From a virus: a DNA stretch of 64,000 nucleotides. The translations under genes and the position numbers were made by a program. Shown here piece after piece: positions 1 through 64,000 of the stretch (positions are counted from its first letter, which is position 1; every line of letters begins with the position of its first letter). The notes below the pieces were generated by a model, which searched no databases, was not told the DNA's origin, and saw only the letters and a list, made by a program, of their open reading frames with translations. The stretch lies in the IMG/VR virus record IMGVR_UViG_3300042991_000159, positions 35,796 through 99,795 of that record, one strand, 5' to 3'.

Positions 1-2857
1 TAAATTGATGTTGATCAAGAAGTTCTGGTACAAGCATATCAGCATTAATAGCATCTTCTATGTCTTCTTTAGAAGCAAGACCTTTTTTAAACTTGTTGAT
101 ATATTTTCTTGCAAGATATGCAAGTTTAGTAGCCCCCGATCTAACTCTAAGATAATCTGTCTTAATGTTATTTTCACTTGGGTCTTCATCTATATTCTTT
201 CCGTTAATTACTACATCAATCTGATCTTGAGCATTTTTAATTTGCTCATTAGTATTGTCTGTATATTGAGTTTTAGTACTCACGTTACCATGAGAATTTT
301 GTCCGTCTATTTCTCTTCGTTCATCAACAGTGGGTTTAATAAACTTATTAAAATCTCCTATAATCTGGTAGTTGGGATATATTATTTTATATGCTTCTTC
401 GAGTGCGGGAAAAGCATTTTCGGTAGCAACAACTCCTACTCTATCAATCATTTCGTCAACTACATCCTCGATACTTACACCTAGACTATTTTTAGCTGTC
501 TTTGTAAGATTTATTAAGGTGTTGGTTAAAGATACCTTATCTGAACCTTCTAGTGTAAGATTAGTAGTGGCATCATTAAATTCTGAATCAAGTTGTAATT
601 TTCTTTTCTCTTGTTCTATTTGATCTGCTGGAATATCAGTTACATCCTTATCTTCAGGAATTTGAGCATCGGCTGCTGCTTCAACATCAAACATATCTGG
701 TGTTTCATCCTCTACTATACCTGCTTCTTCAGCTTGTTGTTCAGCTTGTTGTTCAATTTTATCTTTTTTTTCAGCCTGACGTTCTTTATCAACTTTATCT
801 TTCTTTTCCGCTTTTTTTCTTTTGGTTTCAACTTCTTCTTCTTTTCTTTCTCTCTTAACTTTATCTTTAAGGTCTTTTATAATTTTCTCTTGTTGCTCTT
901 TTTTATCTTTAACTTTCTTTCTTTCCTTTATCTGAGTTTCAGGAGAAATCATAAATTTATAAGCTACATCAAGTTCGTTTAGATTTTCAGTCAAAGTTTC
1001 TAATGTCTTATTATATTCAGTTAATCTATCTTCCATTTGAGGATCACGATTCTCTTGAAATTCAAGGTCTGCTTCAATTTCATCTCTAACTCGTCTTACT
1101 TCATTAATATCCTGTTGTAGAGACTGTCTATTCTCACGATTAAAGAATATATCTGCTTGATTTTCATAACGACCATACCTATTATAATCGCTTTCCATTC
1201 TCTGAAGTTCTCTAAGTTGAATTTCAGCTTGTTCTTTATAATTATTATCCCAACCATTAGCTTTAGCTTCTTCAGGTGTAGTGTTAGCTACATCTTGAAG
1301 ATCACGTTCAAGTTTTTCAGTAGTTCCTTTTTGGAAGTTTTCTTTAGCTATCATACGAAATACGGACTTCTTAACTATTTCAGCAAAGTTATCTTTTCCT
1401 GTTGCATATGATTCTGCTTTAAGAGCTTCAGCTTGAGCTAACCAAGAAAGTTTCTGATTTACAAATTGTTTATTAGCTTCAATTTGTTCTTGTTGTTCTT
1501 GATATCTTGCCGCATATTGTTTTTTAGAACTAGGTGCTAAATTACCACTAACAGCTTCAGTAAAAACACGTTGTGGACCACCACCAAATACACCCATCAG
1601 ACCTTCAAGAAGAGCTTGGTCTGATGTAGCGAATTGAATTACTCTCTGAGTTAAATCTTCAGGAATATCAGATACGTCTAATCCTGCTTCTTTTCTGGAT
1701 TGATACTGACCTTCCATCTGAATTATATTTTGACCAATTTCTTCAGCACCTTCCTTAGCACCTTGAATTAATAGATTATCAGTAGAAAGTGTGCCAAATC
1801 TTTTTGCCCAAGTAGTTAAATTCTTTTCTTTTAATAGATTACGAGTAACCCCTTTGGCTTTAAATATACCATGAAGTCCTATTGCATCTGTAAGAGCAAA
1901 TACTTTATTACGATTGATAAACTGGTTTGCTTTTTCACCAGCAATCGTTTCAAATTCTTTTAACTTATCTGTTTCTAACTGAAGATTAGTAATCTGTTCA
2001 GCTTTTTGTATAAGCTCTTCCTTGCTCATCTCAGGATTAAGAGCTTGTTGTTCATTATAATTTTGTTCAAAAAGACCTTGTTGCATTTGTCCCATAGAGT
2101 TTTCAAATTGCTCTATAGCCATCATTTTACCTTCAGCAAAATTTGTAATATAACCAGAAACTCCTGAATTGATTGCTTGTGCTATTTTAGGATTTTGACC
2201 TATCATACTAAGATATTTGTCAAGTCTAGCCGATCTTTGAACAAATTTATTAACTCTTGTTAGTTCTGCACCAAGTTTTATACCTTTCTGAACAGCACCT
2301 ATACCTTTAGATACGGCCATACCGGGAATAGCAAAACCTACAGCACTGTCAAGTATTCCTTTGAGAGAAGAGAAATAGAAGCCGGGATCAGACCAATCAA
2401 ATACTTGATCCGTCTCTCTGTGAATAGGCATAGCTTGTTCCAGACCCTTCTTAGCGTCTTCCATTACTTGAGAAAAAGCATTAGTATCTACTTCTTCAAG
2501 TCCTTGTAAACGTTTGATATTATTGTCAAAGTCAAGAAGATAACCAACATCCTCTAAAGCAGTAAGCGCACCTGAAGCGATACCACCAACAATAGCATTG
2601 AAAGCTTTGTGTGAAGTAGGTTGATGTAATGCTCTCTCACGTTCAAGATTATTAAGGTCTTTAAGAGTAAGATTTTCGTCATAACGTGAACGTTTTCCTA
2701 CAATGCCACCTACCTGTACTACAGGCTCATGTTTCGATACAGAAGTTCCCGGTAATAATGTATAATCAAGATAATCTGAACCGTTCGATGAATTAGGTTT
2801 TTGAGTTAATCCTGAAGCAGGATCAATCATTTCATAGTTTAAATATTCTTCATTCAT
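1..2857 (-). CDS. Large ejected cargo protein (giant virion protein, in the position of crAss-like cargo/virion RNA polymerase genes), 3' truncated by window edge
   Basis: Missing from the ORF track because it has no stop inside the window. ATG at 2857, 1 nt past the TAG of the upstream gene: MNEEYLNYEMIDPASGLTQKP...; read manually, it stays open to position 2 (~950 aa). Gly/Ala-rich hydrophobic segments (AIVGGIASGALTAL, AVGFAIPGMAVS) are followed by E/K/Q-rich coiled coils. No RNAP catalytic motif is visible in this part. Confidence 0.8.
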   Translation of the reverse strand, partial: MNEEYLNYEMIDPASGLTQKPNSSNGSDYLDYTLLPGTSVSKHEPVVQVGGIVGKRSRYDENLTLKDLNNLERERALHQPTSHKAFNAIVGGIASGALTALEDVGYLLDFDNNIKRLQGLEEVDTNAFSQVMEDAKKGLEQAMPIHRETDQVFDWSDPGFYFSSLKGILDSAVGFAIPGMAVSKGIGAVQKGIKLGAELTRVNKFVQRSARLDKYLSMIGQNPKIAQAINSGVSGYITNFAEGKMMAIEQFENSMGQMQQGLFEQNYNEQQALNPEMSKEELIQKAEQITNLQLETDKLKEFETIAGEKANQFINRNKVFALTDAIGLHGIFKAKGVTRNLLKEKNLTTWAKRFGTLSTDNLLIQGAKEGAEEIGQNIIQMEGQYQSRKEAGLDVSDIPEDLTQRVIQFATSDQALLEGLMGVFGGGPQRVFTEAVSGNLAPSSKKQYAARYQEQQEQIEANKQFVNQKLSWLAQAEALKAESYATGKDNFAEIVKKSVFRMIAKENFQKGTTEKLERDLQDVANTTPEEAKANGWDNNYKEQAEIQLRELQRMESDYNRYGRYENQADIFFNRENRQSLQQDINEVRRVRDEIEADLEFQENRDPQMEDRLTEYNKTLETLTENLNELDVAYKFMISPETQIKERKKVKDKKEQQEKIIKDLKDKVKRERKEEEVETKRKKAEKKDKVDKERQAEKKDKIEQQAEQQAEEAGIVEDETPDMFDVEAAADAQIPEDKDVTDIPADQIEQEKRKLQLDSEFNDATTNLTLEGSDKVSLTNTLINLTKTAKNSLGVSIEDVVDEMIDRVGVVATENAFPALEEAYKIIYPNYQIIGDFNKFIKPTVDERREIDGQNSHGNVSTKTQYTDNTNEQIKNAQDQIDVVINGKNIDEDPSENNIKTDYLRVRSGATKLAYLARKYINKFKKGLASKEDIEDAINADMLVPELLDQHQF

Positions 2858-2858
2858 A

Positions 2859-4724
2859 CTATTGAATTTTACCCGGATTGCCCGACAAACCTTCGTAATT
2901 ATTAAATCTTGTATCAACTGCTCCTGCTACCATTTCTTGATACTGTTCAAGACTAATAGGTTGTCTTGTTCTAGTATTGTGGTCAATAAGAATTATCTGT
3001 TTCTTATTTCCGTTAATTATACTTCCTTCTCCCTCCACATAAACTTGTTGACCAGTTGGTTCCCCTTTATAATCAAGAATATCAACAGGTCTCATTTCAC
3101 CCGGAGCAATACTTGTTGGGTTATAGTAAGATTCAGTTACGAATTGTGCTGACTCTAACATATCTTGTGTTTGAACGTCAGGTGAAAAATTAATAGTTAC
3201 TGGTTTGGCTCCTTTTTTTCCTTCTTTAGCGGGTATAGTCATAGATATTGTTCCTTCTGTAACATTAATGCGAGTATCAAGTTTCTTATCTGCCATAGCT
3301 TCTTCCAAATCCTGATAAGTATTGTAACCTAATTGATCGGCAACACCTTTTTTACCAAATACATCTCCCGTAGTTTCTATTCCTTGAACAGTAAAATCAC
3401 CAGAATTAATATTGCTAAACGCTTGAATCTTCAGATTAGAAGAAGAATCTTCTAATCTTGTATTCCAAGTAAGTCTTGCAGATTCGGATGCGTTCTGAAG
3501 ATAATTTTCATATGCTTTAAATGCTTCATCACGTGTAAGATTCTTTAATTCAGGATATTCTGAACCAAGAACATTATAATAATCGTTCAAATACTTCTCT
3601 CTTACACCAAGAGCACGTTGTCTTTCATTTTCTCTCTGCTGCGCTGTCATATTGTCATAGAAAACAGGGGTACTTCCAAGAGGTCCACCTGCTGTAGGAG
3701 CACCTGTACCTCCTGCTCCCGGTTCTCTTAGCATAGCTTTATGTTTTTCTAATCTACCATTAGCTTCAGTTGAAAGTACCGGTTGATAGTTAGCTGAACC
3801 AAAATAAGGATTGACAACTTCCCCCTCCAGACTCTTTTTAAAGTCTGCAATCTGATAAGGATTAACCTCAAGACTCATATCTTGTTGACGGAATACAGAA
3901 GGAGCAATATTACCAAGAAGGGTTTGTCTCGTAGCTTCAGCTAACGTATCTCCTTTAAGTCCAAATTTCTCTTTCTGAGTTGGATCAAGACTACTAAAAC
4001 CTTCAACAAATTCAGGATGTGATTGTTGGAAAGCTAATTGAATAGCGGGGTCTTTCGCCATCTCTTCAATTTTCGTACGAGTAACCTGAGTTACCTTAGT
4101 ACCTGTAATGAATCCTTCAAATTCTTCAGGACTAATATTATATCTTTTATATTGATCCGGAGTAAGAGAAGAGAAAATATCTCTTGCTGTCTTTCCCCAA
4201 TCTCCTTGTTCAACCACTCTACCTGTAAACTGATCAACTCCACGTACCTGTCCTTGTTCATCCATTGTAGTAAGTTGCCTTGGGTCTTGACCAAATATCA
4301 TAGCTTTTGGACCAAACTTAGTAACTTGTTCTTCAAATGCTTGTCTTTTTTTCTCAACCTCTTTTTGAGCATTCCAAAACGGATTAGCTCTAAGTTCACT
4401 CACTTGTCTCGCTACAGTTTTAGCTGCTCTTCCCCAATCACCACCGAATTGTTCTTCAACAGTCTTATCAATATTACTCATAGAATCATTAATAATTTGA
4501 TTCTTTGAAGCAATATCTGCCATACCTACTTGTTGTTGAGCCATAGCATCTTTATCCGCAAGTGCTCCTGCAAACGCTGTATCATAACCAGCTTGTCTTC
4601 CTCTTAGTTGTTCCTGAAGAAAGTCAATAGGTATAGGATTAAAAAACGATTGATAGTCTCCTATCATTGGTTGATTCGAGTATTGACTCGAATATCTTTG
4701 TTGCGGTGGATATTTAGTCGCCAT
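2859..4724 (-). CDS. Putative ejected cargo protein (621 aa)
   Basis: Long ORF between the cargo-1-like genes and the giant cargo gene; N-terminal YQSFFNPIPIDFL...QAGYD motif resembles crAss-like cargo proteins. Confidence 0.65.
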   Translation of the reverse strand: MATKYPPQQRYSSQYSNQPMIGDYQSFFNPIPIDFLQEQLRGRQAGYDTAFAGALADKDAMAQQQVGMADIASKNQIINDSMSNIDKTVEEQFGGDWGRAAKTVARQVSELRANPFWNAQKEVEKKRQAFEEQVTKFGPKAMIFGQDPRQLTTMDEQGQVRGVDQFTGRVVEQGDWGKTARDIFSSLTPDQYKRYNISPEEFEGFITGTKVTQVTRTKIEEMAKDPAIQLAFQQSHPEFVEGFSSLDPTQKEKFGLKGDTLAEATRQTLLGNIAPSVFRQQDMSLEVNPYQIADFKKSLEGEVVNPYFGSANYQPVLSTEANGRLEKHKAMLREPGAGGTGAPTAGGPLGSTPVFYDNMTAQQRENERQRALGVREKYLNDYYNVLGSEYPELKNLTRDEAFKAYENYLQNASESARLTWNTRLEDSSSNLKIQAFSNINSGDFTVQGIETTGDVFGKKGVADQLGYNTYQDLEEAMADKKLDTRINVTEGTISMTIPAKEGKKGAKPVTINFSPDVQTQDMLESAQFVTESYYNPTSIAPGEMRPVDILDYKGEPTGQQVYVEGEGSIINGNKKQIILIDHNTRTRQPISLEQYQEMVAGAVDTRFNNYEGLSGNPGKIQ

Positions 4725-4726
4725 GA

Positions 4727-5803
4727 TTATGAAACTTTATCATTTGTGTTTCTGAATGTTACTTTCTTTATTGGATCAGTTATTCCAAGAATCCTTCTTA
4801 ATAAAGTAGGATCGGATTGTAACAGACCATAGTTCGGATTTCGTGATAGTTCCATATTAACCATCTGATCATAATTACCTGCACTTGTCTTATCACGTAA
4901 ATATCCAGATAACGCATCAGTAATACCAGAAATCGAATTTGCTTTACGTTCATTATTAATAAATGCGTTTTCTCTTTTTAACTGAGTAGAAAGTAGTTGA
5001 TTCCTGTCATTAATCTGTCTTGCTTGTAATGCCTGTTGAGCATTCATTTGTGAAGTCTGATTCTTAATTTGGGCATTAACATTTCCTTCTTGTTGTAGAC
5101 TTTGTCCAAATTGTTCACCTGCAACTCTTTGTGTTCCTGTTCTACCTGCTATGATATTTTCCATAGCACCAGCCTGAGAACCTGCGGATGCTGCACCACG
5201 AGTTATCATCGCATTAGATAAATCTCTCTCACGCATAACCTGTTCACGCTCCCTGCTATAATCTACAAGGTTCGGAGCAATTTTTTCAGGTGTGTATGTA
5301 TCTGGTTCATAAGTTGGTAAATCTAATGGTCTATTTGCAAACAGATTTCCAATAGCTCCTGCTGCATATCCCATCCAAGGAACTCTTGATTGAAAAGGTT
5401 GTTCACCAGCACCGGCTGTCGGAGAAGTACCTCCCATACTTGTTGGGTTAAGAGTTGGATTCAAATATCCTTCTCCTGTATTAAAGTTTATTCCTGTACT
5501 GAAGTTTGTAGCCATAGCAGGAGTATTAAGTTTTGGTGCAATTCCTTCTTGATAACCCATACCGGGAAGAAATGTACCACCAGTATCATACATGGGAAGT
5601 GAACCACCCATAGCGAATTGTTGTCCACCTTGAGGTCCAATACTCATTCTAACTTCTTCTTGCTTTTGCTGTAAAGCAGTAAGTTCCGCTTCCATAGCCT
5701 TACGAGCTAACGGATCGTTTTTATCAAACTTATCTCCGAGTCTAAGTTTGTATCTGTTCATTATTTTCTTTGCTTCCTGAGCAAAAGTCTTTTCACGTTT
5801 CAT
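4727..5803 (-). CDS. Cargo protein 1-like, C-terminal half (358 aa)
   Basis: TFAQEAKKI...NDPLARKAMEAELTALQQKQE motif; FAMGG and YDTGG motifs; hydrophobic segment WMGYAAGAIGNLF; Q/N/A-rich helical C-terminus. Confidence 0.65.
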   Translation of the reverse strand: MKREKTFAQEAKKIMNRYKLRLGDKFDKNDPLARKAMEAELTALQQKQEEVRMSIGPQGGQQFAMGGSLPMYDTGGTFLPGMGYQEGIAPKLNTPAMATNFSTGINFNTGEGYLNPTLNPTSMGGTSPTAGAGEQPFQSRVPWMGYAAGAIGNLFANRPLDLPTYEPDTYTPEKIAPNLVDYSREREQVMRERDLSNAMITRGAASAGSQAGAMENIIAGRTGTQRVAGEQFGQSLQQEGNVNAQIKNQTSQMNAQQALQARQINDRNQLLSTQLKRENAFINNERKANSISGITDALSGYLRDKTSAGNYDQMVNMELSRNPNYGLLQSDPTLLRRILGITDPIKKVTFRNTNDKVS

Positions 5804-5804
5804 C

Positions 5805-7295
5805 TTAATCGAATTTAAGTCGGTTACTAAATACGTATCCGTTCCATGTAACTTCCCCTTTCTCAGTCATTCCTACTGCTGAAGTCCTTGACATTTTTGC
5901 AGGATTACCTTTTGCGTCAACAGGGATACCACCTACACCTTCTTGGTGAGTATTACCATTTGAATATTCTGTTATCTGAGGTTGCTGATTCATGAATCCC
6001 ATTCCTATTTGTCCACCATCTTCATGTTGTATTAAACCATTTTGAGAATAATACTTTGCTAATTCGAGATCAGTAGTTATTCCTGTTTTATTTTTAATAG
6101 CATATTCTCTAGCTTCATCATTATTCATATGTATTAAACTATCTCCTTGTTGTACAATTTCAGGAAAAATCATTGCTGTACTATCTGACAACGGATGATA
6201 ACTAAGACCGTGTGAACTTGTTTTTCCACTACCGGGATTGTAAGGGTCTGGAATATTTAACTTATTACCTTCAAGATATCTTTTAATCCAAGGGTTATTT
6301 TTGTTAGCAATAGTAAGACTATCAGCTCTACTTTTTAAATCTCCACCATTCTCAAACGTAGCACCGTAGTTAACTTGTTTAGTATCAAGTACATTACCAA
6401 GTCTTGTCTTTCTGTTTGCAAGTCTTTCTTGTTCTGCTTGTGATGCAGCTAATTCATCTGCTTGTTGTTGCATCATATCTTCTTGAGAGTTCTTCTGTTG
6501 AATCCCGGAAATTGCACTACCAGCAGTACTTAGAATTGGTCCAGCTATTTGTCCAATTGCCGGTATCATACTTACCAGAGAACCTGCTCCTTTAAGTAAT
6601 CCAGCACCGTTTTCTTTTAACCAACTACCAAACCCATACTGCATAAGACCCCCACCATATCCATGCTTTGCAAAACTTTTTTCCATTTCAATTAACCTGT
6701 TATAATAATCAGGACCCTGATTCTTGAAATGATCTGTTGCAATTTTTCTTGCTATCTTAGTTGATTCAGCTTTATTTTTAACATTTCCGGTATGTTCATG
6801 TTCTATTTTAATACCTTTTTTCATGAAGTCCTTAGAAGGAGAACCTTTATAAGTCTGACCTTTAGGTTTTTTCAGGTCTTCTCCTATCTTAGCAAGCTTC
6901 TTATAATATGTAGGACCAGCTTCTTCGAAATGATCCTTGGCAACTTGTTTTGCTATTTTAAGATTACCAGAATGTTCTTTTTCAACTCGTACACCTGCAC
7001 TCATAGCACCAGCAGGAATCTTTCCCCCATAAGCTCTAAGCTGTAATGCTGGTTTACCGTCAACAACAGGTCCAGCTACAAGTGTACCTCCATTAGCATA
7101 CAGCATTCCACCAAGCTCGTGATTCCACTTTCTAGCATTAATAGCAAACTGTTTTTTCTTACGTATAGCAGGAGAGTCTCCTGATTTGATACTCAGCTTA
7201 CTAGCTGGTATTTTTTGCCCTTCTGAAACTCCAAGATGTTTGCGAAGCGATCCTCGTTTTGAAGGCTTGATATAAATTTTTGGTTTAGTGGACAT
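5805..7295 (-). CDS. Cargo protein 1-like, N-terminal half; modular (basic N-domain, two DUF5661-like repeats, hydrophobic segment, GNTHQEGVGG...YVFSNRL domain)
   Basis: The ORF track starts at 7322 (GTG); ATG at 7295 (MSTKPK) is more likely. Directly downstream of the muzzle gene, as in crAss-like phages. Confidence 0.7.
   Translation of the reverse strand: MSTKPKIYIKPSKRGSLRKHLGVSEGQKIPASKLSIKSGDSPAIRKKKQFAINARKWNHELGGMLYANGGTLVAGPVVDGKPALQLRAYGGKIPAGAMSAGVRVEKEHSGNLKIAKQVAKDHFEEAGPTYYKKLAKIGEDLKKPKGQTYKGSPSKDFMKKGIKIEHEHTGNVKNKAESTKIARKIATDHFKNQGPDYYNRLIEMEKSFAKHGYGGGLMQYGFGSWLKENGAGLLKGAGSLVSMIPAIGQIAGPILSTAGSAISGIQQKNSQEDMMQQQADELAASQAEQERLANRKTRLGNVLDTKQVNYGATFENGGDLKSRADSLTIANKNNPWIKRYLEGNKLNIPDPYNPGSGKTSSHGLSYHPLSDSTAMIFPEIVQQGDSLIHMNNDEAREYAIKNKTGITTDLELAKYYSQNGLIQHEDGGQIGMGFMNQQPQITEYSNGNTHQEGVGGIPVDAKGNPAKMSRTSAVGMTEKGEVTWNGYVFSNRLKFD
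6690..6995 (-). repeat. Tandem duplicated DUF5661-like domain inside the cargo gene
   Basis: GVRVEKEHSGNLKIAKQVAKDHFEEAGPTYYKKL and GIKIEHEHTGNV...IARKIATDHFKNQGPDYYNRL share G-x-x-[VI]-E-x-E-H...A-x-D-H-F...G-P-x-Y-Y-x-x-L. Confidence 0.75.
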
Positions 7296-7331
7296 AATAT
7301 TTTTTATTATAGTGATTTTCACCCTATTCTG

Positions 7332-7363
7332 TAAAAATAGTCATTAATATATTACCCACCAAA
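7332..7363 (-). promoter_or_regulatory. Near-consensus Bacteroidota sigma-A promoter for the cargo operon
   Basis: Minus strand TTTG-N20-TATTTTTA (consensus TTTG-N19/21-TAnnTTTG) in the intergenic gap. Confidence 0.45.
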
Positions 7364-7377
7364 TAAACGATATAGTA

Positions 7378-10300
7378 TTATTTATTAGATGGAGTATAAG
7401 AAGTTATTATATCATGAGCAACAAATCGTCTATCATTTACATCATTTGTATATGTAAGCTTTATAAATAAGTGAGTATCACGGAATCGTGAGTCTCTTCT
7501 TAATTTAGCTGTAGCTCCATCCGGTTCGTATCTTGCTCTTGGTATAGCATATCTCCATTTTCTCATTCTACGTTTTACATTTACATTTGGAGTTAATGCA
7601 ATACCTGCTGCAAGTGTACCTTGATATGTATTCCATGCTTTAAATCTTGTAAAGGTAGAATCAACTTCAGTTCCATTAGGAGCATAAAGTTCTGATAACC
7701 AAGCAAGATTGTTGAAGATAGCAACATCTGTCTGAGGATTGATAAGTAATGTTATACTTGAATCTACATAACTTCCATACAGATATCCTCTATTTGCATA
7801 AACATCATTATGTTTAAAGAAATTAATATGATCTCTTGATCCAAGAACTTTATCTCTGTAGTTAATAACATAGCTAGGATAATAATCAAAGAACCCTGTA
7901 AATGCATCTGTAAGTTCGTTATATACAAGTGACCAGTTGTTTACATTGTTATTTACCCATATCTCGTTAAACTCCGGATCGTTGAATAACTGAAGATGGG
8001 TTGGTGTAGTTATAGCTGATCTGAAATATGAATCCATTCCTTTCATTATAGACACTTCTTCCGGACCACCAGTATATTTATACAACGCTTTATTGATAGC
8101 ATCAATCCAATATAATCCGTTAGCTGTCAATAGGACATGACGTTTATCTGAAGCTCCAACATTAGTTTTGGCGTAATCAAATCTATCAAGAACTCCTGAA
8201 GTACCAAGAGACAGTTGAGAAATCTGAGTTGTCTGTAACAAAGCACGTTCATTAACTGAGAGAATACCGAAAGCTCTCGGTTGGAAGAAAAGTAACTTCT
8301 CGTTGACAGTAATCAATTTGGTAATCTCTCCCCACTGAGGATCAACGTCTTTATAAGAATTTACTCTGAAATTTAACCAACTATCAGATAACTCATTAGT
8401 AGTCTTTATATCAGAAGCATATGTTCTAACAGGATATTCAAGTTGAGAAACAAAATCAAACGGAGCTTGAATGAATATCTTAGTATCATTTTCTTTGCTA
8501 TAAACCGTATTATATCTGTAAAGATCATTTGGTTGAACAAGATCGTCTGCTATACCATTACTCCAAATTCCTGCTGATTCATGAATAAGATCAGATGTTG
8601 TGAATATACGATGATAACAATTATCTAATCTCAAAGGGAGGTTAATACTTGTCTCTACAGGAAAATATATAACTTCCGGTTGAGTTGAAGTAGCTGAATC
8701 CTGTTCCCAAGAACTGTAGAGATAATCAAACATTCCAATATACGTATCTCCACCGAATACAAGAATACTTGTATTCGCAATATCTTGTATATCAGATGCA
8801 ACCATATAGGTGTTCTGTTTTCTATTATTGAAAGTAAGACCTCCATATATAGTTGAGAAAGAGTTCCTTCTATAGTTAATCAATTTTCTCGCACTATCAT
8901 ATGCTGTATTCTTACTTCTCCAAGATGTATTATCTGCTCCAAAAACAAAAGATATACCTTTATCCGTATGATCTGTAGGATTATTTACATAAAATATGTT
9001 TGTTCCAATAATAGCTTCTACCTGCTCCTGAGTAACAATTTTTCCATCATAAATAGTTGTTTTGGATGTAATATCGTTCTCGTCACCCGCAGCCGATCCA
9101 GCACCACCGGGAGTCTCCGGTAACTGAGGATTATTCATTGCATTTACAGCATAATATCTATATAATATCAAGTCTGTAAGATAAGTATCTACTGCTACGT
9201 TTGTACTAAACTCTCCCACCTCTTGTAAACGATCACTTGATCTTTGAGTAAGATTTTTATTAAAAGCTACTTCAGGAGAAGCAAAGGTATGAATGTCAAG
9301 TGTTGATGAACCAATAGTCCAATTTACTGAACGTGGATATCCAGAAACTGTTTGTGTAGGACCAACTATTCCCTGTGCCATTACTGTTCTATCAGCAGAC
9401 TCTCTTTTAACTCTAACAATTTGATAACTCTCTGCCTCAGAAGGAAGATTGCTAAGTTCAAATTGAAGATGAAGAATATTACCTTTTGTAACATTACTAT
9501 CATACCATGCTATAGTATGATCAGCAGATGCTGCTGTTCCCGGTGTATAAGCGAATGTTTCAGTATAATTTATATATGTTCCACCATAATCATTTACGTA
9601 ATAACTGCCGGGATTCTTATCCCATTTGATTGTCCACAATCCTCCCACGTTTGCACTTTGAGTAACATCGTTTCCAACAATAGGATGACCTGCTATCATA
9701 TTACGTATAATGTTTCCGACCATCGTTCTGTCAAAGTCGGTAATACTATTGTCATAACTAAAAGTATATATATTACCATCACTTCCTCTAATCTGTATCC
9801 TATAATCATTATAGGGACCTTCATAGTTAATATATATTGTACCTTCTTGATTTACACCACCTGAACCACCGGTAAGATTGTACATATCTACATCTGAAAT
9901 TGTACTAATAGAAGGCATACGAATATCTGCAATCCATTTAACGAAAGAGGCTCTTCCTTTTTCATCAAAGAAAACGACACCAAATCTATAAATTTCATCT
10001 CTATGGTATCCAAGATAATTAACTACGTTATAAGGACTTGCGTATCCTTCATAAGAAGGATTATCAACAGTTCCTTCAGGAACAGTATAAAGTTCTTGTG
10101 GTATTCCAGTAAACTCATCTATTGTTGTTTCTTTTATCTTAAATTTGTAAGATACATTTGGTCCTTCTCCACCGGGAACTATACCATCTGCTTGATACAT
10201 ATATCTATATTCGTGATTCCCATCATTATCAAGATCGTTGAATTTGTTGATAGCATCAGCGTCTTCAGGAATGCTCCACGCTGTTCCATATCCACTTTGA

Positions 10301-11604
10301 TCATAATCAGGATGTGTAGATTGATAAACATCAGCAGCATCATAGTATTCCCAATCTCCTTTAGCAGCAGTACCACCTGCTCCTAATCTTGTGATTGCGG
10401 CTCCATATATCAAAAAATAAGAATCATCTTCCTGATATACACGTGAGATGTTTCTACGGGTTGATAGTTCATTATAGTTAGGCTCAGTGCTTGTAGCATT
10501 TGCTCCACCAAAACGGTAAGCTCTTGCATCAAAATCTACGTTGAAATATTCTTCAACTATGTTTGATGGGAAAAGTATATTATCTTTTGTTTCAAGGAGT
10601 CCTGCTGAAAACAAAATAGTTCCTACCGTTCTAATATCTTCCAGAATTAAACTACCAAGACTTAATCCTGTATCTATAAAGATAATAGTTTCTATATTAC
10701 CACTGATTTCACGTTCATCGAAAATCCTTATCTCTGGATCATTATTGCTTGTTGTATAATGAATTGCAACAATACGTAGTCGAGTATATCCTGTAGAGTT
10801 AATATCAATAGTTCCCTTTACTGCTTTTCCGGTATCTTCGTCAAGTTCTGAACCACGATAGTTCTCCGAGGTAGTATCAACTTCAGAATAATTTACAAGA
10901 TTTATTAATCCGCTTGTAGGAGAGAATACAGTTTCTGCTCCATGCAACGAATAGAGTTGATAAACGTATTGAATTTTTCCAGCTTTAAGATTACCATTAA
11001 CAAGTTCTGTTATAACAGGTGCGGTCATTTCGATATTACCAACTACTTCAAGTTTGTCAACAGACATACTGGTAAGATCATTAGTATCAGCATTATATAC
11101 TGTATTGAGATGTCTAAGTCTATTATACCCGTCAACCCAATACACCTTTTGAACAATAGAACTTTCGTATCTAGCAATACTACTAATAAGATTTCCGGTA
11201 CATAACTCAAGATTACCTTCGTATAACAGATTTCCTCCAAGATGATAATAAGTTTCAGTAAGATTGAGAATACTCGCTAAAGTAAGGGATTCAATATCAT
11301 CAATATCAACTTTCCAAATACGATCTACAGAAGTTAGATTTGGTATAGCAGTATTGTTATCAGTAGTCCAAAGCACTAAATGATCATTCATCACTACATG
11401 ACCACAAATGTAATTGTTAGTTGATCCACTATCAGTATCTAAACGTTGTTGTGTTCCTCTTAAATTCTCTTGAGCACCACCACTTAAACCTTCCTGAGTC
11501 ACAATTCTCATATTACGTGCATCAAAATAATGTACGTTATCGTATTTTTTGATAGAAGAATCTCTATCCATTCCTTGTGAAAAGGTATTCGTTATTGTAG
11601 CCAT
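7378..11604 (-). CDS. Tail muzzle / tail stabilisation protein (1408 aa)
   Basis: N-terminal NTFSQGMDRD...YFDARNMRI, GYHRDEIYRFGVVFFDEKG and VFGGDTYIGMFDY motifs typical of crAss-like muzzle proteins; size and position fit. Confidence 0.85.
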   Translation of the reverse strand: MATITNTFSQGMDRDSSIKKYDNVHYFDARNMRIVTQEGLSGGAQENLRGTQQRLDTDSGSTNNYICGHVVMNDHLVLWTTDNNTAIPNLTSVDRIWKVDIDDIESLTLASILNLTETYYHLGGNLLYEGNLELCTGNLISSIARYESSIVQKVYWVDGYNRLRHLNTVYNADTNDLTSMSVDKLEVVGNIEMTAPVITELVNGNLKAGKIQYVYQLYSLHGAETVFSPTSGLINLVNYSEVDTTSENYRGSELDEDTGKAVKGTIDINSTGYTRLRIVAIHYTTSNNDPEIRIFDEREISGNIETIIFIDTGLSLGSLILEDIRTVGTILFSAGLLETKDNILFPSNIVEEYFNVDFDARAYRFGGANATSTEPNYNELSTRRNISRVYQEDDSYFLIYGAAITRLGAGGTAAKGDWEYYDAADVYQSTHPDYDQSGYGTAWSIPEDADAINKFNDLDNDGNHEYRYMYQADGIVPGGEGPNVSYKFKIKETTIDEFTGIPQELYTVPEGTVDNPSYEGYASPYNVVNYLGYHRDEIYRFGVVFFDEKGRASFVKWIADIRMPSISTISDVDMYNLTGGSGGVNQEGTIYINYEGPYNDYRIQIRGSDGNIYTFSYDNSITDFDRTMVGNIIRNMIAGHPIVGNDVTQSANVGGLWTIKWDKNPGSYYVNDYGGTYINYTETFAYTPGTAASADHTIAWYDSNVTKGNILHLQFELSNLPSEAESYQIVRVKRESADRTVMAQGIVGPTQTVSGYPRSVNWTIGSSTLDIHTFASPEVAFNKNLTQRSSDRLQEVGEFSTNVAVDTYLTDLILYRYYAVNAMNNPQLPETPGGAGSAAGDENDITSKTTIYDGKIVTQEQVEAIIGTNIFYVNNPTDHTDKGISFVFGADNTSWRSKNTAYDSARKLINYRRNSFSTIYGGLTFNNRKQNTYMVASDIQDIANTSILVFGGDTYIGMFDYLYSSWEQDSATSTQPEVIYFPVETSINLPLRLDNCYHRIFTTSDLIHESAGIWSNGIADDLVQPNDLYRYNTVYSKENDTKIFIQAPFDFVSQLEYPVRTYASDIKTTNELSDSWLNFRVNSYKDVDPQWGEITKLITVNEKLLFFQPRAFGILSVNERALLQTTQISQLSLGTSGVLDRFDYAKTNVGASDKRHVLLTANGLYWIDAINKALYKYTGGPEEVSIMKGMDSYFRSAITTPTHLQLFNDPEFNEIWVNNNVNNWSLVYNELTDAFTGFFDYYPSYVINYRDKVLGSRDHINFFKHNDVYANRGYLYGSYVDSSITLLINPQTDVAIFNNLAWLSELYAPNGTEVDSTFTRFKAWNTYQGTLAAGIALTPNVNVKRRMRKWRYAIPRARYEPDGATAKLRRDSRFRDTHLFIKLTYTNDVNDRRFVAHDIITSYTPSNK

Positions 11605-12341
11605 TATAGACCTGCGTTATTATGTAGGATTAATCTTTCTTTCTCCATAGAGTAAATAAATGAAGCATCATGGAAATCAGTGTGGATTTTAAGTCTAAGG
11701 TATCTATTCTTAATTGATTCCATTTGATCTAGAGATGGGATTTGTGCTTTACTTTGAGCTGCACCTACATACCACATCCTTTCCTGTTCAAGTTTACTAT
11801 ACTTCTGTTGCGGTAATTTTTCCTGCATCCAGAGTCTGAATCCAATTCGTTCGGCAATATATGCCTGAGTTGCCATTACGAATTTTATATCATCCGGAAT
11901 CAAAGGCATACCTAAAGCGTTTGTGGGGAATGCTTGATAATGGAGTTCTACTTCACCTTCCTCGAAAGAGGTGAATATATAGCTGTCGTTGAGAGTGTAA
12001 GTGTATTGCGATTCTCGAACATATAATTGTTCGGTGTCCTTTACGTAAGTACTTGACTTACAAAGCATCGGCATCTTGGTTTCATAATCTCTCGCAAAAC
12101 TGACAGCATGAAGATCAGAAGGTAGCGTTCCTCGGTAGTTACTGATGGTTATTGGTTCAGGCATACCTTCACTTCCATCTGTAACTTTGTCCACAAAAGA
12201 TTGTGGAGCACCAATCAAGGACATAACATCCCAAATCCATTCAATTACTTCATCATATTTGATCTCAAGATCGAACCCGTAATCCCTATAGACACGTTCG
12301 ATTATAAAACTTACATCAACATATTTTCCTGTTAGACTCAT
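11604..12341 (-). CDS. Tail ring / tail tubular protein
   Basis: 245 aa; YIFTSFEEGEVELHYQAFPTNALGMPLIPD motif; directly upstream of the muzzle gene. Confidence 0.8.
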   Translation of the reverse strand: MSLTGKYVDVSFIIERVYRDYGFDLEIKYDEVIEWIWDVMSLIGAPQSFVDKVTDGSEGMPEPITISNYRGTLPSDLHAVSFARDYETKMPMLCKSSTYVKDTEQLYVRESQYTYTLNDSYIFTSFEEGEVELHYQAFPTNALGMPLIPDDIKFVMATQAYIAERIGFRLWMQEKLPQQKYSKLEQERMWYVGAAQSKAQIPSLDQMESIKNRYLRLKIHTDFHDASFIYSMEKERLILHNNAGL

Positions 12342-12351
12342 GTTTTAATAA

Positions 12352-12678
12352 TTAGAATGATGGTTTGTCTATCCAACTAAACATCTTTGCGTCTTTAGTT
12401 GTAAGTTCTCCTTCTTCTTTTTCATCTCCTCCTTCTTTGAAAGGATTGGTAAGACTGACTTTTTCTTCTCTTTCACTAATGTATTCTCCGGATTCTTTCC
12501 CCTCTTCATCTCTGGGAGTACCGTATTTCTCTTCGACAATTATATATCCACCCTCAACTTTTTTTACTTCAACACTATGATGAATACCTTTCTTATCCCA
12601 AGATTTACGAAAAGTTACAGTTTCTTTACCTTCTTTGTCAATCTCCTTACTGACATTGGTTCTAGTTTTTTCGCTCAT
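12352..12678 (-). CDS. Hypothetical charged protein
   Basis: 108 aa, overlaps the upstream gene, in operon. Confidence 0.6.
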   Translation of the reverse strand: MSEKTRTNVSKEIDKEGKETVTFRKSWDKKGIHHSVEVKKVEGGYIIVEEKYGTPRDEEGKESGEYISEREEKVSLTNPFKEGGDEKEEGELTTKDAKMFSWIDKPSF

Positions 12679-13195
12679 AATTCTGATACTTTAGTTTTTG
12701 TTCATAATAATCTACATCTAAATTTTCATTAAAAATCGCCTCTGACAATTTTCTTTTATTTGCTCTGCTCATGGTGAGAGAATATGCAGTTTGATTAGGA
12801 ATCCCACAAGTACTCTTATCCCAAAACCATTTACAGTTGTAACCACCAAAATGTTTATTTAAGTGGAAAACCAACCTTTTTTCTTTCTTAGCACTCTCGT
12901 CCCTTTCCCAGAGTTCTTTAGTCGATTTCCAATCTGGTCGCAAATATCTTTTATCAATACTTCCATCCGGATTCATCTTCACCTTTATCTTTTGTTTCCT
13001 AATGCCTACAGAACCCAATCTGAAGGGCATGGTGAAGTCTTTTCCCTCTTCGACGATACCTTGTGTCACTTTACCTATAAAGTCTGTCCAAACGTCTCTA
13101 AAGAGCTTAAACGGGACAGGATTATCAGAGTATGATTTATAAAATTTATATGCATCTCTAATACCAAACTTATTTGAGTGTATCGTCTCCATCAT
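12662..13195 (-). CDS. IHF/HU-like DNA-binding protein (crAss-like IHF gene of the tail module)
   Basis: IVEEGKDFTMPFRLGSVGIRK is an HU-like beta-arm, followed by PDWKSTKELW...VFHLNKHFGGY; conserved position between ring genes. Confidence 0.75.
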   Translation of the reverse strand: MMETIHSNKFGIRDAYKFYKSYSDNPVPFKLFRDVWTDFIGKVTQGIVEEGKDFTMPFRLGSVGIRKQKIKVKMNPDGSIDKRYLRPDWKSTKELWERDESAKKEKRLVFHLNKHFGGYNCKWFWDKSTCGIPNQTAYSLTMSRANKRKLSEAIFNENLDVDYYEQKLKYQNYERKN

Positions 13196-13874
13196 TTATT
13201 TTATCACTTGGAGCTTGTGCTTCCATTCCAAGTTTTTCCTTTAAGATTATATTTTCAATATCTTCTTTCATTGATCTGCTTATCGGATAAGCTCTATCAT
13301 CAGAATAAAGAGAATCACCGTTATTATCTAAAAAAGTAGCAACCTGAGAAGGATTCTGAAATACTCCTAGTATATCAATAAATTGAACAGCCTTATGATA
13401 TGATCCACTATTGCTAATCAAATATATTTTGTTATCTCTAAGAAAGGCAAAAATGCGATCCTTATTAAATCTCCCGTTTCCTGAATATAGTGCCCTATCG
13501 TAACTAACTAAGTTATAAGGTGTTGCAAGTTTATCAGCAGGTCCAATACGTATGAAAGTTCCTTCATAATTTGTTCTGTCAATCGTAGGAGGAATTTCAC
13601 GTACTGTTCTGTACATATAACGACCAGCTTTTATAGTCGAATGAGCAGATGCATCTACCGCTTCAATTTCAAGAGCACCTAAAGATTGAGTATATACATC
13701 ATCAATTACTCTTAAGTTCTTATCAAATTTCTGTTTTAATAATCTTGCACGAGTGCTATGAATCAAATCTTTGATATGGTCTAACGAAATATCGTCGTCG
13801 TCAGTGAGTTTCCCCCTGACGACTTCGAATATTCCGTATGCAATTTGGTTAAGTGTTACGTTGTGTAATTCCAT
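13170..13874 (-). CDS. Tail ring protein
   Basis: 234 aa; TLNQIAYGI...DDDDIS...TRARLLKQ...GVFQNP...YPIS motifs of crAss-like ring proteins. Confidence 0.75.
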   Translation of the reverse strand: MELHNVTLNQIAYGIFEVVRGKLTDDDDISLDHIKDLIHSTRARLLKQKFDKNLRVIDDVYTQSLGALEIEAVDASAHSTIKAGRYMYRTVREIPPTIDRTNYEGTFIRIGPADKLATPYNLVSYDRALYSGNGRFNKDRIFAFLRDNKIYLISNSGSYHKAVQFIDILGVFQNPSQVATFLDNNGDSLYSDDRAYPISRSMKEDIENIILKEKLGMEAQAPSDKINDGDDTLK

Positions 13875-14183
13875 TTATTTTTCTTTAAACTTTTTATAAA
13901 GAGTATATTGAGCAAAAGTTAATTCCTCTTTTTCATTTAGTTTATCTAAAGCGGCAACTAATAAATCTTTTTGGACTTTTGTAAACTTAAAAGGAATTGG
14001 TTTTGCACCTTCAGCATTCCAACGAATGTTGTTACTTTCTTGTTTAATTTCAAACTTTATGATCTCTTCTTCACTAGGATAAAGTACACTCCTAAGAGCC
14101 TCGATAGTTTTCATCGTTTCAAAATTTCCTTTTTCAGGAAGTAAATTTACAGCAGTTAGCCTTTCTTGAACATTTAGTTCCAT
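13875..14183 (-). CDS. Hypothetical protein (possible fibre assembly chaperone)
   Basis: 102 aa, helical; AAAAGGAGAATT upstream of the ATG. Confidence 0.6.
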   Translation of the reverse strand: MELNVQERLTAVNLLPEKGNFETMKTIEALRSVLYPSEEEIIKFEIKQESNNIRWNAEGAKPIPFKFTKVQKDLLVAALDKLNEKEELTFAQYTLYKKFKEK

Positions 14184-14199
14184 AATTCTCCTTTTTTAA

Positions 14200-14481
14200 T
14201 TAAAACTTAATCATATAATTAGTACCACAAATATTATTAATATGTTGTGCTACATCTCTTGCTTCTTCGGTAGTGAAGAAGTTTACGTTTTCGTAATCAT
14301 CTGTATCGAAATAATCAACCAGTATTCTTACGAGATATTTTAAAATACGAAATTTCATTTCATAACAAAGCAAATCAGTTCTTCCAAGTCGCTGTGCATT
14401 AGCGAGATTGCTTCCATAATCAACGAACACACTTCTAATGTTATACAGGAAAGCGTTGATTTCTTCAGTTGTTGCAGCCAT
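14200..14481 (-). CDS. Small structural protein, possibly tail hub subunit
   Basis: 93 aa, helical, C-terminal INNICG; just upstream of a ring gene, as for crAss-like hub genes (inference). Confidence 0.5.
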   Translation of the reverse strand: MAATTEEINAFLYNIRSVFVDYGSNLANAQRLGRTDLLCYEMKFRILKYLVRILVDYFDTDDYENVNFFTTEEARDVAQHINNICGTNYMIKF

Positions 14482-14547
14482 AGATATTCAAATTATTAGT
14501 AAAATTAGTAAAATTATTCGATATAATTATAATTAGATTCATAAAGA

Positions 14548-14823
14548 CTAACTATTAGATTCAAATAATGTATCAGGTAATACTGAAGTATCAACAGCTA
14601 AAGCTAAAGCTATAACCTTTTTGAAAAACGCTTTAATTATAGTAAGGTTAGTAGTGGAAGCGTTTGCGATCTCTTCAGTTAAATCGACTGATACTGTTAT
14701 CACTTTATCAGTACTTCCCATAATATTAATGGTCACAAGAGCTGTTTTTTCTTCTATTAAAAAAGTCACTTCTTTTATGAGATGAGATTCTTCTACTTGT
14801 GGGATTATCTTATTTATTATCAT
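14548..14823 (-). CDS. Hypothetical protein following tail fibre
   Basis: 91 aa; 4-nt ATGA overlap with the fibre gene. Confidence 0.55.
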   Translation of the reverse strand: MIINKIIPQVEESHLIKEVTFLIEEKTALVTINIMGSTDKVITVSVDLTEEIANASTTNLTIIKAFFKKVIALALAVDTSVLPDTLFESNS

Positions 14824-17800
14824 TTTGTTAAATTTTTAATTATGCTTTTAAGTTCTCTTATTTCTTTTTTCAATTTATTGATCTCAAAATTATGATCTTT
14901 TACTCCTTCTACAAGTAAAGCGCAAACAGCACGATCGTCAATGTTATAATAACCTGTATCTGCTATTTCCATAACTGCTTCAGGAAGAACTTCCATTAAA
15001 TCTTGTGCTATAACAGATGCTCTCCTTCCGATCATTGATTGACCTGTAATACGACTTCCAAGTTCATTATATTGATATGTAATACCCTTTAATCCGAGTA
15101 ATCTACCCATTGGATTAAGAATGGGTTGAATATCATTTTTAAACCTGATATCAGATGATTCTGCTACTACTCCTATTTCTTCCCATGAATTATTATTAGT
15201 AACCAATCTATACGATTTTGAATTCGGAGATTTTGCCGCCATAGCTAATACAGAAGCATAAAGACCTGAATAATAATAAGAACTTGATCCAAGCGATAAT
15301 CCGCTTGCTGTATTTGGTCTTAGATATGTTCCATCAAGATATAATTCAGCTGTCCCTGCAACATAAAATATATGTCTTGTACTTGCAAGACTCCATCCAG
15401 ACCTGTATGTTGCAGTAGAATCATATATTCCAAATAACATTTCCCCGGCATTGTTGCTACCAAATCTATTAATGTTTATTTGGGCAATACGTTTATCGGT
15501 ATAAGAAGAAGCTTCGTTATGAAACGAAAATCCAGTAACCCATGTATCTGTTGTCTGATTCCCTCCCATCTCTATAGAGGTATTGGTAGCTGTTCCTGTT
15601 TTTGCAAGTGTTATAGTTCCTTCAAATGATGAAATATATTGAGTTGTTTTGTCTCCTATTATTAAATAGCTTCCAGTAACTAATACATTTTGTGCAGCTG
15701 TTACCTGTATAGCTTCAGTAAGTGTACCTGAAGTATTAGCTGTATAAAATCTAAGTTTACCAGCATCATTATCTCCATCTCTTTCTGCTCTTATTAGTGC
15801 TATTCTTTCATTAGTTACAGCTGATGCTGTATTACAAAAACTTACATCAGCAACAGCAAGTGCATCACTTGTGTTATTCCCGACTATTATAATTCCTGCC
15901 GATTCAGAAGTTCCCGTAGCTGCTACCTGTATATAATTAGTAACTGTATTGGCTATTAAACTCCCCGTATCACCTACTCGCAGATTATCGGAAACATACA
16001 TTACAGTCCCATCAAAAGAACAATTTGCTTCTGCATTAAGAGCGTCTGTTGTTGCTGTTGCTGTAACAATCCTGTTGTTTGCTTGGTTCGCTACAGAAAC
16101 ACCACCTCCTCCGCTTGCTTCGATAACATTCCCAGAAGCATCAACCGCCAGATAATATGCTACTGTTCCTGTATATGTACCAACTCCATATTGAACTAAA
16201 TCCAGATCACCATATAATGCGTTCCCTGTTGCAGTAGTGGCAAGCATTCCTGTATTATTATAATACAATGTTGTAGCCCCATTTGCAACTGCTGAAATAA
16301 AAGCATCTGACACATTTACATACATTGTAAATGTACCAGTTGTGTATGCTTGTAACGATGAACTACCAAGATATACAGCTGTTCCTCCTGTGTTTATTCC
16401 TAAATCTGTTCCGTTATAAGTGAGTCCATTATTTCCTTCAATGGTAGAACCGTCTGTCCATACGGCAACATAATTATTAGCAGGAGTACCTGATATCTGA
16501 ACACCACCAGATGTACCATATGTAAGTAATCCAGTAGTAGTATTGTAATAAACTACGTTAGTTTCTGATCCTTTAGCTAATAATGCTCCGGCTCCTCCTG
16601 TACCAAAATAAAGTTGACCAACAGTAGAACCAACAGATGTTCCACCATAAAAATAAATATTACCTCCTCTTCCACCACCTACTCCTACTGATGCTCCTGA
16701 ACCAAATGTTAAATCTCCTCCTGTATGCGCTGGATTTGTACTTGATGTAGCTCCACTTGTAAATGTAACGTGTAATCCAGATGCTGATGTAACAGAATTT
16801 ACATTAGTATAAAAATAACTACCATCATTAACGAATGAAAATCCAGCAGTAAAACCAGTAGCATATATACCCAATGAAGATATAAAGTTAGTTGAAGTGT
16901 TATTAAACCTTAATCTTTCAACTGAATTTTGATAATATGAAAGATAATCACCTGCATTATATGCAAAATAATTTGTAGCATCTGAAAATTGTAATTGTTC
17001 ACCTACTGCAAGTCTTACATCATCTCCAGAAACTGATGGGGAAATAACATTAGAAGTTACTGTCCAAGGAGATGCTCCTGAAGTACTGGTACTTAAAGAA
17101 GTCCAACCACCATTTATATAAGCTCTAAACTGATGATCAGTAGAATCATAAGCAATGGTTCCATTTACTACAGTAGTAAGATTTGTATCCGGATCAGTAT
17201 CACTCATTATTCTTACTCCCATAAGAAGTCCTGCATGAAGTACCGTAGTACCTCCAAACATTACCTTAAATGAGTTAGCGTTTGCATTTGTGGGAGTGCT
17301 TCCATACCCCATTATAATTGAACCTCCACCAGTAGCTACACAATCATATCCATAAGCTGCTGCTCCTGCTGCTGAAGATAGAGCTTGTGCTCCTATTGCT
17401 ACTGTATTGGCTGCTGTTGGTCTTGCCCAATATCCCACACCAGTAGAATAATCTCCAGTAGCTGTTGTGCTTGTACCTATTCCTACGCTACTATTCCCGG
17501 CAGCAGTACCACTTCTTCCTATACTCATAGCGTGATGTCCCATACTTGCTGTTGAAAAGTTTCCTTGCATTTTAATTATAGGAGCCAATACACCGGCAGA
17601 AACAGATTGTATTTGAAATAAAGAATCTTCACTTCCCGGTGCAGAAACATCTACTAATACGTGCTCTATTCTTACTACTTCATAAGAACCTGAATCATCC
17701 TCCACAGAAAGAGTTATGTATCCTCCTATTCCATCACCAGCTGTACCTGAAGTGGTTCTTCTAAATTCTGCTATCTCAATCGAGGTATTAGTTGAGGCAT

Positions 17801-18596
17801 CATCTATAATATAAGGGAAAAGTGAAAGAGAAGCAGAAAGGCTGGCCACCGATCTCTTAGTTACTAATCCAGTTGAATCATCAATAGCCAATATATGATC
17901 TTCTGCATCATCTGAACCCAAAGCAGGAATATAAACAACCCCGGTTTCTCTAATATCAAATGTAAGTGTATTAGTTGCATTTGCTACTCTTACTGTACTT
18001 GTAAGATTACTGTTAGTATCTCTAATAGATAAAAAAGTAGTACCGGAAGAATAGTCTCCTATTACTACAATTGGGGATGTTGCAGAAGAAGATAAAAATA
18101 AAATATTAGGAGATGTAATATGACCATTATTAGAAGAGGTTGTAGTTAAATTAAGACCTAATATAGAATTATACTGTAGTCTAAGTTCTCCTGTATCAGT
18201 AGCACCACCATTAATTGTTAAACAATGATCCGTACTATCCCATACTAAATTGGCGTCTGATTGAATATCTCCTGAAGCAGAACCAAAAACAAGATATTGA
18301 TTAGTTGCTGTTCCCCAAGATACATCTCCATAACCTAATCCAGCAAGATAATCAACTACTGCACCCGAAGTTGGAATATGAGTATCGTCATCTGTAATAG
18401 TAGTTTCAATAGTATCTACGAATGCACCCGAAGTAAGTGCCATTCCACTCGAAGTAAGTGTCATGACATTTACCGAGTTTGCGTATATATCAAGAGTTCC
18501 TGCGGAAGTTTCTGTTATATACGATGTTGTACTTGCAAAAATTAAATTGCACGCAGCATTCGTAAGTTGAATACTTGATTCTATAGGAATTGCCAT
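14820..18596 (-). CDS. Long tail fibre with C-terminal intramolecular chaperone (peptidase S74) domain
   Basis: 1258 aa, G/S/T-rich; YadA-like head repeats (AAGNSSVGIG, ATGDYSTGVG, AANTVAIG); autocleavage motif SSDIRFKNDI followed by a terminal coiled coil. Confidence 0.85.
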   Translation of the reverse strand: MAIPIESSIQLTNAACNLIFASTTSYITETSAGTLDIYANSVNVMTLTSSGMALTSGAFVDTIETTITDDDTHIPTSGAVVDYLAGLGYGDVSWGTATNQYLVFGSASGDIQSDANLVWDSTDHCLTINGGATDTGELRLQYNSILGLNLTTTSSNNGHITSPNILFLSSSATSPIVVIGDYSSGTTFLSIRDTNSNLTSTVRVANATNTLTFDIRETGVVYIPALGSDDAEDHILAIDDSTGLVTKRSVASLSASLSLFPYIIDDASTNTSIEIAEFRRTTSGTAGDGIGGYITLSVEDDSGSYEVVRIEHVLVDVSAPGSEDSLFQIQSVSAGVLAPIIKMQGNFSTASMGHHAMSIGRSGTAAGNSSVGIGTSTTATGDYSTGVGYWARPTAANTVAIGAQALSSAAGAAAYGYDCVATGGGSIIMGYGSTPTNANANSFKVMFGGTTVLHAGLLMGVRIMSDTDPDTNLTTVVNGTIAYDSTDHQFRAYINGGWTSLSTSTSGASPWTVTSNVISPSVSGDDVRLAVGEQLQFSDATNYFAYNAGDYLSYYQNSVERLRFNNTSTNFISSLGIYATGFTAGFSFVNDGSYFYTNVNSVTSASGLHVTFTSGATSSTNPAHTGGDLTFGSGASVGVGGGRGGNIYFYGGTSVGSTVGQLYFGTGGAGALLAKGSETNVVYYNTTTGLLTYGTSGGVQISGTPANNYVAVWTDGSTIEGNNGLTYNGTDLGINTGGTAVYLGSSSLQAYTTGTFTMYVNVSDAFISAVANGATTLYYNNTGMLATTATGNALYGDLDLVQYGVGTYTGTVAYYLAVDASGNVIEASGGGGVSVANQANNRIVTATATTDALNAEANCSFDGTVMYVSDNLRVGDTGSLIANTVTNYIQVAATGTSESAGIIIVGNNTSDALAVADVSFCNTASAVTNERIALIRAERDGDNDAGKLRFYTANTSGTLTEAIQVTAAQNVLVTGSYLIIGDKTTQYISSFEGTITLAKTGTATNTSIEMGGNQTTDTWVTGFSFHNEASSYTDKRIAQININRFGSNNAGEMLFGIYDSTATYRSGWSLASTRHIFYVAGTAELYLDGTYLRPNTASGLSLGSSSYYYSGLYASVLAMAAKSPNSKSYRLVTNNNSWEEIGVVAESSDIRFKNDIQPILNPMGRLLGLKGITYQYNELGSRITGQSMIGRRASVIAQDLMEVLPEAVMEIADTGYYNIDDRAVCALLVEGVKDHNFEINKLKKEIRELKSIIKNLTK

Positions 18597-18602
18597 ATGT
18601 TC

Positions 18603-20606
18603 TTATTCTTGTATAGCTGCTACTATATATCTGAAAGTTCCGATACTTGGATTCAGTGCTGCTGCACCAAACGAAACTGTTACAGTATCAAGAGTAGCTG
18701 CTGTTATTTCAACTGCAACTTGTTTATTATCTGATTGTCTCCATATTTGAACAATCACATCGGTTATTTCAGTTAGATTAAAGTTGTGAGTAATTGTTGG
18801 AGATGCACCTAAGCCAAGATCACCTGCTGCAATTTTAGCATATCCTGCTGTATTTAAGGTTGCTTCTAACGCTGTAGAGAGTTGTGCAAAGGTAATCTTT
18901 CTATTTGCAGCAGCAGTAACATCATAAAAAGGAATTGTATCAGTAGATGCGATTGCAGATTCCCCTGTAAGTTCATTAATGTCAAGATCAATAGTAGCAG
19001 AAGAAGCAATGTTAGTTCCACCAGTACTATATGACAAACCAGAACCTGCTGTAATAGTTACGCTTGTGTGATTAATGTGTTCATTAGCAACGAAATCTGA
19101 GAAACCATTATGGAATGCTCCACCAGCATATGCAACAACACCAACACCGCCAACAGTAGTCGCTGCATTAAGATTAAACGTAGGAGTTGTACCAGCAGTC
19201 AGTGTAGCAAAAGTTGTATAAGAAACACCGTCTGTATCATACGCTTGAAACAATAATGTATTTGTAGCAACCAAAGATGTTCGAATAGCTCCACCTGCTG
19301 CAAGAACTACGTTACTTGACCAAGACACATCAGTACCATTAGAAGTTAAAACAGTTCCAGCACCACCAATCACAAGTTCATCCCACAATGGAGTCGAATT
19401 ACCATAGATAAGAGAACCACGAGATACAGCTTGTGTAACGGTATCAGGGTGTTCACTTCCGTTAAGCAAATTATGATTACCAATACCTGAAGAGGGAGTA
19501 AACGCTTCCCAAGCGGTTCCACCCGCATTAAGTCTAATACTCTGACCATTACCAACTTGTAAAGCTACAAGTGTATCAGCAGCATTAGCTACAAGAATAC
19601 TATCTTCTGTAATTGTATTCGGTATTGTCAATGTACTCCATGCAGGAGCAGTTGCACTACCTGCTGATCTCAAGAATGAACCTGCTGGAACAGCAGCCAA
19701 TCTTGATAGAGCACTTGTTGTACTTGCATAAAGTAAATCACCAATAGCGTATGTTCCTTGTCCTGTACCACCTCTACTAGCAGCTAATGTACCTGACCAT
19801 CCAAGAGTTAGAGAAGTAGCCTGTAAAAGAGCACTTGCAGGAGTTCCACCCAACGTAAGAGTTACGTTTGTATCATCTGTCTTAGTTAAAGCTGATGCAG
19901 TATATAAGTTGTTGTTGAAGTTTGAAAGACTGTACGTAGCTGGATTAATAAATTCAAGAGCATTAGGCGAAGAATTTACCATAACCATATATCCACCTGC
20001 TCCTGTATAAACAGAAGGTGTATCACCAAGCTCAAGGAAAGTCTCGTTCCATTCTCTCGCTACAATAGTCCATTCAGCAAGTGTTGTAGGAGCATCGTTC
20101 TCAGCAATCAAAACATCTCCAATAGCAAGAACATCTGTAAAAAAAGTACCTGCTACTGTAACAGTGTACATATATCCTTTAAGAACACCTGTACCTGCTT
20201 CAAGATCGGGAGTATTAGTTGAAGCGTTATACCCACCTTGATAATTTACACCACCAGAGATAGCAGATGCAATCGCTTCACGAATACCTTGTTCTGTAAC
20301 AACAGATGTATCATCTCCTGTTACTCCAACAGTTGTCTTAAGTTGAAGACCTGTTGATAGTTTATTACCAATAGTACCACTCCATTGAGGGATATAAGTA
20401 TTGGTTGTAGTAGCTGGACCTTGCACCAAAGAGTTCCAAAGACTATCATTGTTATTATAGACCTTTAGATCATAGGTTGAGCTATCCCACCACATCATAC
20501 CACCTAAACCTGATGCGTTAGTAGGAGCTGATCCCGAACTATGAGTAACGAAATTCAGAATCTGAAAATCGTTCATGTCTATTGATTGTACGTAGGGAAT
20601 TGCCAT
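18603..20606 (-). CDS. Tail fibre / fibre-like structural protein (667 aa)
   Basis: G/T/A-rich; YQGGYNASTNTP, GTLAASRGGTG, GDLLYAS and TITHNFN motifs common in phage fibres. Confidence 0.75.
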   Translation of the reverse strand: MAIPYVQSIDMNDFQILNFVTHSSGSAPTNASGLGGMMWWDSSTYDLKVYNNNDSLWNSLVQGPATTTNTYIPQWSGTIGNKLSTGLQLKTTVGVTGDDTSVVTEQGIREAIASAISGGVNYQGGYNASTNTPDLEAGTGVLKGYMYTVTVAGTFFTDVLAIGDVLIAENDAPTTLAEWTIVAREWNETFLELGDTPSVYTGAGGYMVMVNSSPNALEFINPATYSLSNFNNNLYTASALTKTDDTNVTLTLGGTPASALLQATSLTLGWSGTLAASRGGTGQGTYAIGDLLYASTTSALSRLAAVPAGSFLRSAGSATAPAWSTLTIPNTITEDSILVANAADTLVALQVGNGQSIRLNAGGTAWEAFTPSSGIGNHNLLNGSEHPDTVTQAVSRGSLIYGNSTPLWDELVIGGAGTVLTSNGTDVSWSSNVVLAAGGAIRTSLVATNTLLFQAYDTDGVSYTTFATLTAGTTPTFNLNAATTVGGVGVVAYAGGAFHNGFSDFVANEHINHTSVTITAGSGLSYSTGGTNIASSATIDLDINELTGESAIASTDTIPFYDVTAAANRKITFAQLSTALEATLNTAGYAKIAAGDLGLGASPTITHNFNLTEITDVIVQIWRQSDNKQVAVEITAATLDTVTVSFGAAALNPSIGTFRYIVAAIQE

Positions 20607-20618
20607 TTTCTTGTTTGT

Positions 20619-21260
20619 TTAGTTGCAATAGGCTGTTCCAGAAAATGTTGCATTTCCAAATACAGCTTGTGCATTATTGTTATCTATATGTATAATCTGT
20701 GGGATCATTTCATTCCCACTCATATCTTCAATGTGAATAGCCGGTCTCTTTCCAAGGTTATGTGCTATGTTCCAAACTTGTGCTGCCATCCCCTGATTAT
20801 GAATATAGTGTAAATCAAAACCAGTACCGGTTGGTGCAACGTGTTGATAAGAGTTAGTAGCTTGAACGTAAACAATAATATTTCCGTCTGTTCTACCAGC
20901 TATATCAACGTCTTCTAAATCTTCAAGTCTCTTAACTCCTACTTCTATATTACCATCTCTTAAAAAGTCAGGTATTCGTATTGATTCAAGCAATACTACA
21001 CCGTCCGGTGGAACAAAGTTAGGAATTGTTATTACATCCCCTCTGGGAGTAATAGTATCCATACCAATAAGTTCGACAGTCGGAAGCGTTTTAGGAAGCT
21101 GAATAGTTGCTCCTACAGGAACTACCGACTCTGAAACGAGAGGTTGTGGCGGTGGAACTACGTCCGGAAGCGTAATGGGCGTAAGATCATTACCGACAGG
21201 AACACTCTGCGGTTGAACAAGTTCAACAACTGAACTATTATTTGTTACGTCATATCCCAT
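20619..21260 (-). CDS. Fibre-associated structural protein (Pro/Val-rich N-terminus)
   Basis: LEDLEDVDI repeat-type motif and a C-terminal WNIAHNLGKRP domain. Confidence 0.65.
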   Translation of the reverse strand: MGYDVTNNSSVVELVQPQSVPVGNDLTPITLPDVVPPPQPLVSESVVPVGATIQLPKTLPTVELIGMDTITPRGDVITIPNFVPPDGVVLLESIRIPDFLRDGNIEVGVKRLEDLEDVDIAGRTDGNIIVYVQATNSYQHVAPTGTGFDLHYIHNQGMAAQVWNIAHNLGKRPAIHIEDMSGNEMIPQIIHIDNNNAQAVFGNATFSGTAYCN

Positions 21261-22597
21261 TATATTGCAAGTATTAACGCTTGTGCATCACCGACATCTC
21301 GTTTAGTATCTTGTAATATCTTACCTGCACTATTAGCAGTAGTATGAGTTGTTAAATCTTCATCCCATACAGCATCAGCAACTTCTCCTGCTGTTGGTGC
21401 TCCACCTATTGCAGCATCTCCCAATGCTTCCCCGGTACTTCCAACATCTTGATGTAATATTAATGGTTCATCCCAAACAGCAGTACTGATTGTTTCCTTA
21501 CTGATTAAATTATTAGTAATTGTAACACCACCGTTCCAAATACCGGTTTCTATATAGTTATTAGATTCATCTACTAATCTTCCAATACCACTAACTGTAA
21601 TATTACCAGAAGTTACAGTTGCAGAATCAAGTATAACTGTACCTGAAATAAGTCCAATTCCCGCTTTAGATGCTCCGGTCAGGTTCTCTATCCAGATAGC
21701 TCCTGCATAATTAGGCATTACAAGGTCTTGACCGCTACCTCCCATATTAATTACAGGGATAAAAGAAATATCTAACCTCGAACAATTTACAATATAAGCA
21801 TCTTCCCCACCTCCTAGAGTAATAGTTCCATATAAAGATGAATTATGAATATGCCCATTAAAAAAAGTAATATCTCCAACAACACAATCATCAATAGAGT
21901 TTCCACCATCAAGCGTTCCAAATATAGAAGCATTCATAAAAGTCACTCCTATCACATCAGCATCCTCAGCAATTTCCAATTCGGTAAGAACGTGACTCTG
22001 CCCAACTATCGTAAACTCAGATAAATCAGAACCTCCATCGAGTTCCATGCTTTCATTAATATACAATTTTTTGAATCCACGATATTCAGCAATAAGTAAA
22101 GCATCTACTAAGTTATTTACAGGAAGTTGTTCAGTACCTCTAGGAAATATTGTTCCTGTTACTCCCCTAATCGTATCAACAAGTACCCCTCCGTTAAACG
22201 AAGCAAACTCAATAGCGGGAGAAGAAATCAAACCAGCAGAGTTTTGAGAACGAACAGATACTTGGTTTACGTTTACTCTGTCTGATACGTTACTATTAGC
22301 ACCAATAAGATTTACAGCATATTGCCCGTCTTCAAATGTAATAGTATATGGTGCAAGTATCTCTATTACTCTAGCAAACGTTAAACCCCCAAGAGAAACT
22401 TCAGTATTATGAGTATGTGTTTTAAGAAAAGTTATACCTCCTTCAAGTCCATTCCCTTCATCTTCCCACGATTTTAATTCTAATCTAAACCAATTAAGGT
22501 CCATATTATAAATCTCAGTAGGAAGTAATTGAACTAGAGTCAAATCCGCTTTTGGGACATTGATTACAAACGTTAAAGGATTTACTGAAATTGCCAT
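21260..22597 (-). CDS. Structural protein with beta-helix-like core and AVWDE repeats
   Basis: 445 aa; two C-terminal AVWDE-x-L-x-x-H repeats; translationally coupled to both neighbours. Confidence 0.65.
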   Translation of the reverse strand: MAISVNPLTFVINVPKADLTLVQLLPTEIYNMDLNWFRLELKSWEDEGNGLEGGITFLKTHTHNTEVSLGGLTFARVIEILAPYTITFEDGQYAVNLIGANSNVSDRVNVNQVSVRSQNSAGLISSPAIEFASFNGGVLVDTIRGVTGTIFPRGTEQLPVNNLVDALLIAEYRGFKKLYINESMELDGGSDLSEFTIVGQSHVLTELEIAEDADVIGVTFMNASIFGTLDGGNSIDDCVVGDITFFNGHIHNSSLYGTITLGGGEDAYIVNCSRLDISFIPVINMGGSGQDLVMPNYAGAIWIENLTGASKAGIGLISGTVILDSATVTSGNITVSGIGRLVDESNNYIETGIWNGGVTITNNLISKETISTAVWDEPLILHQDVGSTGEALGDAAIGGAPTAGEVADAVWDEDLTTHTTANSAGKILQDTKRDVGDAQALILAI

Positions 22598-22839
22598 TAT
22601 GTGCCTTCATTATACAATTTTTGTTGTAAGCTTGCTATTTGTTTCTTCATTCGGTCAATGTCTATATCTCGTTGAAGAATACCCTGTTCCAAATTTACCA
22701 CTTTTTCTTCCAAAGTTCTAAACAATTTACGTGTTTCTTTTGTATAATTTAAAATAGAAAGAACATTTCGTGTAGTAACTTCTTCAAATGCCTTTTTAAG
22801 TTCTCTCTCTCCTGATTGAAATATTTCTTTTTCACACAT
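22597..22839 (-). CDS. Small coiled-coil protein
   Basis: 80 aa heptad pattern; coupled to neighbours. Confidence 0.6.
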   Translation of the reverse strand: MCEKEIFQSGERELKKAFEEVTTRNVLSILNYTKETRKLFRTLEEKVVNLEQGILQRDIDIDRMKKQIASLQQKLYNEGT

Positions 22840-24616
22840 CTGGTATCATTAAAATATTTGAAGTTAATCCTACTGTATTACTAACAGTATCAGAAATTGG
22901 TTGTTGTTTATATAAAGTTCCAGTAGTTGCTCTTCTTACTCGACCTAAAACCGGTTGACTTCCTGACGGATAGGTTCTACTGTCAGATACTTGTCCGTTA
23001 CTATCTGTAATTGTATTGATAATAGCAAATGTAGAAGTTATAGTTCCTGTTGCAGGAGTTGTAGTTGACGCCACCATCGTATAGGTATAAGTATCTACAC
23101 CAGTTACTGTTATTTGATATGCTCCATTATATGCTTCTTCTACTGCACCTAAAATAATAACATTATCGTTAGTAGAAAGTCCGTGACCAGTATGAGTTAC
23201 TGTCGCAGTTGTTCCAGAACTTGTTATTGAAACAGAATCTTGATATGGAAAATTAGTTCCGTTAGCAACCCAAAGAAGAATCCTAGCTCCTACAATAACG
23301 CTATTAGTTTCAATATCTTTAACTGTAAGTAATACTGTTACAGGGTCTTGTACAAGTACAACTGTTGCTCCTGCTGATTTATAAGTCATATTTCCGCTAC
23401 ATCCTACAAGATTGATAGTTACAGTTCCAGATGTTCTAGACACAAGAAACGTAGAATCTGTTTGTCCGTTAGAAGCATTATAACCAGAGAAATCTATTCC
23501 TCTTAATGTCATCGTAGTAGGAGAAGATGTTCCAAATTCGATAGCATGAGTTGCGGCTGTCCCTTTAGTAAAACTCATGTTATCCATCTCTCCATCAGGA
23601 TCAACTGCTGCATTATAAAAAAGAGCAGCAGTATCTGCTGTTCCTTCATATCCTGCAATGGTACAACCCCTCATGTCTGAACCACCGTGAATTATTTGTT
23701 GACAATTATTGAAAGTATTCCCTGTAATAGTTTGTCCAGATGTAAAAGAAGATAGTCCTGCTCGTATGAAAACGGTATCTGTAATAGAAACTGAACCGGG
23801 ACTATTCGTAACCATATCAATATCTGGTCTATTAGCATTTCCTGTTCCGGATGCTTTTATTGTTGAATTATTGATTACAAGATTACAACCAGAACCATTA
23901 CCATTAATAGCATAAAGACCATCTGCAACAGACTTATCGGTAAAAACAAGTACGTCTCCATCCATTTCAAAATAAGTAGTTGTTGTTCCATTACCTACTT
24001 GAAATTTCCCAGAAGAGAAATAAACACCTTCGATTTCTTCAATGATACCGTAGCCGAACAAGGTTGTTGTTCCTTTATCAGCAACAGAAACATCCATTAG
24101 TGTAACCTTGTCTCCACTTGTTCCACCGGTTATATAATATCCATCTGTATAACGGATAAAATCAACCCATGTATTAATGGCGTTCTTAGCGTTAGTTGTA
24201 TGATTTGATCTTATTCCCCATCTTCTCGCATTAGCAAGAGTTATACCAGTAAATAAAGAACAATCAATTACTACATTAAACCAACCACCCGGATATGTAT
24301 CAGAACCAAATATTGTATAATAATCACTATTTGTACCATCATACATATATGCCTCATATCCCCCATTGACTTCAGTTTTCATATAAGGAGTGTTAATTGT
24401 ATTAACCCACATCCTTATATGTTTTCCTACTGCTGAACGTGTAGTAGTATCATCATAATATGCAAGTGTTAAGTCAGTACGAACTATACCAGACATAGAG
24501 TTAGTTCCTTCTTTCTTTATGTCAGGATCAGCTGTAGTTACACCAACCCAACTTGTATTAGCATCTGCATCATCTATTTCAACATGATTCAATAAACCTA
24601 TTGTGGGTGCTGCCAT
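22832..24616 (-). CDS. Structural / spike-like protein (594 aa)
   Basis: T/G/S-rich beta content; ATVTHTGHGLSTNDNVII...YNGAYQITV beta-barrel insertion typical of phage tail proteins. Confidence 0.65.
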   Translation of the reverse strand: MAAPTIGLLNHVEIDDADANTSWVGVTTADPDIKKEGTNSMSGIVRTDLTLAYYDDTTTRSAVGKHIRMWVNTINTPYMKTEVNGGYEAYMYDGTNSDYYTIFGSDTYPGGWFNVVIDCSLFTGITLANARRWGIRSNHTTNAKNAINTWVDFIRYTDGYYITGGTSGDKVTLMDVSVADKGTTTLFGYGIIEEIEGVYFSSGKFQVGNGTTTTYFEMDGDVLVFTDKSVADGLYAINGNGSGCNLVINNSTIKASGTGNANRPDIDMVTNSPGSVSITDTVFIRAGLSSFTSGQTITGNTFNNCQQIIHGGSDMRGCTIAGYEGTADTAALFYNAAVDPDGEMDNMSFTKGTAATHAIEFGTSSPTTMTLRGIDFSGYNASNGQTDSTFLVSRTSGTVTINLVGCSGNMTYKSAGATVVLVQDPVTVLLTVKDIETNSVIVGARILLWVANGTNFPYQDSVSITSSGTTATVTHTGHGLSTNDNVIILGAVEEAYNGAYQITVTGVDTYTYTMVASTTTPATGTITSTFAIINTITDSNGQVSDSRTYPSGSQPVLGRVRRATTGTLYKQQPISDTVSNTVGLTSNILMIPDV

Positions 24617-24924
24617 AATTCGTCAACTATTTTTTGTAACTGTCTTCCTTTTTGTTGTGTTAAACAATAAAACAACTTACACATATTTGGTCTTTTATCA
24701 TAAACACCACATCTGGTAAAACCGTTATTTAATTTTATTAAATATATGCAAACATCATCTTCATTTACAGGTATTGTAAAACCATATTCTGTTTTTTCCG
24801 TTTTAATACCATCAGGAATAATTTCATCTTCTGCATAGGAAACACCACCAAAATCTTTCTCCATCCTATATCCACAACAATGACCACACATTATACAATC
24901 TACTTTCCCGACAAGTTCTCTCAT
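24598..24924 (-). CDS. YkgJ family cysteine-cluster (CxxCxxCC) protein
   Basis: CIMCGHCC...CIYL...CGVYDKRPNMCKLFYC matches the 8-Cys YkgJ/PF03692 pattern. Confidence 0.85.
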   Translation of the reverse strand: MRELVGKVDCIMCGHCCGYRMEKDFGGVSYAEDEIIPDGIKTEKTEYGFTIPVNEDDVCIYLIKLNNGFTRCGVYDKRPNMCKLFYCLTQQKGRQLQKIVDELWQHPQ

Positions 24925-26699
24925 TATTCATCTGTTGTACGAATTACTGCGATACTCTGGTTAGCCGATCCAAATGTCCATCCAGAGATAAACTGCTTAA
25001 TAGGAGTAGCTTTACCATCACGAACAAGAACTACCAAGTTTCTATCAGAAACATAAGTTCCTTGATACGAATGAGAGGTTGCAGTAGCTTCGAGATCAAG
25101 ATAAGTTATATAAACATTGTTACCTATACTTGCATTTACTGATAGGAAATCTTCATTTCCATCTGTTGTGTCAATAGTAAACACACTACCTGTCCAAGAG
25201 GAATAATGTAATTTTCTTTCAAATCCGTTATTATCAGTAACTCTGATATATCCGGTACTTGGGGTATCTGTTGGAATACTAGCCCCTTCAATTCTACCTG
25301 CCTGAATAGTAACAGATGTTACATTATCTGTAGTTAAAGCAACACCAACTTCAAATTGATTTTTGTCGATTGCTGGATCACCATTAGTATCTGTACCAAA
25401 TGCAGGAGCTACAAGTATGTAGTCTTCACCTATAACAACACCGGTTACAGAGTTTGTAACAAGGTTTGGTGGACTCCATTGAGCATTAGAAAGGTCAAAT
25501 ACCTTATCACCTGAGTTAATATCACTAGGTTGAATACCCACACCATAAGCACCAATAATTTGTGTACCAGTTGATACTCCAATAAAAGGTTTAGATATAA
25601 GAGCAGAACGATCTGTTATAGTACCTGCTGTTGCAGATGCTGCATCAGGAGTTGTTTGAGATAAAGAAGCAGTCGAAACAGGAGCTACTCCTGTAAGTAA
25701 TTGAATCCAAAGTTTATTTGAACCATTATCAGCAAGAATCTGTCCTGTACCAACCGAAGCACCTGACCATGATATTCCATATCCTTCGTCAAATGTTCCT
25801 GTAAGAGATGTATAAGCAACCTCATGAGTTATACCTCTAAACAACTCTCCATTAAGTCCATAAAACGTTGAAGCAGAACCATCCCTCGTTAACCATTTCA
25901 TTCTCTCATAGAAGTTATTAATAGTATTAGTAGGATAGTTAGTATTCCATTCAGAATAGAAATACTCAACTGTTGCATCATCGTTAATATCAAGACCCAC
26001 GTAACCCTCAGTTACGAGTGTAATACCTGTCCAACCTGCTACAGTTCCTATAGCAGTCTGGTTATTAAGGTCAGTACCATCAGCAAGTGCAAGTACATTA
26101 TTACCACGAGCAGAACCGTTAATTTTAAATTCCTGATATGTGTACCCGAATCTACGTGCAGTACCAATAACCCTACGACCATCAATATCTCCACCATCAG
26201 CCACGAAGTCATGTACCTTCAGCATAAACCTGTGTGATATACCGGCATCATCATCATAGTTTAGACCACCGTCACCATAAACCTTATCTCTGGTATTCCA
26301 CCAATCATCAGTAAGAACTGCTCCATCCTGAATAAGTTGTATCTGAACATCAGAGTTCCCAAAGTTTACAACACCGTCCCATATAATCTGATCGACACCA
26401 ACAGTTCCTTGTATAATAGAACCATCATATAAGTGTTCAGGTGCAGCAGCGTTAAGTGTATAACCATTAATAAGCGTGATAATGTTATCGGTTGATCTTC
26501 TTGATGGGTCAACATTGGTGATATCAAGTTCATCACCGCTTGCAGGTATAGCTACAGCATCATCTGCGAGTTGCTGTAACCATCTGTGAAATTGAATTAC
26601 TGTTGCATATGACGGAGCAGTACCTGTATGGTCATCTCCTATATAGGCGATTACTTTCGTATCTCTGTCAATCGTCCAGTCTGTTGCTACTATTGCCAT
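24924..26699 (-). CDS. Structural protein (591 aa)
   Basis: Acidic and T/G/D-rich; first large gene of the fibre cassette. Confidence 0.65.
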   Translation of the reverse strand: MAIVATDWTIDRDTKVIAYIGDDHTGTAPSYATVIQFHRWLQQLADDAVAIPASGDELDITNVDPSRRSTDNIITLINGYTLNAAAPEHLYDGSIIQGTVGVDQIIWDGVVNFGNSDVQIQLIQDGAVLTDDWWNTRDKVYGDGGLNYDDDAGISHRFMLKVHDFVADGGDIDGRRVIGTARRFGYTYQEFKINGSARGNNVLALADGTDLNNQTAIGTVAGWTGITLVTEGYVGLDINDDATVEYFYSEWNTNYPTNTINNFYERMKWLTRDGSASTFYGLNGELFRGITHEVAYTSLTGTFDEGYGISWSGASVGTGQILADNGSNKLWIQLLTGVAPVSTASLSQTTPDAASATAGTITDRSALISKPFIGVSTGTQIIGAYGVGIQPSDINSGDKVFDLSNAQWSPPNLVTNSVTGVVIGEDYILVAPAFGTDTNGDPAIDKNQFEVGVALTTDNVTSVTIQAGRIEGASIPTDTPSTGYIRVTDNNGFERKLHYSSWTGSVFTIDTTDGNEDFLSVNASIGNNVYITYLDLEATATSHSYQGTYVSDRNLVVLVRDGKATPIKQFISGWTFGSANQSIAVIRTTDE

Positions 26700-26722
26700 G
26701 ATTGTTTATGTTTGTTTGGTTT

Positions 26723-27091
26723 TTATAATACGGTTACATCAATGGATGTGATAACACCGTCTGTTCTTATGATTTCTTTTAAATATATTCCGTCATTTAT
26801 TTCTATTATCAGTCCATCCACATCCCTTATTATATCAATTACTTTAGTTTCCTTGATTACCTGACTAATAAGACCGTCAGTTCTAATAATAGTTGTATCT
26901 TCAGGAACTAAACCCCCTTCAATTGTATAATAATTATTGTTATTAATAATAGGAGTCTTCTGTTCAAAACGATCCACACCTTCCATAAGAACTATTGGAT
27001 CAATAGGAAGGTTCTCAGGTATTGGAACTAAACGAGTAAAACCACTCTCAACGGGTGATTGACCTGCACTACCAAGTAATATTGCTCCCAT
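26723..27091 (-). CDS. Small structural protein with IIRxDG beta-hairpin repeats
   Basis: IIRTDGLISQV / IIRDVDGLIIEI / IIRTDGVITSI repeated three times. Confidence 0.6.
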   Translation of the reverse strand: MGAILLGSAGQSPVESGFTRLVPIPENLPIDPIVLMEGVDRFEQKTPIINNNNYYTIEGGLVPEDTTIIRTDGLISQVIKETKVIDIIRDVDGLIIEINDGIYLKEIIRTDGVITSIDVTVL

Positions 27092-27833
27092 TTAAAATAA
27101 TATTGTTGAGTACAACAAGCATATTTAACAATTCCTCTGTCTTAGCTACGTATGCTGAGTTTTCTATCGAAGATAAATATGCTCCGCAAAGGTCTGCCTC
27201 CTGAATACCCTTCGTAGGACACCCATCTGTACACATATAAAGGACATTGATGCTTCTCAGTTTCTCGTAGGTCGCCACTTTAACCACACCATATACAAGA
27301 ATTGTAACAGTGAGGGTATCGGTTTTAGTATTTACAACACCGTCTCCCATATAAGAAAACTTATATACGAGTTCATAAAGACCGTCTTCAAGCACACTAC
27401 CTATAGCATCTCCTAACATAGCTGCTGTAATTGTGTACACTAAATCGTCCTGACTTGCAAAAGGTCCAAATTCAGACAAAAGATCAACTTGATCTTTCGC
27501 AACTGCAATCGAATCAACCCCTGTTATTGTAGTGTCAAGAGTTGCAGCAGTAATTTCAGCAAATGTAGGAGTAACAGGAAGTAAAGAATCACCTGTTCCA
27601 AGAGTAGATGTTCCACTTCCTACAAACCTAGTACCTACTACATTATCGGGAGCACCATAAAGAGTGAAATTCAGAACAGCTTGTGATACAATTTCGTAAA
27701 AATCTCCTGCAACCATACTATCACCGTCTATTAAAGCAGTGTCACTATCGTTCCAATCGACTGTAGTATCTGTCAAAACGATAGCTTTATTATCGTTTTG
27801 TTCTTGATATGATAGACTTAAAGTTAAATCCAT
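27069..27833 (-). CDS. Putative tail hub-like protein
   Basis: 254 aa; IVLTDTT...EDGLYELVY...Cys-containing helical C-terminus; carries an inserted AGDFYEI...FTLYGAPDNVVGTRF module. Confidence 0.5.
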   Translation of the reverse strand: MDLTLSLSYQEQNDNKAIVLTDTTVDWNDSDTALIDGDSMVAGDFYEIVSQAVLNFTLYGAPDNVVGTRFVGSGTSTLGTGDSLLPVTPTFAEITAATLDTTITGVDSIAVAKDQVDLLSEFGPFASQDDLVYTITAAMLGDAIGSVLEDGLYELVYKFSYMGDGVVNTKTDTLTVTILVYGVVKVATYEKLRSINVLYMCTDGCPTKGIQEADLCGAYLSSIENSAYVAKTEELLNMLVVLNNIILNGSNITW

Positions 27834-27837
27834 TGTA

Positions 27838-28488
27838 TTATCTTTTAAAAAGTGTAGATAAGTTTATTCCTATTTTCACACCATATACGTTTTGTTCTCC
27901 ATACTTACGATATTGAAATCCATAAATATGATTTTCTTTAACAAAATCATAATCTACTCCAAAGTTAAACATTTTATCATTACCACCCACAACTAATGAC
28001 AAATAATGTCCGTTGTAATATTTGGGAACCTCAACTTCAATTGTAGTTAGTATTGGATATGGTATCTTCTTTTCAATTATCGTTTCAATTTCATGAATTA
28101 TTGGAGTATATTCCCAATATATAGGAGTTGTTAATTTTCCTGTAGATGTAAAAGCAATTTCAACATCAATCTCATTTTCAACCTTTAGACTATCTTCATA
28201 GTAAGTAAGTTTACCTTCTTCCTCTGAATAAGGGGTAGTAACTGCACTTACAGGGTCTTTAATATATACTGTATCAAGTATATATATTGTATCAGGAGGG
28301 AGATTAGCAATAACTTGGAGAGAATCAGAGAGTTCTATATAAGCGTTAAGGGAATCTAAAGTAGATTGAGGAACAAGAACCATTCCATCAGGTACTCGAT
28401 TCCTTAGATAATCAACTATCATGTTTGTTATAATACATATTAAGATCAGGACAAACGCTACTAGTAACCATTTACTTGTTTTTTTCAT
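27838..28488 (-). CDS. Spanin-like lysis protein (N-terminal TM, C-terminal amphipathic beta strands)
   Basis: TM WLLVAFVLILICII; PDTIYILDTVYI motif; last gene of the lysis cassette. Confidence 0.55.
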   Translation of the reverse strand: MKKTSKWLLVAFVLILICIITNMIVDYLRNRVPDGMVLVPQSTLDSLNAYIELSDSLQVIANLPPDTIYILDTVYIKDPVSAVTTPYSEEEGKLTYYEDSLKVENEIDVEIAFTSTGKLTTPIYWEYTPIIHEIETIIEKKIPYPILTTIEVEVPKYYNGHYLSLVVGGNDKMFNFGVDYDFVKENHIYGFQYRKYGEQNVYGVKIGINLSTLFKR

Positions 28489-28705
28489 TTACTTCAATCT
28501 CCTTTTGTTTCGTTTTGTTCCATCCGGAACCAGTTAAAAGAGCAGCAAGACCAGCAATAAATATACCCATTTCTGACCATTGTGGTTCTATACCGGCAAC
28601 TGCTTTTATTACTATATGAACACTAATAGCTAAAAGAACTATACATATCGAAATTGATATAACAGTTAAACTAAATCTCATAGCTGAATTTTTAACTACG
28701 CTCAT
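28472..28705 (-). CDS. Putative holin (2 TM)
   Basis: 77 aa with two hydrophobic helices and a basic C-tail; overlaps the endolysin gene. Confidence 0.65.
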   Translation of the reverse strand: MSVVKNSAMRFSLTVISISICIVLLAISVHIVIKAVAGIEPQWSEMGIFIAGLAALLTGSGWNKTKQKEIEVNEKNK

Positions 28706-29190
28706 GGCTTATATATTTCAACGTGTGGACGATCATAAAGTTTATTATCAGCAAGGTCTCCATCTTTATCCCAATTTCCTCCCCATCTGATTTTGTGAGT
28801 AATCTTTCCTTGTAAGTATAAAAACTCAGCAGCCATAACGAAACTTGCTGCAATATAAGTAAGATGTGGAACATCCCACTCTAATTGAGGTTTATCCTTA
28901 ACATATGCTTTAAAGTCGAGAGCATGGGACGGATTATAATTATGATTACTCAATTTGTGATATCCGTCTGCATTAGTAATTACGGCTTTTTGATTTACTA
29001 CAACCCATCTACCGTTTTTAAACTCTCTTCCTTTCTTATAATATTCGAATTGCTTCTCAGGTTTTCTATGACCTTCGTATAGAGTTAAATCTACAACACA
29101 ATACTTTAACACCCAATCTACAACTAATTGCAGATCAGGATGTAAAGTATCATAAACTTTTTTAGAAGTTGTTCCTAATGAGTTTCCCAT
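28702..29190 (-). CDS. Endolysin, peptidase M15 (L-Ala-D-Glu endopeptidase-like)
   Basis: LHPDL...EGHRKPEKQ...SNHNYNPSHALD...IRWGGNW...DRPHVE: Zn ligands H, D, H. Confidence 0.9.
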   Translation of the reverse strand: MGNSLGTTSKKVYDTLHPDLQLVVDWVLKYCVVDLTLYEGHRKPEKQFEYYKKGREFKNGRWVVVNQKAVITNADGYHKLSNHNYNPSHALDFKAYVKDKPQLEWDVPHLTYIAASFVMAAEFLYLQGKITHKIRWGGNWDKDGDLADNKLYDRPHVEIYKP

Positions 29191-29191
29191 A

Positions 29192-29662
29192 TTAAAATAA
29201 TTTTACAAAGAATCCAAAAATATCAACAACTCCTTCTCCTATAACATCTCTGATTTCTTTAATACTAAAAAGATAAAGAGAGACAACTAGGATAACAGTT
29301 ATTTTAGGATATTTATGCATGAATCTAACAACCTTAGTATTCTTTTCCAGTTCACCAACTTTATTCGTTAGTTCTTCTGATTCAGTTTTATATATTATTC
29401 GAGATGTTTCGAGACTAGTAACTCTCCCGTTTGTTTGTTTTACTTGAGCCAAAATTTCTCTGGTGCTAGTTCGTATTTCATCAGTACTTTCTTTCAAATG
29501 ATTAAATTGAATTTCATTTTTCTGTTCAACTGTATCCATTCTTTGATGTAGAGTGTCTCCTAATGCCATTACCTGTCCCTTTACACCTTGAAGTTTTTGT
29601 TCTAATATTTCCTGTTCGAGTGATTGCTTTTCGTTTTGCAATTTACTAATTTCTACTGACAT
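29192..29662 (-). CDS. Coiled-coil membrane protein (holin/antiholin-like)
   Basis: QVKQTNGRVTSLE motif and a C-terminal TM helix; first gene of the lysis cassette. Confidence 0.6.
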   Translation of the reverse strand: MSVEISKLQNEKQSLEQEILEQKLQGVKGQVMALGDTLHQRMDTVEQKNEIQFNHLKESTDEIRTSTREILAQVKQTNGRVTSLETSRIIYKTESEELTNKVGELEKNTKVVRFMHKYPKITVILVVSLYLFSIKEIRDVIGEGVVDIFGFFVKLF

Positions 29663-29687
29663 TTTATGAGAGTTTTAAGGAAGATGT

Positions 29688-29723
29688 AAAAAAAGGGAAC
29701 ACAGATATTATCCATGTTCCCTG
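29688..29723 (-). terminator. Intrinsic terminator after the auxiliary capsid gene
   Basis: Minus strand AGGGAACATGGATAATATCTGTGTTCCC followed by T7. Confidence 0.85.
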
Positions 29724-29746
29724 TAATTTATATTACTCACTAACTG

Positions 29747-31015
29747 TTAGGCAGTTGGAGTTTGGGCTGAAACAGGGCTACCCCACGCTAAGAAAATAGC
29801 ATTAAGTACTGTTACAACTCCGGTTTGAGCATCATCACCAAGAGCAGTGTTAGCTTCAAGAGCTACTGCAATTTGCTTTGGAGATTTTACATCACTTCCA
29901 AGTCCACCTTGAATTACTCCGTCATACTCAACAAGCACGAAGTCATACAGTGCACCAGTAATTTGTGCTCTGTCAACAGGTGCTCCTTCAAGGAATGAGC
30001 GATATATATATTCGTCAGCTTGCAATTCTTTCTCAAGTTTTGCCATCTTCTGATATGTACCAACTCCGGGGAAAGGTTTAATTGATTCAGTTACAAGTGC
30101 TGTTGCATCTTCTCCGAAATCAATAGTAGTTTTCCAAACAACTACTGAAGAATCAAATTTTCCAAGAACAAAACTTCTGTCTTGACCCGTCAGTTTGATA
30201 CCATAATCATCAATACCTGCTACACGAACAATTCCGTATTGGGTATCTTGAGTAAGAGTAGCGGTTGCACCTTGATATTCAACGTCAAATTCACCAGTAT
30301 TGCTAGTAGTGTTAATACTAACAACTGTATAAACAGGACCTGTCAAAGCAGTACCGATTCTTAGAAGATCACCAACAACAAGAGCTGCGTCAGTTGTTGC
30401 ATTATCAATGTCAGTAACTGTGAAATACTTGCTTCCTTTAACAACATTCAGAGAACCAATTGCATCAGGCAAAGAAGTACTAGCTCCACTATTAACTCTT
30501 TCGAAAAGGATTTCCTTTTCTGGTTCACGACTCCAGTTCTTAATAAGACTCTTAACCAATCCAAGAGCTACAGCAGCTTGAGTTGTTGTACTAGGAGACT
30601 TATAGAAGCCTTCTTTAATTTTTTGTTGCATGAAATCAGCGATACTTGATCCACGAACATACATTCTGATTGTGAACAGGTTGTTTGCAGTAGTATCAAG
30701 TTCTCCTGATACACCATTAAAACCTACATAATCAACTTGCTGAACCTCAGCAGATTGTTTACCTAGATTATAATTTCTTACTGTTCCTTTCGTAACTACG
30801 TCAGAATGAAGAAGTTTACCTCCTGCATTAGCAACGAGTTTGAAAGCGGTCAGTCCTGCCGGTAGAGATGTTGCATCAAGAATCACGTTTTTCAGATCAG
30901 TTACAACCACTTCACCACTAGCTACAGTAGATGTACTAGCTACTGAACCTTCAGAACCTGAAGCAGCTATGTTAGCAGCAACAAAAAGCTGCATTACGTT
31001 TTTAATAGTTTCCAT
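29747..31015 (-). CDS. Auxiliary capsid (decoration) protein
   Basis: 422 aa, downstream of the MCP and ring genes; YGIKLTG...PFPGVGTYQKMAKLEKEL motif; followed by a strong terminator. Confidence 0.7.
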   Translation of the reverse strand: METIKNVMQLFVAANIAASGSEGSVASTSTVASGEVVVTDLKNVILDATSLPAGLTAFKLVANAGGKLLHSDVVTKGTVRNYNLGKQSAEVQQVDYVGFNGVSGELDTTANNLFTIRMYVRGSSIADFMQQKIKEGFYKSPSTTTQAAVALGLVKSLIKNWSREPEKEILFERVNSGASTSLPDAIGSLNVVKGSKYFTVTDIDNATTDAALVVGDLLRIGTALTGPVYTVVSINTTSNTGEFDVEYQGATATLTQDTQYGIVRVAGIDDYGIKLTGQDRSFVLGKFDSSVVVWKTTIDFGEDATALVTESIKPFPGVGTYQKMAKLEKELQADEYIYRSFLEGAPVDRAQITGALYDFVLVEYDGVIQGGLGSDVKSPKQIAVALEANTALGDDAQTGVVTVLNAIFLAWGSPVSAQTPTA

Positions 31016-31044
31016 TTTTTATAAGGAATTAAGTTAAAAAATAT

Positions 31045-31776
31045 TTATTGTTGTTCTTTTAAAGAACTGATTTGAAATCCTTTTTCATCTTGAAGTGCAG
31101 CATAAGCAAGCTTAACTGCTCTATCAACGATTTCACGATGTATAATACTGTTTAGTTCACTATCTAATCCTGCTGTTGTATGAGCAGATAGTGCAACTCC
31201 ATCTAATGTTTCAGTTGTGTAATCACCATCCGGAATTACAATAGGAGACGGTTTTCTGTAAAAATGCACACGTACACTTGTAAGAACCGTATCCGAATCA
31301 ATTACATAGGTTAACTTACCTTTCCATCCACTATTATCTTCTCCATAATCAAGTCTCCAAATTTTTTCATGATTAGGTTTCTTATATGGATTTTTAATAT
31401 TTAGATGATAATAGTCATCATCTATAGGTTTTACTCTTACGTCTGAAAACACAATCCCCGGATAGAAATGTGTAGATTGTGCGGTAAGAGTAGCTACTTC
31501 ATTAATAACAGCGAATCCGTCCGGTAAATCTGCCCAAAAAGAGTTTGCATAAGGACCAGCAACAAATGTACTAAGATCATCATACGTTTTCAGTACGTCA
31601 AGTATTCTCTTATTAGATTCAACAAAGGCGTTCCCTCGTTGAATATCAATTACAATTTGTTCCTGAGCTTGCGTCAGGAACGTAGATTTCTCTAACGGTT
31701 CGTAACCGGGATTATCGAAGTTAGCTATTTTATCATAGCTAACATCGAATGCATATCCCATTTCTTCTGCTGTCAT
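31045..31776 (-). CDS. Tail ring protein (crAss gene-74-like)
   Basis: MTAEEMGYAFDVSYDKI...EKSTFLTQAQ...FYRKPSPI...HREIVDRAVKLA motifs. Confidence 0.75.
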   Translation of the reverse strand: MTAEEMGYAFDVSYDKIANFDNPGYEPLEKSTFLTQAQEQIVIDIQRGNAFVESNKRILDVLKTYDDLSTFVAGPYANSFWADLPDGFAVINEVATLTAQSTHFYPGIVFSDVRVKPIDDDYYHLNIKNPYKKPNHEKIWRLDYGEDNSGWKGKLTYVIDSDTVLTSVRVHFYRKPSPIVIPDGDYTTETLDGVALSAHTTAGLDSELNSIIHREIVDRAVKLAYAALQDEKGFQISSLKEQQ

Positions 31777-32717
31777 TATTTAGCAAGTTCAATTTGATTC
31801 TTTAATGTCAAATATTCATCTTGATGCCTGTCATCTTTAAACCATTGAATAGCTTGTGCTAAACCTGTACCAACCGGTATTCCATCGACAGTCTCAATTT
31901 TGTCGCTACCCTTCATTACAAGTGCTCCAACTTTAAGACCCCTATGAACTAAGAGTTTATATTCGTAGTTCTTAGCATCATCAACAATAGCAACGAATCC
32001 ATCAATGTCATTGTCGATAATATCCTGAAGCCATGAATAGTAAGTCTCCTTACTTGAATCTTCAGATGGACGTTTTGATTTACCATTCTCTAGATAATAA
32101 ACTGTTAAGAAGTCGAACATTTCTTCTTCTGAACTATCAATTTTAGCTAGATATTTATAGGCTTTCTTCATCTTATCAGCACGTTTAATCTTCTCTTGAT
32201 TCTGCTGACCTTCGTGTACCAGTGCTATTCTGTATGTTCCACTACTTGTTCTATTTTCCCAACTTGGTGCAACTAAGCCTCCGTCAGGTTTAGTGTTCAA
32301 CATTAGAACTTTGTACTGAAGATAATCCATAGGCTTAGAAAGATCGAGGGTCAAAAGAATTGTTTCATCTGTTACGATATCATCAGTCTTTCTTACCGAT
32401 ACCTTAAAATCATGCCAAAAATTATCTTTTTTCTTATAAGGATTAAGATCACCTTTTTGTAAATCCAGACCTGCCTCATTTTCAAAGAACGCCTGTTCTT
32501 CAGGAGTTAAGGGGTTCATAAGTCTTCCTGTATTTCTATCAAGAGGAACTTGAAGTCCCATTACAGTATGATCATACATGAACGCTCCTGAGTGTCCTTC
32601 GGGAAGCCATCGTCCACTACGAACGATGGGCTTCACGTGGACTTTAGTGTTAGGTAGCGTGAACGCTTCCGTTCCTTTGCTACCTGACTTTACTACTTCT
32701 TCACTTTTACTTGCCAT
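31776..32717 (-). CDS. Conserved crAss-like protein downstream of MCP (gene-75-like)
   Basis: 313 aa; NFWHDFKV...LDLSKPMDYLQYKVL motif; position fits. Confidence 0.75.
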   Translation of the reverse strand: MASKSEEVVKSGSKGTEAFTLPNTKVHVKPIVRSGRWLPEGHSGAFMYDHTVMGLQVPLDRNTGRLMNPLTPEEQAFFENEAGLDLQKGDLNPYKKKDNFWHDFKVSVRKTDDIVTDETILLTLDLSKPMDYLQYKVLMLNTKPDGGLVAPSWENRTSSGTYRIALVHEGQQNQEKIKRADKMKKAYKYLAKIDSSEEEMFDFLTVYYLENGKSKRPSEDSSKETYYSWLQDIIDNDIDGFVAIVDDAKNYEYKLLVHRGLKVGALVMKGSDKIETVDGIPVGTGLAQAIQWFKDDRHQDEYLTLKNQIELAK

Positions 32718-32743
32718 TTTCTTCTTCTCCTAAAATTTAAGTA

Positions 32744-34207
32744 TTAAAGTATAATCGGTTTATATGTTGCAGTCCTTGTAGGATCATAAACAATAGAACC
32801 ACCAGTATAAGCTCTGTGTTCTGTCCATGCGTCCTTCGGGTTGCTCATAATTCTGTTAGTTTGACCAATCGTGAAAGGATCACGTAGTCCGGGTTCGTAA
32901 CCACGAATATCACCAAATTTCGAAAGAGCTACCTTCTGAATATTAGGTCTTCCATCAGAAGTACCCATGTTCAGGATGTCATATACACGTGACTCAGCAA
33001 GTCCTTGTCCACCGGGATAAAATACTTTGTTCCTTGCGAAATCGTCTTTCAGAGCATCGTGAACGATGTTAACTTTGATTCCGTTTGGTCCAATATACTC
33101 TAGGAATTGACCCCTGAATCCCATTGCATTACCCTTACTTGAGTAAATTCTGTATTCATCCCTTGCAGGAGTGTACAGTGTAGTATAGTCTTCAAGAGCT
33201 TCGTGGAATTGATACATTCCCCATTCTCCTGTAAGAACAGTTACTTCACGCTGTCCCATAACAACCTTACCAACGGTCAGGTCAAGAAGCATTTCAGTAA
33301 ATTTCTTGATGTCGAATGAGTTATATGTATTGTAGTTAGCAGCTTCCATTTGTTGCTTAATACCAGCACCCATCTGGATCACTCTACCTGATTTACCACG
33401 TTGCATATATTTACCATCTTCGGTTTTATTCGAAATAGCATATACAAGCATATGGTTAATCTCGTCTTGATACTGCATTTCAAGCTCGTATGAACGATAG
33501 TCCATCCAAGTTGTCATGAGTTTTTTCGTAGCTGGATCAATCCAAGAGAATTTAACAGGTCTTTCGATCATGTTACCCGGAATTGTATCTTGCATACGAA
33601 TCATAGTCATGGCGTTCATCATTTTATACGGAAACGTATAATGAACTCCACCACCTTTTACAGAAAGTTCCTTCTCAACCGGTGAGAAATCTTTACTGAA
33701 ACGCTTTCCGGCTACCAGTTCTTCGTAAGGGATAAACAGACTAGGATCACCAGTTAACAGGCGACATCTGTATCTCCAAGTACCACCTACGTTAACAGGG
33801 TCTTCCAAGATTTGAATTGGATAGATTTCATTACGTTCACCAACAATCACGTTGACATCAGTGAAGTAAGCTTCTGCAAAGTATAGATAGAACTCAGCGT
33901 AGTTAAGACCTGCTTGGGATGTTGCTGTAACAGCAGTACCAAGTGTAATTTCAGCCTTAACAAGTGGGATATTTTTCTTACCGTTAGTAGTAATGTCCCA
34001 TGTAAAATCGTCATCAGTGTCGAAGGTTTTAACCGGAAACTGATTCAGATATGCGTTTACAGTAGCACCAAGATTCGCTTGATGAATCATAGTGGCAACT
34101 TTAGACGCTTGTTGAGGTTCGATACCAAATCTATAACCTAAGTGTGACTTGGTTACCAGACCTGTTATGTCCTCTGATTCATAAAGTTGAAATGGTGAAA
34201 TTTTCAT
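32744..34207 (-). CDS. Major capsid protein (crAss-like HK97 fold)
   Basis: 487 aa; GLVTKSHLG, PVEKELSVKGG, IQMGAGIKQQME and LTGEWGMYQFHEA motifs; order portal-scaffold-MCP. Confidence 0.92.
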   Translation of the reverse strand: MKISPFQLYESEDITGLVTKSHLGYRFGIEPQQASKVATMIHQANLGATVNAYLNQFPVKTFDTDDDFTWDITTNGKKNIPLVKAEITLGTAVTATSQAGLNYAEFYLYFAEAYFTDVNVIVGERNEIYPIQILEDPVNVGGTWRYRCRLLTGDPSLFIPYEELVAGKRFSKDFSPVEKELSVKGGGVHYTFPYKMMNAMTMIRMQDTIPGNMIERPVKFSWIDPATKKLMTTWMDYRSYELEMQYQDEINHMLVYAISNKTEDGKYMQRGKSGRVIQMGAGIKQQMEAANYNTYNSFDIKKFTEMLLDLTVGKVVMGQREVTVLTGEWGMYQFHEALEDYTTLYTPARDEYRIYSSKGNAMGFRGQFLEYIGPNGIKVNIVHDALKDDFARNKVFYPGGQGLAESRVYDILNMGTSDGRPNIQKVALSKFGDIRGYEPGLRDPFTIGQTNRIMSNPKDAWTEHRAYTGGSIVYDPTRTATYKPIIL

Positions 34208-34250
34208 TTTTACCGTTTTTAAAAGGGTTTCTCTTATTTGTATTTACTAA

Positions 34251-35531
34251 TTATAATCTTCTAAAAGCTCTTTCAAAGTCATCAATTTCGTCGTCATCTG
34301 TTTTAACAACTTTTGTCTTCCCAGTAACTATCTTTTCCTTAGATTCAAAAACACTTCTGAGTTTGTCAGTAGCTTCGGTTGTTGCAGTTTTTGCAATCTT
34401 ACTAAAGTCTGGTTTTGCTACTCCGTCCTCATTTATATTAAATATTCCAAGGTCATGATAATAATGAAGCATCATTTCAAACAGTTCCGGATTTCGATTC
34501 CTTGTTGCCATTACAGGATTAAGCGGACGACCTTCAGCATCACGTGCTATTGGTTCTATCATAGACTTCATTATCTTTTCACGTGCAGGTTTAGTCAGTT
34601 TAATCCCCGGTATAATCTCCGGAGTGTTATCAACTAATTGTTTCATCCTAGCAACGCCTTGTCTAATTCTGTCCTTTTCGGCTTCTTGAGCAGCTTTAGC
34701 ACCTTCTTCAAGATCAGTCATCTTTTTCTTGAAAGTCTTCGGTAATATCGGAAGAGCCTTTGCAGCTTTTTCTGCTAAATTTTCTAAGGTCTTATAACCG
34801 TCGATCTCTTCTTTTATTTCCTCTTTACTGAATCCTCTGAGTTCGAGTACCTTAGTAACAACTTCTTCTTGCAATTTCTCGTTCTCTTTTAAATCCTCAA
34901 TGTTAATCTTTGAGTATTTATCATAACCGGTTTTTGCCTGTCCGTAAGCATCAATTGGTACACCTTTCTCTTTAGCTTCATAAAGTGCTCTATCCTGTTC
35001 TGTAAGCGACTGTTTGTAGCTTTCAATACCCTGTTCAATTTGTGTCTGTACTGAAATCTCAGATAATTCACGCAGGGCAGCAGCTTCATCTCCACCATTC
35101 CTCTCCACCAGTGTTTTCCAATCCTCTTCTTCAAAATCGAGAAAGACCCCCTCATTGGCTCTGTCTCTTGCGAAGGCTAAGTACTGTGAAGAAGAAGGAG
35201 AAGAGTCGCTCGAATCATCGCCATCCGAGGGAGTCTTAACTTTTTCTTGCTTTTTTTCAGTCTTTTCAATGTGCGCTCCGTCTCCACTTTCACCTTCACC
35301 TTCAAGAGGTTTTGCTTGAGTTTCAACAGTTTTTTGGAGAAATTCATCCAGCTCAATTGTACCATCTTCATATTCAGTGAATCCAGTACCTGCTGTTTTT
35401 CCTTCTTTCGAAGGTTCTTTTGTTTCAGAAGCGGGTTTTTTATTAACTTCCTCTTCTACTTTGTCTGGAACTTCAATAAGACCTTCTCCAAGAGTCATAT
35501 TAAATAATCCATCTTTTTCTTCTTTTGCCAT
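34251..35531 (-). CDS. Scaffold-like acidic protein (crAss gene-77-like)
   Basis: E/K/D-rich, between portal and MCP. The likely start is ATG 35531 (MAKEEK), because a promoter lies between it and the track start at 35567. Confidence 0.75.
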   Translation of the reverse strand: MAKEEKDGLFNMTLGEGLIEVPDKVEEEVNKKPASETKEPSKEGKTAGTGFTEYEDGTIELDEFLQKTVETQAKPLEGEGESGDGAHIEKTEKKQEKVKTPSDGDDSSDSSPSSSQYLAFARDRANEGVFLDFEEEDWKTLVERNGGDEAAALRELSEISVQTQIEQGIESYKQSLTEQDRALYEAKEKGVPIDAYGQAKTGYDKYSKINIEDLKENEKLQEEVVTKVLELRGFSKEEIKEEIDGYKTLENLAEKAAKALPILPKTFKKKMTDLEEGAKAAQEAEKDRIRQGVARMKQLVDNTPEIIPGIKLTKPAREKIMKSMIEPIARDAEGRPLNPVMATRNRNPELFEMMLHYYHDLGIFNINEDGVAKPDFSKIAKTATTEATDKLRSVFESKEKIVTGKTKVVKTDDDEIDDFERAFRRL

Positions 35532-35551
35532 TTTAATCTTCTCCTTTGTTA

Positions 35552-35583
35552 CAAAATTAACTTCCATAAAAATCTAATACAAA
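35552..35583 (-). promoter_or_regulatory. Bacteroidota sigma-A promoter for the scaffold-capsid operon
   Basis: Minus strand TTTG-N20-TAATTTTG, a perfect consensus, 20 nt upstream of ATG 35531. Confidence 0.75.
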
Positions 35584-35616
35584 TTATTAGATATTATTTT
35601 CTATTTGGTATAGCTT

Positions 35617-38031
35617 TTACTTACTTTTTGAGACTGTTTTTGGTTGCATAGCTTTCTTCTTATCAATCACTTCAGTTGCCTTATTATGACGAATAGTTTC
35701 AAGTATGTCCTTATTCTTCAGTTCATAATCCTTTCGAATTTTTTCACGATCTAATTTAAGTTTCTCAATAGCAAGAATTCTTTCTTCTATACCATTACCT
35801 TCTTGCCCATCGTCTTTACCCGCAATAGCAAGTTTAGTCTGGGCTTCAAGCATTTTTTCTTCCCATCTTTGTTGACGTTCGGCTTCCTTATCAGCCATTT
35901 GAGCTTGAATCTGTTGTTGTTGAGCTTCAAGATTTGCTTGTTGTTGTTCAGCTATAAGTTTTTCAGCATTTTCTTCATACTTCTCAATCTTTCTTCTCAT
36001 AGAACTCATAGAATCAGATAAGTATATATCCATTAGAGCAGAGAAATTAAGCTTGTCATTTTGCAGACCAGCTTGAGCAAGACTCTTCATAGCCGCCATC
36101 AGTTCAGCATCTTGAGTAGAGTTACTAATCATAATACCGTAATCAGCATCGTTGAATAGTTGTCCATCAATCTCTGTAATAACCGAACTCATTTCATCGG
36201 AAATGTATTGCAGTTTCTCATGATTCTTATTTCTCCAAGCATACTTTGCAGTCTCAAGAAGAGTTTCAAGAACTCTCTTCTTAGTATTATCGTGCATCAT
36301 AAACCATTTCTCTGTAATATGAGAAGACTGAGTTACAGCACGTTCAACACCACCAACAGTCTCACGATTTTCTATCTGACCCTGACGTTGCTGATTTACA
36401 CCGGCAATTTCACCAAGTTCACGCTTAATAAATTCAAGCATCATAACGTGTTGCTGGATATAACTACCCATCTCAAGATCAAGTACTTTAGTATTCTGGT
36501 TCATTTGACCAGCAAGTTTTCCTTGTGCTACCCCTTTATTACCTTCTTTAAACGGGTCTTCAATCGCCCATCCAAGAATCTCAGCATAGTACATCCACTT
36601 GTCCATATCCCAACCTTCCGGAATACGAGATGTATCCATTACAGAAATCTTACCTTTACTCTTTGCAAAGGCAAGTTCTGTTCTATACATAAATACATTA
36701 TATAGGTATTGATAAGGCTTCATCCTATCCATTAAAGAACGAGCCTGAGACGTATTAGTATTATAAATGGTTCCTACATAACCTGATCCACCAATAGATT
36801 TATTACCCATACTACGGAATTGGATTGGTCTTGGACCCCACTTAACATAAATATCTTCTGCGATACGAGTACCTTCCCACCACTCATTAATCCAGAACCA
36901 TTCAATTTTTTCTCCAAGAGCTTCATTAACAGGATAGTTCTCGTCAACAAGTTCCTTTTGAATTTCTCCGTCTTCATCATACCAACTCTTTTCTCCCACC
37001 TTTCTCATACTTACCCACACAACTTTTAGAACACGAACTTCTCCGTTATCACTATATGCTGCAACGTTTCTTGTATTATAGTTGTTGAGATCAATAAGAC
37101 TATACTCCCATTCACCGTTTTCATTCTGAGAAGCATTGGTTGCAGAAATAGGATTTTGAACTGGTCTTCTGGGATAATACTTAACAATATCCTTACTACT
37201 ACCTCCACTGGAAATATATCCTCTTTCGATTTTATCAATTTCAGCAGGAGTAAGATGATCATAATAATTATCAATAACCCATCTAATAGGTTGATAAGTA
37301 TCTTCAATTATAACATCTGCATCTTCAACTAAGTAACTCGGTCCAGTACGAAGAACTGTGAGAGTCATGGGATCAACTTTTCGTACAACCGGTTCACCAC
37401 CAACAATATCTACATTATATACTTCCATTCCACCAACAAGAGCATCTTCAAATCCTCTGTTGAACTTAATTTTTAAGTCTTGTTCTTTCCATAAATAAGT
37501 AAGATATTGCGTAGCTCTTCTCTCTCTAAGGTCTTGAGCTTCATACTTGCTCCACTTTTCGAGTTTCTGAATTTCTTCAGCAAGTTTTTCCTCACTATAG
37601 TTTTCATCTTCAACTGCTTTCATTAGCAGTTGTTTCATCAAATTCTTTTGCTTCTCTTCTTTCTGAGAAACTGCATCCGGATTTACTACCATTACTCTCC
37701 AATCAAAACGTCTTTTTGATTCCTCACCAATAAGAAGGTCAATTTTAGGATTAGCAATAGGATAGTTCTGCATCTTAGCAGGGAAGGACGCATTTTTTAT
37801 TCCCCAAGGATTAACTGCTTGTTCAATATCTCTCTCGTCAAGAATATCATTACGCAAATTGTAATTGACCATCATGTCTTTTTTAGTCCTCATAAGAAGA
37901 CTATCTCTGTTGTATGATACATCAATAGCTGACTCCATACAATCAATTACAAACTGCTTATTCTTTTTAGCAGTTGATTTCTTTTGGTACGGGAAATGTG
38001 CTGTCGTTTTAATTATTTGTCCTGTAGCCAT
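35617..38031 (-). CDS. Portal protein
   Basis: 804 aa; NYPIANPKIDLLIGEE, WINEWWEGTRI, SLMDRMKPYQYLYN and AGVNQQRQGQI motifs; follows TerL. Confidence 0.92.
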   Translation of the reverse strand: MATGQIIKTTAHFPYQKKSTAKKNKQFVIDCMESAIDVSYNRDSLLMRTKKDMMVNYNLRNDILDERDIEQAVNPWGIKNASFPAKMQNYPIANPKIDLLIGEESKRRFDWRVMVVNPDAVSQKEEKQKNLMKQLLMKAVEDENYSEEKLAEEIQKLEKWSKYEAQDLRERRATQYLTYLWKEQDLKIKFNRGFEDALVGGMEVYNVDIVGGEPVVRKVDPMTLTVLRTGPSYLVEDADVIIEDTYQPIRWVIDNYYDHLTPAEIDKIERGYISSGGSSKDIVKYYPRRPVQNPISATNASQNENGEWEYSLIDLNNYNTRNVAAYSDNGEVRVLKVVWVSMRKVGEKSWYDEDGEIQKELVDENYPVNEALGEKIEWFWINEWWEGTRIAEDIYVKWGPRPIQFRSMGNKSIGGSGYVGTIYNTNTSQARSLMDRMKPYQYLYNVFMYRTELAFAKSKGKISVMDTSRIPEGWDMDKWMYYAEILGWAIEDPFKEGNKGVAQGKLAGQMNQNTKVLDLEMGSYIQQHVMMLEFIKRELGEIAGVNQQRQGQIENRETVGGVERAVTQSSHITEKWFMMHDNTKKRVLETLLETAKYAWRNKNHEKLQYISDEMSSVITEIDGQLFNDADYGIMISNSTQDAELMAAMKSLAQAGLQNDKLNFSALMDIYLSDSMSSMRRKIEKYEENAEKLIAEQQQANLEAQQQQIQAQMADKEAERQQRWEEKMLEAQTKLAIAGKDDGQEGNGIEERILAIEKLKLDREKIRKDYELKNKDILETIRHNKATEVIDKKKAMQPKTVSKSK

Positions 38032-38064
38032 TATTTTTAACTTTGCAAAGTTTCCATAAAATTA

Positions 38065-40311
38065 TTAATTTTTTACGTTATCTGTCTTAATAAAGTCCAT
38101 GATTGTTTTATTGCTATAGCTTTTTGTACCATGAAAATGTCTATCAAAAAATGGATCATTGGTAATAGCCTTTGTTTGTTTCTCTCTCAAATGAGTTTTA
38201 AACTGTAATCTATCCTCTCTGTAAATCATTAACATAATCAACGCTGAAATATCATCAAAGTTATCATCCGAGTTCCATGCAATTATTTCGTGAAGTAAAG
38301 GTATTGATCTTATCTTATCTAAATTTGTTGTTTCAGACGCAATCACGTTTCCGTTTTCATCTTCAATTTCTTCACCATATGCAGGAGAAGACATCCATTG
38401 TACTGCTCTCTGTAAACCATAGAGATTAACGGGAGTAGAACCATAAGTTCCTTTCGAGTTATTTCCAAAAGTATTAGCTTTGCTAATTCCTTTATCTCTT
38501 AAAATCTCAGGTTCGTCACACAATAGATTTAGTTGACCCCTATTATACAGATATCCGTAAAGACCCTTTTTATTACGTTCATAATTTCCTGTAGCATTGT
38601 AAAATTTCAATATTCGTCTCACTGTCTCGAAGAAAATATCAGCTGTAGAAGGTCTTCCTTTATAATGACACACAATCCTATCGGTTAATAAATCCAAAAC
38701 TAGGATAGAACCAACAGAGCTGGTGGATGATTCGTCGTCATCATAGGGGTCAATTCCAGCAATATACCTTCCAAAAGGAACTGTTCCGTCTTCTCTTTTA
38801 AAAGGCATTTCGTATATTTCGATTACTCCCGCCTGTTTATTATTCTTGATTGGGAAATCATGAAGAGGAATTCCTTCAGTATTATATTCAAACTTAATAC
38901 GTTGACCTACTGGATCAACAATTAAATCAGCTTTAAAGATACTATCAACATAGGTCTTACGATTAGTCATTATCTGTCCAAGTCTTGCTGACGCACGAAC
39001 AGTATCAAACATTGTCCCTTGTACACGTAAGAATGCTTCTGCCGGTGTCTTAGGCTGTTGCGTAATAAATTTATTATATGCAGAACGTGAACCCTTGCGT
39101 CTTATAATTCTTTTTGTATCAAGAGACTCTTCAGCTAGAACTCTATAAGAATTTCCTTGTTCGTCTACAAAGGGAAGTTCTTCTTCTTTTTCAATCTTCT
39201 TTCCCCACTTATCTACAATATAATGTTTTTTCTTAACAGAACCGGGATAGTACCACATATCATCAATGAACCATCCACAGTCACCTGTAGCATTTTCATC
39301 ATAAATATTCTCATATGAAGCAAGCCCATAAGGGTCTGGATTATAATACATTTCAGCAAAGTCACGAGTACCTCTTTCCATATCACCACCGGTTCCCCAT
39401 ATTAAAGGAACACCGGTTATAATATCTCCATCACGAAAGGTTGGTTCAGAAATCGTATATGCTGTTAGAAGATGTTCAAATTTACCAGCTTCTTCAAATC
39501 CCATTAGATCAGTAGATTCACCAATAGACTTGAAAGGATTGTCTTTGAAAGAAACAGCTTGTATTTCAGACATATAACCATCTTCAATCTCAACACCCGT
39601 ATATTCATTTTTCATTACAAACGAAGCTCGGAAATGATCACGTTTGTTCAGTTTATCTCTTTTCTTTCCCCAATCCGTTACTTTATTAACATGATTCATA
39701 GTAAAATGAATACCATCCAATGTTACTTTGTAGTGACCTTTTTCGTAAGCTGCAAGTATATTTTGAGATGCAGGAATGAAATTAAAATTATATCCGTATA
39801 CTCCACCTGTTACCTGATAGGTAAATCCTTTACGACGACTCTTGGCAACAATCATTCCTTTCTTTTCTCCACCGGCATAAATTCCTTCAGCAGAATGTTT
39901 CTCAAACTCATTGAACCAATAGTAATTATGATCTAGGAAACGGGGAAGAGTAATAATCTTTCTGTTTTCACCCTGCTTTTCAGCACCCGTATTTGGATCA
40001 ATAGGACGAGCTTTAATCAGACAAAAGTTCAGATAAAAATAATGGCGACCTGTCACTCTGACACCACCTACACTATAACCATTTAATACCCTATGTTCCT
40101 GTTCATCCCAATAATCATTGTAGTCCTTAGAACTGAAAGGAGCATTAGTATAATATCCATTTTTAAGAAAATATCTTCCATCCTCTTGAAATACACTACT
40201 ATTAATAAACTTCAGATACGGTTGTTCTGTGTTTCTTAACGGATTTGGTACTCCTGTCCAAGGTTGTGCTACAACAATTTTTGGTCTCTCTACTACTGTT
40301 ATGTTACTCAT
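38065..40311 (-). CDS. terL: Terminase large subunit
   Basis: Walker A KSRRKGFT, Walker B GFEEAG, WGTGG coupling motif, RNase H-like YIAGIDPYD and C-terminal NFDDISA. Confidence 0.95.
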   Translation of the reverse strand: MSNITVVERPKIVVAQPWTGVPNPLRNTEQPYLKFINSSVFQEDGRYFLKNGYYTNAPFSSKDYNDYWDEQEHRVLNGYSVGGVRVTGRHYFYLNFCLIKARPIDPNTGAEKQGENRKIITLPRFLDHNYYWFNEFEKHSAEGIYAGGEKKGMIVAKSRRKGFTYQVTGGVYGYNFNFIPASQNILAAYEKGHYKVTLDGIHFTMNHVNKVTDWGKKRDKLNKRDHFRASFVMKNEYTGVEIEDGYMSEIQAVSFKDNPFKSIGESTDLMGFEEAGKFEHLLTAYTISEPTFRDGDIITGVPLIWGTGGDMERGTRDFAEMYYNPDPYGLASYENIYDENATGDCGWFIDDMWYYPGSVKKKHYIVDKWGKKIEKEEELPFVDEQGNSYRVLAEESLDTKRIIRRKGSRSAYNKFITQQPKTPAEAFLRVQGTMFDTVRASARLGQIMTNRKTYVDSIFKADLIVDPVGQRIKFEYNTEGIPLHDFPIKNNKQAGVIEIYEMPFKREDGTVPFGRYIAGIDPYDDDESSTSSVGSILVLDLLTDRIVCHYKGRPSTADIFFETVRRILKFYNATGNYERNKKGLYGYLYNRGQLNLLCDEPEILRDKGISKANTFGNNSKGTYGSTPVNLYGLQRAVQWMSSPAYGEEIEDENGNVIASETTNLDKIRSIPLLHEIIAWNSDDNFDDISALIMLMIYREDRLQFKTHLREKQTKAITNDPFFDRHFHGTKSYSNKTIMDFIKTDNVKN

Positions 40312-40558
40312 TAAATTTAATATCTAACTGTATTGAATCCGTTGTTATACTTGGTGGTAGACAATCACAAGAATATTTATAAGGAGAATGTACCACTTGA
40401 CATCTTGGGCAAATCCATCCAATCGTTGATGGTATTAGATTTTCAGTATTAACAACATGTGGAATCTTTATATCAAATCCAGCATTTTTACATGAAATAC
40501 AAATTCCATCTACATCTACTGTAGTAAGCTCCGACTGACAAAATATACAATTTTTCAT
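40304..40558 (-). CDS. Zn-finger protein
   Basis: CIFC...CISC and GWICPRC...CDC motifs. Confidence 0.65.
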   Translation of the reverse strand: MKNCIFCQSELTTVDVDGICISCKNAGFDIKIPHVVNTENLIPSTIGWICPRCQVVHSPYKYSCDCLPPSITTDSIQLDIKFNE

Positions 40559-40866
40559 AATTTAATTGGTTTTTCTGCTAAACGTTTTCCCCTCATATTA
40601 TCTTCTATCTCACCCACTAATATCCACTTTTCATCAATTCTTCTACATTCTTGAAGAAAATCAGTTATATAACATTGCATCATATCTGCTCCAAACAAAC
40701 CGACTTTTTCATGATATTCTTTTATACAATCAACAGTATAATGTTTTTCATCTCTTTTAATGACAACCTGTGCTCTAATGATAAAGTTGACCATAGCCAT
40801 CCATTCATTAGGTCCAGTATCCTTAGTATAATAATACGATGTGGTATTGAAATCTTTTAGTAACAT
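40555..40866 (-). CDS. Hypothetical protein
   Basis: 103 aa, coupled to neighbours. Confidence 0.55.
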   Translation of the reverse strand: MLLKDFNTTSYYYTKDTGPNEWMAMVNFIIRAQVVIKRDEKHYTVDCIKEYHEKVGLFGADMMQCYITDFLQECRRIDEKWILVGEIEDNMRGKRLAEKPIKL

Positions 40867-40867
40867 T

Positions 40868-41431
40868 TTATCCTCTCCTATCTGGTGGAAGTTCTCTACG
40901 TCCTATCGTACTACCACCCCTTAATTGCATAGCATTACTTAATTCTTTTTCTACTTCTTCACGTAGAACTTTCATTCCCTTAACTAATTCCCCCATTTGC
41001 TTGACGTTAGCAATAAAGTTCTTAGCTGCCGCACCATTTTCGTCTTCACTAAAATCCACATCTCGAAAATAATCTCTGAGTTTTGTTAGTCCAAACTCTG
41101 CATCAATGAGCAGTTCAAGGGAAAGAGTTGTTTGAAGTGTTCTATACTTCTCCTGAGCAAGTATAATTAAGGAATCCGGTTTCCACTTTCTATCAGCAAA
41201 TAGATCAAGTATTATCTTACTCTCCTGAATATCCGGATGATAATTTCTATAAATCGACTGAAAATCAGTCGTATGATACACATATGCAAGTTCTCTCAAC
41301 GCTTTATCCTTCGTCTTAGTTTTATCACGTTTCCATATATCATGGAATTCCTTGATTACTAATGCTTCAGGAGCGATTCTTAGAACATTGTTTTCTATTG
41401 TTATTAGATTTCTCATTTGCTGCTTTTCCAA
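40868..41431 (-). CDS. Conserved crAss-like protein upstream of TerL (candidate small terminase)
   Basis: EFHDIWKRDKTKTKDKALRELAYVY...D motif and a C-terminal coiled coil ending in RGG; the TerS role is inferred from position. Confidence 0.6.
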   Translation of the reverse strand: MEKQQMRNLITIENNVLRIAPEALVIKEFHDIWKRDKTKTKDKALRELAYVYHTTDFQSIYRNYHPDIQESKIILDLFADRKWKPDSLIILAQEKYRTLQTTLSLELLIDAEFGLTKLRDYFRDVDFSEDENGAAAKNFIANVKQMGELVKGMKVLREEVEKELSNAMQLRGGSTIGRRELPPDRRG

Positions 41432-41478
41432 TCATTTCTTCAACAAATCTGGTTAGTTCCTCAATAGTGAAACTATTA

Positions 41479-41757
41479 TCATATATCGGAAGATTTTGTT
41501 CTTCTATTTGAGCTTTTAAGCCCATGCCTTTTTTCATTGTATCTTTCAAAGTATTTCCTCCTACCTTCTTTTACACGAAATACTCCCCATCCCATGAGTC
41601 GTACTTCGTCGAACCACATTAGTTTTCGATTACTATTTGTCATTGTCTGAGCAGTAAATCGGAACATTGATTCCGTAATTTCTAAAACTTGTTTTGGTTC
41701 AAGATTATATTTTTTTGCCAATATATTAATATAATCTCTAGTCCTCTTCGTTCTCAT
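41479..41757 (-). CDS. HU/IHF-like DNA-binding protein
   Basis: INILAKKYNLEPKQVLEI...EVRLMGWGVFRVK is an HU signature. Confidence 0.75.
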   Translation of the reverse strand: MRTKRTRDYINILAKKYNLEPKQVLEITESMFRFTAQTMTNSNRKLMWFDEVRLMGWGVFRVKEGRRKYFERYNEKRHGLKSSNRRTKSSDI

Positions 41758-41896
41758 GTTCGTAACTTCCTGCTATATTTCTTATCTCGTCGATACACTG
41801 TTTGCAAACTACTGAAGGTATTCCACCGGGAGCAATAGCTTTATATATTGCTTCTCCCGGTTCCCTTCCCATTGCTTCACATCTTGGACATTTCAT
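41738..41896 (-). CDS. Small Zn-ribbon protein (52 aa, not in track)
   Basis: MKCPRCEAMGREPGEAIYKAIAPGGIPSVVCKQCIDEIRNIAGSYEHENEED*; fills the gap between its neighbours. Confidence 0.6.
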   Translation of the reverse strand: MKCPRCEAMGREPGEAIYKAIAPGGIPSVVCKQCIDEIRNIAGSYEHENEED

Positions 41897-41898
41897 TT

Positions 41899-43293
41899 TT
41901 ATATAACTACTTGAACTATTGTTTCTCTTTGTCTTGTGTTATCTGCAAGTTTCGAGTTATACGCCTCCAAGTCATCTTTAATATCGTATCCTTCATAATC
42001 ACTTGCGTACTGTAATCCCACCCTGAGCGAATTGATCGTCCCATCTGTCTCCATGATATGAATGACTTGTGACGCTTTCGTAATAAGGTTGAGACTGCGG
42101 TCACTATAAACATTATTACCAACGAGACTACCACTACGACTATATATATCAGTAATATTAGCAAAATGAATATGTCCAAAAATAGCATAGTCAAGAAGAA
42201 TCCCTTTAGCGGCATACTTACCGAAAACTTGTTGCATTGCTGCTTGTCCCTCTTTAATTCCTGTTCCATGAGTAATTAAAACATTATTTCCATTAATATT
42301 AATAACTTGTTCTACAGGATCACCGTCAATAAACTCAACCCCTTTAGCTTCTCTAAAAAGCATCTTCAACATATTGAGAACCAGAAAATCATAGTTATCA
42401 GTCATTGTCAGTTCACTCATCCCAAAATCTTCTTTGATCCTTGATTCGTTTCCACTTACTCCAACAATTTTCAAATTGGCTGCACGATTGATATCCTGTA
42501 AGAAATGAAAAAGTATTTGAGTAGCAATTAGAGACGCTTTTGTTCTATTTGTAGCCATATAAAGTATCTCATCTAATCTTCTATCAGAATTAATAATATC
42601 TCCTGTTAACGCTACTACAATATGAGACACCTTATATAATCGTGCTACTTCTCTAATAGTTTGAGCATACTTTTGAAGTCTTCTTGCACCTACCTTGAAC
42701 CCATATTCATTATCAGGCATTTCTACAAGTTCATTAAAGTGAAGATCAGTTACTTGAACTAAAAGCACTGTTCCCTCTTTTTCCGGATGTTCATATGTAA
42801 TTGGTTTAAAAGTCTGATTTGTAAGTTGTTCATTCAAACTCTCTCCTAAAGCCGTCAGTGCATTTTCCACACGTGCATACTCTCTGAAGTATTTTTTAGT
42901 GACGTTAAGTTCGTCAGTCTTTCGTTGAAGTGATTTTTGTTTCTTTTGAAAATTTTCCAGTTCAATTTCTTCCATCACTTTTTTAAGAGGTGTCGGTTTT
43001 GTTTCAATAGATATTCGATCATGTCCATCTCTTCCTTCCGTTACTCTTGTTCTAATAATTGTCGAAGGATCAATTCCTCTTTGTAATGCATAAAGATTAA
43101 CAATATTAGCATTACATATATTGTCGGTTTTATCATAACTCCATTTAAAACCACCTGCTGAAGCCCTTCTACCCATTGCAGCTTTGCTAATATGGGAATC
43201 ATCCGCACCTGTTATTTCAGTTGCATCTTTGAGAGAAGGAAAAGATTGAATATAGTCTCCTGTTTCTATATCATATTGATGTATAATTCTCAT
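41899..43293 (-). CDS. NUMOD1-domain / calcineurin-like metallophosphoesterase fusion
   Basis: N-terminal QYDIETGDYIQSFPSLKDA...ISKAAMGRRASAGGFKW (NUMOD1/HTH); phosphoesterase motifs TDLH, GDIINSD, GNE, THG and GHIH. Confidence 0.8.
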   Translation of the reverse strand: MRIIHQYDIETGDYIQSFPSLKDATEITGADDSHISKAAMGRRASAGGFKWSYDKTDNICNANIVNLYALQRGIDPSTIIRTRVTEGRDGHDRISIETKPTPLKKVMEEIELENFQKKQKSLQRKTDELNVTKKYFREYARVENALTALGESLNEQLTNQTFKPITYEHPEKEGTVLLVQVTDLHFNELVEMPDNEYGFKVGARRLQKYAQTIREVARLYKVSHIVVALTGDIINSDRRLDEILYMATNRTKASLIATQILFHFLQDINRAANLKIVGVSGNESRIKEDFGMSELTMTDNYDFLVLNMLKMLFREAKGVEFIDGDPVEQVININGNNVLITHGTGIKEGQAAMQQVFGKYAAKGILLDYAIFGHIHFANITDIYSRSGSLVGNNVYSDRSLNLITKASQVIHIMETDGTINSLRVGLQYASDYEGYDIKDDLEAYNSKLADNTRQRETIVQVVI

Positions 43294-43294
43294 G

Positions 43295-43537
43295 CTATTC
43301 TTGTTTTATTTGTAAGTGTAATTGATTATCAGTTAAGATTATAGTATAATTATAATTCGGATGGTTAGTTCTCCATGTTTGTAAAAAAGAATGAAGGGCA
43401 ATCGCCAGATTAGCCATCTGGTCCTCAGTCCCTTCATACTTCTTTTCGATCTTCTTGGAATTTAAAGATGATCCCTGTAATTTGGAGATATCTATATTGG
43501 TATTTCCTATTAATTCCATCTTTTGTAAGTAAATCAA
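43295..43537 (-). CDS. Hypothetical protein (start uncertain)
   Basis: Fills the gap; overlaps the upstream ORF, so the true start may lie downstream. Confidence 0.4.
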   Translation of the reverse strand: MIYLQKMELIGNTNIDISKLQGSSLNSKKIEKKYEGTEDQMANLAIALHSFLQTWRTNHPNYNYTIILTDNQLHLQIKQE

Positions 43538-43811
43538 GTTGTCTCAGCTCTTTATATATATTGTATAAGTTACCTTTCGTAATCTTTAGTCTCTTAGCTA
43601 TTTCTTCTTTAGTCTTATAGTCAAATACTAAACGTTCTCTAACATCTTCACTCTCATTACGAAACAAGTAAAATTGATACAATATCTCGGCAAACGCTTC
43701 TCGCTGTCTCTTGCGTAGTTGGTTAAATGGTTTAAATATTCTCAAAATCTCAACGAGTTGATGAAAATATTTCTCCGGATTAGTTCCAACGTCAAACGAT
43801 ACTGTCTTCAT
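43434..43811 (-). CDS. HTH DNA-binding protein
   Basis: TKEEIAKRLKITKGNLYNIYKELRQLDLL fits a winged HTH. Confidence 0.7.
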   Translation of the reverse strand: MKTVSFDVGTNPEKYFHQLVEILRIFKPFNQLRKRQREAFAEILYQFYLFRNESEDVRERLVFDYKTKEEIAKRLKITKGNLYNIYKELRQLDLLTKDGINRKYQYRYLQITGIIFKFQEDRKEV

Positions 43812-44206
43812 TAGTTTATAAATAATAGTCTTTTCGGTAGTGTATTACGAAAATCAGATTTATTGATTTCAGTAATCACTGACTTGTCTTTAGTTCTATT
43901 AAAAGAAGCGATGTTCATAAGAGAAACACCAGCCATGACAAGATCGTTAATGACACTATTCATAAACTCATCTTCGATCTCAGATGCTAAAGTGTTTATT
44001 ATCATAAACTTACTATATAGCTTTCCAAACTCTTTAGAATTAAGTTCAAAATAAAGTCCTCTTTTGCCTTTCTCGTCTTCTCCTATAATATAGACTACTT
44101 CGTAACCAAGAGCAAGAGGGAATGCATTTCCCAGCATCTCTTGGAGTTGCAAAGTAAATTCATTCTCTCTTGGTTCTATTTTTTTGATCATGTTGTAAAG
44201 ATACAA
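43811..44206 (-). CDS. Hypothetical protein
   Basis: 131 aa, in operon. Confidence 0.6.
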   Translation of the reverse strand: MYLYNMIKKIEPRENEFTLQLQEMLGNAFPLALGYEVVYIIGEDEKGKRGLYFELNSKEFGKLYSKFMIINTLASEIEDEFMNSVINDLVMAGVSLMNIASFNRTKDKSVITEINKSDFRNTLPKRLLFIN

Positions 44207-44208
44207 AA

Positions 44209-44610
44209 TTATTTTCTTGGTTTTCCTACCTTTGGTAGAATGATTTTAGGCGTATCCGCCTTCGCTTCTCTTTGATTCTTCTCTGCTTCCATTAATTGCA
44301 TTTGTTTTTTTTTTCTTTGTTCCGCAATAATGGCTTGTTCTCTTGCTTCAAGAGCTTCTAGTTCCGGACCAAGGTCCATCCATTCTTTCTTATTCTTAAA
44401 ATAAGCAATGTTTAACTCAAATTCCTTTACCTGAAGTTCCTTGAGTTCATTAGACTCACGAAGACGCTTTTTATAATCAGCCAATTCCTGAATTGCACGT
44501 TTACGAATTATCGCTTGCGTTCTTTTTTGTTCTTCAATTTCAGCCTTAGTTGGCATAACGGGTTTTTCTACAACCTCTGCTTGTACTTGTACTCCTTCTT
44601 CTTCACTCAT
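44209..44610 (-). CDS. Coiled-coil hypothetical protein
   Basis: 133 aa, E/K/Q-rich. Confidence 0.65.
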   Translation of the reverse strand: MSEEEGVQVQAEVVEKPVMPTKAEIEEQKRTQAIIRKRAIQELADYKKRLRESNELKELQVKEFELNIAYFKNKKEWMDLGPELEALEAREQAIIAEQRKKKQMQLMEAEKNQREAKADTPKIILPKVGKPRK

Positions 44611-44842
44611 GATTAATTAATTTTTGTATTTGTTCTAACTTTTCTTTCCCAACTGTTGATATATCAATCAGTTCGTTTTTTCCACTTTCTATGTCTGTAA
44701 CTACGGGAGCATAACCTCTGTTCTGTGAATCCCAAATTACCAAACCATAAACTCTCCAAATCTCTATTAATCTATCTAAACATATACCCTGCGGTACAGA
44801 GACAACATCGTAGATTAATCTAATTTTTTTATCACCACTCAT
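44603..44842 (-). CDS. Hypothetical protein
   Basis: 79 aa, overlaps the next gene. Confidence 0.55.
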   Translation of the reverse strand: MSGDKKIRLIYDVVSVPQGICLDRLIEIWRVYGLVIWDSQNRGYAPVVTDIESGKNELIDISTVGKEKLEQIQKLINHE

Positions 44843-44857
44843 AATTACTTATTTTAA

Positions 44858-45133
44858 TTACACTTTTACACTTGTAGAAATCGCAGTATCACGATCATAA
44901 TCGTACTTTTTGATACTCCTGTTATTATAATTCCTAGCGTTTTCAGGTTTAAACCAAGGAACTTCTATCGGTCCCGGTTCTTTAACAACATCCCTCTGCT
45001 CTCCACAGACAGGACATACTGCTTCTTCAGCCTCAAGTTTTTTTGTTTTCTCGTTCCATACGAACCTAACATGAGGGGTTAATTCCTCTTCATGATGGGT
45101 ACATGAGGGGTTATTACATTTAAATCTGGGCAT
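44858..45133 (-). CDS. Zn-ribbon protein
   Basis: Likely start MPRFKCNNPSC at 45133, later CPVCG. Confidence 0.65.
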   Translation of the reverse strand: MPRFKCNNPSCTHHEEELTPHVRFVWNEKTKKLEAEEAVCPVCGEQRDVVKEPGPIEVPWFKPENARNYNNRSIKKYDYDRDTAISTSVKV

Positions 45134-45467
45134 CGTCGATATATTTTTGCCATTTACGAACTTCTTTCGCTCTTTGTATGCGAGGGTTCTCATGACGATT
45201 ATTAAACTCTATTTTTAATTTACGTTTATAAGAAGCGATTCTTTTATCAATATCCCCCATTGGAAACTCTCTTTCCGTAAAGGACTCAAATCCATGTTTA
45301 CTTGGAAGAAAGAACTTCACACGAACAATTGCACCATTACTTGTAACCTCTGCTGCTTTCCAAGTTTTGAGAAATCTTCCATACAATCTAACTATCCTGT
45401 CAAGGTAAATAAGTTTATCCACTACCTCTGAATCAAGTATGTCTATAAGTTTCACTATTTTTTCCAT
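45120..45467 (-). CDS. Hypothetical basic protein
   Basis: 115 aa; promoter immediately upstream. Confidence 0.6.
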   Translation of the reverse strand: MEKIVKLIDILDSEVVDKLIYLDRIVRLYGRFLKTWKAAEVTSNGAIVRVKFFLPSKHGFESFTEREFPMGDIDKRIASYKRKLKIEFNNRHENPRIQRAKEVRKWQKYIDDAQI

Positions 45468-45471
45468 ATTT

Positions 45472-45503
45472 CAAAGATAATGATTTTTATTATATCATCC
45501 AAT
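45472..45503 (-). promoter_or_regulatory. Bacteroidota sigma-A promoter (possibly giving a leaderless mRNA)
   Basis: Minus strand ATTG-N20-TATCTTTG, only 4 nt before ATG 45467. Confidence 0.6.
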
Positions 45504-45512
45504 AAAAAATAT

Positions 45513-45554
45513 AAAAAATGTGAAATCCCCTAAAATATCAGTTTAGGGGATTTC
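45513..45554 (-). terminator. Intrinsic terminator
   Basis: 13-bp perfect stem GAAATCCCCTAAA/TTTAGGGGATTTC, followed on the minus strand by ACATTTTTT. Confidence 0.8.
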
Positions 45555-45590
45555 GGAGAGAGATTGTTATTAATGAAAACAATCGTGTTA
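45513..45590 (-). ncRNA. Candidate ~75-nt small RNA
   Basis: TATCTTTG at 45594-45601 (minus strand), then ~35 nt without an ORF, then the terminator above. Confidence 0.4.
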
Positions 45591-45616
45591 AAACAAAGAT
45601 AAAAATTATTTTTCAA

Positions 45617-45973
45617 TTACCTATCAATTGTATTAATAATTAAAAAATCTACTCTTCCTACTCGTTTAGTTGCATTTTCGTCTGCTAATTCAGGAAGTTC
45701 ATGATATTGGTGAATAACTTTTCTTATTCTAGGATCGGTTTCCAGTTGCTTCATAGCCTCTATTATTGTTGCAATTTCAATAACCATATCCATCGGACGA
45801 CTAGAAAATAATCTAACAGTCACTTCATCTGCATCATAGACAGAATCACCCTTCTCTTTTCTAGTAGTAATAACCATGTGTCTCTCTCCTTGAGGACTAG
45901 AGACGCTTCCCGGTTCCCAGATTTGTAGTATTCTCTCGTTTGCTTTTAGCAAATCTTCTATTTCTGTTTTCAT
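45617..45973 (-). CDS. Hypothetical protein
   Basis: 118 aa, last gene of the first fibre module. Confidence 0.6.
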   Translation of the reverse strand: MKTEIEDLLKANERILQIWEPGSVSSPQGERHMVITTRKEKGDSVYDADEVTVRLFSSRPMDMVIEIATIIEAMKQLETDPRIRKVIHQYHELPELADENATKRVGRVDFLIINTIDR

Positions 45974-45974
45974 A

Positions 45975-47042
45975 TTATGGACAAGTTGTATAAGTTGCAG
46001 CTACCCATGTTATATTCTCAATGGTTACATATCCTATTTCATCATAAGACCAAGTATTACCACTTTGTAGAGTACCACTAATGTATGTATTACTAAGATG
46101 ACTCATAGCACCACTATAAACTAACTGCTTACCTCCATCATGTGTAAGATATATATTACAATTGCTTACTGCTAACACTCTCTCATCACCTGCGTTAATC
46201 CCTCTAATATGAGTGTAAAAAGCAAAAGTAGTTCCACTCCAAGTTTGTGTTTGATCATAATCATCATCACAAGTATTTGCCGTCGGAACAACTTCTATCC
46301 ACGTTGCTGTATATCCCTCTCCTGAAGGTGGGGTTACGTTTCCACTAGCAGTAATATAAGGAAGTTGTTCTTGATGAGCAATAAAACTAAAATATCCACC
46401 AGATATAGTAGGACCAAGATTTATTTTTCTTGTTCCGGTTATAGGAGCACACAAAAAACAATCTCCATATAAATTCTGGTTTGGAGTAGTAAATCCATTA
46501 GTTACAGAACTATACTCTATACTATCACTCACTTGCGTACTACCAACTATTTTTGTTTCGCTTCGTGTATGACCTTCAGGAGGTACTGTAGTAGAATATG
46601 TTAAAGCCTTTATTGGATCACCAGAATCTACTACTAAAGGACTCCCTTCAGTTGCTCTATCGGCAATCTCCTTATATATCTTAAAAGTAAAAGCATCTGC
46701 TGGATCAGCATATTCCCACACGTTCATCTGTTCTGGTAAAGCAGCAACTACTATTGATATATTTCCTGCACCATTATAGTTTGCTTGAGATGGTCCATGA
46801 ACAGATGGAATATTAGATGCATGATTATATGATCTGAAATCTCCTATCTTCACATTGGAAGAAGGTGGGGTCAGAACAGTACTTTTAGTTGCATCAACAC
46901 TTAACGCACCCGGAGCATAACGTGCAAACTTATTTATACCAGCATAACCCATTAAGTCCAACCAATCCGTCTCGACACTTGGACTTAATCCTAACTCAGT
47001 GCGTACCGCATTAACTGATATATTTGTATTACCTAAAGCCAT
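45975..47042 (-). CDS. Putative fibre-tip adhesin / receptor-binding protein
   Basis: N-terminal ISVNAVRTELG...INKFARYAP...KIGDFRSYNH attachment-type motif, then beta-rich domains; directly follows an S74 fibre. Confidence 0.6.
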   Translation of the reverse strand: MALGNTNISVNAVRTELGLSPSVETDWLDLMGYAGINKFARYAPGALSVDATKSTVLTPPSSNVKIGDFRSYNHASNIPSVHGPSQANYNGAGNISIVVAALPEQMNVWEYADPADAFTFKIYKEIADRATEGSPLVVDSGDPIKALTYSTTVPPEGHTRSETKIVGSTQVSDSIEYSSVTNGFTTPNQNLYGDCFLCAPITGTRKINLGPTISGGYFSFIAHQEQLPYITASGNVTPPSGEGYTATWIEVVPTANTCDDDYDQTQTWSGTTFAFYTHIRGINAGDERVLAVSNCNIYLTHDGGKQLVYSGAMSHLSNTYISGTLQSGNTWSYDEIGYVTIENITWVAATYTTCP

Positions 47043-47044
47043 AT

Positions 47045-49492
47045 CTAGTTATTTTCAAGTTTTTCTAATCTCCCTATTACTTCTTTAAGAGCTTCAATAA
47101 TTAAAGGAATACTTTTATCAAGTTTAACAGTCAAATAATCTTCTCCTGAAATAGAATTTCCATGATAATCCCTATCGAATGGAGCAAAACTAACAGCGTC
47201 TTTAATTACAGAACCGAGATTTTGAGCTATCATTCCTGTTTCTACTTCATGTGCAGGAACAAATCCTACTCTGTTACAAACATCTTGTCTCCATTCATAA
47301 GTAACACCATACAGTCGTTTAACTTTACCAACAGGATTAGTGATTCTTTTTATATTGGTCTTCAATCTTTCATCAGATGAATAAGCAGTAATTTCACCAG
47401 TTGCAGTGATAGCACCAGTTACAGCAAGTGTAGAACCAGAGAAAGTTAGATTTGCTTCGGCAGTCATCGCACTTGTTCCATTTCCTGTAAGAATATAATT
47501 TACTCCGATTGTAGATAATCCTGTACCACCATGAGATACAGGCAACACTCCTGTAGCAGAACTCACGCTTATATTTCCACCTAAAGTCAAACTACCAGAA
47601 GAAGTAACTGTACCTGAAAGTGTTATCCCATCCACTGTTCCTGTACCAGAAACCGAAGTTACTGTACCAACAGTAGTACTATATCCCAATCCTATTACAA
47701 AATCGTAAATTTGATCTCCTGTAGCCAAAGCTGTTCCACCATTAGTAACCGCTCCTGTAACAACGGTTAATGCAGGAGTTGTGGTTCCATTTGCAACAGT
47801 CAGTTGATTAGTTGTACTAGATGTAACCTCAGTTACAGTACCACCTCCACTAATAGAAGTCTCAATAATATTACCTGTTGCATCTACTGCAAGATTATAA
47901 GTTGGAGTTCCTGTAATTGTACCACTACCATATCCCCCAAGTCTGAGACCTGTTGAACTAAGTCTCATTCTTAATGCACTTGCTGAAGCTCCAATCTTTA
48001 AGAACCACTCCATTTCAGTATTGAAGTTGTCCGTTGCTACAGCCCCGTCAACATTAACATAGAAACTACCAGCAGTTCTTGTATTAGTTCCATCCCACAC
48101 CTGATAGGTTGTGCGAACTATTGTTGCGTCTGTGGGAGCTGCGGTTGGAGCAGAATAAGTTCCTCCTGTTTTAGTAAACTTTATAAGATTGGATATACCT
48201 GCAACATCCCCCCAGTTCTGAGAATCATAAGTCGAATAACCGAAGGAATCTCCTTTAATAACATATATTGTACTTGAAGTTAATGAAGCATTGTTATCTG
48301 ACGGACCTACTCTTAGCAAGCCAGCTGCATATACAAAATCAGCATTATAATCAAAATCATTCGTAGTTGTATTGGTATAAGGTATCTGATACTGAGCAGT
48401 ACCAAACGATACAGGAGTTCCACCACCAACACTATCAGCATAAGCTTTGACAGCTCTGTAAGAAGGAATCCAATTATCATCAAGAACTCCATTAGTATCA
48501 TAATCAGCAGCGTAAACAAGTCCTTTCAACTCTTTTGCATCCGTAACAGTCATTGTAGTATTGGTAATCTCAATCATCTTGTAATTTATTGATGTTGTAT
48601 GATAACCAAAAGTTGCAGTTGAAGCTTTTAGATACAATAAGGAACTTCCTAAATTTAAGTTTAAACTAGCACCGTTAACTGAATTAACTTTAAATTCACC
48701 TGCCTCGCTTGAGACTAATGATGAATAACCTACTTCCAACTCATATATCCTGAATGGATTACCGGGATTAGTAGTTATAGATGCTCCTTGTGTTAATGTT
48801 CCTCCAAGAGTCACGGTTCCTCCTGATTCAGTAAGACCTGAACTAAAAGTATATGATCCACCACCAACTGAGTCTGCGTAAGCTTTCACTGCTCCATAAT
48901 CCGGTATCCAGCGATCATCAAGAACACCTGCTGCTGAGTAATCACTTTCATAAATCAGACCTTTCGTATTAATATTATCTTGAACTAACATCGAAGTAGT
49001 GGTTAAATAAAAACGACTATATAACCACGATCCTGTATTTCTCATTAAACCTACATCTGTAGCAGATGTACCCGCTGATATTCTATGATAAATTGTACTT
49101 GTATCATCTTTGGGTTCGTCTCCACATTGTATACTCCATAAACTATATTCTTGTGTAACTCTTGTATGAGACCCACCACTACCAGTAGCACTGCTAACAG
49201 TAAATATATATTGATATGGTGCCGGCATATTAAGATAACACCAATCATCAAAGTGTATTGTTGAAGCTCCTGATAATGGACTACCAATCCTTACAACACC
49301 ATCTGTTTCTGTTAGTCCATTTTCAAAAGTATAGGATTGAGGATTTTCTACAAGATTGTTTACATTGTCAATTACCATACTAAGTTGGTCATTCAACATA
49401 TTGAGATGCAAACCTCTACCTACGAAAGTATCGTGCTGATCCTTATAGTCCCAGTTTATATTCCTAAATTCAGGAAGTTTTTCTATTGCCAT
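47045..49492 (-). CDS. Fibre protein with internal duplication and C-terminal peptidase S74 chaperone
   Basis: 815 aa; GAITATGEITAYSSDERLKTNI autocleavage motif; GVLPVSHGGTG repeat. Confidence 0.85.
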   Translation of the reverse strand: MAIEKLPEFRNINWDYKDQHDTFVGRGLHLNMLNDQLSMVIDNVNNLVENPQSYTFENGLTETDGVVRIGSPLSGASTIHFDDWCYLNMPAPYQYIFTVSSATGSGGSHTRVTQEYSLWSIQCGDEPKDDTSTIYHRISAGTSATDVGLMRNTGSWLYSRFYLTTTSMLVQDNINTKGLIYESDYSAAGVLDDRWIPDYGAVKAYADSVGGGSYTFSSGLTESGGTVTLGGTLTQGASITTNPGNPFRIYELEVGYSSLVSSEAGEFKVNSVNGASLNLNLGSSLLYLKASTATFGYHTTSINYKMIEITNTTMTVTDAKELKGLVYAADYDTNGVLDDNWIPSYRAVKAYADSVGGGTPVSFGTAQYQIPYTNTTTNDFDYNADFVYAAGLLRVGPSDNNASLTSSTIYVIKGDSFGYSTYDSQNWGDVAGISNLIKFTKTGGTYSAPTAAPTDATIVRTTYQVWDGTNTRTAGSFYVNVDGAVATDNFNTEMEWFLKIGASASALRMRLSSTGLRLGGYGSGTITGTPTYNLAVDATGNIIETSISGGGTVTEVTSSTTNQLTVANGTTTPALTVVTGAVTNGGTALATGDQIYDFVIGLGYSTTVGTVTSVSGTGTVDGITLSGTVTSSGSLTLGGNISVSSATGVLPVSHGGTGLSTIGVNYILTGNGTSAMTAEANLTFSGSTLAVTGAITATGEITAYSSDERLKTNIKRITNPVGKVKRLYGVTYEWRQDVCNRVGFVPAHEVETGMIAQNLGSVIKDAVSFAPFDRDYHGNSISGEDYLTVKLDKSIPLIIEALKEVIGRLEKLENN
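48419..49336 (-). repeat. Tandem ~150-aa duplication within the fibre
   Basis: SYTFENGLTETDG...KGLIYESDYSAAGVLDDRWIPDYGAVKAYADSVGGG and SYTFSSGLTESGG...KGLVYAADYDTNGVLDDNWIPSYRAVKAYADSVGGG. Confidence 0.85.
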
Positions 49493-49522
49493 AATATTTT
49501 TCTAGTTTGTTTGGTTAAGATA

Positions 49523-51046
49523 TTATAATGCTCTTGTTAATAGTTGATAATCCCAATAAGTACCATCCGATTCTATTCTATAAAGTAATCCGGTTCCATC
49601 AGAATCTAATATTGTTACAGTCCATCCTGCTCCTACCACTGCCGGTGTTGTTCCGGTAATAGCGTCTATCTCTGCGTCTGTCGGTGCGCTATCTGTGAGT
49701 GATCCGGTAAGTTGTGGTTGTTTGTAGTATTTAACTCCTCCATTAACAGATATATGGTAATTCTTGTCAAGATTGAGGGTATTATTTCTAAAATCGGTAT
49801 CACCAGCAAAATTTGTATAACCCCCTGCTTTCATCTGAGGAAGAGCAATATAAATTCCCGCATCATACACATCAGAAATATTCATAAAATTGGTAACGTT
49901 CTCACAAATAAGAGAATCATAACCAGCTGTCCATGTATCTTCTGCTTCAGTAACAAGATGATATCTTGGATCATGCAGATGTAAAAAAGTAGTAGCATTT
50001 CTTGCTAAAGTCGATCCCATAGATATAGCAGCATTTCCATCATTCTTAATACTGTATTTATGGGTATCAAAAACATTATGATATATTTCCCCACTTGACA
50101 TGGGACGAAATTCCAATCCATCATTAAGAGGTCCTCCGACTCCATGTATGTAGGAATTTATTATAGTATTATCCGGTCCAGTAAGTTCTATACAGTCTCC
50201 GGTTGTACTTTTTGCGTAATGTTCTAAAATACAACCGTTAATAGTAAGAGTTCGAGTTCCCCACACGCTCACAGCACCATATGTAGGATAGTCATTAGAC
50301 ATATAACACGTATTGAGATCAACATCATTAGTAAATATAAAATCATAATTTACAATTGCTTCAGCCTGAACAAATTTGATATTTTGAAATCTTATTCGAT
50401 CTCCCCTCAATACATCTTCTGTTTGAACTTCTATCTCAGTTACCCAATTCAGTATAACCCTGTTAAGACCGACTCCTGTACTTATCATAGGAGAAATAAA
50501 AGCAGATGCACTATTGGAAACTATTGGATATCCAATCCATGCTTGGGTTGTTCCGTTTTTACTTGTTCCTAAGAGATGATTGCTTACATCTCCAATAATC
50601 GTACTATCGGTTCTCCACCTGAAATAACTCTGGATTCCAGTTCCGGGGTGGGTTACATTAATTACCTGAACAGTGTCCATTTCACCTGCAAGAATGATTC
50701 TTGCTCCAAGAGTATTTATCCTGTTTATTTTTGGAAATATCTCAGAGGCTTGCCATTTTCCCGGACCCAGATGTACTGTTAAAGGAAAAGCCCCACTTAA
50801 AGCAGAATCTCTATATTCTTTTATTACTTTATCAAATGTCCTCCAAGGAGATTCCTCTGTTCCCTCATTACTATCTGATCCGGTAAGGGAAAGATAAACC
50901 AAATTAGTAGAACTCATAAGACTTCCATATTCCGTACTTACTATATTACCTTCTACTACAAGGTCTCCACGTATTACCCTTGTTTGACTTTGAACTCCAA
51001 TGAAGAGAACGAGTAATGATACAATTAATATTATTTTTTTCATCAT
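49523..51046 (-). CDS. Signal-peptide-bearing right-handed beta-helix (pectin-lyase-like / tailspike-like) protein
   Basis: Signal MKKIILIVSLLVLFIGVQS|Q; beta-helix cap YLSLTGSDSNEGTEESPWRTFDK and TVHLGPGKW; coil repeats such as DNTIINSYIHG and GEIYHNVFD. Confidence 0.75.
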   Translation of the reverse strand: MMKKIILIVSLLVLFIGVQSQTRVIRGDLVVEGNIVSTEYGSLMSSTNLVYLSLTGSDSNEGTEESPWRTFDKVIKEYRDSALSGAFPLTVHLGPGKWQASEIFPKINRINTLGARIILAGEMDTVQVINVTHPGTGIQSYFRWRTDSTIIGDVSNHLLGTSKNGTTQAWIGYPIVSNSASAFISPMISTGVGLNRVILNWVTEIEVQTEDVLRGDRIRFQNIKFVQAEAIVNYDFIFTNDVDLNTCYMSNDYPTYGAVSVWGTRTLTINGCILEHYAKSTTGDCIELTGPDNTIINSYIHGVGGPLNDGLEFRPMSSGEIYHNVFDTHKYSIKNDGNAAISMGSTLARNATTFLHLHDPRYHLVTEAEDTWTAGYDSLICENVTNFMNISDVYDAGIYIALPQMKAGGYTNFAGDTDFRNNTLNLDKNYHISVNGGVKYYKQPQLTGSLTDSAPTDAEIDAITGTTPAVVGAGWTVTILDSDGTGLLYRIESDGTYWDYQLLTRAL

Positions 51047-51480
51047 ATTCCCAAAGTTTTAATTTGTGCATCTAATCTGCCATTCTCTCCCGTAGAAGCA
51101 AGAGTAACAGTTAATATAATATCCAAGCCTGAAACGGATGAAGTAAAAATTACTTGAGGGGAAGTTCCGTTATCCTGAAAATCATCAAGAACGGATACAC
51201 TTGTCCCATCATAAAGAATCCTTACAACACCTTCCTGAAAAGCTGATCCTCTTCGCAAGAGATATGTGACATGGATAGAGCGAATCGTCTTAGCGTTTCC
51301 CACAATAACATTTGTAGATTGTCCATCTCTTAATAACAGATTCTCAACCGCTCCTGATAAACCTCCATACTCAACAATATACTTCAATAGTTTATTTATA
51401 TGAACACCTCTTGCAATAAAGCTATCATTAGGAGAACGATATTCTTTTGGATTATTTGTAAATTTTTCAAATTTTCCCAT
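51043..51480 (-). CDS. Short fibre/decoration protein
   Basis: N-terminus similar to that of 47045..49492; C-terminal beta-sandwich. Confidence 0.6.
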   Translation of the reverse strand: MGKFEKFTNNPKEYRSPNDSFIARGVHINKLLKYIVEYGGLSGAVENLLLRDGQSTNVIVGNAKTIRSIHVTYLLRRGSAFQEGVVRILYDGTSVSVLDDFQDNGTSPQVIFTSSVSGLDIILTVTLASTGENGRLDAQIKTLGI

Positions 51481-51503
51481 GATTGATACGTATATATATT
51501 TTT

Positions 51504-51511
51504 CAAAGTTA
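51504..51511 (-). promoter_or_regulatory. -7 promoter element for the first fibre operon
   Basis: TAACTTTG on the minus strand, 23 nt upstream of ATG 51480. Confidence 0.55.
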
Positions 51512-51545
51512 ATTATTTTTTCTGAGAAAGGAAAGGAACGCTCTC

Positions 51546-51734
51546 TCAGGCAAAGACTTTATTTTTTGATAATTCCTGCTCAACATACCAATCTCTGTTT
51601 TCCGTATTCCATACTACATAATAAGAATACCTTTCAGTAGATGCGAAGTACCTCCAATCAATGACAACTCCAATATCACTTTCGGGAGTAATGTGGTAAA
51701 CTCTATCTCCGATATTATATTTATTTTCCCACAT
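51546..51734 (-). CDS. Small SH3-like hypothetical protein
   Basis: KYNIGDRVYHI...YYVVW...YVEQEL pattern. Confidence 0.6.
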   Translation of the reverse strand: MWENKYNIGDRVYHITPESDIGVVIDWRYFASTERYSYYVVWNTENRDWYVEQELSKNKVFA

Positions 51735-51906
51735 TCGTCAAAATTTTATTTAAAACTATTGATTCTTAAATTTATTTCCTTTAACTTCGCCTCATGAGCA
51801 TTTTCATAATGCGAATTTAAACTCCCTTTAAAATCACCACTTTTTTTCTTTTTGCTACTTTTTCTTTTTTGTTCACGCTTTACTTTATATAATATATACT
51901 AACTAC

Positions 51907-52335
51907 TTATATACGAAGAAGTAAAGATACTCCAGCCGCTAAAAGAAGAATCCTTGGAATCCAGAACGTAGGACCGGGATATTGTTTTTTCGTAATCCTT
52001 GCAAGTATTCTGTCATAAAACTTTACTGTACCTATATAATACAAGTCAAGTTTCGCAGCAAGGTTATGTATCCCATCAAATAGTGCATATCGGACGAACA
52101 ACCATCCGAGAATAAAGTGTGGTAGAAAGAATCTGTAAAATTTCCAAGGATAAAAAGGATTGAAATAATCCTGATCATATTGCGTATCGAAATACACGAC
52201 AATAATAAGCGCAGGTAGTCCAGCAAGCTTTATAGCTTCAATCATTCCTGCTACGGTTCCTTTACCTCTGAGGGCAAGTCCTTCATGTACTGCCTCAAGT
52301 ATAGTAAAGAATACAATAATCCATAATAATGTCAT
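51907..52335 (-). CDS. Multi-pass membrane protein
   Basis: About four hydrophobic segments; RYALFDGIHNL...YYIG motif. Confidence 0.65.
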   Translation of the reverse strand: MTLLWIIVFFTILEAVHEGLALRGKGTVAGMIEAIKLAGLPALIIVVYFDTQYDQDYFNPFYPWKFYRFFLPHFILGWLFVRYALFDGIHNLAAKLDLYYIGTVKFYDRILARITKKQYPGPTFWIPRILLLAAGVSLLLRI

Positions 52336-52348
52336 AGTGCAAGTTATG

Positions 52349-52403
52349 AAATTTTTTCTGGAAAAATAAAATTTTTTGAAGAATAAAAATTTTTTGGAAA
52401 AAT
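52349..52403. repeat. Three AT-tract direct repeats at the strand switch
   Basis: aaattttttctggaaaaat / aaattttttgaagaat / aaattttttggaaaaat, spaced ~19 bp apart. Confidence 0.65.
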
Positions 52404-52500
52404 ATCGGGAGAGCTGACCACCTTATCAACAACCCCCACTAAGTTTTGCGGTTGGGAGATACCGGACACTTAATCATTGTTCAATTAAAACTTATTTGCT

Positions 52501-52755
52501 ATGTTACGAAACATTTCTGTATCGGAGTTCAAGCGGATCGAAGGAGTCGATACCGTTCAGATCGTTAGAAATCCTAATACAACCAAGCTCTTTGCTTCGG
52601 TTGGTAATGGAAAGAATTACCGTGTGGAGGCTGCTATTGATACAGCCAAGCCGGTTGAGTTCTTGTACGACGATGATGCTACCTTGGAAACAGGTGGCAT
52701 TGAGAACGGTTGCTTCATCAATCAGCGTGCTAACAACGTTGTTGCTACCCTGTAG
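52501..52755 (+). CDS. First gene of the early arm (84 aa)
   Basis: ISVSEFKRIEG...IVRNPNTTKLFAS; richer in C-ending codons than its neighbours; has its own terminator. Confidence 0.8.
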   Translation: MLRNISVSEFKRIEGVDTVQIVRNPNTTKLFASVGNGKNYRVEAAIDTAKPVEFLYDDDATLETGGIENGCFINQRANNVVATL

Positions 52756-52764
52756 GACACCAAT

Positions 52765-52806
52765 ACGTCTCTGCATCTGCTATTAACGCAGGTGTAGAGG
52801 CGTTTT
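52765..52806 (+). terminator. Intrinsic terminator
   Basis: ACGTCTCTGCATCTGC-loop-GCAGGTGTAGAGGCGT followed by TTT. Confidence 0.8.
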
Positions 52807-52997
52807 ATTGAAGGACTGTTGATGATCATAGTTGATTAGTTTAGAACGTATTAAGTGTTTGACGTTGAAGAAGATGAGAGTTGGTTGGACTTCAATAACC
52901 CACCAATATCATACTCATCACCTATAATCCAACCATGTTATCTCATATTAATATAGCTTAAATAACACATAAACATCAATTATAATCTAAATACATT

Positions 52998-53132
52998 ATA
53001 AAGATAAGAAGACGCTCTCTTACCAGCAGAGCGTATAGTTCTCCGTAAAGTTGTATCACTCAATGATTGTTAGTAATCTGATACATAAAACTAGAGTAAT
53101 AGCTGTTTTAAGAAATATCTTCTTATCTTTAT
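52998..53132 (+). ncRNA. Candidate structured RNA element 1
   Basis: 15-bp perfect closing stem enclosing nested hairpins. Confidence 0.5.
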
Positions 53133-53161
53133 TCTTTTGTAACTAACTAACTTATAATATT

Positions 53162-53398
53162 ATGAACAAAGACAGACTTACATTCAGAAGTGGATTGAAC
53201 TACATATTAAATGTATTTCTTGTAGTACTTACTGTTTATCTATTTGTGCAATTTAGTAATCAAATCAAATCACAAAGATATGAAAACTCTATTAAGAATC
53301 CGGAGAATCAACCGTTTGTTCTTGAATGTGCTTTTAATCTTGGTATTCCTATTGATAGTGTAACTCAGGAACAATTTAATGAGCGTTATTTAAAATAA
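53162..53398 (+). CDS. Small single-TM protein
   Basis: 78 aa with hydrophobic YILNVFLVVLTVYLFV. Confidence 0.65.
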   Translation: MNKDRLTFRSGLNYILNVFLVVLTVYLFVQFSNQIKSQRYENSIKNPENQPFVLECAFNLGIPIDSVTQEQFNERYLK

Positions 53399-53432
53399 TT
53401 ATTATCTTTATACAAACTAAATACTTTATGCT

Positions 53433-53588
53433 ATGTCAACATCATGGAGATCGAAAGCAAAGAAATTTTCTCACAGGATAAAGGATGATACAATCTTCCT
53501 CAATCCTCAGAACAACAGGAAACGTATACGTGGAAGGAACGTGCAAGTTGATCCTAAAACAGGTCGTAAAATAGTTCATACATCATGA
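53433..53588 (+). CDS. Small basic protein (51 aa, not in track)
   Basis: MSTSWRSKAKKFSHRIKDDTIFLNPQNNRKRIRGRNVQVDPKTGRKIVHTS*; ATGA overlap with the next ORF. Confidence 0.6.
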   Translation: MSTSWRSKAKKFSHRIKDDTIFLNPQNNRKRIRGRNVQVDPKTGRKIVHTS

Positions 53589-53764
53589 GACGATCAAAAA
53601 CTCACTTCAAGAACACGGAAGCCGATATTAAGGTTTCACGAGCCAACGATGGACAATTACCTGCTAAACGTCAGGCTATTCACGATATGAAAGAATCTGG
53701 AATACCATTTCCATCTATCATTAATTGTGAAAGTTTGATTAGGTCTTATTGCCAATTAAACTAA
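53585..53764 (+). CDS. Small protein (59 aa, not in track)
   Basis: MRRSKTHFKNTEADIKVSRANDGQLPAKRQAIHDMKESGIPFPSIINCESLIRSYCQLN*; translationally coupled. Confidence 0.55.
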   Translation: MRRSKTHFKNTEADIKVSRANDGQLPAKRQAIHDMKESGIPFPSIINCESLIRSYCQLN

Positions 53765-53778
53765 ATATACTTTACGTT

Positions 53779-54060
53779 ATGAACACTAGAACAATCTCCC
53801 ATAAAAGGGACATGGAAAAAATTACTATTTTTGTTATTCACATTGTAACTGTTATTCTTCTTGCATGGTGGATTGATTCAAAGATTGATCATGTTGCATT
53901 TAGAGAGAGTGAGATGATACAATGGTATTATGATGCTCATTTTTTTGCAAGACTTGGAGTATCTACAATATATATATTTGTGGTAACTGCATTTGTATTC
54001 TTGTGGAGAACAATCATTAAATATCTTGTTAGCTCAATCTTTTATAAGATATATAGGTAA
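53779..54060 (+). CDS. Two-TM membrane protein
   Basis: Two hydrophobic helices; TAATG overlap with the beta-barrel gene. Confidence 0.6.
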   Translation: MNTRTISHKRDMEKITIFVIHIVTVILLAWWIDSKIDHVAFRESEMIQWYYDAHFFARLGVSTIYIFVVTAFVFLWRTIIKYLVSSIFYKIYR

Positions 54061-54569
54061 TGAGAAAACAAGTAATAGTACTTTTAGGAATTTTAGTTGG
54101 CATAGTTCTGTCTGTTAATGGACAGGACTATCGCCAGCTACGTGAGACACCTCACGATGCTATCTACTTAGCCTATCAACCTTGGGATCATGGCTTAGGT
54201 ATAAGATATGATCATCATATCAACTATTGGGCTGGACTATATGGTTCAGCATCTTATGGTAGATTAGGATTGTATAAATATTCTGGATTAGGACAACACG
54301 TAAAATTAACTACTGGTGTTCTTATTCCATTTAAGGATTGGAGAGGTAATCAACATGATTTTACTCTTGGTTTAAACTATCATTGGGTATCTGGTGTAGT
54401 AGAAACTAATGAAACATTTAAAGATAATCCTATATTCCATGAGCCATTCTCATTCGAAATTGGTTTAACAATTAAAATGGAACGCTTTGCTCTTGGTATG
54501 AGAACTGATATATTACGTTGGGAACCATGTATTGATATTGGTATTCCGATAAGAAGAAATTCCCATTAG
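54060..54569 (+). CDS. Small outer-membrane beta-barrel protein
   Basis: Signal peptide MRKQVIVLLGILVGIVLSVNG|Q; about eight alternating amphipathic strands (YLAYQ, GLGIRYD, GLYGSASYG, KLTTGVLI, DFTLGLNY, SFEIGLTI, FALGMRTD, CIDIGIP). Confidence 0.65.
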   Translation: MRKQVIVLLGILVGIVLSVNGQDYRQLRETPHDAIYLAYQPWDHGLGIRYDHHINYWAGLYGSASYGRLGLYKYSGLGQHVKLTTGVLIPFKDWRGNQHDFTLGLNYHWVSGVVETNETFKDNPIFHEPFSFEIGLTIKMERFALGMRTDILRWEPCIDIGIPIRRNSH

Positions 54570-54571
54570 TT

Positions 54572-54915
54572 TAGCTTGTCCGATGAGGGCAATAAAACAA
54601 CCGGACCTAAGAAATCTGGTAGAACCTGAGAAAAGAATAAACAGGATGGGTGTAAAAGAGTCACAAGCAAGATACTTAATCATAAATGCCTTCTGCCGGT
54701 AGTGCAGTGACAATCCATTAACGATACAATATGCTCGTATTGATGAACGTGTACAGCGTAATGTAATTGGAATAAACGATTCCTTATAAAGATGTGGTAG
54801 AAAGAAGATGACTCGCTCTAACTGACAAACACGGAGTATATGCAAAAATGACAACACTTTCGATTCAGCTCCGAGGTGAAAAAAGCTCTAACATATCTTG
54901 GAGTCGTCTTCTTTC
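54572..54915 (+). ncRNA. Candidate large structured RNA (includes element 2)
   Basis: 380-nt gap without a plus-strand ORF, holding at least five hairpins and a 15-bp long-range stem (54800-54814 with 54901-54915). Confidence 0.5.
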
Positions 54916-54950
54916 AATTTTAATTGCGTTTTTAAACTAAACATTTACAA

Positions 54951-55391
54951 ATGAATAATAAATCTAAAACGTTGCCAGTAGAACCTGAGAGGTTAGAGGT
55001 AATCAAAGCTCAAGTCGTTGATGAATTTTATGCAAAGGCTTTACGAAAAGAAGAACTTGAATTTAGTAGTGGTCAAGTTGTTGAAATTATCCATGAAATT
55101 TCTATTACTAAAGAAGAGTGTAAGAACATTACTATGTTGGAAACTGAGCATATCATGACCAACAAAAAGCATATTGAGAACATCTTTCATGCTGTTATTG
55201 ATCGTGCTCACAAAGAAATAGGAGATTTTCATGATTGTAAAAAATGTCCTTTAGAATATCTTTGTGAACCCTCTCAATTTGATAGTATGGAAGAGTTTGT
55301 GAAAGGTCTTGGTTTATCCAAAGAACGTGAAGCTGTTCTTATTCAGATGTTAATGTCTCAACTAAAACATGATCTAAGAAACATGAATTAA
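54951..55391 (+). CDS. Hypothetical protein with CxxCxxxxxC motif
   Basis: 146 aa; DCKKCPLEYLC. Confidence 0.65.
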   Translation: MNNKSKTLPVEPERLEVIKAQVVDEFYAKALRKEELEFSSGQVVEIIHEISITKEECKNITMLETEHIMTNKKHIENIFHAVIDRAHKEIGDFHDCKKCPLEYLCEPSQFDSMEEFVKGLGLSKEREAVLIQMLMSQLKHDLRNMN

Positions 55392-55413
55392 AACATAATT
55401 AAATAGAAATAAA

Positions 55414-55722
55414 ATGTTAAAAACTATATTTGTTACTTATTTTAGCGATAGAACTAATATTGCTAATGATTGTAAAATCAAAAGATATGCATTCAACACT
55501 GAATCTGATGTAAAAATTGGTGATGAGTTGAAATCAAAGTCATATTCCAGTTCAATGAGTGTTGTAGAAATATTGGATAAAGCGTACACCTATTATAATA
55601 ATATTAATGGGGATTTGTCCAATGAAATTACATCCACTTCTATGAGAAAGATTAAGGTGTTGGAAATAAGAGAAGAGGAAGACAACATTGTATACGCCAC
55701 CAAAGTTGAAGAAACTAAATAG
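55414..55722 (+). CDS. Hypothetical protein
   Basis: 102 aa; KRYAFNTESDVKIGDELKS. Confidence 0.65.
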   Translation: MLKTIFVTYFSDRTNIANDCKIKRYAFNTESDVKIGDELKSKSYSSSMSVVEILDKAYTYYNNINGDLSNEITSTSMRKIKVLEIREEEDNIVYATKVEETK

Positions 55723-55732
55723 TTATGACGAT

Positions 55733-55860
55733 AAGATGAAGTCGCTATTAAAAACAGTTCATAAATATTTGGTGAGGGAAGGAGAAAGACCTTCTCTTTT
55801 TGGGAGAAAATGAGAACGCTCCCGTATATTAAATAGGTTATTCTCAATAGGTTTCATCTT
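55733..55860 (+). ncRNA. Candidate structured RNA element 3
   Basis: Closing stem AAGATGAAGTC(GC)TATT / AATAGGTTTCATCTT with two internal hairpins. Confidence 0.45.
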
Positions 55861-55893
55861 GGGGGTATATACAGAAATGTGTGTACCCTTTTT
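55861..55893 (+). terminator. Intrinsic terminator
   Basis: GGGTATATAC-AGAAAT-GTGTGTACCC followed by TTTTT. Confidence 0.75.
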
Positions 55894-55907
55894 ATAAATT
55901 TACTCAG

Positions 55908-56171
55908 ATGCAAAAAAAACAACATCAAAGTAAGAAACAAAATCGTAAACCAAAGCTTTTAGAATGTGTAAGAGTATCAGAGTTTGATATTGCTCGTAGA
56001 ATAGCATTACTTACAAATATCAGACAAGGATATGGGAAAGCTGTACAAGTTGGACTAGATATTAAATATACTGTAGGTACTGAGTTTCATGGTCTTGTTG
56101 AATATACTATTGTCAATGCGAAAATCCATGGATATGAAACGCAGAATATGGAAAATTTTGGAAGAATATGA
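55908..56171 (+). CDS. Hypothetical basic protein
   Basis: Likely ATG at 55908 (MQKKQHQ). Confidence 0.55.
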   Translation: MQKKQHQSKKQNRKPKLLECVRVSEFDIARRIALLTNIRQGYGKAVQVGLDIKYTVGTEFHGLVEYTIVNAKIHGYETQNMENFGRI

Positions 56172-56271
56172 TAAGAATCCTTGTGCTATTGTATTATTTA
56201 CAATATTCATTATGATATTAATTATAGGATTTGCATTATTAATGGCAGTTATAAAACTGTTATGGTTCTAA
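56089..56271 (+). CDS. Small single-TM protein (start uncertain)
   Basis: Hydrophobic AIVLFTIFIMILIIGFALLMAVI; TAATG overlap with the next gene. Confidence 0.45.
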   Translation: MVLLNILLSMRKSMDMKRRIWKILEEYDKNPCAIVLFTIFIMILIIGFALLMAVIKLLWF

Positions 56272-56933
56272 TGAATAATTTCAGTGAAAAAAACTACTCA
56301 GAGTTCTTCAAGGAAGACCTCTATGGTGGGTTCGTTGATTATTTGATTAACGAATACGGAGTCAAATATTGTTTGGCTGTTCTTCGGAACGATGATTTAA
56401 TTACCAAGAAGGGAATACATCCTGTATTTCAGAAAGACTTTAAAGTTTTTCTTTCCCTTAATCCTCTGATAAAGAAAGAGTTTGCAAGAAATCACAATCG
56501 TTTCATGCAACTCCGGAATATAGCAGATGAAAATCTTGCTTTTCCTATTGATACTGCTGATGAATCAGTAATGGTTCAACAAAAGATTAGAATACCGGAG
56601 TTTATTTCTGTTAAAGACGATATTATTCGTGCAACAAAGGAAATGAAACGTTCCGCAGCTCCTATGAAAGGACAAATTCTGAAAGGCGAATGGAAAGAAA
56701 AAAGGTATCATTTACCAAAACGCCTTACTATCCATCTCAAAAAGGGATTAGCTATGAGAATGAGAAAGACAACTCTCAATTTTATGGTTAATTCCAGACA
56801 AGAGGCAATCTCTATTATGATTGATCGTTTTACTGACAATGTTGCGTATGCTACAATCCAGAACGAAGAAGAGTTTGTATTTGTAAAACCGAGAAATGGA
56901 AAAATCAAAAGGAGTCGTAAACTTCGTGGTTAG
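56271..56933 (+). CDS. Hypothetical protein
   Basis: Likely ATG at 56271 (MNNFSEKNY), 220 aa. Confidence 0.65.
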   Translation: MNNFSEKNYSEFFKEDLYGGFVDYLINEYGVKYCLAVLRNDDLITKKGIHPVFQKDFKVFLSLNPLIKKEFARNHNRFMQLRNIADENLAFPIDTADESVMVQQKIRIPEFISVKDDIIRATKEMKRSAAPMKGQILKGEWKEKRYHLPKRLTIHLKKGLAMRMRKTTLNFMVNSRQEAISIMIDRFTDNVAYATIQNEEEFVFVKPRNGKIKRSRKLRG

Positions 56934-57219
56934 ATATAACAGTGATCCGGTAGCCGGTATCTCTGAAAACCACTGTTCTGATATATTATCTCTTACTGAC
57001 ACTGATGAAAGAGGTTTTGATACTCAGAATGAAGCTATATTATTTTTGTCTGAATGTACGAGTCCGATAACCTGTCTTGAAGAACTCGTTCCGGAATTAA
57101 AGAATTTAAAGTGTAGTAAAAACTTTAAGTTCTTGCTTCCCGAACGAAATATTAAACCGAAACATCAATTGATGGCTTCAATGGACTATGTGTTACACTC
57201 TACAAAGAGATGGGAATAG
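56896..57219 (+). CDS. Hypothetical protein
   Basis: 107 aa. Confidence 0.55.
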   Translation: MEKSKGVVNFVVRYNSDPVAGISENHCSDILSLTDTDERGFDTQNEAILFLSECTSPITCLEELVPELKNLKCSKNFKFLLPERNIKPKHQLMASMDYVLHSTKRWE

Positions 57220-57227
57220 TATAGTAT

Positions 57228-57358
57228 AGGAATATTGCTTGTTCAACTAACAATTAATTATTATTAATTATCTTTGGGTAGTCATTGGTAAACGTTCTTT
57301 ATTTGATTGTTACGAAAAATCCTATGATACAGATTTCAATAGAACGAGCAATATTCCT
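57228..57358 (+). promoter_or_regulatory. 17-bp inverted repeat enclosing a TATCTTTG promoter element upstream of tmRNA (element 4)
   Basis: AGGAATATTGCTTGTTC (57228-57244) and GAACGAGCAATATTCCT (57342-57358); TATCTTTG at 57269-57276. Confidence 0.6.
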
Positions 57359-57370
57359 TTTTTAAAATAT

Positions 57371-57691
57371 GGGCGTATAATTGGATTTGATTGCGTTGAT
57401 TGGTAAATGTGGCAACCAAGCTGGTGAGCTTTGTACACGCAAACATAAGTGGAGACAATAAAGTTGTACCCATGTACACAAACTACTACTCACGAGTAGC
57501 AGCTTAGTACGGACTTGTCAGAGAGTTGGCAACAGAACTCTGACACATTGTAAGTTTGTTCAAACTATAAATGAACTGGTGGAGCTGACAGATTCATTTC
57601 TGTCTCCTAGTGAATGACAGTAAACTGTCTATGGTTGTAAACTATATTTATGCGACAATGTAAGACGGGGGTTCGATCCCCCCTACGTCCA
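57371..57691 (+). ncRNA. ssrA: tmRNA (transfer-messenger RNA)
   Basis: Acceptor stem GGGCGUA/UACGUCC-A with the G3.U alanine determinant; 5' GGAUUUGA; T-arm GGGGGUUCGAUCCCCC; tag frame 57451-57507 after UAAGU encodes (A)GDNKVVPMYTNYYSRVAA-stop; 321 nt. Confidence 0.93.
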
Positions 57692-57720
57692 CAAATAGTA
57701 TTAACTAAATATAAAAATGT

Positions 57721-58230
57721 ATGAAACTCAAAGTAGCTAAGTGGCAAGAGAAATCAGGAAGTAAGCTTGAAGCTGAGGGACTGATTCGAAGGAATAGTAA
57801 TAAACCTGAATATGGTAGCCTGATGTTGACAGCAAATACAGTTGCAGTCAATAAAGGATATTTGAACTTCAAAACAAAAATTGGATTCATTACTGCAAAG
57901 GTTGAAGACTTAATGAAACTGATTGAAAATAAGAAACTCTCAGAAGGAAGTGATTTCAGTGCATTGGTAGCACCACATCGGATTGTTACACTGGAAAAAG
58001 TATCTAGTGAAATGACTGATGATGATAGGGGATATACTCCTAAAATCAATCCTTCAACCGGAGAAATTCTTACCAGAGGTGGAGAAACTATCTTCAGAAA
58101 AACTGAAGTAGTAGAACAAGGTTCTGATGTTATAGATTTACTTGTATCACACGATACTGTACCGGTAGTAGATCAGGCAAATACAGAATTTATTAAAACC
58201 AGTAAACAGAATATAGTGGCTGAATTGTAA
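57721..58230 (+). CDS. Putative single-stranded DNA-binding protein
   Basis: 169 aa; PKINPSTGEILTRGGETIFRKT...DLLVSHD motif; upstream of PolB with its own terminator; function inferred. Confidence 0.5.
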   Translation: MKLKVAKWQEKSGSKLEAEGLIRRNSNKPEYGSLMLTANTVAVNKGYLNFKTKIGFITAKVEDLMKLIENKKLSEGSDFSALVAPHRIVTLEKVSSEMTDDDRGYTPKINPSTGEILTRGGETIFRKTEVVEQGSDVIDLLVSHDTVPVVDQANTEFIKTSKQNIVAEL

Positions 58231-58247
58231 TCGAAATTTATTCTGTT

Positions 58248-58292
58248 AAGAGTAGCCCTTTTTCGTTCCGATTTTGAGGGCTACTCTTTTTA
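58248..58292 (+). terminator. Intrinsic terminator
   Basis: AAGAGTAGCCCTT...GAGGGCTACTCTT followed by TTTT. Confidence 0.85.
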
Positions 58293-58316
58293 TTATCTTA
58301 TTTAATATTTGTTATT

Positions 58317-60212
58317 ATGGATGTTGAGAAAAAAATTTGGGTATATGATCTTGAACAATTAAGGAATTTTCATTCTGGAACCTTCATGGATCGTGATGAC
58401 CCAACTAATGTGAGAGTATTTGTTATCCATAAATCAAGAAATGATATGTTTGAGTACTACAAATTCCTTAAAGAAGAAGTAGCTGGACTCATTGGATTTA
58501 ATTGTATAAATTATGATTATCCGTTATTACATTTCTTTATGGCAATAATGACTATTGCAAATGAAAAAACTACAGCAGATGGATTTAATGAATTATTATC
58601 TGAAGAGTCCCAGAGAATTATAAATACGGAATATTCGGCTATACCTGAGAGAGATACAAGGATACCACAATTAGATTTATATCGAATACATCATTTCGAT
58701 AATAAGGCTAAGATGACGAGTTTAAAATATCTACAAATAAATATTAAATATCATAATGTACAGGATATTCCTTTTGATGAAGATCATTATATTACTGAGG
58801 AAGAGATACCAGAGATTCTTGCTTATAACTTTAATGATGTAGATTCAACCAGAGAGTTCTATTTTCTGAGTGTGGATATGATAGAATTAAGAAAGAAATT
58901 AAGTACAAAATATAGAATAAATTTACGTAATGCAAATGACCCTAAGATTGGTCAGGAGATATTTGGAAGGGAGATTGCGAGGAAATTAAATATAAATTAT
59001 AAAGTTCTCAGAGATATGAGAACATATCGGAGGTCAATAAATTTAAAGGATTGTGTACTTCCACAAATAAAATTCAAGAGCAAAGAGTTCAATAGAATTT
59101 TAGAATTTTTTAAACAGACTACAATAGTAACAACATATAAAGCATTTGAAGAGTCAGTAATATATAAGGGATTTAAGTATGATTACGGAACCGGAGGTTT
59201 ACACGGATGTATAGATTCAGGAGTATATGAATCTGATGAATATTATGAGATCATAGATATTGATGTAAGCTCATATTATCCCAATATAGCGATTCAAAAC
59301 AATTTCTATCCTCAACATTTGGGTGAATCTTTTGTTGAGGTATATCGAGAGATAATTGAGCTTAAGAACGAAGCAGGAAGAATAGGAGATAAAACAACTA
59401 AATCAGGTATGAAATTATCTGCTAATGGAGTTTATGGTAAAAGTAATGATCAATATTCGTTATTTTATGATCCAAAATATACTATGAGAGTAACTATCAA
59501 TGGTCAACTCATGTTATCTATGTTGGCTGAAAGTTTAGCATTGACGTTAGGAGAATTAGTTATTTTACAAGTAAATACTGATGGGATAACTATTAAAATA
59601 CCAAGAAATTATAGAGGTGTAGTAGATAGGATATGTAAAGAGTGGGAAGAGGAAACAGGATTAACGCTTGAGTATGCTCAATATAAGAAGATGGTTATTA
59701 GAGATGTAAACAACTATCTAGCTATTACTACTGATGATAAAGCAAAACCTAAAGGATGTTTCGAGATCATACCAATGCAGAATGGAGCTATCGCATATAA
59801 TAAAAACTGGTCCATGAGAGTTGTACCTAAAGCACTTCATGCGTATTATATAGATGGTATTAAACCAGAAGATTTTGTAGTAACACACGACGATATATAT
59901 GATTTTACTATCGGATTTAGAGCAAAAGGTAGTTGGGATGTATGGGCAACATTTATTGAAAATTGTAACAAAGTCAAGGTAAAACAACAAAAGACTCTTA
60001 GATATTTTATGTCTAAGACAGGTGCAGTTCTTACTAAAGAAAATCGTGATGATGGTAGAATAATATCTCTCGAAGCAAGTAGAACAACTACTATATTCAA
60101 TAAATATGTTGATTTATCAATGGAAGAATATAACATTGATTATGGATATTATTTGAGAGAAATTAATAAAATTATAAATGCTGTAGACGATGGACAACTT
60201 AAATTATTTTAA
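58317..60212 (+). CDS. polB: DNA polymerase, family B
   Basis: Exo I YDLE, Exo II GFNCINYD, Exo III YNFNDV; polymerase motifs DIDVSSYYPN, KLSANGVYG and NTDG. Confidence 0.93.
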   Translation: MDVEKKIWVYDLEQLRNFHSGTFMDRDDPTNVRVFVIHKSRNDMFEYYKFLKEEVAGLIGFNCINYDYPLLHFFMAIMTIANEKTTADGFNELLSEESQRIINTEYSAIPERDTRIPQLDLYRIHHFDNKAKMTSLKYLQINIKYHNVQDIPFDEDHYITEEEIPEILAYNFNDVDSTREFYFLSVDMIELRKKLSTKYRINLRNANDPKIGQEIFGREIARKLNINYKVLRDMRTYRRSINLKDCVLPQIKFKSKEFNRILEFFKQTTIVTTYKAFEESVIYKGFKYDYGTGGLHGCIDSGVYESDEYYEIIDIDVSSYYPNIAIQNNFYPQHLGESFVEVYREIIELKNEAGRIGDKTTKSGMKLSANGVYGKSNDQYSLFYDPKYTMRVTINGQLMLSMLAESLALTLGELVILQVNTDGITIKIPRNYRGVVDRICKEWEEETGLTLEYAQYKKMVIRDVNNYLAITTDDKAKPKGCFEIIPMQNGAIAYNKNWSMRVVPKALHAYYIDGIKPEDFVVTHDDIYDFTIGFRAKGSWDVWATFIENCNKVKVKQQKTLRYFMSKTGAVLTKENRDDGRIISLEASRTTTIFNKYVDLSMEEYNIDYGYYLREINKIINAVDDGQLKLF

Positions 60213-60215
60213 TAT

Positions 60216-60788
60216 ATGGAAGAAATAGATATTCGACGCTCAAAGATAGATAATGATCCATACACAAAATTTGGTAAATATTTATTATTTCATTTGGGTG
60301 TAGACATTGATCCTGATGAACTTGATTGGCTGTATATTATTAAAGGATTTTTAAAGCAAACGATTTCAATTCAACCGGGATTAATGTACATTAATTGGGT
60401 TGTGTGTCATCATTTCGAAGTTGATCCATTAGAAGTAAGATATAGCAGAAGCAAAAAAAGAGAATATGCATATCCAAAACATATAGCTACATATTTAGCA
60501 GATAGGGTATTTAATATTGCTCAAGAAAAAATACGGGATTTTTATGAGTATAAAAACAGAAGTAGTATACCAAATGCAAATACTAATGTTGAGAATCTTA
60601 TGAAAACTAATAAAAAATTTAAATCAGACGTAGAACACATTACAAACAAAATTTTAGGATATGAACAAATCTTCAAAGAGTCGATCTCAAGTACAATGGG
60701 AATCCCTTATGGCATTCAAAAGACAGGAATCAAAGAGGGGAACAATTTGCCTCTCTACAGGAACGGGGAAATCCAAAGTAGCGATTGA
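60216..60788 (+). CDS. DnaA C-terminal (domain IV) HTH-like protein
   Basis: VVCHHFEVDPLEV...SRSKKREYAYPKHIATYLA...IRDFYEYKNRSSI resembles Bac_DnaA_C. Confidence 0.7.
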   Translation: MEEIDIRRSKIDNDPYTKFGKYLLFHLGVDIDPDELDWLYIIKGFLKQTISIQPGLMYINWVVCHHFEVDPLEVRYSRSKKREYAYPKHIATYLADRVFNIAQEKIRDFYEYKNRSSIPNANTNVENLMKTNKKFKSDVEHITNKILGYEQIFKESISSTMGIPYGIQKTGIKEGNNLPLYRNGEIQSSD

Positions 60789-61947
60789 TTTCATAAAGGA
60801 AGAAACGTCTATTTTGGACGTATTGATTACTTCTCCACGAACTAATCTTAAAGAAAATTGGCGTAAAGAATTAACTAAATGGGGATTAATAGAGTGGGGA
60901 GAAGAAATATGGGTATGGAATCATCGTCATGTAAGAATTTTTATTGAGAATGTTCAAACAGCTTATAAATGGAAAGATCGTGAGTTTGATTTTATCATAG
61001 CTGATGAAATTCATACAATGGTAACTCCTGAATATTCTTCGGTATTTGAAATTAAAGCGGAATGGATTATGGGATTGACTGCAACTCATGATATTACAGA
61101 TAAGAATGATAAACAATATTATTATGATAAATATTGTCCTGTTATCTATGAATATTATGAATCAGCAGAAGATGGTCTTATTAACAAAACACGTTTTTTT
61201 ATTGTTGAGCATGAGCTTGGAGATCATCCAACAAAAGCTGGAACAAAGAAAATGCCTTTTATGACTACCGAGGCTAAGAATTATGAATTTCTTACAAGAC
61301 GAATAAAGGAAGGTCAGGCGGCTATGATGGCTGAAGGATCACAGGATTGGTTTACTGATGCAGCAAACTGGTTCTGGAATAATATGGGATCACCATCTGA
61401 GAAACATGCTGCTATGAAGTATTTAAATTCAATTAAGGCAAGAAAAGAGTTCCTTCTCTCTCTTAGTTCAACTGCATCATTAGCACGTATGATTAAGAAT
61501 GGTATTCTTGCATCACTTCCCGGTTCAAAAGTTCTTATATTTTCAGAGTTAACTAAACAAATTGAAAGAATTACTGGTTTAACAGTGCATTCTCATAATT
61601 CTGAAGAAAAAAATTTACAACGAATAGAAGATTATAATGAAGGTCTTATTCGTGAACTTGGTAGTTGCCAATCTCTTACACTTGGATTGAATCTTAAAGG
61701 TGCAACTCATGGTATAATGGAATCTTATGTAGGTTCTGAAACCAGATCAAAACAGAAGAAAGGAAGATTAGACAGATTAGGAACAGATGATGTTGCTGAT
61801 ATGTGGTTTATTCTTGTAAAAGGAACACAATCAGAGAAATGGTTTGAATCAATGGTAAAGGGTTTCGATCTTAGTGAAGCAATTTACATTAATAGCAAAA
61901 AAATTATGCACGATGAGTTCGATTATACAACGTCTCAGATTAAATGA
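60661..61947 (+). CDS. Superfamily 2 helicase
   Basis: TGTGKS, DEIH, GLTAT, LTLGLNL and QKKGRLDR motifs. Confidence 0.9.
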   Translation: MNKSSKSRSQVQWESLMAFKRQESKRGTICLSTGTGKSKVAIDFIKEETSILDVLITSPRTNLKENWRKELTKWGLIEWGEEIWVWNHRHVRIFIENVQTAYKWKDREFDFIIADEIHTMVTPEYSSVFEIKAEWIMGLTATHDITDKNDKQYYYDKYCPVIYEYYESAEDGLINKTRFFIVEHELGDHPTKAGTKKMPFMTTEAKNYEFLTRRIKEGQAAMMAEGSQDWFTDAANWFWNNMGSPSEKHAAMKYLNSIKARKEFLLSLSSTASLARMIKNGILASLPGSKVLIFSELTKQIERITGLTVHSHNSEEKNLQRIEDYNEGLIRELGSCQSLTLGLNLKGATHGIMESYVGSETRSKQKKGRLDRLGTDDVADMWFILVKGTQSEKWFESMVKGFDLSEAIYINSKKIMHDEFDYTTSQIK

Positions 61948-62167
61948 GACATCGGAACAGCATAGTCTTGACATATTAATTCAATTGATTGAGGTTGAGT
62001 ATCCAAATGAAGATGTCAATGACATAGCCAACTTGCAAAGACTTTTGAAAGCTGAATTTGGTATTGAATTTAGTGAAGGAGACATCTTAAATCATTATAT
62101 AGTTTCTTTTGAAGAAGACGATGCAAGATTGCAGTATAAACATTTAAATATTAAGGCTAATGCTTAG
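61913..62167 (+). CDS. Hypothetical protein
   Basis: Likely ATG at 61913 (MSSIIQRL). Confidence 0.55.
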   Translation: MSSIIQRLRLNETSEQHSLDILIQLIEVEYPNEDVNDIANLQRLLKAEFGIEFSEGDILNHYIVSFEEDDARLQYKHLNIKANA

Positions 62168-62762
62168 TGATTATCAACAAGTGTACAAGGAAGCGGAACT
62201 CAGGTTATATGAGTTCTCGCTTCTTGTACTTGTGTACGAGCAGAACTTCGAATTTCTTGAAATAATATATGATAATAATTTTATTGATTATACCAGTGCA
62301 ATAAAATATCTTGAATTTAAAGGATATATCAAACAGTTTGGTGATAAACCTACTGATATTACATTAAGAAAATCAGGAGAAAGCTTGTTTTCAAAATTAA
62401 CCAAACAAAAGAGAAAAACAATTACGCAAGAAGAAGTAGATCAATGGTTTAGTGAATGGAGAGATATATTTCCTAATGGATCAAATGCAGCAGGATACAG
62501 ATACAAAGGTAGTCGTTTGGAAGGATTAAGAAAAATGACTAAATTTGTGAACCAGTATGATTTCACGAAGGAAGAGATTTTTAAAGCGACTAAACATTAC
62601 GTAAATAGATTTGCTATCCGAGGGTATAACTATATGCAGCAATCTCATTATTTTATTGATAAGAAGGATTCAGGTTCTAATTTAGCATCTGAGTGTGAAG
62701 CTATTAGAGAACAAGGTGAACAACCTGTAAAGAAACCCAATCATGGCGACAGACTTATCTAA
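62160..62762 (+). CDS. Putative replication initiator / replisome organiser
   Basis: wHTH-like N-terminus; FSEWRDIFP...EIFKATKHYV...YMQQSHYFI motif; directly upstream of dnaB. Confidence 0.6.
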   Translation: MLSDYQQVYKEAELRLYEFSLLVLVYEQNFEFLEIIYDNNFIDYTSAIKYLEFKGYIKQFGDKPTDITLRKSGESLFSKLTKQKRKTITQEEVDQWFSEWRDIFPNGSNAAGYRYKGSRLEGLRKMTKFVNQYDFTKEEIFKATKHYVNRFAIRGYNYMQQSHYFIDKKDSGSNLASECEAIREQGEQPVKKPNHGDRLI

Positions 62763-63699
62763 TAAGAAATTACAATTCATTTCCCTTGAAGACGCTGCTC
62801 GTCAAGAGCTACGTTACATTAAAGGAAGAATGGACGGTAATATCAAATCTCTATTAACACCTTGGAGGAAGTTTAATATTGCTTCCATGAATGGTATTGA
62901 ATGGGGAAGTATTATCACTATAGCTGGTATGAGTGGTAGTGGTAAAACTGCTATCCTCAACGAGTTAGAAACAGGACTGTTCGAGAAAAATCCTCAAGAA
63001 AATTTTGCAGTGTTATCTTTCAATTTTGAGATGATGGCACGTAGATTGGTTGGCAGGAAGATTTCTAAAGCAATGAATAGAACAGTCAAACAAATGTATA
63101 ATGCAGATTTAGAGCAGAAAAATAAGAATTTTACATTAACAGATTATAACGCAGCAGTAGAGTATTTAAGGACAATAAAGAATTTACCGGTATCTTATGT
63201 AGATATACCGGGAACAACGCAGGAAATTGTGAATACTATCGAACATTTTGCGATGGGTATTCCAGATAATTTAGATAAAGGAATATTAGTCACGCTTGAC
63301 CATAGTATTCTTGTAAAAAAATTTGGTGAACAGACTACACTCGACGTTCTTTATGATCTTGCGAGTGCATTTAACGGATTGAAAAAGAAGATTAAATCTT
63401 CTTATATAATTGTAAGTCAACTAAATAGAGGGATTGAGAATGTAGAACGTATTCAAAATAAGAATCTACATTTTCCTATGAAATCGGATGTATTTGGTGC
63501 AGATGCACTATATCAATATTCAGATGTGTTCATGATAACACATCGCCCTGATATATTAAAACTTCAAACATATGGTCCTAATGATTGGGAGGTTGAAGAT
63601 TTAATATATTGGCATTACCTGAAGGTTAGGGACGGTGATCCCCTTGTCGCTAAGATGAAGAACCTTCTTAAATATAATCAAGTCATTGACTTTGATTAA
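62743..63699 (+). CDS. dnaB: DnaB-like replicative helicase
   Basis: AGMSGSGKT, FNFEM, VTLDH, VSQLNR, QYSD and LKVRDG motifs. Confidence 0.92.
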   Translation: MATDLSNKKLQFISLEDAARQELRYIKGRMDGNIKSLLTPWRKFNIASMNGIEWGSIITIAGMSGSGKTAILNELETGLFEKNPQENFAVLSFNFEMMARRLVGRKISKAMNRTVKQMYNADLEQKNKNFTLTDYNAAVEYLRTIKNLPVSYVDIPGTTQEIVNTIEHFAMGIPDNLDKGILVTLDHSILVKKFGEQTTLDVLYDLASAFNGLKKKIKSSYIIVSQLNRGIENVERIQNKNLHFPMKSDVFGADALYQYSDVFMITHRPDILKLQTYGPNDWEVEDLIYWHYLKVRDGDPLVAKMKNLLKYNQVIDFD

Positions 63700-63720
63700 T
63701 GTTAAACGAAAACAAACACT

Positions 63721-64000
63721 ATGAGAAAGCGAATCGTACTCTTTCTATTATTTGTGCTTGTCATTTCTGTTAATTTACGTGCTCCCAACCTTTCCGAAAG
63801 GTATGTGGAAGAGCAACTTTTCAATCTCAATCGAAGATTAATAAAAGAACTTGTCGAACTGAGAAAGGAAAGGGAACTCCGCAGGTATCTTGATTCTATA
63901 GGTTATAGTGAATCAAGAAATAATCCTAAAGCATGGAACAGATTTGGTTATATTGGAAAGTATCAATTTGGATACGCAGCAAGAGCATTTTGTGGGTATA
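63721..64000 (+). CDS. Lysozyme-like / lytic transglycosylase with N-terminal signal or anchor, 3' truncated
   Basis: MRKRIVLFLLFVLVISVNL...YLDSIGYSESRNNPKAWNRFGYIGKYQFG: catalytic ES motif and GxYQF motif. Confidence 0.75.
   Translation, partial: MRKRIVLFLLFVLVISVNLRAPNLSERYVEEQLFNLNRRLIKELVELRKERELRRYLDSIGYSESRNNPKAWNRFGYIGKYQFGYAARAFCGY

Follow-up and report, generated by a model that had tools for sequence, protein, structure and literature searches.

Repeated Gly-Gly motifs as probable joints between exchangeable modules of a split crassvirus cargo protein

What is the role of a short Gly-Gly motif that recurs along a protein that most likely travels inside a phage particle and is injected from it? 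The question is raised by two adjacent minus-strand ORFs in a 64 000-nt window (the whole stretch of DNA analysed; positions 35,796 to 99,795 of virus record IMGVR_UViG_3300042991_000159). A preliminary description of this DNA, made from the letters and their translations, read the ORFs as a cargo 'polyprotein' whose passenger domains are delimited by [F/Y/H]xxGG motifs, and proposed that the motifs are possibly cleaved or, alternatively, serve as a docking peptide inside the capsid.

Identity of the locus and the split of the cargo gene

The locus is identified by the gene for the muzzle protein (7378..11604, minus strand; PF25731 crAss_MUZ, E value 6.7e-196). Directly downstream lies the gene that we call C1-N (5805..7295, minus strand), encoding the N-terminal half of cargo protein 1 (C1) as 496 aa from an ATG at 7295; the longest form of the ORF starts at a GTG at 7322, and record P0006 is an identical 496-aa protein. 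C1-N returned Pfam matches to DUF5661 and to the N-terminal part of crAss_CARG1. It is followed by C1-C (4727..5803, minus strand; 358 aa), the C-terminal half, and then by a 621-aa C2-like ORF and giant RNA-polymerase ORFs, an order also found in Bacteroides phage PhiCrAss001 and in a further relative (L015). Singly, C1-N and C1-C score 22.8 and 19.4 bits against PF25725 crAss_CARG1, under the curated cut-off of 27 bits; the read-through of both (P0005) gives one collinear match of 46.4 bits over residues 426-551 (profile positions 3-122 of 133). At the DNA level the sequence displayed no similarity to known phages, tblastn with C1-C returned no match to known phages, and phmmer with the C1 read-through returned none among PDB sequences.

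By homology, the two ORFs together represent the crassvirus cargo (ejection) protein C1, the type of which is gp45 of PhiCrAss001 (PF25725 crAss_CARG1; PDB 7QOG, 7QOI, 7QOJ, 7QOL, 8CKB; Bayfield et al. 2023, PMC10172136). In virions of that phage, gp45 attaches to the portal wing and to the tail barrel (PMC10172136), and C1 is most likely carried in the particle and injected by this crAss-like gut phage as well, its presence in the virion being deduced from this relationship. The two proteins share their gene position after the muzzle, a portal-binding domain at almost the same place (425-552 in gp45, 426-551 here), a Gly-rich membrane-type helix, a basic module and a conserved C-terminal region. 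They differ in module order, the basic module being N-terminal here and just before the CARG1 domain in gp45, and in their passengers, which here are a DUF5661 pair and a module of ~105 aa. Furthermore, gp45 is encoded by one gene, whereas C1 is split in two within the portal-binding domain.

The junction of the two genes (TAA-G-ATG, 5801..5807, minus strand) separates a beta-rich N-lobe (5808..6011, minus strand; crAss_CARG1 profile positions 3-66, pLDDT 76-88) from a C-lobe helix (5642..5797, minus strand), with residues 3-54 of C1-C aligning to profile positions 77-122. The N-lobe is the domain described initially as GNTHQEGVGG...YVFSNRL. A Foldseek search of the PDB with the C1-N model gave nothing significant, its only match being a weak one of the N-lobe to gp45 chain 7qog_M (57 columns, 30 % identity, E value 1.4, probability 0.54). 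The same split occurs in L015 (stop, 2 nt, ATG) and in L008 (stop, 1 nt, ATG), N-lobe proteins end at the split point in 53 of 68 representatives, and the C1-C homologues P0007, P0008, P0010, P0011 and P0015 share its start position. Fused forms exist too (P0009, P0023, P0024 and gp45), and the conserved C-terminal region (SRVPW...NLVDYSRERE..., 4730..5401, minus strand), defined by an alignment of homologues, is also present in the fused C1 proteins P0034-P0044. A programmed frameshift or an assembly error at the junction was rejected because the spacing varies between 1 nt and 2 nt in relatives, so that the second gene is not in a constant frame, whereas the protein is always divided at the same point. 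The junction is a natural fission and not a break, and with two genes in place of the single polypeptide of the gp45 type, this locus represents a split variant of the C1 family.

Modules, seams and their exchange

The modules and motifs that had been picked out from the translations are all present, and their coordinates proved correct on checking. C1-N opens with the basic module (IYIKPSKRG...ARKWN, 7122..7286, minus strand), a predicted three-helix unit (phrog_25798; AF2 pLDDT 95-98) that occurs in relatives at the N terminus, internally, at the C terminus, in tandem or as a stand-alone protein, and in which 110 of 276 similarity stretches begin. A double motif, HELGG-ML (7107-7121) and YANGG-TL (7086-7100), forms seam 1 (7080..7121, minus strand), where 98 stretches terminate at residues 51-80 and pLDDT falls below 50 from residue 67. 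The variant RAYGG (7023..7037, minus strand), which has its aromatic at -1 and resembles SAYGG-PL of gp45, lies in the low-pLDDT segment 67-92, ahead of the tandem DUF5661 passenger pair (6678..7019, minus strand; E-x-E-H ... D-H ... Y-Y, twice). This pair matches PF18905 in two stretches (71.5 bits, E value 7.6e-20) and is predicted to be helical (pLDDT 63-89, AF2 with alignment). Seam 2 (6624..6665, minus strand) consists of HGYGG-GL (HGYGG 6651-6665) and then YGFGS (6624-6638), a G-S variant that belongs to the conserved LPEYGFGSW start of the following module; here, 58 stretches begin at residues 201-220 and pLDDT is <50 at 207-224.

The module that follows, a Gly-rich hydrophobic membrane-type segment with a long helix (6357..6623, minus strand; helix 264-302, pLDDT 64-86), is the commonest among relatives, and gp45 is likewise predicted to contain a transmembrane helix (PMC10172136). 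Seam 3, FENGG(-DL) (6342..6356, minus strand), where both ends and starts of stretches cluster (residues 311-330; pLDDT <50 at 305-330), leads into the alpha/beta passenger module of ~105 aa (6027..6341, minus strand; pLDDT 50-76), for which searches of Pfam, PHROGs and the ESM Atlas returned no family match, the last giving unnamed viral clusters only. The passenger is closed by seam 4, HEDGG(-QI) (6012..6026, minus strand; 56 stretches begin at residues 421-440, pLDDT <50 at 427-437), and the portal-binding domain follows. Finally, C1-C carries seam 5, the tandem FAMGG-SL-P-M-YDTGG-TF (5576..5617, minus strand; FAMGG 5603-5617, YDTGG 5576-5590), at a place that in gp45, after the portal-bound domain, carries FAYGG.

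Seven of the nine motif copies in C1 fit a longer pattern, [FYH]-x-x-G-G-x-[LIMF] (or, with other last positions, -[LIF] or -[LIVF]). The strict motif occurs seven times in the 854 aa of C1 against 0.82 copies expected (P ~5e-5, 20,000 shuffles), which excludes a chance origin. An aromatic residue or His occupies -3 at 7 of the 12 GG sites in C1, compared with 17 of 130 sites among the remaining ORFs of the window (Fisher P = 8e-4), and the seven-residue pattern reaches 8.2 per 1000 aa in the C1 ORFs vs 0.10 per 1000 aa in the remaining phage proteome (3 in 28,859 aa), making it ~80-fold denser in C1 than in other phage proteins. Across 506 GG sites in 42 C1-family proteins, position -3 is F/Y/H at 32 % of the sites, position -2 is Ala at 27 % and the second residue after the GG is L/I/V at 51 %. 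A simple hinge would not obviously need the conserved aromatic at -3 or the Ala at -2. Relatives at ~30 % identity retain the motif; gp45, one of them, carries the seams FDTGG, SAYGG, FAEGG, KAFGG, NAFGG, NTQGG and FAYGG. No description of this Gly-Gly pattern was found in the literature searched; the gp45 structural study (PMC10172136) is silent on a seam motif, linkers or processing and does not contain the words 'cleav', 'proteoly' or 'protease'.

AF2 with a 56-sequence alignment predicted the modules of C1-N with confidence (pLDDT up to 98). Confidence is low in the segments 67-92, 207-224, 305-330 and 427-437, and each motif copy lies within or right beside one of them; no stable hairpin was predicted at the seams. 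A single-sequence model (pLDDT 38) was discarded, and the very-low-confidence hairpin that it placed at YANGG is absent from the alignment-based model.

The initial reading had proposed that homologues be aligned to see whether variable domains are swapped exactly at the xxGG motifs, and this is where the breakpoints fall. The ends of the 276 similarity stretches, drawn from 174 relatives, pile up at C1 residues 51-80, 201-220, 311-330 and 421-450, and these four pile-ups are the four motif clusters. In relatives, the strict motif is found at 34-57 % of non-terminal module borders vs 13 % of random positions; modules at protein ends usually lack it, and N-terminal modules mostly begin without a GG. 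The ~105-aa passenger occupies three different slots across phages (P0047, P0012, P0013 and P0017 compared with this locus): P0047 has it behind the basic module, P0013 and P0017 have it at the N terminus, and at this locus it lies between the helix module and CARG1. In every slot, it starts immediately after a GG and finishes with H-x-x-GG, and in relatives that lack it FENGG/FMEMGG is joined directly to QIGxG...PQITEY. This bears out the earlier idea of a plug-in cargo protein, with a passenger in three slots that is always GG-bounded. As the motifs are enriched, coincide with similarity breakpoints and lie in predicted linkers between folded modules, comparative evidence identifies them as the seams of a modular, putatively injected protein, at which modules are swapped exactly.

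Cleavage, docking and by-product readings

Under one reading, already close to refuted, the motif arises from Gly-rich low-complexity sequence or is a DNA recombination signal, and the peptide has no role. C1 is indeed Gly-rich in places and some of its GG sites lack the motif; however, the shuffle result (P ~5e-5), the position-specific conservation at -3, -2 and +2 over the 506 sites and the retention of the motif at ~30 % identity all speak against it. The seam codons vary (GGT GGA, GGA GGT, GGG GGA and others), which places selection on the peptide, and they share no common DNA word; a recombination signal at the DNA level was rejected on these grounds.

The seams might instead be processing sites at which a C1 precursor is cut after Gly-Gly, either during assembly or after injection and by a phage or a host enzyme, so that the modules are freed. 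We consider this unlikely, although several observations favour it. The seams lie exactly between autonomous modules, and the basic module exists in other phages as a stand-alone protein of 66-69 aa. Intact gp45 was undetected at 70-300 kDa, although by cryo-EM each virion contains the portal-bound domain of this protein in ~12 copies (PMC10172136). In the published MALDI peak lists for PhiCrAss001 gel bands 1-9 (70 to >300 kDa), which we re-analysed, the portal, gp22, gp23, gp25, gp26, gp44, gp47, gp49 and gp50 were found at their expected size, whereas gp45 (90.7 kDa) did not exceed the decoy level in any of the nine. Nor does gp45 figure among the proteins that the 2018 PhiCrAss001 paper names from its gel bands. 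Cut seams would explain this absence, but the negative result is a weak one, as gp45 offers only 23 suitable tryptic peptides vs 35 for the portal, and the portal band itself was faint and keratin-rich.

Virion precursors are cut at Gly-Gly by the proteases of adenovirus (adenain, (M/I/L)-x-G-G↓x) and African swine fever virus (ASFV; pS273R, acting on pp220/pp62), and these precursors resemble C1 in being internal virion proteins with repeated x-x-G-G between functional pieces. The adenain pattern differs from the seams, which have an aromatic or His at -3 (P5), Ala at -2 (P4) and an aliphatic P2' residue. Moreover, unlike those viruses, this phage has no clan-CE protease in its genome: a six-frame search of the 100 %-complete genome with PF00770 and PF02902 returned nothing at E <= 1, and no family of this clan appeared when 87 ORFs were scanned against Pfam. 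The Ulp1/C39-like cysteine protease that the preliminary description suggested looking for did not emerge, with no C48/Ulp1, C39 (PF03412), adenain or prohead protease (S78, S77, ClpP) family found in the genome; the motifs are in any case internal and repeated, unlike N-terminal double-glycine leaders. A caspase-like protease is encoded but is an unlikely seam enzyme, because clan-CD enzymes select Arg/Lys, Asp or Asn, and not Gly, at P1.

Among the enzymes encoded, the only candidate known to prefer Gly-Gly is a JAB/MPN+ metalloprotease (genome positions 5868-7040; H-x-H...S-x-x-D motif), the ORF of which overlaps the start of a neighbouring ThiF/E1-like ORF; the same pair is represented by gp77-gp76 of PhiCrAss001. 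JAB enzymes of bacterial ubiquitin-like systems cut after a C-terminal Gly-Gly. C1 could be imagined as a virion polyprotein that is cleaved behind Gly-Gly, possibly by the JAB enzyme in this branch, with the E1-like neighbour perhaps activating the new Gly-Gly end, a version that we find more doubtful than processing in general. The JAB match (21 bits) lies under the Pfam cut-off of 25, and its homologues were found only in 74 phage records, from one crassvirus branch and Flavobacterium phages. Additionally, an 86 %-complete relative (G001) with five seams in its C1 shows neither JAB nor ThiF, and this absence, with the narrow distribution, weakens JAB as a universal seam enzyme. A substrate of a ubiquitin-like JAB/E1 system would be a beta-grasp protein ending in Gly-Gly; the AF2 model gives the modules preceding the seams as helical or alpha/beta. 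Cleavage is further opposed by conservation of the motif on both sides of the GG and by three gp45 copies (NAFGG-WL, NTQGG-DF and INEGG-SH) that lie within the resolved, continuous and uncut portal-bound fragment 425-552 (structure: PMC10172136).

It is also conceivable, though in our view less probable than cleavage at large, that the motif is a docking or packaging handle, the copies binding a repeated site (portal wing, ring-protein lumen, muzzle or capsid interior) to load and position the cargo. In PhiCrAss001, the gp45 fragment interdigitating with the portal wing includes, in ordered form, the double motif that follows the basic module (NAFGG-WL, NTQGG-DF). Helix 214-245 of gp45, which is bound to the tail barrel, starts four residues past SAYGG-PL, and an aromatic and an aliphatic anchor around a tight turn would suit a small binding peptide. 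However, most copies flanking the resolved gp45 segments (SAYGG, FAEGG, KAFGG and FAYGG) are unseen in the symmetric maps, and the usual lack of the motif in modules at protein ends fits a joint better than a handle. Other presumed cargo proteins of this genome, the C2-like protein (621 aa) and the RNA-polymerase subunits (4052 and 1338 aa), do not contain a single copy of the seven-residue motif, and it can therefore be rejected here as a general loading signal; the capsid-interior docking peptide common to cargo, proposed at the outset, does not fit. With this misfit, no Ulp1, C39 or adenain protease, a motif that straddles the GG and ordered, uncut copies in solved gp45, the label 'polyprotein' has not been earned. 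Two leads nevertheless keep cleavage open, namely the JAB/E1 gene pair and the lack of intact gp45 in the published gel spectra.

Flexible joints in a putatively injected protein

The reading that we favour, at a probability of roughly 0.55, is that C1 is split within its portal-binding domain and that the seams are conserved joints or hinges between independently folding modules. Each seam would be a flexible Gly-Gly hinge, anchored by an aromatic residue on one side and an aliphatic one on the other, and would be disordered as long as the chain is free. Such hinges would allow the string of modules to be packed into the tail barrel and the portal channel and, at infection, to traverse the tail one by one. 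They would also insulate adjacent folds, and for that reason may be the sites at which passenger cassettes are inserted, removed and permuted. We infer both this hinge and threading function and that the chain remains uncut.

To our knowledge, no repeated seam motif occurs in the ejection proteins of T7 (gp14/gp15/gp16) or P22 (gp7/gp16/gp20), with which C1 has no sequence relation. Like C1, these proteins are stored in the particle and exit before the DNA, have to be partly unfolded to get through the tail and should bridge the envelope of the cell (discussed in PMC10172136); C1 differs in being stored partly in the tail barrel. C1 is also reminiscent of the polyvalent proteins found in phages and conjugative elements (Iyer, Burroughs, Anand, de Souza and Aravind 2017, PMC5512222), single chains of many variable modules that are thought to enter the host with the DNA and differ in module content among relatives. 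Polyvalent proteins, however, carry two to fifteen conflict-related effector domains and often an MPTase autoprocessing peptidase (PMC5512222), whereas the modules of C1 (DUF5661, phrog_25798 and the passenger) match no known effector family and no MPTase was detected in it. That study mentions no Gly-Gly joint, linker or crAss phage.

Crassviruses are the most abundant human gut phages. The seam peptide would provide a simple rule for reading the architecture of their most variable cargo protein, marking the plug-in points of passenger domains that may be host-takeover or anti-defence factors, and would offer a precise experimental handle. Were the seams cut, infection would deliver the basic module, the DUF5661 units and the passenger as separate proteins, a phage counterpart of core maturation in adenovirus and ASFV, and the model of one gp45 chain threading from the tail through the portal to the capsid would need revision. 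If they are hinges, they would represent a design principle for proteins that are stowed in, and extruded through, a narrow channel.

A split cargo protein with a recurrent Gly-Gly motif

The crAss-like phage genome containing the window is 99,795 bp long and 100 % complete. The minus-strand gene order is muzzle (7378–11604; PF25731, E value 6.7e-196), C1-N (ATG at 7295, stop at 5805–5807, 496 aa), C1-C (5803–4727, 358 aa), a 621-aa ORF and giant RNA-polymerase-type ORFs. In Pfam searches, the C-terminus of C1-N matched positions 3–66 of the portal-binding domain profile crAss_CARG1 and the N-terminus of C1-C matched positions 77–122, each below cut-off alone. Read-through of the TAA-G-ATG junction (5798–5813, minus strand) gave one crAss_CARG1 match (46.4 bits, residues 426–551), and the two motif-bearing ORFs are therefore cargo protein C1 in the form of two polypeptides, a split variant of the crassvirus protein. 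As the junction falls in the middle of the portal-binding domain, two chains must assemble that domain.

Comparison with relatives shows that the split is natural. In L015, a locus whose muzzle protein is 60 % identical, a stop, 2 nt and an ATG occur at the equivalent protein position, while in the more distant relative L008 the junction consists of a stop, 1 nt and an ATG. Database homologues end in ...NGYVFSDKLK or start with MAKK..TFA...IMNRYKLRLG, and the split is the majority form, with 53/68 N-lobe-containing representatives (50 % identity) terminating at the junction; P0009, P0023, P0024 and gp45, the C1 protein of PhiCrAss001, are fused. An assembly error or frameshift site was ruled out, since diverged relatives split at the equivalent protein position with differing spacing.

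Translation placed every xxGG motif listed in the preliminary description at its reported position. Seven copies fit [FYH]-x-x-G-G, five in C1-N (HELGG-ML, YANGG-TL, HGYGG-GL, FENGG-DL and HEDGG-QI) and two in C1-C (FAMGG-SL and YDTGG-TF), and all seven also carry L, I, M or F two places past Gly-Gly; RAYGG-KI and YGFGS are variants of these joints between modules, which we term seams. Shuffling the 854 C1 residues gave an expectation of 0.82 copies against the seven observed (P about 5e-5), and the full 7-residue pattern occurs at 8.2 per 1000 aa in C1 versus 0.10 elsewhere in the proteome (3 copies in 28,859 aa). Across 506 GG sites in 42 C1-family proteins, position −3 holds F, Y or H at 32 % of sites (an enrichment of 3.5- to 7.6-fold), position −2 holds Ala at 27 % and the second position past GG holds L, I or V at 51 %. 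Even the very distant gp45 has seams (FDTGG, SAYGG, FAEGG, KAFGG, NAFGG, NTQGG and FAYGG). Codons differ among the seams, so it is the peptide that is conserved and not a DNA word; chance or a DNA-level signal is thus an extremely improbable origin for the motif.

Module borders and placement of the passenger

When 1.84 billion representatives were searched in full with HMMER, 564 relatives came up at E≤1e-3, and the best 150 of these were re-aligned together with earlier hits. The resulting 276 similarity stretches in 174 proteins begin or finish almost solely at residues 1–10, 51–80, 201–220, 311–330, 421–450 and the C-terminus, and the four internal breakpoint places are the four motif clusters. 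The strict motif was present at 34–57 % of non-terminal module borders in relatives versus 13 % of random positions. The proposal that homologues swap modules at xxGG was thereby upheld, and the passenger was seen to relocate between Gly-Gly seams.

Here, this ~105-aa passenger (6027–6341, minus strand) is flanked by FENGG and HEDGG and lies upstream of the CARG1 N-lobe. P0047 (71 % identical) has it between the basic module (..HQDGG|DLRSR...) and the helix module, P0013 and P0017 carry it at the N-terminus, with ..H-A-K-GG or ..A-Q-GG as its end, and in P0012 it is flanked by YENGG and HQNGG. Passenger-less relatives join ...FENGG or ...FMEMGG straight to QIGxG..PQITEY, which in this phage comes after HEDGG. 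From these placements, the cassette looks like a module plus one seam, put in directly past an existing Gly-Gly. Pfam, PHROGs and the ESM Atlas gave no family for the passenger, which recurs N-terminally in very large proteins such as P0183 (3099 aa) and P0120 (1814 aa).

The basic module (7122–7286, minus strand), N-terminal here, likewise moves: it takes internal or tandem positions in DAC17 and gp45 and a C-terminal one in P0032 and P0033, and where internal, it is nearly always preceded by Y/F-x-x-GG. In other phage contigs, this module (IYIKPSKRG...ARKW) is a complete stand-alone protein of 66–69 aa (L011:5965–6165; P0145, P0169). It is very highly conserved, with 12 invariant residues in 23 sequences. 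The tandem DUF5661 units (6678–7019) each contain E-x-E-H ... D-H ... Y-Y, by appearance a possible metal site; a literature search for DUF5661 found no paper.

Candidate cutters and the PhiCrAss001 virion

The Ulp1/C39-like protease for which the preliminary description had suggested a search did not emerge: a Pfam scan of 87 ORFs (at least 70 aa) and six-frame searches of the complete genome yielded no Ulp1/C48, C39 or adenain family, and the Pfam scan likewise detected no prohead protease family. A caspase-like protease (Peptidase_C14, 96 bits; G000:C1:19952-20755, L019:2952-3752) is encoded by a stand-alone gene in the early/tRNA region, outside the window, and its catalytic His (SGHG) and Cys (DCC) motifs look intact. 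Two tail-fibre S74 chaperone domains are also encoded, ending large fibre-type proteins of 1258 and 815 aa (14973–15155 and 47192–47377, minus strand). Peptidase_S74 domains are the self-cleaving intramolecular chaperones found in tail spikes.

In bacterial ubiquitin-like systems, JAB enzymes cleave after Gly-Gly, which makes a JAB/MPN+ ORF the only encoded candidate seam cutter. This 390-aa ORF (H-I-H-S-H-H...S-G-T-D) scores 21 bits against PF14464, short of the cut-off of 25, and its sequence runs into the start of a ThiF/E1-like gene. Both lie outside the window (G000:C1:5868-7735; L018, L024), and PhiCrAss001 gp77–gp76 form the same pair. The pair could be a ubiquitin-like processing/conjugation module or a counter-defence module. 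Two observations weigh against JAB as the cutter: its homologues were found in only 74 phage records, from one crassvirus branch and Flavobacterium phages, and both JAB and ThiF were undetectable in an 86 %-complete relative with five C1 seams. A literature search returned nothing on crAss-like phages with ThiF and JAB.

MALDI peak lists for PhiCrAss001 SDS-PAGE bands were deposited with the 2018 paper (PMC6235969, supplementary file 14). We recalibrated the peaks of bands 1–9 (70 to >300 kDa) and matched them to the masses expected from tryptic digestion of 41 phage proteins, against a background of shuffled decoys. The assignments were gp44 with gp34, gp35 and gp40 at >300 kDa (z 2.0–5.4), gp50 and gp47 at 270 kDa (z about 6), gp49 and gp44 at 150 kDa (z 8–10), portal at 100 kDa (z 3.6), gp26, gp22 and gp25 at 85, 80 and 77 kDa (z 7–15) and gp23 at 70 kDa (z 11). 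Throughout these bands, gp45 (90.7 kDa) stayed at decoy level (z≤0.6), and it is absent from the gel-identified proteins named in the text of the 2018 paper (PMC6235969). Yet cryo-EM places twelve gp45 portal-bound domains in each virion (PMC10172136). Suitable tryptic peptides number 23 for gp45 versus 35 for portal, whose gel band is faint and keratin-rich. The missing gp45 signal at 70 to >300 kDa is compatible with processing, as weak evidence; the 2023 paper (PMC10172136) is silent on cleavage, proteolysis and proteases.

In the same spectra (supplementary file 14 of PMC6235969), the muzzle protein gp44 shares both >300 kDa bands with gp34, gp35 and gp40 (L022, L023). These proteins form an SDS-resistant tail complex, which agrees with the tail disulfide bonds reported in 2023 (PMC10172136).

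Seam structure and function

An AlphaFold2 model of C1-N, built with a 56-sequence alignment, resolves the basic module (residues 10–60, pLDDT 95–98), two DUF5661 units (93–205, 63–89), a long helix (264–302, 64–86), the passenger (331–426, 50–76) and the CARG1 N-lobe (440–496, 76–88). Every motif copy lies within or abuts a segment with pLDDT <50 (67–92, 207–224, 305–330 and 427–437), and the prediction for the seam in the unbound chain is thus a flexible linker. The portal-bound fragment of gp45 that cryo-EM resolves in PhiCrAss001 (425–552) opens with NAFGG-WL, NTQGG-DF and INEGG-SH, so seams can order and these three are uncut; FAEGG, KAFGG and FAYGG fall in unresolved stretches. The gp45 helix bound to the tail barrel (214–245) begins four residues past SAYGG-PL.

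We favour, with a probability of about 0.55, the reading that the seam is a conserved Gly-Gly hinge, anchored by one aromatic and one aliphatic residue, through which modules that fold on their own are joined in an injected protein. Cleavage of C1 at the seams, for which the JAB ORF and the missing gp45 band speak, is doubtful given the uncut gp45 copies and the relative with seams and no detectable JAB. That the seam is a sequence-specific docking handle, as the ordered copies on the portal might suggest, is rather unlikely, though partly compatible with a hinge; in this genome the motif does not serve as a tag for cargo at large, with zero copies of the 7-residue pattern in the C2-like protein and in either giant polymerase subunit.

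The architecture of C1 is like that of the polyvalent proteins of phages and plasmids, although none of their hallmark domains was found here. The paper on those proteins (PMC5512222) describes neither a joint motif nor a crAss phage, and the seam motif is likewise undescribed in both PhiCrAss001 papers (2018, 2023). Added here are the exact geometry of cassette insertion, a proteome-wide motif contrast inside one complete genome, the JAB/E1 lead with its limits and the re-analysis of published gel spectra. Hinges of this kind would let the C1 chain be stowed and then extruded module by module, and the seams mark permissive sites for cassette exchange.

Follow-up and report, generated by a model that had tools for sequence, protein, structure and literature searches.

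crAss-like phages rank among the most abundant viruses, and their early host takeover is largely obscure. The closest described systems come from several phage groups. In phage T7, each early RNase III site is one irregular hairpin, ~50-60 nt long, that encloses no conserved domain; T4 carries rnaC (139 nt) and rnaD (119 nt) beside its tRNA genes. In mapped bacterial RNase III substrates, the duplex measures 10-36 bp and the cuts lie up to 505 nt apart (PMC11780869). T4-type phages also contain PeSL (promoter-early stem-loop) cassettes, in which a repeated, sequence-conserved sigma-70 promoter is joined to a short GC-rich terminator hairpin (PMC2839356). Finally, the crAss-like phage phi14:2 makes early RNAs from intergenic DNA that are plentiful and of unusual stability (bioRxiv 10.1101/2020.03.07.982082).

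We analysed a 64,000-nt stretch (the window; positions 35,796 to 99,795 of IMG/VR record IMGVR_UViG_3300042991_000159) of the complete 99.8-kb genome of an uncultured crAss-like phage that encodes 24 tRNAs and one tmRNA. Four elements, el1-el4, lie in the window (Table 1). The initial annotation had given all four a closing stem of 15-17 bp, which is accurate for el1, el2 and el4, where the stems enclose 86-105 nt; the closing helix of el3 is interrupted. It had also placed each element between genes and 12-50 nt before the next one, with purine-rich 5' arms in three and mostly G.U-type mismatches, and was correct on each count: the gaps are 29 nt for el1 (to an ATG at 53162), 35 nt for el2, 47 nt for el3 and 12 nt for el4, which adjoins the tmRNA gene. 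el2 forms the 3' part of a 381-nt gap (54570-54950). el4 contains a long-range helix (P2, 57248-57256 / 57304-57312) nested within its closing helix P1, and the element is followed by U6.

Table 1 Stem-closed elements and adjoining features; positions are those of the window.
Feature	Coordinates	Strand	Description
el1	52998..53132	+	135-nt module; perfect 15-bp helix, 52998-53012 / 53118-53132; fold z -3.8
el2	54800..54915	+	116-nt module; 15-bp helix with one G.U, 54800-54814 / 54901-54915; fold z -3.8
el3	55732..55860	+	~129-nt module; interrupted closing helix of 8 + 5 pairs with bulges (AAGAUGAA/UUCAUCUU plus CUAUU/AAUAG); fold z -1.1
Intrinsic terminator	55862..55895	+	directly behind el3; GGGUAUAUACA...UGUGUGUACCC stem followed by UUUUU; read from sequence
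el4	57228..57358	+	131-nt module; P1 of 17 bp with one G.U, 57228-57244 / 57342-57358; fold z -5.3
Phage tmRNA gene	57371..57692	+	Rfam RF00023, 72 bits

We counted stems with 15 or more pairs, no more than one G.U and a loop of 60-220 nt. The region 52800-57400 contains three, compared with a mean of 0.01 in 200 dinucleotide-preserving shuffles; two shuffles held one such stem and none held three. Equally long stems in shuffled controls had been named at the outset as part of the outcome that would speak against the elements; the shuffles rarely gave even one. Genome-wide, there are five non-coding long-range stems, those of el1, el2 and el4 and of two further stem-closed modules in the tRNA array, one in the tRNA-Gly/tRNA-Tyr gap and one in the tRNA-Asn/tRNA-Met gap. 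Relatives too carry stem-closed modules of this class, and in an independent complete genome three of six stems fall in the 6% of its DNA that is non-coding. Pairwise alignment against shuffles detected no sequence similarity among el1-el4, and each occurs once in the genome. Thus, the "family" first proposed is one of architecture and not of sequence, and paralogy of the four elements was rejected. MITEs were rejected, since there are no repeated copies and no target-site duplications in the flanks and the orthologues are syntenic.

Orthologues of el2, el3 and el4 are present at syntenic sites in related metagenomic phages (2-4 sequences per element), where no orthologue of el1 was found. Across 16 pairs of el4 P1 compared between the window and the related sequences L001 and L083, eight are invariant, one has changed on one side and seven on both sides, with none broken. 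The fourth el4 orthologue, L009, has a wholly different stem of 15 pairs, three of them G.U. In el2, two A-U pairs are swapped for G-C in the orthologue (L001:3297-3410), and the interior blocks are conserved. el3 is 70% identical to L083:21-145, with its outermost pair changed from A-U to G-C, its inner hairpin swapped for a different one, and the terminator behind it kept with a different stem sequence. Identity to L001 reaches 77% for el4 and 73% for el2; for comparison, the tmRNA is at 72% and the flanking genes are at 68-74%. The nested helices and blocks of the el4 interior are conserved among its orthologues. Leader peptides in the 5' arms were rejected, since the small ORFs differ between orthologues.

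The + strand is favoured. Within bona fide helices, the L009 stem included, + strand wobbles comprise seven G.U and no A.C, and all four el4 versions fold better on the + strand, by 5.7-9.9 kcal/mol. For el1 and both versions of el2 (window and L001), the - strand folds slightly better, so their strand is called from gene direction and a single G.U.

These patterns bear on whether the repeats act in DNA, as invertons (invertible promoter segments), as cruciforms, or as signals for replication or recombination. In size, inverted repeats of 15-17 bp flanking ~100 bp are similar to Bacteroidota invertons, and el4 contains a single TAnnTTTG box. However, the arms diverge by compensatory change with G.T wobbles on the + strand only, the repeats differ from element to element, and two modules are placed between tRNA genes. 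The el4 interior also points the same way in each of the four orthologues, and the complete genome lacks a serine or tyrosine recombinase, with no Resolvase or Phage_integrase domain. We therefore consider a DNA-level role very improbable.

Known RNA families do not account for the elements. With Rfam 15 at the gathering score, the tmRNA is the sole match in the window, and at E up to 5 nothing overlaps el1-el4; self-cleavage is unlikely, as no ribozyme family matched at this level. Rfam searches of six related loci (orthologues and related modules) and of the tRNA-array modules returned nothing matching these RNAs at either gathering or permissive thresholds, and a DNA search of a phage collection gave no match. 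A retron msr-msd was rejected, since there is no adjacent reverse transcriptase and the genome has no RVT_1 domain anywhere. Exact-pattern scans of IMG/VR with the el2 and el4 cores matched one contig that was already known, protein-anchored searches from the 146-aa and 220-aa neighbours yielded no additional genomes, and DNA searches of three related records with the tRNA-array modules were empty. A two-sequence covariance model of el4 picked up L009 only marginally and missed L083. Together, the compensatory changes, + strand G.U pairs, conservation and lack of an Rfam match support el2, el3 and el4 as probable undescribed structured RNAs under RNA-level selection; the initial annotation had proposed this for el1 as well, which lies outside the comparative data.

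We examined the setting of the modules among the stable RNA genes. The tmRNA gene occupies the same place in relatives, and its 5' end is adjoined by el4 or by a second module in the window, L083 and L009; in other relatives it lies directly 3' of an ORF. No Pfam match to SmpB was found beside it. T4 rnaC and rnaD are of the same size class and share the orientation and the location in tRNA/tmRNA clusters, a location from which tRNA processing would release the modules. Three of the present modules, however, sit between protein genes rather than tRNAs. The T4 RNAs have no sequence similarity to the elements and both lack a long terminal helix, and rnaC carries a tRNA-like T-arm. Hence location and size alone are held in common, and we do not assign the elements to the rnaC/rnaD type.

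Each of the four el4 versions has a U-tract behind P1, as do most other modules, and these tracts could equally mean termination. The modules might thus be terminator or attenuator cassettes, possibly with a PeSL-like internal promoter, in which P1 and the U-tract would stop or damp read-through and internally started transcripts lacking the 5' arm would run on. The classical terminator at el3 fits such a role, as does a relative's module (L008:5022-5135) that has an internal terminator hairpin and a 3' arm covering the next start codon. However, where a tmRNA or tRNA gene adjoins a module, it begins 5-16 nt past the closing helix; a promoter would not fit into that space, so transcription has to pass through the module. 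The tmRNA directly follows an ORF in the other relatives noted above. A helix closing a ~100-nt loop is also a poor intrinsic terminator. Nor is an internal promoter motif conserved: the el4 box is missing from its three orthologues, where the spacing of conserved blocks differs by 4-11 nt. PeSL cassettes, which are regulatory, are likewise small and occupy the intergenic spaces of accessory early genes in a plastic part of the genome. In contrast, the elements here are unrelated in sequence, form long-range helices and have no repeated conserved unit or conserved promoter, and we do not class them as PeSLs. Overall, a terminator or attenuator function appears unlikely.

A second possibility is that the elements punctuate the early polycistron in cis only, as in T7, with P1 providing RNase III-type cleavage or stability sites and the interior being a tolerated loop that yields no trans-acting RNA. 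Like the T7 early sites and long-range bacterial duplexes, the elements are intercistronic in an early operon, each ending 12-47 nt before the next gene, and form a helix from sequences flanking a segment. An RNase III site needs a helix of at least ~10 bp in one transcript between cistrons, and the 15-17 bp covariation-supported intergenic helices have this form; the anatomy read from the sequence is thus compatible with RNase III-type processing. Helices of 11-17 bp around ~100 nt fit the mapped bacterial substrates (PMC11780869), and the sequence of P1 drifts freely while its pairing persists. The phage genome encodes no RNase III, so such punctuation would depend on the host enzyme. Unlike the T7 sites, the present elements, where RNase III cleavage is putative, enclose a conserved multi-helix interior of ~100 nt. 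These interiors are conserved like the neighbouring genes, with nested helices and blocks that would be needless in a mere loop, and the inter-tRNA modules require no extra cleavage signal. Punctuation alone is therefore conceivable, though doubtful. An excised decoy RNA against host defence, another role put forward in the initial annotation, is neither favoured nor disfavoured by these data, and no observation specifically favours its third suggestion, antitermination for the virion RNAP.

The explanation we prefer, at a probability of about 0.5, is that each element is a non-coding RNA module that folds on its own within a polycistronic transcript, is delimited by P1 and is released by host processing as a small stable RNA. 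The modules would be transcribed from the + strand within the early, tRNA and tmRNA polycistronic transcripts, and in each of them the long terminal helix P1 (11-17 bp) would pair the 5' and 3' ends, shielding the module fold from the adjacent message. Cuts would then come from host endonucleases: RNase P acting on the neighbouring tmRNA or tRNA, 3' tRNA processing, or RNase III within P1. Specifically, an RNase P cut at the tmRNA 5' end would free the 3' side of el4, and because some modules lie between tRNAs, maturation of the flanking tRNAs must release these. The product would be an RNA of ~115-135 nt whose paired ends would withstand exonucleases. The weak closing helix of el3 counts against this reading, as do the U-tracts behind most P1 helices and the slightly better - strand folds of el1 and el2.

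The conserved interiors differ from one another, which suggests that their partners differ too and are probably host proteins or RNAs that the phage handles as it takes over the cell; antisense or target complementarity within the genome was nothing above chance. A bolder extension, which we hold only tentatively and regard as rather unlikely, is that at least six unrelated stable RNA effectors share one terminal-helix cassette, are freed by host tRNA/rRNA processing enzymes, and each act in trans on a different host component. Such effectors might, for example, be sponges or mimics for RNA-binding proteins, ribosome-rescue factors or defence sensors.

A parallel within the same viral order is offered by the g004-g006 gaps of Cellulophaga phage phi14:2, which are long ORF-free early-arm gaps behind an outer-membrane-protein gene, transcribed rightward. 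They measure ~0.7 kb each, whereas the elements here span ~115-135 nt. One phi14:2 gap contains a 121-nt stretch closed by an 11-bp stem, with a fold z of -1.6 that is no better than shuffles. Homology of the elements to the phi14:2 early RNAs was not supported, as no sequence similarity was found.

phi14:2 provides the one available transcriptome, and its abundant stable early non-coding RNAs are still unexplained. The present analysis adds RNA modules that are delimited exactly and backed by covariation; they come from a related lineage, lie amid tRNA/tmRNA genes and can go directly into Northern, end-mapping, RNase III and pull-down assays. If such trans-acting effectors exist, they would mirror, at the RNA level, the small accessory early proteins that phages make, and could account for the abundant stable early RNAs of phi14:2. 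Should several unrelated RNAs prove to share one cassette for packaging and release, its terminal helix could also be used to search metagenomes for hidden phage RNA genes.

Three of the four intergenic elements in the early arm are closed by helices far longer than chance would provide. The initial annotation had described 15-17 bp closing stems in all four; this held for el1, el2 and el4 (15, 15 and 17 pairs, enclosing 105, 86 and 97 nt) but not for el3, whose stem is interrupted (8+5 pairs). A shuffled control of the kind proposed there came out in favor of the stems: in 200 dinucleotide-preserving shuffles of 52800-57400, helices of at least 15 pairs (≤1 G.U, loop 60-220) occurred on average 0.01 times per shuffle, and three were never reached. 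Fold energies are likewise better than those of shuffles for el1, el2 and el4 (z -3.8, -3.8 and -5.3), but not for el3 (z -1.1). Genome-wide, 18 long-range stems score at least 11, and the five in non-coding DNA (9% of the genome) are el1, el2, el4 and two modules in the tRNA array; they enclose 86-138 nt, versus 91-214 nt for stems within coding sequence. The intergenic placement and distances to the next gene were borne out, and the four share an architecture; since they are mutually dissimilar in sequence, "family" can refer to architecture only.

Coordinates of the modules and associated features (L166, tRNA-array part of the same genome, outside the window; other L handles, loci from related metagenomic phages)
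Feature	Location	Strand	Remarks
el1	window 52998-53132	+	
el2	window 54800-54915	+	
el3	window 55732-55860	+	
el4	window 57228-57358	+	
el4 orthologues	L001:6404-6543; L083:1456-1620; L009:1397-1541		
el2 orthologue	L001:3297-3410		
tmRNA gene	window 57371-57692	+	
tmRNA in the clade	L001:6988-7308; L083:1638-1965; L009:1663-2026; gaps of L010, L006, L011		
Short tRNA-like genes	L003:3125-3215; L004:686-804; L091:6080-6300		in tmRNA slot
24 tRNA genes	genome 12774-22339	same as tmRNA	small ORFs interspersed
tRNA-array module	genome 17114-17273 (L166:5115-5274)		11-bp helix; between tRNA-Gly and tRNA-Tyr
tRNA-array module	genome 19711-19827 (L166:7712-7828)		perfect 12-bp helix; between tRNA-Asn and tRNA-Met
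Unrelated modules of relatives	L001:2600-2703, 3419-3545; L009:1554-1650; L012:3808-3920; L008:5022-5135, 7100-7243		in gaps between early ORFs
(U)AACUAAA sites	window 53141-53150, 53414-53421, 53757-53765, 54933-54941, 57701-57709		upstream of + strand starts
(U)AACUAAA sites	tRNA array		after tRNA-Leu, -Cys, -Ser, -Gln

The earlier proposal that G.U-compatible mismatches reflect selection on RNA gained support. Read on the + strand, genuine closing helices, counted over the window and related sequences, contain seven G.U juxtapositions (one each in el2 and el4, two in L008, three in L009), one U.U and no A.C. A G.U-tolerant scan of twelve non-redundant sequences found 15 long stems in the + orientation versus 4 in the - orientation, and for all four versions of el4 the + strand RNA has the better fold, by 5.7-9.9 kcal/mol. 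Neither el1 nor el2 shows this advantage, so their strand assignment rests on gene direction. The genome encodes no serine or tyrosine recombinase, no reverse transcriptase and no RNase III; the el4 interior has an identical orientation in all four genomes, and each element occurs once, with no target-site duplication. Taken together, these observations argue for selection at the RNA level and against invertons, retrons and MITEs, and a reading as DNA-level repeats is disfavored.

Related contigs were collected from IMG/VR and JGI metagenomes through DNA-polymerase-anchored searches, and they keep the gene order 220-aa ORF, 105-aa ORF, gap, 169-aa ORF, polymerase. Among the 16 outer pairs of the el4 closing helix in the window, L001 and L083, eight are invariant, seven have changed on both sides, one has changed on one side through G.U and none is broken; the L009 orthologue is closed by an entirely different helix of 15 pairs, three of them G.U. 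The el4 orthologues share interior blocks, including the AAUUAAUUAUUAUU tract and AACGUUCUU, and a second, nested long-range helix is retained between the window and L001. In el2, the L001 helix shows two A-U to G-C swaps and GAUU/AAUC in place of GACUC/GAGUC, and the interior blocks are again conserved. El3 is 70% identical to L083:21-145, with an outer A-U pair replaced by G-C and one inner hairpin swapped for a different one; the terminator behind it is retained with a different stem sequence. No orthologue of el1 was found among the related contigs. Covariation thus covers 2-4 sequences per element, and the support for el1 is statistical; the 220-aa neighbor points to ~30 homologous contigs beyond this set. 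Identity to L001 is 77% for el4 and 73% for el2, versus 68-74% for the flanking genes and polymerase and 72% for the tmRNA, so that, by sequence comparison, the elements are conserved to the same degree as neighboring genes. The 230 nt 5′ of el2 (54570-54799) are likewise ORF-free and structured-looking; in L001, el2 instead lies directly behind an ORF, and a further stem-closed module (L001:3419-3545) comes after it. On the 22-kb L001 contig (IMGVR_UViG_3300033153_003176), the 220-aa protein has a homologue that NCBI labels as a Candidatus Heimdallarchaeaceae MAG protein; a phage contig was probably misbinned into an archaeal MAG.

The two tRNA-array modules have the same build and no match in Rfam. 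Behind the 3′ arm of these two and of el4 come U4-6 and a short A/U spacer, after which a tRNA or the tmRNA begins; the intervening 5-16 nt are too short for a promoter, which means that the module has to be transcribed by read-through. This placement and the lack of a conserved internal promoter contradict terminator or promoter cassettes, which would otherwise accommodate the U-tracts, the terminator of el3 and one relative's module (L008:5022-5135) whose 3′ arm lies over a start codon. Within its closing helix, this L008 module carries a GC-rich terminator hairpin of the classical kind and a U-tract; since its 3′ arm extends over the AACUAAAC motif and the following ORF's ATG, translation starts there would be hidden in read-through transcripts. 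The relatives' modules folded against shuffles gave z of -2.9 to -6.8, and the related genome G002, which is complete, has six long-range stems, of which three fall in non-coding DNA (6% of the genome), all in the + arm.

Across the clade, tmRNA occupies the same site just 5′ of the conserved 169-aa ORF and DNA polymerase, and its tag peptides vary between lineages; the 169-aa product matches nothing in Pfam and cannot be recognized as SmpB. Three relatives instead carry short tRNA-like genes with an acceptor stem and T-arm, G3.U70 in two of the three and little or no tag region; only that of L004 matches the Rfam tmRNA model, weakly (E 1e-5). L003:2982-3121 and L091:~6095-6262 contain one GC-richer stem-closed module, without a match in Rfam, with the conserved core GAUACAGUYAGGCA...CGCUGCCUUAU.AACCGAGAUAGGACUGAAUGG. 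In L003 this module precedes the tRNA-like gene, whereas in L091 it sits within that gene, just 5′ of the T-arm, and has a different closing helix; the arrangement suggests a portable or intervening-sequence-like unit.

The record is a single virus of 99,795 bp, rated 100% complete (the window covers bases 35796-99795), whose major capsid protein shares 37-40% identity with its counterparts in the crAss-like phages cr111_1, DAC15 and Cellulophaga phage phi14:2. Portal, terminase and tail-fibre genes (PHROGs) occupy the - strand up to ~52,300; from ~52,500 on, + strand small ORFs precede DNA polymerase (58317-60212) and helicases. No Shine-Dalgarno sequences precede the ORFs, which fits a Bacteroidota host, as in other Crassvirales. 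Start codons on the + strand are repeatedly preceded, at 10-20 nt, by the (U)AACUAAA motif, in many cases immediately behind a tRNA, the tmRNA or a module; the phage may use it as a signal for translation initiation or processing. About 190 nt upstream of el1, a strong + strand 16-pair hairpin and T-tract (52765-52803) follow a possible 84-aa + strand ORF (52501-52755), so the rightward arm may start before el1. A 169-aa early protein (54060-54569) has a signal-peptide-like N-terminus and a beta-strand-rich sequence and matched no family; in phi14:2, an OmpA-like outer-membrane protein gene likewise lies immediately ahead of long non-coding early gaps.

Judged from sequence, the modules are most likely autonomous RNA folds within polycistronic transcripts. 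The terminal helix, common to all, would shut each fold off from the adjoining message and could plausibly be cut by host RNase III, given that the mapped bacterial sites are 10-36 bp duplexes whose cuts lie up to 505 nt apart (PMC11780869). In the tRNA array, 3′ maturation of the upstream tRNA would free the 5′ side. RNase P cleaves at the 5′ end of tRNA and tmRNA, and since transcription reads through, release of the module's 3′ side would have to follow. Whether cut at the helix or at a neighboring tRNA or tmRNA, the transcript would yield an RNA whose ends are paired, as is usual for stable RNAs. A role purely in processing or stability, without action in trans, would explain the module positions, but not the conserved interiors or the modules already bracketed by tRNAs. 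For autonomous folds, interiors that are conserved yet mutually unrelated imply a separate partner per module. In phi14:2, transcript levels of the two long early intergenic regions exceed those of most genes from the first time point and, unlike early mRNA levels, do not fall later (bioRxiv 10.1101/2020.03.07.982082). We found no sequence similarity between these regions and the modules, and the likeness is a weak architectural echo only; the phi14:2 RNAs nevertheless provide an experimental precedent within the same virus order.

Follow-up and report, generated by a model that had tools for sequence, protein, structure and literature searches.

A candidate folded RNA module of about 130 nt in the early arm of a crAss-like phage

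The intergenic stretch and its coding content

The window, i.e. the whole 64,000-nt stretch of DNA analysed here, comprises bases 35796-99795 of IMG/VR record IMGVR_UViG_3300042991_000159, a phage genome of 99,795 bases (99.8 kb) that is rated complete. The phage is assigned to the crAss-like phages, as a member of Crassvirales, because its portal protein is ~40% identical to those of phi14:2 and of Bacteroides crAss-like phages (~39% in the case of phi14:2). Its host likely belongs to the phylum Bacteroidota. Structural genes extend up to ~52.3 kb of the window and are read leftward; the rightward early arm carries small genes, a tmRNA and a DNA polymerase (58317-60212). Where the two arms diverge the cumulative GC skew turns, and an A/T-rich unit of ~18 nt, present there as three direct repeats (52340-52400), is a candidate for early promoters or an origin. 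To the left of the window (C1:12774-22339 of the genome), 24 tRNA genes cover most amino acids. Anticodons for stop codons are missing among them, and the phage hence shows no sign of stop-codon recoding.

An earlier note on this DNA had flagged positions 54572-54915 as a densely structured non-coding region of ~345 nt and as a candidate novel large ncRNA. The stretch is located in the rightward early arm between the plus-strand genes 54060-54569 and 54951-55391. The product of the upstream gene (54060-54569) is 169 aa long and has a signal peptide, and its body is rich in beta structure and in aromatic residues. It matched no family in Pfam or PHROG; IMG/VR contains five relatives at 36-70% identity. 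Possibly it is an early-made envelope protein. Indeed, as the note had stated, the gap is richer in G+C than other intergenic DNA. Its G+C content is 0.39, compared to 0.12-0.35 in the other gaps of the early arm and to a window mean of 0.35 (86th percentile).

Related loci were gathered from IMG/VR by means of the polymerase. The closest of these 78 loci, L007, is 70% identical in the polymerase. As a positive control, nhmmer recovered the phage tmRNA in five of the loci. Stop codons of all three kinds are present in every plus frame between the two flanking genes, in line with the non-coding nature proposed for the gap. The gene finder called an ORF of 39 codons (54583-54702), which ends in TAG and is followed by 28 further in-frame codons up to a TAA at 54787-54789. 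Codon scores were -0.11 for the first piece, +0.24 for the second and +0.04 for the joined frame; real early genes score 0.13-0.36. No homologue was found for the read-through product of ORF and extension, and recoding of the TAG was ruled out, given that none of the 24 tRNAs is a suppressor. On the minus strand, a 114-aa open frame (54513-54857) has a codon score of -0.09, matches no Pfam or PHROG family and does not resemble the minus frame of L007 in tblastx. A small plus-strand ORF starting at 54849 has 30 codons in the window, compared to 6 in L007. A protein-coding gene at this stretch was rejected on account of the stops in the plus frames, the codon scores of -0.11 to +0.04 and the lack of a match in Pfam, PHROG or tblastx.

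The small hairpins listed in the note can be read near 54577-54593, 54601-54621, 54625-54645, 54728-54745 and 54770-54784, and the long-range pair is present as well (54574-54579 with 54664-54669). The description as densely structured did not hold. Folding of the whole 381 nt gave a z-score of -1.4, and 11 of 100 shuffled sequences were as good. The 5' 220 nt reached a z-score of -0.57 (55 of 200 shuffles as good). This 5' part had no match in the relatives by nhmmer or tblastx, and in L007 the equivalent position is held by an ORF. The left two-thirds of the gap (54570-54786, plus strand) is thus read as an unconserved, G+C-rich spacer outside the RNA, possibly the remnant of a small decayed gene.

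A 3' domain shared with a related phage

The 3' part of the gap gave a marginal nhmmer match in L007. We built a covariance model from the window copy alone, with a closing helix, P1, and a 6-bp inner helix, P2, as the given structure. This single-sequence model matched L007:2283-2415 with 60.5 bits (E 2.6e-11 in 1.09 Mb of relatives' DNA), while the next match had an E-value of 0.2. Blocks of 13, 6, 16 and 14 nt are identical in the two copies and occur in the same order, as are the last six bases of the P2 loop, and the diverged segments between the identical blocks still pair. Both copies share the 15-bp closing helix and an inner hairpin of 6-7 bp. In the model alignment 97.6% of the cells pair, and 6 of the 21 pairs are changed on both sides and still paired, a count of little statistical weight that comes from two sequences only and from an alignment fitted to the model. 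Slid alignments gave 0-2 such compensatory pairs, and 12 of 500 shuffles reached the observed level. RNAalifold returned the same two helices. The structural conservation that the earlier note expected of such an RNA is hence seen for the 3' domain, in one relative, but not for the rest of the stretch.

Two anchor genes are common to both phages (53433-53588 and 55881-56171 in the window; 258-407 and 4126-4362 in L007). Between them lie 2.3 kb of genes in the window and 3.7 kb in L007, without recognisable mutual similarity. None of the proteins of this variable island is recognisably shared, and the element is its best-kept feature. It is present once in the 99.8-kb genome and once in the L007 record. 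The L007 copy starts at the stop codon of an upstream 79-aa ORF. Directly after the element, L007 carries an unrelated G+C-rich fold (L007:2420-2550) with an 11-bp closing stem followed by a U run (z -3.0), for which no match was found in the window.

The element extends over 54787-54920 on the plus strand. It opens with a conserved 13-nt block (54787-54799), located directly 5' of P1 and identical in L007:2283-2295. The block starts with the TAA at 54787-54789, which terminates the upstream frame in the window copy, and the upstream ORF of L007 ends there too. The closing repeat that the note had described was recovered by a repeat finder as a 15-bp inverted repeat (54800-54814 and 54901-54915), which is 93% complementary and forms the two arms of P1. 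Its one mismatch is a U.G pair that is kept in both copies, and three of its pairs are compensatory. P1 encloses 86 nt, within which the internal loop is strongly asymmetric. The 5' side of the loop (54815-54854, 40 nt) contains the conserved 6-mer at 54825-54830 and most of an invariant A-rich 16-nt block (54841-54856), and the 3' side (54879-54900, 22 nt) contains the invariant 14-nt block at 54880-54893. In the P2 hairpin (54855-54878), positions 54855-54860 pair with 54873-54878 around a loop of 12 nt, the last six of which are invariant (54867-54872). Three of the six P2 pairs are compensatory; the window copy has two U.G pairs, and the L007 copy forms seven Watson-Crick pairs. P1 is followed by an A/U-rich tail that also comprises the leader of the next gene (54916-54950, with the start codon at 54951). 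The tail opens with two A and then four U, and a U-rich stretch follows P1 in L007 too.

As a predicted helix P1 is well supported and was found in the single-sequence minimum free energy fold of each copy. P2 is absent from both of these folds and weak in the window copy, and is for this reason regarded as tentative. The inner CGGAG/CTCCG pair proposed in the note (54832-54836 with 54869-54873) is readable in the sequence but impossible in L007, and it overlaps P2. The 3' domain as a whole has a fold z-score of -2.7, which is reached by 4.5% of the 134-nt windows in the genome. This value is ordinary for the genome, and stability alone is therefore no evidence for an RNA. Three U.G pairs are present in the window copy, one of them common to L007, and the opposite strand would have C.A mismatches at these positions. 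Together with the direction of the genes, the U.G pairs point to the plus strand; folding energy did not separate the strands.

Some further sequence features were noticed around the element. The same 8-mer is present at 54815 and 54885 of the window and at L007:2215 and 2381, in or beside the element of both phages. It occurs four times in the whole 99.8-kb genome, where ~1.1 occurrences are expected per strand. Pairing of the 13-nt block with the sequence after P1 is unlikely, the two being adjacent in L007 and 20 nt apart in the window. A sequence resembling the 13-nt block was noted at 52112, within a gene of the opposite strand, and was attributed to chance.

Searches for further members and comparison with known RNAs

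A third member was found neither by pattern scans of IMG/VR, metagenome contigs and prokaryote genome contigs nor by blastn against GenBank phages. Likewise, models R1 and R2 returned none from the loci of 83 relatives, and none came from ten whole related records or from an anchor-protein scan. The element is absent from six other relatives whose upstream region is available. Outside IMG/VR, the closest relatives by polymerase are P0002-P0013 (67-72% identity). Searches with Rfam 15 (4227 models, including 6S, 6S-Flavo, RNase P, SRP, Y RNA-like, self-cleaving ribozymes, GOLLD and ROOL) gave only the tmRNA at gathering score in the window. Between 54400 and 55100 no Rfam match was obtained at E up to 10, and the L007 copy gave none at E up to 1, which agrees with the note's failure to match the region to RNase P, 6S, SRP or known ribozyme cores. 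No promoter was recognised for the element, and a scan for intrinsic terminators (hairpin loop of 3-8 nt, then a U run) called none at 54800-54935. ARAGORN reported only the tmRNA, at 57371-57692, within the window, the 24 tRNAs being all located elsewhere. A dispersed repeat or miniature inverted-repeat element was ruled out, as there is one copy per genome and the arms covary instead of staying constant. No complementary target of the invariant blocks was found in the phage genome, so that any RNA partner would be one of the host. From these comparisons the element appears to be small, structured, conserved and new, and forms with its L007 copy a motif of two members outside all catalogued families. 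What stands of the proposed novel large ncRNA is therefore a new structured element without Rfam match, with a size of ~130 nt rather than ~345 nt.

Abundant early long non-coding RNAs from the g004-g006 intergenic regions, of unknown function, have been described for phi14:2, a crAss-like Cellulophaga phage (Drobysheva et al., 10.1101/2020.03.07.982082). Like the element, they are non-coding and intergenic and come from the rightward early arm of their phage. However, the non-coding stretch of phi14:2 measures ~1.7 kb compared to ~130 nt, and the phi14:2 RNAs were seen by RNA-seq, whereas the element is known here from sequence alone. Model R1, run with filters off on the first 9 kb of the phi14:2 genome (NC_021806, 1-9000), gave no match, with a best E-value of 0.17. 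Phi14:2 is the only experimental precedent for early intergenic RNAs of crAss-like phages.

The outline of the element also resembles known structures of other kinds. Stem-loops at gene ends in phage operons include intrinsic terminators and the RNase III sites of the T7 early transcript. These and the element have in common an intergenic position in a polycistronic early region, a long helix at a gene end and U-rich sequence after the helix. In contrast, the helix of the element encloses 86 nt with a hairpin of its own and 49 invariant unpaired bases, and it fails the terminator consensus scan. 6S RNA and 6S-Flavo consist of a closing helix, a large internal loop and a terminal hairpin, and 6S RNA binds the RNA polymerase holoenzyme and templates a product RNA. 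The consensus fold of the element may follow this outline, but its bubble is strongly asymmetric, with 40 nt on one side and 22 nt on the other, and its P2 hairpin is tentative. A further parallel would be the likely host phylum, Bacteroidota. Unlike 6S and 6S-Flavo RNAs it is scored by no Rfam model at the E-values given above, and its size is ~116 nt.

Folded elements are present at other sites of the early arm as well. A second module (57228-57358; L007:5402-5550) lies between gene 56896-57219 and the tmRNA and has a closing stem of 16-17 bp followed by U6. The window and L007 copies are 84% identical, and three of the stem pairs are compensatory (nhmmer E 7.5e-11; z -4.6 and -4.0). The module is syntenic with its upstream gene, but two small ORFs lie between it and the tmRNA in L007. 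The tmRNA itself (57371-57694; Rfam 72 bits, tag peptide ending in AA) is kept in at least five related phages (L007 and L015-L018). Another long-stem element precedes the first rightward gene (52998-53132, z -3.6). Its 5' arm contains an 11-nt motif (53008-53018) that is shared with the region of the element's 5' arm and with L007:2206-2222. This element was not found by the model of the element at 54787-54920, and neither it nor a long-stem element at 55733 has a match in the relatives. Grouping of the four long-stem elements of the early arm as one family was rejected, since the model misses the other three.

A possible small RNA from a gene end and its alternatives

The interpretation that we tentatively prefer is that 54787-54920 (plus strand) is a folded RNA module of ~130 nt within the rightward early transcripts, a small RNA that stems from the 3' end of a gene and would carry a binding platform. 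The module would be transcribed as part of these transcripts. Its two ends would pair to form P1 and enclose the large asymmetric loop and the short hairpin P2. P1 and the U-rich tail would define and protect the ends of the RNA at the end of the upstream gene. The invariant unpaired blocks would be the working part, i.e. a docking site for a protein or an RNA of host or phage. Helices with compensated changes next to unpaired blocks that are kept letter for letter are what would be expected of an RNA with loops that a partner recognises. A gene-specific leader is made less likely by the independence from the neighbouring genes, and the module would be autonomous, a small RNA from a gene's 3' end and not the regulator of one particular gene. 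A gene-end module in which the helix sets or protects the ends is suggested by the location of the L007 copy at a stop codon, by the U-rich stretch that follows P1 and by the second module of similar build (57228-57358). A further-reaching proposal, which we consider quite unlikely, is that the element represents a new class of trans-acting phage RNA, a decoy or sponge that is delivered with the earliest transcripts and kept while the surrounding protein genes are replaced. Such a decoy could imitate 6S RNA in miniature or could trap a single-strand RNA-binding protein of the host.

The same gene-end features would fit a purely cis-acting signal, which could be a terminator of unusual form or a helix for RNase III-type processing or stabilisation, with a very large structured loop and no RNA function of its own. 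We rank this reading second after the small RNA, and regard it as unlikely. It is favoured by the location directly after a stop codon in L007, by the U-rich sequence after P1 in both copies, by the U6 at the end of the module at 57228-57358 and by the recurrence of long closing stems in the early arm. However, the terminator scan made no call, the loop of 86 nt is enclosed by a helix whose tail has a run of only four U, and neither termination nor RNase III cleavage needs letter-perfect conservation of 49 unpaired bases. The inverted repeat could also act at the level of DNA, as a conserved joint at which early gene cassettes are swapped by recombination, or as a site bound by a phage regulator or a replication protein. 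One copy per genome near the replication genes, flanking genes that differ between the two phages, and the A-tracts that accompany the inverted repeat would agree with this. Against this, the arms covary, and the U.G positions would be mismatched in hairpins of DNA or if read from the opposite strand. We consider a role at the DNA level distinctly improbable; moreover, the GC-skew turn and the direct repeats sit 2.4 kb to the left of the element, at 52.3-52.4 kb.

Two readings are given still less probability. That the L007 likeness is due to chance or to a recently transferred fragment in a decaying spacer, or that the stretch is coding after all by way of the minus-strand ORF or the small plus-strand ORFs, is very improbable. 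Only two members are known, the gene caller picked the 39-aa ORF and the 114-aa minus frame is open. Chance is opposed by the E-value of about 3e-11 for the model match, and a recent transfer would give even similarity instead of perfect blocks that alternate with diverged, still-pairing segments. Against coding speak the codon score of the minus-strand ORF, its missing Pfam and PHROG family and its unlikeness to the L007 frame, as well as the different lengths of the plus-strand ORF from 54849 in the two phages. Least probable of all is one large structured ncRNA over the entire 54572-54915, the version put forward in the note. The elevated G+C content of the whole gap and the lack of a good coding frame would fit it, but the 5' 220 nt fold like shuffled sequence, are unmatched in any relative and have an ORF in their place in L007.

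The small-RNA module preferred here would belong to a known kind, the uncharacterised structured RNAs of phage early regions. With two members known at present, it adds one to the small RNA motifs of phages that are still uncharacterised. The crAss-like group counts among the most abundant of known phages, and little is understood of its early programme; an element that outlasts all neighbouring genes offers a compact, testable handle on the early RNA layer.

Near the start of the early arm, at 52501-52803, a small G+C-rich gene (0.445, 84 aa) is followed by a terminator with a 16-bp stem (52765-52803), the one strong canonical terminator that the arm contains. The region of this gene is conserved in L016 and L018.
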